From Candidatus Thorarchaeota archaeon (GTDB taxonomy: Archaea; Asgardarchaeota; Thorarchaeia; Thorarchaeales; Thorarchaeaceae): 28,178 bases of DNA. The DNA lies in contig JBHLQM010000048.1 in assembly GCA_048884785.1 (NCBI GenBank), positions 1 through 28,178 on the forward strand, written 5' to 3'. Positions 1 to 28,178 of the stretch are shown piece after piece. Each line of letters opens with the position of its first letter. Position 1 is the first letter of the stretch. Position numbers and translations under genes: made by a program. The notes beneath the pieces are model-generated. The model had not been told where the DNA came from. It worked only from the letters and a program-made list of their open reading frames with translations, and searched no databases.

Positions 1-73
1 GTCACAAATCTGGTTGGGCTATATCGAGAAGGACGCAAGCTATAAACATCCTCCCGCCTGATATTGAACTGCA

Positions 74-532
74 ATGACTGCGAGAATGAAGGTATACGCA
101 TATATCACTCATGGCACCAAACTACTAGTCTTTGAGGAACGTGGGTTTCCAGAAGGTGGCATTCAGGTCCCGGGAGGAACTCCAAATATAAACGAACCTC
201 CAGATGCTGCCGCGATTCGAGAGTCAATAGAGGAAGCAAGCTTACAATCGCTGAAGCTTGTGCGCTTTCTGGGAGAAGATATCTTCGATGTATCAATTTA
301 TGGAATCAATGAAGTACATCGACGTCTTTTCTACCATCTTATCTATGAAGGAGATCCCTTAAGGAATTGGGAAAACGAGGAGAGAGATCCTTCAGCAAGA
401 ACGTTGCAAACTCCCGAGCGCATTATATTTGATTTCTATTGGTGGGACCTGAAAAATGGGATTCCAAAACTGCAGCTAGGATTTGATGCAAAACTCTCTG
501 CTCTCTTAGGCGATTTAGGTCTTGTGAGATAA
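74..532 (+). CDS. NUDIX hydrolase
   Basis: Nudix box GGTPNINEPPDAAAIRESIEEAS matches Gx5Ex7REUxEE, preceded by the typical 'LLVF..QVPGG'. Confidence 0.85.
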   Translation: MTARMKVYAYITHGTKLLVFEERGFPEGGIQVPGGTPNINEPPDAAAIRESIEEASLQSLKLVRFLGEDIFDVSIYGINEVHRRLFYHLIYEGDPLRNWENEERDPSARTLQTPERIIFDFYWWDLKNGIPKLQLGFDAKLSALLGDLGLVR

Positions 533-541
533 ATAGATGAT

Positions 542-1270
542 CTATCTCTTCAAAATCCTTGTAAAAACCACAAGTACAAATATAATCACTCCAGCTGCCA
601 ACCCAGTAGCTAGAATAGCTTGTGTTTCAGGGTTCATTGGAAGTCTTGAAAATGAGTATCTAGTGGTAGCATTGGACCATGATTCCACGCTTTCATACGT
701 TAGCAGAAGCAAAACACCATCCTGCTTGGAGTATGTGTAACAAGTTGTATCTACCCAGTAGCGAGTCCGTATTATCAAATAGCTTGTTCTTACACTTGTA
801 TATCCCCATTCACTGCCGGTCTCAACGAGTTGGAACGAATAGGTGAGGTTCTCAGTAGAAAGCACCTTACTGAAATACGCGTCATATACCTTTGATAATA
901 GGCTCCAGTTTCCAATCGGGACTGCAACATTTCTCCCAACCAGTATATACTCATCTCCTGCAGGACTTCCATTTATCCAATGCACATCAAAATGTGTTCT
1001 TGGAGGATAGCTATCATTTGTCACTGGGTCTTCAATAGGATAGTGTTCAGGGTCAATAAGCAAGTAATTACTCTCTTGGATAGTTGGTTCTCCCTCGTCA
1101 CCGTGATAGAAGAGCCACTTCTCATTGAAATAAAACTCCTGCCCTTCTTCATAACCCCAGTGCAGCCCTTGACTATGAACAGCACTGACTTCTGACATCA
1201 TCATAGTCATTACGAGAAAGAGTCCAAGTATTACAATCAGTGGATTATTCTTGGTCAAGACTAACTCCAT
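542..1270 (-). CDS. Hypothetical secreted/membrane-anchored protein (N-terminal signal or TM segment, C-terminal TM anchor)
   Basis: Hydrophobic N-terminus (LIVILGLFLVM..SA), an aromatic-rich extracellular region, and a C-terminal TM (ILATGLAAGVIIFVLVVF) followed by a basic tail TRILKR. Confidence 0.7.
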   Translation of the reverse strand: MELVLTKNNPLIVILGLFLVMTMMMSEVSAVHSQGLHWGYEEGQEFYFNEKWLFYHGDEGEPTIQESNYLLIDPEHYPIEDPVTNDSYPPRTHFDVHWINGSPAGDEYILVGRNVAVPIGNWSLLSKVYDAYFSKVLSTENLTYSFQLVETGSEWGYTSVRTSYLIIRTRYWVDTTCYTYSKQDGVLLLLTYESVESWSNATTRYSFSRLPMNPETQAILATGLAAGVIIFVLVVFTRILKR

Positions 1271-1350
1271 TTCATTATCGCAAATTCCTGTTTAAGCATT
1301 ATCTATTCTCACTGATTCTACAGTTTGCTGCATGCTACGCCCCGTGGATT

Positions 1351-1947
1351 CTATAGCCTATCAAAAATACCTGATCGCATTGTGACTTCAGTGTGGTCGC
1401 TATCTTTGATACCAAACATGCGAATGTGACATTGGGAGGCTGCATGAATAAATAGCTCCCCAACATTTTCTCCAGTTTTCGCGCTTGTTTCGAAGTAGTC
1501 TAGATTCAGGAGTTGGGCTAGCTGCTTCCCCCTTCTTGTTTCAACTTGTTGGTTTTCTGCTAAATCGGCCTTGTTGGCTACTAATGCTCCTGGGAAGAAA
1601 CCACCCATCGATTCACAGAGGTCCAAACAAATGCCTTCATACCATTTCGGAATCTCTGCAAAGTGACTCACATCAGTCATGTCGTAGACAAACATGACAT
1701 AGTGCGCACCTCTGTAGTATGTCTTTCTTAACTCGCTGAAAGAATCCTGTCCTCCCAGGTCCATAACAGTCATTTTGACTACGCCTTCAGGAAGCGTTAC
1801 TTCTGAAATCTTGATATTGAGTCCAACAGTGGGTGAATAGGACTCCTGAAAATCGGATTCTGTGAATTGAGTGACGATCGAAGTCTTGCCCGCATTGGGT
1901 GGGCCAAGTACCAGAATCTTGTATATTTCGACCGTCATTTGTGGCAC
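1351..1947 (-). CDS. Ras-superfamily small GTPase, Rab-like
   Basis: G1 GPPNAGKTS, G2 YSPTVG, G3 DLGGQ, YYRGA, G4 NKAD, G5 ETSAK. No C-terminal prenylation cysteines. An alternative ATG lies at 1938. Confidence 0.92.
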   Translation of the reverse strand: MPQMTVEIYKILVLGPPNAGKTSIVTQFTESDFQESYSPTVGLNIKISEVTLPEGVVKMTVMDLGGQDSFSELRKTYYRGAHYVMFVYDMTDVSHFAEIPKWYEGICLDLCESMGGFFPGALVANKADLAENQQVETRRGKQLAQLLNLDYFETSAKTGENVGELFIHAASQCHIRMFGIKDSDHTEVTMRSGIFDRL

Positions 1948-2028
1948 AATACCAGACCCTCGCGGTTTCTATTAATACTTATTATAACGTATCAAGAAAA
2001 TCAGGATGCATGAACCACGGACAGAATG

Positions 2029-2036
2029 TATATAAC
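2029..2036 (+). promoter_or_regulatory. Putative TATA box for adk operon
   Basis: tatataac preceded by purine-rich acagaa (BRE-like), about 50 nt upstream of the ATG at 2084. Confidence 0.4.
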
Positions 2037-2083
2037 AGCGCCATTACGATTCACGGCCTACTCAGGGTAAGGTGAACGGCTGG

Positions 2084-2674
2084 ATGAGCGAGTCAAGAAA
2101 CGTTGTCATTGTGACAGGGATTCCTGGCGTTGGCAAAACCACTGTGATTAACACAGCTATTGAGATGGTGAAGAAGAATCATGGCGAGGATGTACTATTC
2201 CTTAATCTTGGAACCGAGATGTACGAAATCGCCACAAAAAAGCGGCAAGTGAAAGATAGAGACGAGATGCGCAAGCTTCCAACGGCCATTCAACGTGAAA
2301 ATCAACGGCTGGCTGGTGAGTCAATTGCTAAGAAAGGAAAATCCGGACGCGTAATTGTGGACACTCACACCCTTATACAGACCAATAATGGATTCCTAAT
2401 TGGCCTACCCGAATGGGTAATCAGAGCCATAAGCCCAAAGACAATTGTTCTTGTTGAGGCAGACCCAGAGAAAATTGCTCTGAGAAGAGTGGATGATCCA
2501 ACACGGACGCGTGATGCGCAGATGGTTGATGCTATTGAGGTTCATCAACAGATGTGTAGAGCAGCGGCTGTTGCTGGCGGTACTCTAACTGGGGCAACCG
2601 TAAGAATCATCAAGAACAAACAAGGTATGGTTGAAGCGGCTGCAGCTGAATTGGCAGAAACACTGATGGAGTAG
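2084..2674 (+). CDS. adkA: Archaeal adenylate kinase
   Basis: P-loop GIPGVGKTT, RDEMRKL, VDTH, and GLPEWV-type motifs. SD-like aaggtga at 2069-2075 favours ATG 2084 over GTG 2072. Synteny with DUF106-L34e-cmk. Confidence 0.93.
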   Translation: MSESRNVVIVTGIPGVGKTTVINTAIEMVKKNHGEDVLFLNLGTEMYEIATKKRQVKDRDEMRKLPTAIQRENQRLAGESIAKKGKSGRVIVDTHTLIQTNNGFLIGLPEWVIRAISPKTIVLVEADPEKIALRRVDDPTRTRDAQMVDAIEVHQQMCRAAAVAGGTLTGATVRIIKNKQGMVEAAAAELAETLME

Positions 2675-2681
2675 ACTTATC

Positions 2682-3245
2682 ATGCAGGACTTTATTGCTG
2701 ATTTTCTAGCTTGGTTTTCTCAGGCATTTGCAATATTTGCTGACCCTCCCTACTCAGCATTGTTCATTATGGCTGTTTCAGTCATGGTGACAAGCATTAG
2801 CCAGCTAGCCACAAGGCGATTCACAGACATGCGCCGCTTAAAGAGATATCAAGCTGAAATAAAGCAGTTTCAAGCAATGCAGAAAGAAGCAGAGAAAACG
2901 CAGAATGAAAAGCTCCTGAAAAAGGTGCGACGACGCAAGGCATACATTGATCGAATTCAACGGGAGAGTATGACCGATAGATGCAAGCCATCTCTGCTAT
3001 TCATGATTCCATTTCTTGCTATTTTCACGCTACTAAGATCATTCTATATTGACCCTGTCACGGGGATTGACAGAATAGTAGTTGTTCTCCCATTCAATGT
3101 TACAAAATTACTTCCATTTCTTGAAGGCGTTGCGGGAGTTCCAACCGCGGCCGGATTCGGGATGACGTTCTATGCATTCTATTTCTTGGTTGGCCTTGGA
3201 TTGAGTAGCATTATGCAAAGGATATTTGGAACGCAGATTATGTAG
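2682..3245 (+). CDS. DUF106 / EMC3-TMCO1-Get1 (Oxa1 superfamily) membrane insertase
   Basis: TM1, then a coiled-coil (RRLKRYQAEIKQFQ...), KP..F.IP and TM2, then TM3 FY.L. Occupies the canonical position after adk. Confidence 0.88.
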   Translation: MQDFIADFLAWFSQAFAIFADPPYSALFIMAVSVMVTSISQLATRRFTDMRRLKRYQAEIKQFQAMQKEAEKTQNEKLLKKVRRRKAYIDRIQRESMTDRCKPSLLFMIPFLAIFTLLRSFYIDPVTGIDRIVVVLPFNVTKLLPFLEGVAGVPTAAGFGMTFYAFYFLVGLGLSSIMQRIFGTQIM

Positions 3246-3276
3246 GATGTTGTGGCCAAGGTCGGCCACAAGTCCT
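3244..3276 (+). terminator. Stem-loop directly after the DUF106 stop codon
   Basis: ttgtggcc-aaggtc-ggccacaa is a perfect 8-bp stem, extendable by aggat/gtcct, followed by a pyrimidine-rich tract. Confidence 0.45.
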
Positions 3277-3399
3277 TCTCATTTCCCAATGAATCTATCA
3301 GAGTTAGAGCAGGTTTTTTCCAGAATAAGACTCAATATATGAGAAATTCCGCCGGGCGCCTGTTTTATCTATTGTGCGCGATTCAACTTATGATGAACT

Positions 3400-3654
3400 A
3401 TGCAGAGCATTTTTGCAAGTCCCTTGACTGATTTTGTGCAAATGATACTTGAATATTTCACAAGTATCTGGAGTTTTCTTTTGTTTGTTGGAGGATCTGC
3501 GGCAGTAATTGTGGTTCTAATTGGTGCAATAATGATGTTCGTTGGAGTTCGTGTTGGAAAGATTACAGGCCAGAAGCTCATTCTTGGTGGGATTATCCTG
3601 GCAATTGTGATAGTCTATTTCAATATCTATCCTCCTAACTTTATTATCAGTTAA
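3400..3654 (+). CDS. Small hydrophobic membrane protein (amphipathic helix plus about 2 TM)
   Basis: 84 aa with two long hydrophobic segments separated by RVGKITGQK. Co-oriented with the cluster. Confidence 0.65.
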   Translation: MQSIFASPLTDFVQMILEYFTSIWSFLLFVGGSAAVIVVLIGAIMMFVGVRVGKITGQKLILGGIILAIVIVYFNIYPPNFIIS

Positions 3655-3753
3655 AAGGGGTAGTTCCTAAGTAAATTTTCTAGGTAGGCATCGACGCTTT
3701 TTTAAGCATATGTCGAGGCGTGCGTAAATAAGCAAAACATTTGGTGATGTTCG

Positions 3754-4023
3754 ATGCCAAGACCAGGGATGTTGACAAGAAGTAGGGCGAATCGCATTGT
3801 AAAGACCCCAGGTGGAAGAAATGTTGTTCATCGCAAAAAGAACTACAACTCTCAAGGAAGATGTGCAATTACAGGGAATAAACTCGCTCTATCAAGGAAC
3901 GCAAAACTTGGGGAAACCAGAAATGCAAGCAAGTCAAGCAAAAGAGCCAACCGTCCATATGGTGGTGTCGTATCATCCAAAGCACTTCGTCGGGGAATAA
4001 CCCGCCAAGTTCGAGACCTGTAA
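3754..4023 (+). CDS. rpl34e: 50S ribosomal protein L34e (eL34)
   Basis: MPRP...KTPGGRNVVH and SKRANRPYGG motifs. SD ggtga upstream. Lies upstream of cmk. Confidence 0.93.
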   Translation: MPRPGMLTRSRANRIVKTPGGRNVVHRKKNYNSQGRCAITGNKLALSRNAKLGETRNASKSSKRANRPYGGVVSSKALRRGITRQVRDL

Positions 4024-4024
4024 A

Positions 4025-4570
4025 ATGAAGCGTGTAATCGCTATTGGCGGTCTACATGGCACTGGAAAAAGCTCCGTAGCTGATAATATTTCTAAATTAT
4101 TCAATCTCAGAAGAGTTTCTGCTGGAGGCATATTCAGAGAACTCGCAGCTGAACGAGGTGTCACCCTTGAAGAGTTCAGTAGAATTGCTGAAGATGATGA
4201 GAAGATTGACAGAGCGTTGGATGCAAGAATAAAATCAGAGGCTGAGAAAGGAAATGTCATGCTCGATGGTCAGTTGGCTGCAGTTATGGCGGGCGACCAT
4301 GCGGACCTTAAGATTCTCCTTGTTGCCCCATTGAGAACGAGAGTCAAGAGAATCGCAGCCAGAGATGGCGTCAGTTATGAGGCTGCCCTGCAAGAGACCG
4401 AAACTCGTGAGATGATTGAACGAGCGAGATACAAAGAGTTCTACGGGTATGATGTGGCTGATCTCACAATCTATGACCTCATTATTAACACTGACAAGTA
4501 TGATCTTGAAGGAGTTACTGCCATTATTGAACTTGCAATCCGTCGACTTTTTGGCATTGCCATGAAATAG
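4025..4570 (+). CDS. cmk: Cytidylate kinase (archaeal type)
   Basis: GLHGTGKS, SAGGIFRELA, IDRALD, RY..FYG.D...IYDL.INT. Confidence 0.93.
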   Translation: MKRVIAIGGLHGTGKSSVADNISKLFNLRRVSAGGIFRELAAERGVTLEEFSRIAEDDEKIDRALDARIKSEAEKGNVMLDGQLAAVMAGDHADLKILLVAPLRTRVKRIAARDGVSYEAALQETETREMIERARYKEFYGYDVADLTIYDLIINTDKYDLEGVTAIIELAIRRLFGIAMK

Positions 4571-4694
4571 GCCAAAGCGTAAGGCTCTTATTGTCACCCA
4601 TAGGTAATGAGCATGATTCTCCCCTTCAATGGGATGAACATCCGAGGTGACTTGAGATGTTCGCTAGACCATTAACGGTTGAGGTGTATTAAAA

Positions 4695-4976
4695 ATGGTA
4701 TTGTATACAGTAGGAAGAGTATGTGTAAAGACAATGGGGCGTGAAGCAGGCAGCTATTGCGTCATTGTAGATGCGAAGGATCCAAAGACTGTTGTGGTCA
4801 CTGGTCCAAAACAGCTGACGGGTGTGAGAAGAAGAGGCTGCAATATCAAACATCTTGAACCTCTCGAAACTGTCTTGTCAATCTCTGAGGGATCAGACGA
4901 CAAGACCGTCGAGAAGGCTATTGAGGATGCAGGTCTCGTTGATAGGTTTAGAACAAAGATACGGCTTAGCGCATAA
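4695..4976 (+). CDS. rpl14e: 50S ribosomal protein L14e (eL14)
   Basis: VGRVCVKTMGREAG..CVIVD..., GVRRRGCNIKHLEP. SD gaggtg upstream. Confidence 0.96.
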   Translation: MVLYTVGRVCVKTMGREAGSYCVIVDAKDPKTVVVTGPKQLTGVRRRGCNIKHLEPLETVLSISEGSDDKTVEKAIEDAGLVDRFRTKIRLSA

Positions 4977-5016
4977 TCGTGCTTGCCGGGGTCGTTGCAG
5001 AGCCGGTGTATAGGAC

Positions 5017-6027
5017 ATGAACAAGATTCTACCTGCTGATAGACCCCGAGATGTAGTCATTCGTGTAGAGGACACAACAAACCCGGAGTTTGGTTTTTCC
5101 GACCTTAACTCACTTCCCATGAGCTATCTTCTTGAGAATGGCGTTATTGCACTTGACAAACCTGCAGGCCCTACAAGCCATGAGATAGCAACATGGGTTA
5201 GGAAGATATGTAATGTGGACCGTGCGGGCCACTCAGGTACACTGGACCCTGCTGTTACAGGCATCCTACCTATTGGTATTGGTAATGGGACAAAGGTGAT
5301 GCAGGCTCTACTACCGGCTGGGAAAGAATATGTTTGTGTAATGGAACTTCATAGCCTTACACCGGAAAATGAAATCCGAAGAGTTGTTGGTGAATTTATA
5401 GGTAAGATCTATCAGAAGCCACCTCTCAGGTCATCGGTAAAGAGAGTTCAACGAGTCAGAGAGATATATTATAATGACATCATTGAGATTAAAGGACGTC
5501 TTGTTCTCTTGAGAGTAGGGTGCCAGGCTGGCACATATGTTAGAAAACTCTGCTTTGATATGGGTGAGGCTCTAGGCGTTGGAGCTCATATGCGCGAGCT
5601 ACGAAGGACACGTGTCGGGAAATTCGCCGAGGACACTCGCCTTTGTACACTTCATGACCTGAAAGATGCATATGAATTCTGGATCTCTGACAAAGATGAA
5701 ACAGAACTGCGGAGATACCTCTTGCCGCCTGAGGCAGCTCTTGAGCATCTGCCAGAAATTGTGGTGCGCGATAGTGCAGTAAACGCAATCTGCTATGGGG
5801 CGGATCTAGCTGCCAGCGGCGTTGTAAGACTCCATAGCGACATAAAGAAAGATGACTTGGTTGCTCTCAAGACTCTAAAAGGAGAGGCCATTGCATTGGT
5901 GAAGAGCAGTGATACTACTGATCGAATAGCTAAGGCAAAGAGTGGTATAGTAGCAGTCACAGAGAGGGTCATCATGGAGAGAGACCGATATCCGTCTATG
6001 TGGAAAACAAAATCCCACAAATCCTAG
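5017..6027 (+). CDS. cbf5: H/ACA RNA-guided / tRNA pseudouridine synthase Cbf5 (TruB family, with PUA domain)
   Basis: LDKPAGPTSHE, GHSGTLDP (catalytic Asp), IYQKPP..SSVKR, GTYVRKLC, and a C-terminal PUA domain ending YPSMW. Confidence 0.96.
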   Translation: MNKILPADRPRDVVIRVEDTTNPEFGFSDLNSLPMSYLLENGVIALDKPAGPTSHEIATWVRKICNVDRAGHSGTLDPAVTGILPIGIGNGTKVMQALLPAGKEYVCVMELHSLTPENEIRRVVGEFIGKIYQKPPLRSSVKRVQRVREIYYNDIIEIKGRLVLLRVGCQAGTYVRKLCFDMGEALGVGAHMRELRRTRVGKFAEDTRLCTLHDLKDAYEFWISDKDETELRRYLLPPEAALEHLPEIVVRDSAVNAICYGADLAASGVVRLHSDIKKDDLVALKTLKGEAIALVKSSDTTDRIAKAKSGIVAVTERVIMERDRYPSMWKTKSHKS

Positions 6028-6040
6028 TGGCTAAGCGAGC

Positions 6041-6048
6041 TTTTTTAT
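6041..6048 (+). promoter_or_regulatory. Putative TATA box of the RNase P RNA gene
   Basis: ttttttat about 25-30 nt upstream of the predicted P1 start at 6071. Confidence 0.45.
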
Positions 6049-6070
6049 CGGAATCATCGTATTTAGTCAA

Positions 6071-6416
6071 GGCTCCGGAGCAAGAGCGCAACTGACGGTA
6101 GCCAGAGATGGCAGCTGAGGAAGCTCCCAACTACATGTCGACGCTGGTCCTGTGAAAACAGGGGGGTGAGAGCCTCGCTCTGGGAACAGAAACGATACCA
6201 CCTGAACAAATATGACAATGACGCGGCACAAGAAGACGCAGAGGATTGTTCAGGAGAGGATGAAACGGCCTACCACCAGGCTAGCAACTCCAAGAATACG
6301 TCGTTGAAGTGTCGACCTGAGACGTAGGGTAGGAGGCTAAGTTTGATGTTGCGTAGTCTTTTCTCGGTGACGGGAATAGATGAAACAGAATTGGGGCTAC
6401 TACTTGGACCGGAGCT
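6071..6416 (+). ncRNA. rnpB: Archaeal RNase P RNA
   Basis: P1 pairing gctccgg(6072)/ccggagc(6409-6415). P4 5' strand gaggaagctcccaa pairs with the 3' acagaattggggctac. Conserved acagaaac and tgaaacgg are present. Long P12 cctgaacaa/ttgttcagg (6201-6254). Confidence 0.92.
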
Positions 6417-6963
6417 CATTTTCCTCAGGACGGCTATGTTCTGCCATGATTTCTGCCTGTACATTCACCACCTCTGTGCTTGTTCTACAGGCTGAATAGG
6501 CATCCAACCATTCTTGATTCAGTGTGAGAAACGATGGACCCCATTTGAAAACTGACATTACATCTTCAGCCAGTTCTTTGAGGTTGATAATGTATAATGA
6601 GGCTGCGATTGCCTCTGCAGTCGATAGTTTCACAGGTTTGTATGTATTGATCGGATTCCCTGCGAGAAGGTATGGCAGGGCTCTTTGAACTCCCCCTATC
6701 GATGAATGAAAAATCTCCTCTGCGCAATTCCAAGAGCAATCAAGTGCCACCAATCCAGAATGCATGATGCTATCTCTGTCCGATAGAGAGACAGCTGTAT
6801 CGGCTACTGGGTTTAGTACGACGGCGCCACGTGGAATGCGTTTTAGATCTTTGATGATCTCAGCACGATGTAGTCTACCAAGACGCAATCCTGTACATTT
6901 CTTTGGATCGCACTGATTTGCATGATATATTATTACTCTCGGATTTTTAGAATGGCTAGGCAT
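6400..6963 (-). CDS. tsr3: 16S rRNA aminocarboxypropyltransferase Tsr3 (DUF367)
   Basis: HANQCDPKKCTG, LDCSW, RALPYLLAGNP.N.YKP.KLSTAEA, FKWG..FL.LN. The start is uncertain (6987, 6981 or 6963). Confidence 0.94.
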   Translation of the reverse strand: MPSHSKNPRVIIYHANQCDPKKCTGLRLGRLHRAEIIKDLKRIPRGAVVLNPVADTAVSLSDRDSIMHSGLVALDCSWNCAEEIFHSSIGGVQRALPYLLAGNPINTYKPVKLSTAEAIAASLYIINLKELAEDVMSVFKWGPSFLTLNQEWLDAYSACRTSTEVVNVQAEIMAEHSRPEENELRSK

Positions 6964-7032
6964 CTCTATAAAGTGAGTCATGCACAAGAGATTTGTATGT
7001 TATGGATGTCCATAAAGGCGGAAGGATGATTC

Positions 7033-7299
7033 ATGGAAGCCAATTCCAGCACTATTTGTGAGATATGTGGAATAGATGTGAATCAGCGTTTAGTCTGTAA
7101 TCTTTGCAGATCTGAAGTATGTTCTGAGTGTATGTCTGCAGACGGCGGTATCTGTGAAGTGTGTTTGGAGGCAAGATGCAGCATCTGCGGGGAATATCTC
7201 TCTGCGCGCGCTTGCGACAAATGCGGCAAATTAGTCTGTGAAGATCACGGGGTTCGAATTAATGAGGTAACCACTTGCAGTAAATGTCAGGCGAAATAG
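7033..7299 (+). CDS. Small Cys-rich tandem zinc-finger protein
   Basis: Eight CxxC/CxxH pairs in 88 aa, arranged as two repeats. Ends 2 nt before the tiaS ATG. Confidence 0.8.
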   Translation: MEANSSTICEICGIDVNQRLVCNLCRSEVCSECMSADGGICEVCLEARCSICGEYLSARACDKCGKLVCEDHGVRINEVTTCSKCQAK

Positions 7300-7301
7300 A
7301 G

Positions 7302-8636
7302 ATGGATTCAAAGACGATAACAGTTGGTATGGACGATATTGATAGTCCTCGAGGTGGATGTACCACTCACTTTGCCAGTCTTGTAGTTGAATTTCTCAAA
7401 GGAATTGATCACTCTTGGCTGGACTACCCGCACCTTATTCGGCTCAACCCAAACATACCCTATCGTACTCGAGGCAATGGTGCGGTTTCGCTTTGCTTTC
7501 GAATTGCTACTCAGCAAATAGACACTTTGGCACACATCATAGAGAATCTTCTAGTGGATTATATGGACATTGGATACCCAAACACAAATCCTGGGATTGT
7601 GTTCATTGAAGAGCCCATTCCTCCTTCCATCCTGCATTTCGCAAATAATGCCATATGGAGAACCGTTTCTAGATCCTTGGCACGACGACTTATTGACCAA
7701 TTCTCATTGCGCCATATTGAGAAAGGAAATGGCCGCGGGCTCATAGGAGCGCTAGCGGCTGCAGGTAACTCTCTTCAGAGTGATTATACGTACGAATACA
7801 TCGCGTATCGTGATCTTGCATTACACAATGGAATTCGTGGGGTGGACAGAGACTCCGTATTTGAAATGAATGAGAAGACAAGAGGAGAAACGTTCTCGAA
7901 TCTCGACCCCACAACTGGCTCAATCCTCATCGAACCACACGGCCCGGATCCGGTTATCTATGGCATCAGAGGCGAAAGCGCAGAGGCTGTTCTAAACGCG
8001 TCGTCATACATCAAAAGCACCCAAAAACCAACTAGATGGATGATTTTCAGGACCAATCAGGGTACAGGTCAGCATCTAACTCATTTCATACAGATTTCGG
8101 AGCTACGTCCCTATATGTCTGCCAAAGTAGCATGCAAGTTAGTTGAACGACCTCAGATACTCGAAGGTGGTCACGTCATATTCAAGGCTTCTGACAATAG
8201 CGGTACGATTGAATGTGCAGCATATGAACCGACAGCTGATTTCAGATGGCTTGTCAGTCAGTTGATAGAAGGCGACGCGCTAGTTTTGCATGTAGGAATT
8301 AGGCCAGCATCGAGAAAACATGGTCTAACTGCAAATGTGGAGGGCGTAGAGATTGTCAACCTATCTGCTGATGTCAAATTCCTTAATCCTATTTGTCCAG
8401 AGTGCGGCCGAAGAATGAAGAGTGCTGGCCGCGATAAGGGATTCAAGTGCGCCTTCTGCAACTACAAGAGCACCTCCATAGAGAAATCAAAGATCTTCAA
8501 AAGAAGAGATATTGCTCCAGGTATCTACCTTCCACCAATGAATGCGCAAAGACATCTTACCCGTCCCTTATCTCGGATTGGTATTAGCAACGAAAACGTT
8601 AGAGTTGGTCTACTTCCCAAATGGTATTCTTTCTGA
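7302..8636 (+). CDS. tiaS: tRNA(Ile2) 2-agmatinylcytidine synthetase
   Basis: GMDDIDS..GGCTTH, LIRLNPNIPYRTRGNG, GRGLIGA, PHGPDPV.YGIRG, TNQGT, AAYEPT, C-terminal Zn ribbon CPECG..MKSAG...C..C, RHLTRP. An alternative start lies at 7284. Confidence 0.96.
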   Translation: MDSKTITVGMDDIDSPRGGCTTHFASLVVEFLKGIDHSWLDYPHLIRLNPNIPYRTRGNGAVSLCFRIATQQIDTLAHIIENLLVDYMDIGYPNTNPGIVFIEEPIPPSILHFANNAIWRTVSRSLARRLIDQFSLRHIEKGNGRGLIGALAAAGNSLQSDYTYEYIAYRDLALHNGIRGVDRDSVFEMNEKTRGETFSNLDPTTGSILIEPHGPDPVIYGIRGESAEAVLNASSYIKSTQKPTRWMIFRTNQGTGQHLTHFIQISELRPYMSAKVACKLVERPQILEGGHVIFKASDNSGTIECAAYEPTADFRWLVSQLIEGDALVLHVGIRPASRKHGLTANVEGVEIVNLSADVKFLNPICPECGRRMKSAGRDKGFKCAFCNYKSTSIEKSKIFKRRDIAPGIYLPPMNAQRHLTRPLSRIGISNENVRVGLLPKWYSF

Positions 8637-8672
8637 ACAACTGGGTGGTATCAGATGAATCCTCGGAATAGG

Positions 8673-9071
8673 CTATACTCTGCGTCCACGGCGACCGCCG
8701 GGTTTTCGAGTACCATCATGGGGCATGGGTGTGACTTCATCGATGATTCCAATTCGAAGTCCAGCTCTGCTAAGTGCACGAATTGCAGCTTGAGCTCCTG
8801 GACCCGGAGTCTTTGGGCCATGACCACCTGGAGCTCGCACACGAATGTGGATTCCATAAATGCCCTTGTCCTTAGCCTCTCGTGCAGCTTGGAAAGCAGC
8901 CTGCATGGCGGCGTGTGGTGACGACTCATTTCTGTCAGCCTTCACCATCATTCCACCTGAAACTCGGGATATGGTTTCGGCACCAGTGATGTCAGTGATA
9001 TGAATAATACTGTCATTATATGAAGCAAAGATATGGGCGATTCCCCATTTTGGTCTCTCATCACTGCTCAT
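8673..9071 (-). CDS. rps11: 30S ribosomal protein S11 (uS11)
   Basis: [48 protein letters not shown]. Confidence 0.98.
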
Positions 9072-9691
9072 TCATTATCATCTCCAATCATTTCATCATC
9101 GCCCGGAAGCGGCTCTCTCTCCGGAAGTTCTCCTCCGAACTCCTCTGGTTGTGCTGCTATTCTTTGAGCAATGTCAGACGCTGCGATTCTTGCCGGATGT
9201 GAATCGTCTACCAGAGGTGACCTGCGACTATATTGAAGGTTTTCTTCTTCTGCAATGCTCACAATTCTAGCAGGAGTATTGACCCGTGCGCCATCCAGCG
9301 AAATATGTCCATGTGTGACCAGCTGTCTTGCGTGATACATTGAACAGGCAAGACCTTTCCTGAAGACAATTGTCTGTAATCGACGTTCTAGAACATCCTC
9401 TAGAGTCAAGTCAAGCACATGATCAAGAATCAACTCGCCTTTCAAAACCCCTCTTCGTGCAAGCATATTCACCAATTCTGTTTCCTGCAGCTTGCGCTCA
9501 CTTTCAGGAAGTGCAAGAAGATTCCTTGCTGCTCGACGGTAGCTTGATAATTTAGTTCTGTGACGCCAGAGTTCCTTCTTATTTCTTAATCCGTATGCTC
9601 CTATCAGCTGTAATTCCTGTTCAAATCTCTCTGAATCAAAAGGTCGCTTGGGTGTTACGTATTTCTTCTTCTGGCGTTTTGGATCTCCCAT
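9068..9691 (-). CDS. rps4: 30S ribosomal protein S4 (uS4)
   Basis: [43 protein letters not shown]. Confidence 0.98.
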
Positions 9692-9703
9692 AATATCACA
9701 CTC

Positions 9704-10156
9704 TTACTCTTTCTTTCTTGAAACCCCTACAGCTACACCGCCTCTACCTGTTGTGCGAGTGTGTTGGCCTCTGACCTTCAAATTCAGCGAATGTCTGATT
9801 CCACGCCAAGATTTGATTCTCTTCAAACGGTCAATATCGTTTCTGTTAGCAAAATCGAGGTCCGAGCCTATTAGGTGAAGCATTCTTCCGCTCAATCTGT
9901 CTTTGGGTCTATTAACGTACCACTCTGGCATATTGGCCTTTAGCGGATCTTTTATGATGCCTTCAATGCCTGCAATATCCTTGTCAGTCAGATAGCCGAG
10001 TCTCTTTGAGGGATCGAGCTTCAATTGCTTGATAATACTTGATGACATCATCAAGCCCACTCCTCTAATTCTAGTTATCCCTTGGAGTAGATTCTCTTGG
10101 CCATCAATGTCGTGGCCTGCCATTCTTACAATATGTCTGTATTCTTGCTCGGACAT
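9704..10156 (-). CDS. rps13: 30S ribosomal protein S13 (uS13)
   Basis: RHIVR..G.DIDG, IRGVG, P.W..NR.KD, SWRGIRH..LKVRGQHTRTTGR. Confidence 0.98.
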   Translation of the reverse strand: MSEQEYRHIVRMAGHDIDGQENLLQGITRIRGVGLMMSSSIIKQLKLDPSKRLGYLTDKDIAGIEGIIKDPLKANMPEWYVNRPKDRLSGRMLHLIGSDLDFANRNDIDRLKRIKSWRGIRHSLNLKVRGQHTRTTGRGGVAVGVSRKKE

Positions 10157-10294
10157 AGTAAATACCCTCAGGCTGAATAATCATGAGGCTTGTTCGCCTC
10201 TTGGAGATGCCTTATAACAGTTATCATCAGACAAAGCAAAGTTCGGGGTGTCTATAAGGTATAACAAGACTTGTAGTATGGAGAGAGCACCATC

Positions 10295-10723
10295 ATGCCG
10301 CGCGAAAAAAGTGATGATGGTAGTAGTCCTACCGCCGAAGAACCGGATTTAGGCCCCTCAGTTTTAGCATCAGTGCCTGAGGTACTAAGAGCCAAGCTGA
10401 GAGAGTCCATTATCGAGTCTGAAAAGAACAAATCATCAACTCTAATATCAAGTAATACTCTGGCAAACAGCTTCATCTTTGAACGATGGGGGATTCGGTC
10501 CTCACAGCGACGAAGGTATCGCAACCTGTTTTCTCAGGTTCGGCGCCAGTGCAGAAATGTATTCCGTCATTACCTCCAGCGTGGATGGCTAGAAGTGAAA
10601 GACGAGTCGAAGAAACATACATTTGGAGTCTACAAATATGACGACAAGAGAGGAAATTTGATACTTGGGTTCGTCCGCATGGCTCCCGGATCAGAATGGA
10701 GGGTTCGTTCTGCTGCTGGTTAA
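10295..10723 (+). CDS. Hypothetical basic protein (possible nucleic-acid binder)
   Basis: 142-aa ATG ORF with an upstream tctataag TATA-like element. Arg-rich helix followed by a beta-hairpin. No family recognised. Confidence 0.6.
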   Translation: MPREKSDDGSSPTAEEPDLGPSVLASVPEVLRAKLRESIIESEKNKSSTLISSNTLANSFIFERWGIRSSQRRRYRNLFSQVRRQCRNVFRHYLQRGWLEVKDESKKHTFGVYKYDDKRGNLILGFVRMAPGSEWRVRSAAG

Positions 10724-11643
10724 TCTTGCGAATCATCCGCATCGATATCTTCTTCATCAATGAATCTTAGAAGTTCATCTGCTGGTACATCCGGAACAGC
10801 CACATTGACATGCTTGGCGGCTGTATTCAAAAGAATCCTAAGAATGTCATCTCTATATGCAAGATCCACGGCTACCATGGGATGGGTTTCAGCTCCGACG
10901 ATTCTTTCTATTATTGATGAGTCAAGTGCATTTGGCTTGTCTTGTTTATTGGCAATCACTACTATTGGAACATTGGGTGCATCACGCCTTATCATCTGAA
11001 ACATTTCTTTTGATAGCAATACATTCCTCAACGTTGAATCTGTCAATAGAAAAACCATGTCTGCACCCTTGAAATAGAACTTCCAGAGCCTTCTGAATCT
11101 CTCTTGTCCGGCAAAGTCCCATATTACGAGCGAATAATTGGCGAAGTGGATATTCTCAATTGTTTCCATCCCTAGCGCTATGGTTGGTATGTATTGCTTT
11201 GGCGGAGATTTTCCCATGAGAAGGTGCAGGGTAGTAGTTTTACCAACTCCACCCTCTCCAACCAAGGCGATTTTCAGGCGCGAGTGAACAAAGGGTGTGA
11301 TTATTCTCTCATATGTCGCTTTTATGTGAGCCACTGAAGATTTCTTTAACGTATTTGATAATGACTTTGCTGCTGCACTCACCTTCTCATTCAATACACG
11401 GTCGTTTTCGTCAAAATCAGTGATGAATATTAGAAGCAGGTCATTGCCGCAATCCCTGCTGTAGTACTTATTATCATTGATTGTCAGAGGAATATCTTCT
11501 CGCCCATGAGAAACCTTGCTCAGTGTTGAACGCATCTTCAGATATTCTCGTATATCACTTCTAGGAACCTCAGTAGTCCAGTACTGTGATCCCACTACTG
11601 TTCGCTTGCTCTTTGTGCGAATCAGAAGTGTTGTATGTATCAC
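10720..11643 (-). CDS. Longin-like domain fused to an Arf-like small GTPase
   Basis: The N-terminal ~115 aa have a longin-like pattern (LLI..., KYYSR....LLLIFITD..E). The C-terminal GTPase has GEGGVGKTT, PTI, WDFAGQERFRRLW..YF and NKQD. Confidence 0.85.
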   Translation of the reverse strand: MIHTTLLIRTKSKRTVVGSQYWTTEVPRSDIREYLKMRSTLSKVSHGREDIPLTINDNKYYSRDCGNDLLLIFITDFDENDRVLNEKVSAAAKSLSNTLKKSSVAHIKATYERIITPFVHSRLKIALVGEGGVGKTTTLHLLMGKSPPKQYIPTIALGMETIENIHFANYSLVIWDFAGQERFRRLWKFYFKGADMVFLLTDSTLRNVLLSKEMFQMIRRDAPNVPIVVIANKQDKPNALDSSIIERIVGAETHPMVAVDLAYRDDILRILLNTAAKHVNVAVPDVPADELLRFIDEEDIDADDSQD

Positions 11644-11782
11644 AGGCTATCCCTTCAGGTATCAATGTACTCTATGAGAAATGGCTAAGTCTCGAGTGGC
11701 AAATCCAAATAGACATCGCTCTTCGTACCCTGAGATTATTAAATTGTGCTTGGATGAACGCCCGTCAATCCTGAAAACAAGA

Positions 11783-11933
11783 TGGCGCCGAGGATGAGAT
11801 TCGAACTCTGGCAAAACCAAACGAGATGTTCGGTTTTCATGCCTCCTATTGGAGAACAGCTGCCTGAGAGTCAATCGATTCTCCGACTAACAATTCCAGG
11901 CTGTCGCCGTAATCCTGGCTTGGCTACCTCGGC
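11783..11933 (-). tRNA. tRNA-Ser(GGA) with two introns (37/38: 11862-11893; 51/52: 11808-11837), encoded CCA
   Basis: Acceptor stem GCCGAGG/CCTCGGC plus G73-CCA. Anticodon stem ACAGC/GCTGT with CT-GGA-A. Long variable arm CTCC/GGAG. T arm ATGAG-TTCGAAT-CTCAT is restored after removing the 30-nt intron. Mature length 89 nt. Confidence 0.93.
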
Positions 11934-11959
11934 TTGATTTGTGATGATTCCATGTCTTG

Positions 11960-11965
11960 TTTTAA
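11960..11965 (-). promoter_or_regulatory. Putative TATA box for tRNA-Ser
   Basis: TTAAAA on the minus strand about 27-32 nt upstream of the tRNA 5' end. Confidence 0.45.
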
Positions 11966-12008
11966 GGGTGACGGACAACCCACGAAAAGAGCATATTGCC
12001 TTATCGAC

Positions 12009-13052
12009 TCAGGGCTTAGCTTGATGAGCCGCCAGCCTGTACGATACTTCTCCCACATAATTCGTTTTCATCATTTCAATGACCTTTTCTGAATCTCTAG
12101 TATGACCAAGTACCCAGGCGAGTTTTACAAGCGCGGCTTCAGATGTCATATCTTGAGCTCCCATCGCTCCGACCTCCAATGCTGCTCGCCCAACCTCGTA
12201 GACTGACAAATCTGTCTGCCCATAGGTGCATTGTGAACTGACAACTATGAAGCACCCCATTGATATGGCTTGGCTAATACCATCAGTCAGGGAGTTTTCT
12301 TCGCTGGGGAGACTCCCTTCTCCATATCCCTCCAGAACTATCCCATGATAGCCCATGTCTACAATCCTACTGAGAATCCTGGGGGGGATGCCCGGAAATA
12401 CTTTGAGAAGAAACACACGGTCATCAAGTCGAGTGTCAAATCGAGGAACGAGATTGTGCCTGATCCTTCGTCCTTCATAGAGTACAATCTCTCTTGCCAT
12501 CACTCCTATTGGTCTTGGGTCCATGGTGTCAAACGCATCATATGTGTTTGACCTTGTCTTCTTCGTTCGTGTTGGACGGTGTATCTCTCCATTAAACACA
12601 ATGCATGTTTCAGCCAGGTCTGCATATGCAGCAAGTCGGATTGCGTCTAGTAGATTTCTTGGCCCATCACTCCAAGGGATTGCTGCAGATATCTGTGAGC
12701 CCGTGAATACTATTGGCTTCCCGAAGTCTTGGACCATGAAACTGACTGCCGATGCTGAATACACCATTGTGTCTGTACCATGAGTGACGACGATACCGTT
12801 CAAGTCGGGGATCTCTTCATCCACTTCTTTCACAGCGGTTGCTATATCTTGCCAATGATGCGGTTGAAAATTCGCGGAATCAAATTGAAAGAGGTCGCGC
12901 TTTATTACTTCTATATTGCTCATTCCTGGGGGAAGCGTGGCAAGCAACTGGTCCACCTTTAGACCCGGACGGAGTGATTGTGTGTCTTCATCAGACACAC
13001 TAGCAATAGTTCCTCCGGTGGCGATGATACAGACCTTAGATTTATCTGACAT
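12009..13052 (-). CDS. ansA: L-asparaginase type I
   Basis: ATGGTIAS, THGTDTM, IVFTGSQ, GIVLEGYG.G, DMTSEAALVKL.W.LG. Lacks the GatD N-terminal domain. Confidence 0.9.
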   Translation of the reverse strand: MSDKSKVCIIATGGTIASVSDEDTQSLRPGLKVDQLLATLPPGMSNIEVIKRDLFQFDSANFQPHHWQDIATAVKEVDEEIPDLNGIVVTHGTDTMVYSASAVSFMVQDFGKPIVFTGSQISAAIPWSDGPRNLLDAIRLAAYADLAETCIVFNGEIHRPTRTKKTRSNTYDAFDTMDPRPIGVMAREIVLYEGRRIRHNLVPRFDTRLDDRVFLLKVFPGIPPRILSRIVDMGYHGIVLEGYGEGSLPSEENSLTDGISQAISMGCFIVVSSQCTYGQTDLSVYEVGRAALEVGAMGAQDMTSEAALVKLAWVLGHTRDSEKVIEMMKTNYVGEVSYRLAAHQAKP

Positions 13053-13136
13053 TTGAATACCCCTCTGTCAAGCCTAAGTGAATAATACCAATTTAACGAT
13101 GTTGACAGGATTATATTGTGGGTGGTGTGAAGGAAC

Positions 13137-14342
13137 TTGCACGATCTTGTGGTAGTAGGCGGCGGGCCTAGTGGTTCAACATGTGCAAGAGACGCCGCGT
13201 TGAGGGGATTGGATGTAGTTCTGATTGAACAGGCCGCCTTTCCGCGTGACAAATTATGCGGAGGTGCCCTGAGCCCGAGAGTTTCCTCCATACTTGATTT
13301 TGACATTTCGTCGGTTATTGAGCGGCCTGTACATTGTGCTGCCGTACACGCCCCCTCCGGACGAAAATTCAAAGTGGTGAGAAAGGACGTAACAGGTCAC
13401 ACAGTTAAACGCAGGAACTTTGATAATTATCTGCTTCAGAAAGCCTCGGAAGCGGGTGCAGAAATCGTAGAGAATACAAAGGTTTTCGCAATTGAGCATT
13501 TAAAATCAAGCATCAGGATTCTGTCTCACGGCGATTCTTTCAGGAGTCATCTATTAGTTGGTGCCGATGGAGTCAATAGCACTATTGCACGTGAGTCAGG
13601 AATACGAAAAGGATGGCCACCTCAACGAGTAGCTCTGAGCATCGCGGCGGATATACCAATGGACCCAGACGAGATCGAGAGAATTCTGGGCTTTGAAGGC
13701 TGTATGGGTCTTCCTGCTATTGAACTGTATCTGTGGGCGATTCAAAATGGCTATGGTTGGTGTTTTCCCAAACGAGATGAAATCAATCTGGGTCTTGGAT
13801 ATATGATGAAGCATCAGATTGAGAATCTCAGAGTAGGCTGGAAGGCATTCCTTCAGCGATTTGAGGAAGAAAAGGGAGTGCACCTAGATACTTCAAATCA
13901 AAGTGCTTTCAGAGTTCCGCTGGGTAGATTAGATTTGAAGGTGACTTCTCGTCGAACAATGCTTGTAGGTGACGCCGCTGGTCTTGTTTCACCAATCACG
14001 GGAGAGGGCATTTACTATGCCATTCGTTCAGGGCAAATTGCAGCACAAGTGGCAGTAGAAACTGTGAAGGGGAGAAATCCCTACCATGTTGCTCAATATG
14101 AGCGTCGCCTAAAGAAAGAGTTCGGTACTGAATTCAGCGCCGCAAATTTCGCTTCGGGTGTTGCATACAAGTCTGAACGAAATGTCGAGCTACTCTGTCA
14201 ACTTGCAGTAGATGATTTAGTTCTTCAGAATCTCATTATAGACCTAGCACTCGGAGTGCGTTCAATCTCGTCAATTCGAATGGATATTACAAAACATATG
14301 CTACGTCATTATCCCCTCAAATCGTTGCGTTTGCTCGCCTAG
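13137..14342 (+). CDS. Geranylgeranyl reductase family FAD-dependent oxidoreductase
   Basis: GGGPSG, FPRDKLCGG, VGADG..S, YGWCFPK, LVGDAAG.VSP.TGEGI. TTG start with SD ggtggtg. Confidence 0.9.
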   Translation: MHDLVVVGGGPSGSTCARDAALRGLDVVLIEQAAFPRDKLCGGALSPRVSSILDFDISSVIERPVHCAAVHAPSGRKFKVVRKDVTGHTVKRRNFDNYLLQKASEAGAEIVENTKVFAIEHLKSSIRILSHGDSFRSHLLVGADGVNSTIARESGIRKGWPPQRVALSIAADIPMDPDEIERILGFEGCMGLPAIELYLWAIQNGYGWCFPKRDEINLGLGYMMKHQIENLRVGWKAFLQRFEEEKGVHLDTSNQSAFRVPLGRLDLKVTSRRTMLVGDAAGLVSPITGEGIYYAIRSGQIAAQVAVETVKGRNPYHVAQYERRLKKEFGTEFSAANFASGVAYKSERNVELLCQLAVDDLVLQNLIIDLALGVRSISSIRMDITKHMLRHYPLKSLRLLA

Positions 14343-15277
14343 GTTTCAGGATTCTCAACCGAAACCGTTCCATCTAGTGAGAGGCTGATTCTCATGAGAT
14401 CTTTCGCAAGTACAGATTTTTCGAAGATGCCCTGTGCCTCCTCGAGCAATACCTCGTCATCTTCATATCTCGGACTATAATGTGTCAAGACGAGCAAGCC
14501 AACATCACATTCGGCTGCAATCTCAGCGGCCTGTGAGGCCGTAGAATGGCCCCTCTCAGCAGCCAATGCTGTATGATCACTCGTATACATTGCCTCGTGA
14601 ATTAAAATGTCCGCCTTTTCGGATGCCTCTCTTATCGCATCGCAGGGCCGTGTATCTCCAGAGTAGACAATTTTAATGCCCTTGTTCGGGGGAAGTGTTA
14701 CCTGCTCAGGTGTGACCAGTGTGCCATTTGGCAGCCTGACCGAATCTCCTGAAGCCAACTTGCCCCACAACGATCCCTTTGGAACTCCCAGCTCCACCGC
14801 CTTCTCCGGAAGAAACGTACCTGTGGGTCGCTGATGTTTGAATTCGTAGCCAAGAGAAAAGCCTCTATGATCGACCTCAAAGGTTCTTATCGAAGCACAG
14901 TCATCTGAGAAGATTGTTCCCCCTTTTTCAATTCCATAGACTGTCGTTTCGAATGTAGTGCCCAAATTGATAGTACTCTGCGCCATCTTTACCCAGTTGA
15001 TTAGCCCAACTGGCCCATACACCTGCAATGGCTTTATTCTTCCCAAAAGCGAGAAGCGTAAAAGAATTCCTGGAAGTCCTAGAAGATGATCCGAGTGTAG
15101 ATGACTTACAAAAATTGCCATCTTGCGGTTAATTCCAAATGGTTCTATCCGTCTCTGAACATCCTCTCCTGCATCAAACAGTAAATTCCACCCTTCATAC
15201 TTGAGGAGAATAGCAGGATGGTTCCTGTTTGCTGTGGGAATACTGCCTCCCGAGCCCAGAATTACTACTTCAACCAT
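14339..15277 (-). CDS. rnz: Ribonuclease Z (tRNA 3' endonuclease)
   Basis: LGSGGSIPT..RN, FDAGE, SHLHSDH, flexible-arm GVPKG..WGKL, YSGDTRP, HEA, GHST, LTHYSPRY. Confidence 0.95.
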   Translation of the reverse strand: MVEVVILGSGGSIPTANRNHPAILLKYEGWNLLFDAGEDVQRRIEPFGINRKMAIFVSHLHSDHLLGLPGILLRFSLLGRIKPLQVYGPVGLINWVKMAQSTINLGTTFETTVYGIEKGGTIFSDDCASIRTFEVDHRGFSLGYEFKHQRPTGTFLPEKAVELGVPKGSLWGKLASGDSVRLPNGTLVTPEQVTLPPNKGIKIVYSGDTRPCDAIREASEKADILIHEAMYTSDHTALAAERGHSTASQAAEIAAECDVGLLVLTHYSPRYEDDEVLLEEAQGIFEKSVLAKDLMRISLSLDGTVSVENPET

Positions 15278-15334
15278 CTGAAATCATCCACAATCGTATA
15301 TTCTGACACTGATATGGATTGTGCACCCTCGTTC

Positions 15335-16702
15335 TCATGCTAGGTCAAGAGGTATGTCTTTCCGACTAGCTTCGTTCCTACAAACGCCGTATGTTCTAAC
15401 ATCAAAAAAAGTGGCGTTGAATATCCACTCCTTCTTGGTAGTATCATACAGGGAACTTACTGGAAGGTGATTACTGGCTCCTGCGGACACCTCGTAGGCC
15501 ACAAAGTCGTCTGCACGGGACTTTTCAGTCATTAAGACCTCTAAGAGGTCCCTCGCTGTGCCGGCTGGTAGCGCAGTTGCAAAGACTATCTTTTTCTCAG
15601 AGCGATTCTCCAAGTTTGTTATCTGTGAGGTGTAGGTCAGCGGAAGTTCTGCCCATGCATGTATGATATTTCCAGCAGCCTCTGGACTAAAGATCCCAAT
15701 TATCCTATCACTAAGACGTGGGATTGTGATCTTTGGCCTTGGTCTGACAATTCCCTCATTAACAATTCGAGCCCTCTTTCTGAATGTTGTGCTCTCAGAA
15801 AGACCAGTTTCCTTTGCTAGTTGTTGGGCAGTCATGTCAAAGTCTTCAATCAGAGTTTCTATAATCTTGGTTTCGGATGATTTGAAACGCTGGGGGAATC
15901 GAACCTCGCCAACAGGAAAAGAGCCCACAGTTAGTCCCTTCCCGCCTGCACGCAAAAGCAGCCTAAAGTGGAGTGCGTCAAAATCAAATCTCCTTTTTGC
16001 AGCATTGAAGTATGCCGAGCCAAATCTGGGCAGACCTGCTGACAGAATCCATACTGTTGTATTATCGCTGGCAGATCGCAGTGTCTTGATTGTCTGAAGA
16101 AAATCATCCCTTCGTTTGCTTGGAATGAGGCCTTTGAGAAACACATACCTTGTAGATCCGTCCACATACAGAAATCGAGTGAAGTAGGGGGAGTTTAGGA
16201 CTCCAGTTGGATTTTCGCTTATGATAAGAATCCTGTCCAAACCAAGGGAAACCGCATCCACACGTCCCTCCCTGCGAAGCACCGTTGTTGACCTTAGATG
16301 TTCCATTGCTCTTCTGGTCTTATTATAATTCAGACCGATACTCTTGGCAAGTTCACTGAGACCCAGTTCCGGTTCTTTGAGCACACCTTCGAGTACTGTC
16401 AGTTCTGTCTTTGTCAGTCTTGAAATGTTCTGTTCCCACAAATCCCTAATTAGCTCGAGTAGATCTCGCTGCGTGATGATTTTTACTCCTCCGCGAGAAA
16501 CGAGCAGTCGCAGGCGCCGTAGGGTCTTATTGTAGAGACCACCTCTATAGGTCTTCACCCAAATCTTGAGACTGTCTAGCTCTGGGTCCTCCTGAAAGAT
16601 GTCTAGACTCTGATTCTGTTCTACATTGCGGAGAATCCTCAGTACAGCTTTGGCCGATGGAGAAAGATAATTCTCATAATCACGAGAGTCCGAATCAGCC
16701 AT
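15335..16702 (-). CDS. Tandem Lrp/AsnC-like winged-helix protein (two wHTH plus alpha/beta modules)
   Basis: HTH1 LSELAKSIGLNYNKTRRAMEHL and HTH2 AQQLAKETGLSESTTFRKRARI, each followed by a ~130-aa alpha/beta module. An alternative GTG start lies at 16714. Confidence 0.75.
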   Translation of the reverse strand: MADSDSRDYENYLSPSAKAVLRILRNVEQNQSLDIFQEDPELDSLKIWVKTYRGGLYNKTLRRLRLLVSRGGVKIITQRDLLELIRDLWEQNISRLTKTELTVLEGVLKEPELGLSELAKSIGLNYNKTRRAMEHLRSTTVLRREGRVDAVSLGLDRILIISENPTGVLNSPYFTRFLYVDGSTRYVFLKGLIPSKRRDDFLQTIKTLRSASDNTTVWILSAGLPRFGSAYFNAAKRRFDFDALHFRLLLRAGGKGLTVGSFPVGEVRFPQRFKSSETKIIETLIEDFDMTAQQLAKETGLSESTTFRKRARIVNEGIVRPRPKITIPRLSDRIIGIFSPEAAGNIIHAWAELPLTYTSQITNLENRSEKKIVFATALPAGTARDLLEVLMTEKSRADDFVAYEVSAGASNHLPVSSLYDTTKKEWIFNATFFDVRTYGVCRNEASRKDIPLDLA

Positions 16703-16840
16703 TTTAGTTTCCACTTCCTTGACAATTGTCAGCTGTCCTCATCTCCAAATAGATTCTAGTAATATCAAAAATAGATTCTCGTAATTGAATATAAGTCGCC
16801 ATAATTCTGGAAACACCGGAGGCGATAGCAGCCAATCTGA

Positions 16841-17614
16841 TCATATTGGCTCGCTTTGAGCCCACAGAGAGTCGAAATAAACGCCTGCCATTTCCGCGAA
16901 CACGGGCGCGCTTGAATAGACGCCTAGAAAGCCGCTAGTCGACTCGGCACCAGCTAGCATGATGAGCGTTTCCCTTCTATCTACAACTAATCCAGCACCA
17001 TAGCTCTGGCGGCATCGAATCTTAATCCCCTTTGGGATTATTTCAACAATCTCTGCAGGGACAGACGAAGTGAGAATAGATATCTTGGTAACACGATGTC
17101 TAAGAACCGTTTCAATAATCTCCGTGAGGTTTTGTGTTTCGTCCTCATCAGCTATCAAACTCATGTCGAGGCTTGGGATGTTCAAGAGAATCTCCTCTCT
17201 TGCTCCCTCTAGCATCTCAAGTGCTTTTGCCAATATTGAGGCTCTCCCGTGCAATAGCCAGACATCCCTTGTCGTAGCTGGAGTCTGTTCTTCATATCTC
17301 GGCTGCAGCTCGTCCACTACAACCTTACTAGACTTCTTAATGCGTTCCTCCCATGCCAGCCTTACGAGACGAACTATTTCTTGTGGTGCTTTTGCTACAT
17401 ACATGGTCGGACGCCCCCTTTGTACCTGAATGAAACCTTTCTCTTCAAGTCTGCCAAGAACGTCATAAACACGCGAAAACGGAACCCCTGATTTTGCGCT
17501 AATGTCTGACGCCGACATCTCCCCACCATCCACAAGTGCAACATAGGACTGCAGTTCATATTCCGTCAGACCCAGGTCTTTTAATGCCTTTAGAGTTCGT
17601 TCACTGATTGACAA
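16841..17614 (-). CDS. TrmB family transcriptional regulator
   Basis: LKDLGLTEYE..YVAL, SGVPFSRVYDVLGRLEEKGFI....GRP..Y.A..P. TTG at 17614 follows SD ggtggtg. Confidence 0.92.
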   Translation of the reverse strand: MSISERTLKALKDLGLTEYELQSYVALVDGGEMSASDISAKSGVPFSRVYDVLGRLEEKGFIQVQRGRPTMYVAKAPQEIVRLVRLAWEERIKKSSKVVVDELQPRYEEQTPATTRDVWLLHGRASILAKALEMLEGAREEILLNIPSLDMSLIADEDETQNLTEIIETVLRHRVTKISILTSSVPAEIVEIIPKGIKIRCRQSYGAGLVVDRRETLIMLAGAESTSGFLGVYSSAPVFAEMAGVYFDSLWAQSEPI

Positions 17615-17718
17615 GACGTAAACACCACCCTGAACAGTGGTGAAATCCAACTTAAGAGTTGCCTATTTCCCCTTCCTTGGAGTGAACCAGTCTTTGTTCC
17701 AACTTGAATCTTGTAGTT

Positions 17719-18222
17719 TCAGTAGTCCAAATCAAAGATGTTGATAAGCGAGTCTTCATGCTCTTCCCAATGCCAGAAGGTTATGCCCCCAATGAAATCA
17801 TGAGTAACTCTGGTTCCCTTTCTCCTTTTGATATAAGTATCAGAGTTTAGGTCTTCATCACTAATTGATTCGATTTTCTTCAATAGGCCAAGAAAGATCG
17901 TTTGTGAATCTTCCCTCAGCTCATCTAAAGCTCGAGACTGAGTTTCTAGATAGATCATATCATTGCGTGCTTCAACTTCCATATTCCAGAAATCGCTGTC
18001 TATTATCGATTGTCGCTCCAACGCATTAAGTAACTCCGTTTCATACCATAATACATGGGCTACCACATCTCTGAGAAACCACTTCTGTGAAACAGGAGTA
18101 TTCTCTAGTCCCTTTTCAATGATTAAATCCAAGGTTCGTTCCCAATGCCTACGATGGTGCTTCATCTTCTTCAGCAAGGTCTGTCCCTTTAATTTCATAA
18201 ACATCGCTAGAAAGGCCTGCAA
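17719..18222 (-). CDS. DinB/YfiT-like four-helix protein
   Basis: W.LRDVVAHV..YE and C-terminal HWEEH, the typical metal-binding histidines. The true start may be the ATG at 18204 or 18198. Confidence 0.78.
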   Translation of the reverse strand: MQAFLAMFMKLKGQTLLKKMKHHRRHWERTLDLIIEKGLENTPVSQKWFLRDVVAHVLWYETELLNALERQSIIDSDFWNMEVEARNDMIYLETQSRALDELREDSQTIFLGLLKKIESISDEDLNSDTYIKRRKGTRVTHDFIGGITFWHWEEHEDSLINIFDLDY

Positions 18223-18289
18223 GATTAACTATTCTATCTCTGTTGCCCTCATACTCTCCATTACCTAGGTGGATAATAGACAAGCCTTG

Positions 18290-18859
18290 TCAATATTCTG
18301 CTGTGTACCATTCAAGGAACGCCTTGAATGCCTTGGTTCTATGGGAGATAGATATCTTCTCATTAAAGCTTAGTTGGGCATAGGTCCTGGTGTGTCCCTC
18401 AGGAATGAAGATTGGGTCATATCCGAATCCCTCGCTTCCCTCCTCCTTTTCAGCAATCGACCCCTCCATTACGCCCTTGAAGGTGGCAAGGGTCTCTCCA
18501 TCAGAGAATCCTACAGCTGTTACGAATCTAGCCTTCCTATTCTTTGCACCTTGCATTAGTGTCAATATACCCTGTCTTCCTATTGTTTCCAGAGCAAACG
18601 CTGCGTAGGACATCGGAAACCCTCCCAGCGCATCAATATACAGTCCTGTGTCATCAAGCACTACTGGCCGTTTTGCCTCTATATAGGCCACTTTTGCAGC
18701 CTCTAATGCAACCCTCTCGACCTCATTTGATCGTATCTCGAATTTCTTTAGTATTGTAGATCGAAACGGCACTTTGAATTCCTCAAAGAGGGGTTTCAGT
18801 TCACGAAGTTTGTGCTTGTTTTGGGTGACAAGGATGAGTTCGGCGTTTGCTGTATTCAT
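18290..18859 (-). CDS. rdgB: Non-canonical purine NTP pyrophosphatase (RdgB/HAM1)
   Basis: TQNKHKLRE, DDTGLYIDALGGFP, GFGYDPIFIP, KISISHR..A. Confidence 0.95.
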   Translation of the reverse strand: MNTANAELILVTQNKHKLRELKPLFEEFKVPFRSTILKKFEIRSNEVERVALEAAKVAYIEAKRPVVLDDTGLYIDALGGFPMSYAAFALETIGRQGILTLMQGAKNRKARFVTAVGFSDGETLATFKGVMEGSIAEKEEGSEGFGYDPIFIPEGHTRTYAQLSFNEKISISHRTKAFKAFLEWYTAEY

Positions 18860-18928
18860 GGTTTAGTCTCACCAGTATCGGTAGTATCCTGCTATGCTGA
18901 AATTCTCGAATTATTCACATATGGCTAT

Positions 18929-19819
18929 CTAAAGGGTAGTATGTTCCTTAATCGCGCTAAGTATCTTTGATGCAACTTGAATCGGTATGCTGTGCCCCAT
19001 ACCCTCAATGATGAGCAGCTTCGAGTTAGGAATGCACTTGGCCGTATCCTTTCCTCCCTCTACTGGGACAAGCGGGTCTGAATCGCCATGAATCACAAGG
19101 GTTGGAATCTTGACTTTCTCTAGCTCCTGATGTCGGCTTCCAGATGCAAGTATTGCGCCTAATTGTCTTGAGAATCCTTGTGGATGGTAGCATCTGTCAT
19201 ATGCACGTTCAGCGAAACTGCGAGCGTACTCCTCATCAAGCTGAAATTGCGGACCGTGAAGAATTCTCTCAGATATTAGAGAATTCTTGACATAATCATC
19301 ACGATTCGATACAGGGGGTGTGAATAGAAGCGACATCACTTCCGGCTTTGCTTGAGGTAGGCTCGGATTGCCTGTTGTAGACATAATCGATGTCAATGTG
19401 CGGACTCGGTCTGGAAAATGTATGGCTATAGTCTGGGCAATCATGCCCCCCATTGATACACCCACAACATCGGCTGCTTTAACTCCAAGCACATCTAACA
19501 GTCCTACTGCATCACCTGCCATATCTATCAATTTGTATGGGACATCAACTCTCTTTCTCTGCAGCAGCGAACCAAGATCGGGAAGGCCCAAATCGTCAAA
19601 CTTTGTTGACAACCCTACATCACGATTGTCAAAACGAATCACCCACCGGCCCTGTGCTGCAAGCATCTTGCAGAACAAATCATCCCATCTGATCATCTGT
19701 CCTCCCAGACCCATGATGAGCAGCATTGGTGGAAACGAGGGGTCTCCGAAGGTGTCATAGGCTATCGCAATGTCACCCACCTTGGCAATTTTCTCGCCAC
19801 TATAAGGTACTTCCATCAT
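18929..19819 (-). CDS. Alpha/beta hydrolase (esterase/lipase family V-like)
   Basis: LLIMGLG.Q, RFDNRDVGLS, nucleophile GVSMGG, HGDSDPLV, GMGH. Confidence 0.92.
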   Translation of the reverse strand: MMEVPYSGEKIAKVGDIAIAYDTFGDPSFPPMLLIMGLGGQMIRWDDLFCKMLAAQGRWVIRFDNRDVGLSTKFDDLGLPDLGSLLQRKRVDVPYKLIDMAGDAVGLLDVLGVKAADVVGVSMGGMIAQTIAIHFPDRVRTLTSIMSTTGNPSLPQAKPEVMSLLFTPPVSNRDDYVKNSLISERILHGPQFQLDEEYARSFAERAYDRCYHPQGFSRQLGAILASGSRHQELEKVKIPTLVIHGDSDPLVPVEGGKDTAKCIPNSKLLIIEGMGHSIPIQVASKILSAIKEHTTL

Positions 19820-19860
19820 GAAACTTTTCCTCCAATTAAATCTCGCAACTCGGTTCCCGC

Positions 19861-20994
19861 CTAGCCCTTAATATAGGTAAGAATCTCCTTCATGACCTTG
19901 AATGAGCCCCGCGTCTTCTCAAGGTCAAACATGCCTGTGGCATTCCAGAGCACCATGTGGTTGAGCCCATTCCTACAGTATTCTTCCAGCTTCTTGATAA
20001 CTGTTTCAGCATCTCCGTACATGTAGAACTCTCTGAGCACTTCATCAGGTACCTGTTCAATGGCTTCCAGGACGGTATCCCTATTGTATCGCATAGGAAT
20101 GTAGTCTCGTAATGAATAGAAGTCGGTCCCAAAGGGATGTTCGAACCCGAGTCGTTTCCATTCGATGGAGGGATACAGCAGCGCAAATGCCTTGGCGATT
20201 GGCGCATCTAGTATCCGCTCACACTCTGCCAAGTCATCATCCAAGACTACCCAATTCCAGAGCGCTGCAGTAAAGGGGCCAGTTCTATCAAGACGTTTTC
20301 TATGTCCATTAATCTCCTTAAGCCTCGCACCATAGTCTTCAGGACGCAGATGAGTTGGTATCCATCCCTCCCCAAACTCCGCAGTTATCTCCAACATCTT
20401 TGGACCATGTGCTGCAACCCAAATTGGGGGCGGCTTGTCCTGAACAGCCGGTCTCAAAGACATGACCGCATCCTTGAGTTTCCAATACTTGCCGTCATAG
20501 CTAAATGGTTCGTGTGTCTGCCAGACGGTTCTGATGATTTCAAGGGCCTCCCTGAGCTTGCCAACTTGGCCAGAATAGTTCAAACCATAGGGCTCAACAT
20601 TTTCTACCTCTCCTGCTCCGATTCCAAGTATGGTTCGCCCCTTGCTAATGTGGTCAAGTGTTAGGAAGGTCTGTGCAATTAGAATAGGATGCCGTCTAAG
20701 CGGTTCGGTCACAGACGAGATGAGTTTGACTCTCTCCGTCACAACGGCACAGGCTGCCATAATAGAACCTAACTCAAAGTAGGTGTGAGGGGATTGCTGA
20801 AAGAACGATAGTGGGGTGATATCTGAAGTCCAGATGCTCTCTGGAATGAATCCAGCAAAATGATCTGGAAAGGCCATGCTGTCATAGCCTAGCGAGTCAA
20901 TCGTTCTTGCATTCTTCTCTACATTATCCCAAGGCGGCAAAAACGGCCCTGGAGCACCAATCTGAAGGTCGTGAATATCTGTCATTGTTGTCAC
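19861..20994 (-). CDS. LLM-class (luciferase-like) flavin/F420-dependent oxidoreductase
   Basis: GYDS..FPDH, VTEPLRRHP...AQ...TLDHISKGR.ILGIGAGE..N..PYG, PPIWVAAHGPKML. Confidence 0.9.
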   Translation of the reverse strand: MTTMTDIHDLQIGAPGPFLPPWDNVEKNARTIDSLGYDSMAFPDHFAGFIPESIWTSDITPLSFFQQSPHTYFELGSIMAACAVVTERVKLISSVTEPLRRHPILIAQTFLTLDHISKGRTILGIGAGEVENVEPYGLNYSGQVGKLREALEIIRTVWQTHEPFSYDGKYWKLKDAVMSLRPAVQDKPPPIWVAAHGPKMLEITAEFGEGWIPTHLRPEDYGARLKEINGHRKRLDRTGPFTAALWNWVVLDDDLAECERILDAPIAKAFALLYPSIEWKRLGFEHPFGTDFYSLRDYIPMRYNRDTVLEAIEQVPDEVLREFYMYGDAETVIKKLEEYCRNGLNHMVLWNATGMFDLEKTRGSFKVMKEILTYIKG

Positions 20995-22178
20995 ATCTCT
21001 GCAAAACGGATTAGAGCGTTCTTCACTCTCTCATAGTCTTTTATTGATAGCCACTCATCTATCCCGTGGAAGTTGCTATTATCATCAATGGTTCCAAAAC
21101 AAGCCGTTGGAATTCCATGGGAAGTGAAATAATATCCATCATTTCCGCCCAGGTCAGCAGAAAGCGGAATCTCCGTATCAGCTGCTTCAGCAACTGCTCT
21201 ATGAAACGACTTGATGAACGCGTTCTCAGGGTCTGAACCCCACCCCGCATGCTTGGTTATGAACTCAAGTGATGCTTCAACTCCGGTTTCTTCTTTTGCC
21301 ATTTCAAGGAATCTCTCGATGTCCTTAGCAACTTCTTCCGGAGTTTCTTCTGGTATTGTTCTGCAGTCAAAGGAGATTTCTGCTTTCCCTGGGATTGTGT
21401 TTGTCTTGCTGCCAGCTTTGTACACGGTCATTGAAAATCTCCCCCAGAGAGTTTGGTGAGGGCTCCCTGCCGGGGCTGGATATTTTGATTCCACTTTTCG
21501 TCGTATGTCAGAATAATCTAGCATGAACTGCATCAGAGGTATTGAGAGATGAATTGCATTGGCAAACCTGAACGGATAACCAGCATGTCCTTGGGTGCCA
21601 TGGATCGTCATTGTTCCAGAAACAACTCCACTCGCCCCAATGCTAACATAAGTGGGACTGGAGTCCACAACCACGGCAAAATCCCCTCGAATTCTTGGTG
21701 GGCCATTCATAAGGTGGTCGATGCCATCAACACCACCTACCTCTTCATTCGGACTGATGAGGATCTTGATATTGACCTTTGAGGAGTTCCTATTTATCAG
21801 CTCTCGAGCAGCAGCCACCGATGCCACAACATTTCCCTTATTGTCTGTCACCCCGCGCCCATAGATTTTATCGCCCTCTATGGTCATCTCAAATGGAGGG
21901 CGAGTCCACTCATCAATCTCACCAGCGGGTACCACGTCGTAGTGAGTACACAACAGCACAGTTGTCTTTGCGCCAACATCCAAGGTTGCCACTACATTTG
22001 GTTGCGGCTTTCCATCGCCCTTCGGAGTTGAATCGAAGACCTCTGTCTTTAGTCCAGCGGCCTTGCAGAATTTCTCTATCACATTTGCACATTCGAAGTA
22101 GTTCTTTTTCTCCTCGCTATTTGTATCAAGCATGACAATCTGTCTGAGGAAATCTTTCTCCCAATCGTCCAATACCAA
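20991..22178 (-). CDS. M20 family metallopeptidase/deacylase (ArgE/DapE-like)
   Basis: HYDVVP, GRGVTDNKG, NEEVGG, GHAGYP, HGIDE. Confidence 0.92.
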   Translation of the reverse strand: MVLDDWEKDFLRQIVMLDTNSEEKKNYFECANVIEKFCKAAGLKTEVFDSTPKGDGKPQPNVVATLDVGAKTTVLLCTHYDVVPAGEIDEWTRPPFEMTIEGDKIYGRGVTDNKGNVVASVAAARELINRNSSKVNIKILISPNEEVGGVDGIDHLMNGPPRIRGDFAVVVDSSPTYVSIGASGVVSGTMTIHGTQGHAGYPFRFANAIHLSIPLMQFMLDYSDIRRKVESKYPAPAGSPHQTLWGRFSMTVYKAGSKTNTIPGKAEISFDCRTIPEETPEEVAKDIERFLEMAKEETGVEASLEFITKHAGWGSDPENAFIKSFHRAVAEAADTEIPLSADLGGNDGYYFTSHGIPTACFGTIDDNSNFHGIDEWLSIKDYERVKNALIRFAEM

Positions 22179-22240
22179 TCATTCCTTGATTATACTCTGG
22201 AACTCTGAAGTGCAATTGAGACTGATTAGTATATCGAACT

Positions 22241-23047
22241 TCATTTTTGACACGTCTGGCAATAATTTGTCTTGAACCGGTTTGCAGTAATCTCAGAAAC
22301 CCTGTTACCACAAAGTGGACAAATGCCACCGCGTTTTCCATGTATCATGAGGAAGTCCCGCTTCTCAAGTGCTATCTCATTCAGAGGTCTCTTCAAGAGA
22401 ATCGCTTTGAACCTCGTAAGAATCTCTCTCATTGAATTGTACAGTTTCCCGATTTCATCTTCAGATAGTGTCGAGCGCTTGCGGAAGGGCAGTATTCCAG
22501 CGAAGAGTAGAATCTCATCTGCATATGCATTTCCAATTCCTTTAATGAACCTTTGATTTCTTAGCACATTCTTGATCTGCCCATTGAAATGCCTAATTCT
22601 AGTCCTGAATATATCAAAATCCAGCTCTGAGTCCAGGGCGGAGGGGCCTCTACCATCGAATTCAGCAACATCCTCATAGTTTCTATTTCTGATTAGGTAG
22701 ACTCTTCCCATTTTCTTTCGGTCGCTGTACCACAGTGACCTATCATCAATAACCACAGCCAATGTATCCTCTTTGATTGGTTGCCGTGGTTTTCTTGCCA
22801 CTCTTATTCTACCAGTCAGCATTGGATTGATCACAATCTCATATTCCTCCGAGAGCGATACTAGCAGAAATTTGCCATCTGCCCGAAACGACTCAAAGGT
22901 CTTTCCGGGAAGTGCATTCTGAAATTCGTCTACAGTGGTGCCATAGAGAATAATATGATTGTATACCCTTGCCTGCCTAATTTTCAGACCTACTAAGTCG
23001 TCAGTTAATTTTGACGCTATTGCTTCAAGTTCTGGTAACTCTGGCAT
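22241..23047 (-). CDS. Fpg/Nei family DNA glycosylase/AP lyase
   Basis: N-terminal MPELPE (catalytic Pro fixes the start at 23047), GKFL, H2TH NQRFIKGIGNAYADEIL, C-terminal Zn finger CPLC..CQTCQ. Confidence 0.93.
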   Translation of the reverse strand: MPELPELEAIASKLTDDLVGLKIRQARVYNHIILYGTTVDEFQNALPGKTFESFRADGKFLLVSLSEEYEIVINPMLTGRIRVARKPRQPIKEDTLAVVIDDRSLWYSDRKKMGRVYLIRNRNYEDVAEFDGRGPSALDSELDFDIFRTRIRHFNGQIKNVLRNQRFIKGIGNAYADEILLFAGILPFRKRSTLSEDEIGKLYNSMREILTRFKAILLKRPLNEIALEKRDFLMIHGKRGGICPLCGNRVSEITANRFKTNYCQTCQK

Positions 23048-23181
23048 ACAGGCATCTCTCAAGTCCTAGATGGTGCATCTCTGTTTACATATGCCTCTCT
23101 TAAGCGATATTGTATTCCAGCAATTCATCCGACTTTAGTTTATACATGAAGAATGAGTCATGAATTTTCAGTGGTTTGATT

Positions 23182-23781
23182 ATGAAGCAAATAGAGGTAT
23201 ATCATATCCAGAAAGGCAACTTGGTGAAAGTGAAAGATCCGGGCGCTTTTGGAAGAGGTGACTGTTATTTGGTTGATGCTTTTCCCAAGTTATACATCTG
23301 GATCGGGCCGAAGAGTTCTGTGGATGAGAAGTTCCTTGCTGCCGCAGAAGCCGTCTTCAAGGATACTGCAATGAAGGGGCATGCCGACATAGATCATATT
23401 GATGGCGGAAATGAGCCTGAGGCGTTCAAAGCACTATTTGATAATTTTAGGCTCACAGATGAGGACACCGCAGGGATCCTAAGGAAAGTTCAGCTGGAGA
23501 CTCATGAATACAAATTATGGAGAGTTCATCGAGAGGGTGACGAAACTTTCTTCGCAGAAGTTCCAGTTTCTCGAAGTTCTCTCAAGAGCGATGATGTATT
23601 CGTTCTTGATACTTGGGATGACATCTTTGTCTGGAGAGGTAGAAATGCTTCTGCCAGAGAAAAGTTCGATGGAACAATGATAGCTCGAAGATATGATGCT
23701 GAGAGAGTTGGTGTTCAAGAGATAGAGCTCATTGAAGAAGGCGCCGAACCCGAAGATTTTCTCAGAGCTTTCGTGAGATAA
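23182..23781 (+). CDS. Two-domain gelsolin-like protein (Asgard 2DGel type)
   Basis: Two gelsolin repeats: F..GDCYLVD...LYIWIG.KSS.DEK..A ...EPEAF, and SSLKSDDVFVLD..DIFVWRG..AS..EK ...EEGAEPEDF. Confidence 0.9.
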   Translation: MKQIEVYHIQKGNLVKVKDPGAFGRGDCYLVDAFPKLYIWIGPKSSVDEKFLAAAEAVFKDTAMKGHADIDHIDGGNEPEAFKALFDNFRLTDEDTAGILRKVQLETHEYKLWRVHREGDETFFAEVPVSRSSLKSDDVFVLDTWDDIFVWRGRNASAREKFDGTMIARRYDAERVGVQEIELIEEGAEPEDFLRAFVR

Positions 23782-25218
23782 TCAGACCAGTCTAAAATGA
23801 CCATTTTTGGGCTCATATACGAGCCCATCATCCTTCATCTGTGTCAGTGTGAGTGCGGCTTTGTGTTGTTCCAGTCCGGCCTCTTCAGCAACCTCACTTA
23901 ATGTTGGTCCTAGACTACCTCTCTTCCCAGTGTCAAGTTTCTGAAGAGCTCGCACTACTTTCGTGTTATACCTGTCAAGACGGGTCCGTTCTCCCCACTG
24001 TTTTTCAGATAGACCCTTTATCTCAGAGATCTCAATGAATTCTCTCAGAGCAGGCTCTAGAACCTTGTCCCACGAACTCTTCAGGTCTTTTGCGGTGACC
24101 TTTTCCTTCCAATATGCTCTTGCAGATGACCTAGCAAGTTTAATCGCACTAAGTGGCCTACCTAGTTCATTTGCATCAAGAATACTACCTCTCGAGATTG
24201 AACCTTCATCGAGTCCAAAACTAGACCTAAGTACATCAATCCGCTCTTGGATATGCAAGAAGGCAGAGTCTATGCTTTTTTGAGATACTTGAGGAGTTAG
24301 TAATTGGAACGTAATAGCTGATTTCAGCACTGGGAGTTGGAGTTCTGAGGCATTCTTTGTTTCAACCCAGAAGTCCTCATTTGCAAGGGCAATAGGCACA
24401 TCTGGAAGAGTTGCAGTCGAGCTCTCGGTCAAGGCCGCCATCGAAACCTCAGAATATCCAGATGTATCCCTTCGGCCAAGACAAAGGTCTTCCATCTTCT
24501 TCCTTGAAACGCTGCCTGCTTCCATCCGCCATATTCGAGGCGTATCGACTCGAATTCCTCTGACCATTACCGATTTTCTTGAGGATTTCAATGATGGGGG
24601 AAGTATTCCCTTCATGAATCTGAATAGGCGATTCACTTGTTTTTGAGATGCAATAGCCTGAATTCCTGCCGTAAGCCCTCCTATTCTTTCCAGAATTGGG
24701 GGGCTCGATACATAGAGCTGTGAAAATACGCGTTTGCTTGCTTCTGCCATACCCACATTCTCAAAGATCATTCGAGAGAGTTCACTTAGTTTAGGCGGAC
24801 TTGAGATTATCGAACTGATGCTATGTTCAAGAGTTTCAATATTTTGGGCAATGATGGCTCTCATGGTTGTCTGTTCCGTCTCTAAGAGCCGAGGGATTAT
24901 TCCGTTAAATCCGGTTACTTCTATCCTTGCGCCATCTTGCGGATATGACATGTTTTCTCCAATATATACAAAGACTCCCTCAAGCAACCATGGACTAGGG
25001 GTGAGTAGTATGATGTAGGGATCCTGTGTATATCTAACAAATCCCCTATAGCATGAAGTCCTTGATGTTAATCTCTCACGAAATTGCTCGTGAAGCTCCT
25101 TTTCCCAGGCTGCAAGCTCTGAACCGAACTGCCTTTCAAAAACGTCCGCTGAGCCAACAGTGTCAGAAAGCCTATCCACTGACTCACCATATTTTCTCAG
25201 CAGTTCATCAATATCCAT
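23782..25218 (-). CDS. Divergent MCM-like protein with degenerate AAA+ motifs and a C-terminal winged helix
   Basis: PQDGARIEVTG resembles the MCM OB-fold PGD.V.VTG, followed by IAQNIE. VGMAEASKR resembles IYG.E.VK. Lid RPLSAIKLARSSARAYWKEKVTAKD resembles RQL..LIRLA.A.AR.....VT..D. WH ends LTQMKDDGLVYEPKNGHFRLV. No Walker A GxxxxGK[ST]. Likely start ATG 25218. Confidence 0.7.
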   Translation of the reverse strand: MDIDELLRKYGESVDRLSDTVGSADVFERQFGSELAAWEKELHEQFRERLTSRTSCYRGFVRYTQDPYIILLTPSPWLLEGVFVYIGENMSYPQDGARIEVTGFNGIIPRLLETEQTTMRAIIAQNIETLEHSISSIISSPPKLSELSRMIFENVGMAEASKRVFSQLYVSSPPILERIGGLTAGIQAIASQKQVNRLFRFMKGILPPSLKSSRKSVMVRGIRVDTPRIWRMEAGSVSRKKMEDLCLGRRDTSGYSEVSMAALTESSTATLPDVPIALANEDFWVETKNASELQLPVLKSAITFQLLTPQVSQKSIDSAFLHIQERIDVLRSSFGLDEGSISRGSILDANELGRPLSAIKLARSSARAYWKEKVTAKDLKSSWDKVLEPALREFIEISEIKGLSEKQWGERTRLDRYNTKVVRALQKLDTGKRGSLGPTLSEVAEEAGLEQHKAALTLTQMKDDGLVYEPKNGHFRLV

Positions 25219-25308
25219 CTGGGAATCCTTCCAGTACTGACTCTTCCAGCTTTCTTCCAATTGTAACGCTTTTCTAGATATGCACTCCACGGATATAAAG
25301 CGCCAATC

Positions 25309-26388
25309 CTACAGCAAATCTGATGGGTCTATGCCTCGGTTCATTGCCTTTTGAGTCATCCAATCCATGAGTCCCTTGGGCGGTTCGATTCTCTCTCCGC
25401 TTCTGTCAATAAGGGCAAGGGCATCCTCAGGACAGGTGATTGCGCAGACGCCACAACCAATGCATTTCTCAATATCCACAGTGCAAATATCCTCTGGTAC
25501 TGAGAGAGCATCGAATTGGCACCTTTCAACGCAGGTCTCACAACCAGTGCAGAGGTCTGCATCAACAGACATGATATAATCCGATTTAACAAATGCATGT
25601 GGCTGATTAGACTCTGCGACACCTCTGAGGATATTGCAGCAACAAGTGCAGCAATTACATATGTAATAATGCCCATCTTGTATATTCATTGTACAATGTA
25701 CCAAACCGGCTTCTTCGGTTTCCCGCAGTTTTTCCAGAGCTTCTTCTCGGGTGATTGCCTTGGTGAGTTCATCATGGTCAAAGACATTCTCTTTCTTTGC
25801 AAAGATAAGACAAACGGAGCTAGGATAGATGCACTTGTTATCGAGCAATTCCTGTTGCTTCTTACAAATGCATTCTCTCAGACCCCAAGCTTTTGCATTG
25901 TTAATCATGTCTTCTGCTATTTGATACGGCTTAATCTCCAACTCGGCCTTTACAACTCTATTAATAGGAATCACTTTGAATACTGCCGGTTCTGTATCAA
26001 AGAGCCCTTTGCCTTGCCCCTTGATGAAATAGTCTTCTGCACGTCTTGCAAATTCCTTGTCCATTCGGCCCAGCTGCTCCTCATATATTCCTACGGCAAA
26101 AGGTATGAGCGCATATCGCCGCCCTGTTGATGAGTTCCACGATCTAATCTGACCTTTTTCTGCCATTACTTTTAAGAGAGGTTCTAGATGACCTGAATCC
26201 TCCTCCAATCTCTCACTCATTTCTTCAATTGTTTCGCCCTTCAATTTCATTCTACTTGCAAGGTCTGCCTCCTCTTCAGTGAAAATCCATTGAAGGACCT
26301 TGATATGGCTGTCATCATCAACATGTGTGAAACTATTCGGAATCCTGTCCAGAACGGCAGCAAGTCGTTCCCAAGCACTCATTGTCAT
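25309..26388 (-). CDS. 4Fe-4S dicluster (polyferredoxin-like) protein with N-terminal helical domain
   Basis: CIC..., GLVHC, ICNCCTCCC, CTGCETCVERC, CIGCGVCAITCP. Start probably 26388 or 26382 rather than 26466. Confidence 0.88.
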   Translation of the reverse strand: MTMSAWERLAAVLDRIPNSFTHVDDDSHIKVLQWIFTEEEADLASRMKLKGETIEEMSERLEEDSGHLEPLLKVMAEKGQIRSWNSSTGRRYALIPFAVGIYEEQLGRMDKEFARRAEDYFIKGQGKGLFDTEPAVFKVIPINRVVKAELEIKPYQIAEDMINNAKAWGLRECICKKQQELLDNKCIYPSSVCLIFAKKENVFDHDELTKAITREEALEKLRETEEAGLVHCTMNIQDGHYYICNCCTCCCNILRGVAESNQPHAFVKSDYIMSVDADLCTGCETCVERCQFDALSVPEDICTVDIEKCIGCGVCAITCPEDALALIDRSGERIEPPKGLMDWMTQKAMNRGIDPSDLL

Positions 26389-26453
26389 ATCACTAAGGCT
26401 CCTATCTAAGAGTGGATACTCAAGTATATTCTCCCATATAATGTCTTGGACTG

Positions 26454-27818
26454 CTATTTGGAACATCTCAACAATATTCCCAAGGGGTCTAGCTCGATGT
26501 TGACTCTATTAATGACTTCTTCACAAGTCATTCCTTGCCCGAACAATACGTAAACCATGCACATTTGATATGGCGGAAGGAATAGCAGATTATTCGAGTT
26601 CAGAAGCTCCTTGTATTCCTTTCCAATATTCTCATCTATAAGATATGATTCGAGCTTCCTCAACGATACTTTATGATTCACAAGTAGACCAGCTATCTTT
26701 TCTAGGAACTCCTTTTTGGGCACTTTTGCGTCTTCTCCAAAAAATCGCGAAACATTTTCCTCAAACCACGCTCTCAGCCTGTCCGCAGAAACATCCGGGA
26801 CTATTATTGGTGTTTCGTCTTCTCCTTCTACGACTCGCACAAACCCTCTCTTTTCTGCCGCAAGAACGAAATCTGCAAGAGTTGGATATCCGAGCGCAAC
26901 ATAGTCTATTTCGTTCTTCTTCAGGTCATCTTTCATCTCATCAAGTGTTGGCGATAGCCCCTCATCCAATTTCCTTTCCACCACTTGACAGAGTGTTCTG
27001 AAGGCTCCTGTTGCTCGTTGTGTCAGAAGTATTCTGTCTTCTGTTATACTCTCAGGAATCACCAACACTGTGCCCGGTAATTCTCCCTCTCTCCGTACAT
27101 ATTCCTCGTATTCAGCCCAGTCGAGAAACTCATTCCAGCTTCGAAAGCCAAGGATCTTCTCTGAGAATGTTGGATTGAGCGCCGTCATCACGTGCTTGAC
27201 ATGCCCGACTCCTGGTTTGTTGCCAGAATCTTGAATCGCCCTGATTGCTTCCTGCAATCTTATGGCTGCGATAATCCGCATTTCCTCAACGCTCCCTATT
27301 AGTTTCCGGCAATCTTCCGGAGTTGAACATGGAAGTCGTGTCGTTCTAAAGGAGTGTATATCACTATATTGAGTAGCCAAATCTGTGAGTTCTGATGCTG
27401 TTATGATTGGATTGCTGATCACCCACAGTTTAAACCCTCTCTCCTTTAGTGCTCCCGCGAGTAGCTTGAAATCACCATCTCCCGACACCAAAACATATTG
27501 TTGAGTCTCTGGATAGCGCACCATATGCTCGAGAATATATGAAGCCATCTTGTAGTCTGTTGCATTTTCTTTAGAATCAGGAATGTGAATCAAATCGTAT
27601 CCCAGCTGATGCAGGTTCTCTGCTATCTTCCTCCTAGTATCCCAGTCCGCGAACGCGTACGCCCGTATGACCTGACTATGTTCATGGATAGCTTCTGTCA
27701 TCTTTATGTGTGTGGCGGGTTCATCATGCACATTCTCGATATCCCAAAATACTGCAATGTTGAGGACATCAGTATCTTTTGCGTATGAAGTATTGGGATT
27801 CGGCACGCTTGTCACCAT
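26454..27818 (-). CDS. NYN (LabA/DUF88, PIN-like) RNase with two LOTUS/OST-HTH domains
   Basis: FWDIENV, KENATD, LVSGDGDF form the acidic active site. LOTUS-like segments are P.FSEKILGFRSWNEFL and DYVALGYPTLADFV. Likely start ATG 27818. Confidence 0.85.
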   Translation of the reverse strand: MVTSVPNPNTSYAKDTDVLNIAVFWDIENVHDEPATHIKMTEAIHEHSQVIRAYAFADWDTRRKIAENLHQLGYDLIHIPDSKENATDYKMASYILEHMVRYPETQQYVLVSGDGDFKLLAGALKERGFKLWVISNPIITASELTDLATQYSDIHSFRTTRLPCSTPEDCRKLIGSVEEMRIIAAIRLQEAIRAIQDSGNKPGVGHVKHVMTALNPTFSEKILGFRSWNEFLDWAEYEEYVRREGELPGTVLVIPESITEDRILLTQRATGAFRTLCQVVERKLDEGLSPTLDEMKDDLKKNEIDYVALGYPTLADFVLAAEKRGFVRVVEGEDETPIIVPDVSADRLRAWFEENVSRFFGEDAKVPKKEFLEKIAGLLVNHKVSLRKLESYLIDENIGKEYKELLNSNNLLFLPPYQMCMVYVLFGQGMTCEEVINRVNIELDPLGILLRCSK

Positions 27819-28178
27819 CTGAAGAAGACCAATTCTCACTGATAAGCTATAGGGAGAGGTATTTCCTCTTGAGAAATCTGAATCTCTTGGTTTGTTTGCA
27901 TTATAGATGTGGTGGAACTTGCTGGTTACATGGATTTTGAACAGATAATATTGAGCGAGATTGAGGAAATAGATGAAACCTATTCTAGTACCTATACTTC
28001 GGATCACAAAGTATACCGAGAGAGTGAAGTGATTTACTATAGCACTCTATTAGGGCTTCCAAACGAGCTAATCTCACTAATATATGAGCACTATGGACAC
28101 TATTTAGGCTCTATCAGCTCTCGGAATTCTCAATGCACGGAGTGGTTGACCAGGTTTCTTCAGACGGAATGGGCAAGA

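Follow-up and report, generated by a model that had tools for sequence, protein, structure and literature searches.

The gene at positions 23782-25218 on the minus strand of the window (the whole stretch of DNA that was analysed, 28,178 nucleotides) very probably encodes a dead derivative of MCM, that is, a non-catalytic protein which would descend from the archaeal replicative helicase. In the structure predicted for this protein, P0001, the fold is that of MCM from the OB domain to the C-terminal winged helix (WH), and the parts retained would be the OB fold, an AAA+ core of the pre-sensor-1-hairpin clade, the lid and the WH. The probable role of the dead MCM is that of a non-catalytic helper or regulator, not described before, in DNA replication or repair, a function deduced from its gene contexts only. 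The features of the locus are the following:

23782..25218, minus strand: coding sequence of the 478-residue, putatively ATPase-dead MCM-like protein P0001, with the stop codon at 23782-23784
25087..25218, minus strand: N-terminal 44 residues, in place of MCM subdomain A, modelled at low confidence (pLDDT 44-81)
24823..25086, minus strand: minimal OB fold, residues 45-132, with six predicted strands and without the zinc-finger insert (pLDDT 80-93)
24349..24807, minus strand: degenerate AAA+ core, residues 138-290 (matched by MCMs across residues 45-400 with VIA Z 13.6-16.9)
23989..24348, minus strand: AAA+ lid, residues 291-410, with Arg354 at the sensor-2 position and the invariant Arg367, matched to MCM by hhalign and hmmsearch
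23785..23982, minus strand: C-terminal WH, residues 413-478, of archaeal MCM type (PF21120, E 0.016; 2m45)
25291-25300, minus strand: TATA-like box CTTTATATCC, seen in the sequence itself, with the ATG about 70 nt downstream
25309-26466, minus strand: gene for a 4Fe-4S protein, co-directional and upstream of P0001 (Pfam)
26454-28007, minus strand: gene for a protein with NYN and LOTUS domains, co-directional and upstream (Pfam)
25309..28007, minus strand: upstream block formed by the Fe-S and NYN-LOTUS genes, conserved across Thorarchaeia (synteny, 26 loci)
23176..23781, plus strand: two-repeat gelsolin gene, convergent, abutting the stop codon of P0001 (Pfam Gelsolin, E 2e-25)

The longest minus-strand open reading frame enclosing P0001 spans 23782..25290. 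The ATG at 25218 gives a protein of 478 residues and coincides with the start found in the homologs, in more than 200 of which M1 is nearly invariant; full-length orthologs measure 478-483 residues. A Shine-Dalgarno-like GGAAGGA is present at 25226-25232, 8 nt before this ATG, and the TATA-like CTTTATATCC, which comes directly after the stop codon of the upstream Fe-S gene, may act as a promoter element. Since start and length are common to the homologs, M1 is conserved and both upstream signals are in place, we accepted 23782-25218 as the extent of the gene.

To our database searches the protein was almost silent. Pfam returned only a sub-threshold match to the archaeal MCM winged helix (PF21120, E 0.016), PF00493 was not among the matches at E<=1, and the NCBIfam MCM model NF040949 reached only the C-terminal 120 residues, with 11.5 bits where the cut-off is 940. 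The structure was more informative. An AF2 model from 30 sequences, all of Thorarchaeia, had low confidence (pLDDT 54) and gave way to the final one, built on an alignment of 58 sequences to which 39 distant relatives had been added from an exhaustive search of representatives and from genome searches (pLDDT 84.4, pTM 0.77). Foldseek against the PDB gave at least 500 matches to this model, the best 50 of which all contained MCM (best E 2.8e-14, alignments of 420-600 columns). An independent VIA wide scan of 48,161 chains ranked MCM-family chains in all of the first 11 places (Z 13.6-16.9, 229-305 residues aligned, model positions 33-403), including M. kandleri MCM2 (Z 16.5) and MCM8/9 (Z 15.9), and only after them RavA (11.7), a MoxR-like ATPase (10.1) and BchI (9.1), which belong to AAA+ families neighbouring MCM. 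The domain order OB, AAA+, lid and WH, proposed beforehand in a sequence-only reading of the window, is recovered in the predicted fold. A chance resemblance to MCM was rejected, as more than 200 homologs preserve this order and the motifs, and the top fold matches are MCMs only.

At the level of sequence, the similarity to MCM is concentrated in the C-terminal part. The single sequence of P0001, residues 355-478, matched residues 556-682 of the MCM in 8x7t with E 0.002, and a Thorarchaeia profile improved this C-terminal match to E 4e-6. In hmmsearch the 58-sequence profile reached the Sulfolobus MCM (SsoMCM) 4fdg with E 9e-10, 8x7t with E 4e-9, the SsoMCM WH 2m45 with E 7e-8 and the WH of archaeal RPA32 with E 5e-7, its matches to the eukaryotic MCM7 and MCM8 being weaker (E 0.003-0.01). 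Moreover, hhalign against six Asgard MCMs aligned residues ~290-473, which take in the entire lid and the WH, with MCM residues 480-680, at probabilities of 95.7-96.2% and E values from 1e-8 to 2e-9. Judged by these alignments, the lid and the WH of P0001 are established as homologous to those of archaeal MCM. The AAA+ core alone gave no hhalign signal against MCM, and pairwise BLASTP of the dead MCM with a same-genus or same-operon MCM found no match. Because the core has no sequence similarity to MCM, the catalytic positions discussed below rest on the secondary structure of the AF2 model, assigned without residue-level superposition.

Going through the model from the N-terminus, the structural alignments with MCMs begin at residue 45-51. 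The preceding 44 residues carry a family-wide motif in the conservation table (R29, G32 and E39) and could possibly serve as a partner-binding peptide. The OB fold is also matched by that of PriB (VIA Z 8.4), and residues 413-478 match many generic WH domains (Z 8-9). In the AAA+ core a pre-sensor-1-like hairpin is kept at residues 257-278; residues 257-279 resemble the MCM pre-sensor-1 hairpin in length and in opening with 'VS.A', but the DNA-contacting Lys of that hairpin is absent. In the lid, profile-profile alignments line up GRPLS with the MCM (T)ARQLE motif, which places R354 at the sensor-2 position; this position is occupied by Arg or Lys throughout the family, so that a sensor-2-like residue is kept. 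The segments that the sequence-only reading had quoted are all present, each where it had been placed: PQDGARIEVTG and IAQNIE form OB strands at 98-109 and 118-129, the pre-ATPase helix LSRMIFENVGMAEASKRVFSQL corresponds to two helices (144-152 and 159-170) ahead of the first AAA+ strand, GRPLSAIKLARSSAR...VTAKD aligns in the profile alignments to the sensor-2/lid helix of MCM, and GLVYEPKNGHF is the end of the archaeal-MCM-type WH.

The motifs of ATP hydrolysis are gone. An MCM from the same genus contains GDPGTGKS, IDEFDKM, SRFD and the C4 finger; in the sequence of P0001, which has only two Cys, GDPxxxKS, IDEFDKM, SRFD and the C4 cluster are all absent. At the Walker A site, GLTAGIQAIASQKQ, where no GK[ST] occurs, the modelled strand 183-188 (TAGIQA) enters helix 192-205 after 3-4 residues, reducing the P-loop to a short turn; a phosphate-binding loop therefore appears to be missing. 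Across the 58 members no conserved Lys or Ser/Thr is found at the Walker A position, no family-wide acidic pair at the Walker B position (226-237, where the third strand ends) and no family-wide Arg in the arginine finger stretch (292-311), the latter two being located from the model. The Walker A and B motifs, the SRFD arginine finger, the zinc finger and subdomain A are thus lacking in the whole family, and by model secondary structure helix 2 and its insert have also disappeared. The absences noted in the single sequence hold across its homologs, so that it is not a decaying copy. Having lost the P-loop, Walker B and the arginine finger, the dead MCM is predicted to be unable to hydrolyse ATP in the MCM manner. 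The residues that are invariant in the 58 members, drawn from all clades, are others (G180, G181, E257 and R367), and S171, P173, D273, P355, G59, P74, P93 and G103 are nearly so.

The family profile found an intact, full-length copy in each of the 76 Thorarchaeaceae genomes sampled. Beyond this family, in the same phylum, it is present in 6 of ~225 genomes searched, namely all those searched in one family (3/3) plus one genome in each of three further families; the other matches in these Asgard genomes are C-termini of real MCMs or WH-only proteins. Full-length matches occur in 8/251 Bathyarchaeia genomes, one of them a fragment with stops, and in 8/401 sampled genomes of the phylum of Bathyarchaeia. 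The named relatives belong to Odinarchaeota, Methanomethylicaceae, Bathyarchaeota and 'Asgardarchaeia'. The gene is fixed in Thorarchaeia; it is rare elsewhere in the phylum and, being found also in Bathyarchaeia and Methanomethylicaceae, it is not Asgard-specific. In the family tree, a quick tree only, Thorarchaeia sequences group in a single clade (support 99), whose sister is one other Asgard group. Clades and taxonomy are discordant, two Asgard genomes, for example, grouping with Methanomethylicaceae sequences, and this mismatch suggests transfer. Viral contigs yielded no dead-MCM relatives with three alignments, in a pattern-limited search that constitutes weak evidence against an origin from a mobile element.

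Close Thorarchaeia ortholog pairs have dN/dS values of 0.06-0.16. In two related Bathyarchaeia the value is 0.12 for the dead MCM versus 0.03-0.05 for the adjoining GINS, MCM and Hel308; the gene is under purifying selection, looser than that acting on the core replisome. Thorarchaeia genomes have one canonical MCM each. It is absent from the present assembly, which is 91% complete, and present in 6/6 same-genus genomes searched, for which reason an assembly gap is the simplest explanation. A candidate second paralog of P0001 in its own genome (C129, L008) was rejected, being a different, HEAT-like protein that has only the MCM-type WH in common with it.

The dead MCM is recurrently found among replication and repair genes. 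In two Bathyarchaeia genomes (G392 and G400) it is the first gene of an operon that continues with GINS, MCM and Hel308, with the small and large RFC subunits divergent upstream. Here the dead MCM has 483 residues; the GINS (199 residues, PSF2_N and Sld5) follows with a 0-nt gap, the MCM (678 residues, all four MCM Pfam domains) overlaps the GINS gene by 8 nt, and Hel308 comes after a 17-nt gap. This GINS-MCM link represents one lineage, the two genomes being close kin whose MCMs are 96.6% identical. A Methanomethylicaceae relative adjoins Orc1/Cdc6, TFIIB and Cren7, one Bathyarchaeota locus has Cdc6 at 6.5 kb from the dead MCM and an AP endonuclease close by, and single relatives have Mre11/Rad50 just downstream, ParB and an Exo5-like gene alongside, or a UvrD-like ORF upstream, the last by reading of the translation only. 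The contexts of two relatives were uninformative. At the Thorarchaeia loci, that of the window included, MCM, GINS and Cdc6 are not adjacent and the neighbours are the Fe-S protein, NYN-LOTUS, gelsolin and Fpg. The conserved block there consists of NYN-LOTUS, the Fe-S protein, in most cases a methyltransferase, and the dead MCM, with gelsolin convergent and kept next to it in most of the 26 loci compared.

On this basis we lean towards a role of the dead MCM in replication or repair together with the MCM system, in which the partner and the direction of the effect are our conjecture. Working beside the one active MCM, it would be a scaffold or regulator whose lid, sensor-2 helix, WH and OB fold may bind DNA and a replication partner, either MCM/GINS or Orc1/Cdc6, and this binding would modulate the loading or the activity of the helicase. 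The lid, the sensor-2 helix and the WH are the most MCM-like parts of P0001. In Sulfolobus the MCM winged helix contacts Orc1-1 bound to the origin (ORB), as stated in a passage of PMC12141716 citing Samson et al. 2016, and sensor 2 acts in trans at the subunit interfaces of MCM (PMC4619765); for these reasons the dead MCM could plausibly dock on Orc1/Cdc6 or on a neighbouring MCM. A complex prediction of P0001 (residues 40-478) with a same-genus MCM (105-640) scored 0.00, with controls not run, and counts neither for nor against binding. Direct incorporation into the MCM ring, or its capping, we hold to be rather unlikely. The same tentative standing is given to a more specific proposal, in which the dead MCM would be an archaeal licensing or chaperone factor whose lid and WH dock on Orc1/Cdc6 or on MCM/GINS and so control helicase loading or unloading. 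If true, prokaryotes would have in it a counterpart, by function, of Cdt1 or MCM-BP, and it would be a living example of a homohexameric MCM system gaining a specialised non-catalytic paralog.

Somewhat less probable still is that the dead MCM works with a methyltransferase and not with MCM. An N6/N4 DNA methyltransferase adjoins it directly upstream, on the same strand, in 23/26 Thorarchaeia loci, with a gap of 3-9 nt in the two that were inspected closely. WH and OB domains bind nucleic acids generically; the protein could be a DNA-binding or regulatory factor, reusing MCM OB and WH modules, that partners this co-transcribed orphan enzyme and reads or organises methylated DNA like SeqA. However, of the three loci without an adjacent methyltransferase two are in the genus of the window (the flank of the third is too short to tell), and in this genome the enzyme is intact but has moved to another contig, whereas the dead MCM stayed in place. 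Furthermore, the relatives outside Thorarchaeia have no such enzyme next to them and lie instead near GINS-MCM, Cdc6 or Mre11/Rad50, and synteny inside one family can be mere inheritance.

It is also improbable, and more so, that the dead MCM builds a homo-oligomeric ring of its own, outside the MCM hexamer, encircling DNA passively as a clamp or roadblock. Both ring-building tiers of MCM, the OB and the AAA+/lid, seem to be kept in the model, but the elements that stabilise the interfaces of MCM (subdomain A, the zinc finger, the nucleotide site) are missing. In addition, the similar M. kandleri MCM2 is said to have crystallised as a monomer.

The sequence-only reading had seen in P0001 a possible archaeal counterpart of MCM-BP or MCMDC2. 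That it is a true ortholog or direct precursor of either is very unlikely, the common ground being just the idea of an ATPase-dead MCM relative, such as MCMDC2, whose Walker A and B motifs are not conserved (PMC5070785). The segment YRGFVRYTQDP, which had been compared with an MCM-BP motif, is OB strand 54-64 of the model, and PF09739 (MCM_bind) gave no match to P0001 in Pfam at E<=1, a search in which HMMER filters may hide very weak matches. No link to MCM-BP was found by sequence or profile: the best sequence matches are to the lid and WH of archaeal MCM, with MCM7 and MCM8 of eukaryotes at the weaker E values given above. A gene fixed only in Thorarchaeia and sporadic in TACK is, besides, unlike one that descended vertically to eukaryotes.

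A cryptic, active NTPase with non-canonical residues is just as hard to credit. Its candidates would be the few invariant charged residues (E257, D273 and R367) and, in distant members, basic residues after strand 1, and R/K354 at the sensor-2 position also speaks for it; yet in the model there is no phosphate-binding loop, the strand entering the helix within 3-4 residues, and E257 and D273 each begin a strand instead of occupying the Walker B position. Finally, a decaying pseudogene or an annotation artefact, for which the missing motifs alone would speak, has practically no probability left and is refuted by conservation, with a frame intact in 76/76 Thorarchaeaceae, dN/dS of 0.06-0.16 and a confidently predicted fold.

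Every named homolog of P0001 is annotated as 'hypothetical protein', save for two obviously misapplied automatic JGI labels, and full-text literature searches on inactive or MCM-like proteins of Asgard archaea turned up no paper that describes the P0001 family. The dead-MCM family is uncharacterised, the inactive archaeal MCM as such being already known from M. kandleri MCM2. Hundreds of genomes have an annotation gap here, which a family model and an initial biochemical assay would close.

Compared with the archaeal replicative MCM (NF040949; PDB 4fdg, 8x7t, 4r7z), the dead MCM has the same order of OB, AAA+, lid and terminal WH, and both have an AAA+ domain of the pre-sensor-1-hairpin clade and a sensor-2 Arg in the lid. 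It differs in being ~210 residues shorter, in lacking subdomain A, the zinc finger, Walker A and B and the arginine finger, and in a core that is unrecognisable by sequence. The nearest archaeal precedent is M. kandleri MCM2, a naturally inactive archaeal MCM with internal deletions, missing hairpins and a non-conserved Walker A (PMC2933578); this published case corrects the earlier assumption that inactive MCM relatives are found in eukaryotes only. The two proteins are structurally alike (VIA Z 16.5, 298 residues aligned), with a structural match to 3f8t that ends at the lid and does not reach a WH; in sequence, no relationship was detected except a profile match limited to 40 residues of the lid helix (E 0.85). 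To our knowledge M. kandleri MCM2 is known from one euryarchaeon, whereas the dead-MCM family is fixed in Thorarchaeia and occurs sporadically in further Asgard and in TACK lineages.

Among eukaryotes, MCMDC2 and the Drosophila pair MEI-217 and MEI-218 (mei-MCM) have non-conserved Walker A and B motifs and have been proposed to modulate complexes of an active MCM, MCM8 (PMC5070785). Unlike the dead MCM they are eukaryotic and meiosis-specific; the likeness is in the degenerate Walker motifs, by description, and the loss of activity was probably independent. MCM-BP is non-catalytic, binds MCM3-7 and affects the dynamics of the MCM complex (PMC3335088), and its resemblance to the dead MCM is conceptual, a functional analogy only. 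As for the setting in which the dead MCM would work, archaeal replication usually relies on one active homohexameric MCM with GINS and a RecJ/Cdc45-like protein, and we know of no established Cdt1- or MCM-BP-like accessory factor in archaea outside some Crenarchaeota. Against this background, a second, motor-dead protein apparently derived from MCM is fixed in a whole Asgard class and, with its position elsewhere at the head of a GINS-MCM-Hel308 operon, offers a concrete and clonable candidate for such a factor; set beside M. kandleri MCM2, it would mean that MCM paralogs have lost their ATPase more than once in archaea, independently of eukaryotic MCMDC2.

The strongest functional link for the dead-MCM family is provided by Bathyarchaeia, where two closely related genomes of one lineage (G392 and G400) carry the homolog in a tight operon, upstream of which the genes of the RFC small and large subunits were found in divergent orientation:

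L062:8836-15168 (G392) and locus L063 (G400), dead MCM-GINS-MCM-Hel308 operon

A canonical MCM gene was not detected in the window's own genome, whose whole assembly (91% complete) was searched, and was found in all six same-genus genomes searched. In genome G001, the MCM match fell in three separate pieces within one open frame of 1764 aa, as expected for inteins.

At the N-terminus of the dead MCM (P0001), a motif including R29, G32 and E39 (residues 26-40, window 25099-25143) is conserved in >80% of all family members; the region bearing it was modelled with low confidence, and the motif may represent a partner-binding peptide.

In the window, the dead-MCM gene is flanked as follows:

23176-23781, plus strand, protein with two gelsolin-domain repeats, one of the eukaryotic signature proteins; its stop abuts that of the dead-MCM gene
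25309-28007, minus strand, NYN-LOTUS and 4Fe-4S gene block, co-directional with the dead-MCM gene

The convergent gelsolin/dead-MCM pair is kept in most Thorarchaeia loci. One gene of the block encodes an NYN ribonuclease-like protein that also has a LOTUS/OST-HTH domain, the other a protein of 385 aa containing two 4Fe-4S motifs; the two genes overlap by 13 nt and are both syntenic throughout Thorarchaeia. Directly upstream of the dead MCM, 23 of the 26 Thorarchaeia loci carry an orphan N6/N4 DNA methyltransferase, which in the window's genus has been relocated to a different contig, where GNAT and FtsX-like genes flank it:

L017:2941-3903 and L029:457-1431, methyltransferase upstream of the dead MCM
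L068:1513-2454, methyltransferase of the window's own genome, on a separate contig

Elsewhere the window encodes eukaryote-like proteins typical of Asgard archaea, and a protein in which no domain was recognised besides winged-helix/HTH matches:

1351-1947 and 10720-11643, both minus strand, small GTPases of the Ras/Arf family, one of them extended at the N-terminus by 120 residues
2682-3245, plus strand, EMC3/TMCO1-like membrane insertase
15335-16714, minus strand, protein of 459 aa, several winged-helix/HTH matches (IclR, TrmB, HTH_24)

An MCM-type winged helix also ends a repeat-rich protein encoded on another contig of the same genome, similar to ORFs of about 485–516 aa in relatives; it belongs to a separate family, sharing with the dead MCM the winged helix alone:

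L008:459-1925 (contig C129), 488-aa HEAT-like protein

The winged helix of the dead-MCM family (profile positions 386-472) matched that of archaeal RPA32 (PDB 9f27 and 8oej; E-values between 5e-7 and 2e-5) almost as closely as that of MCM.
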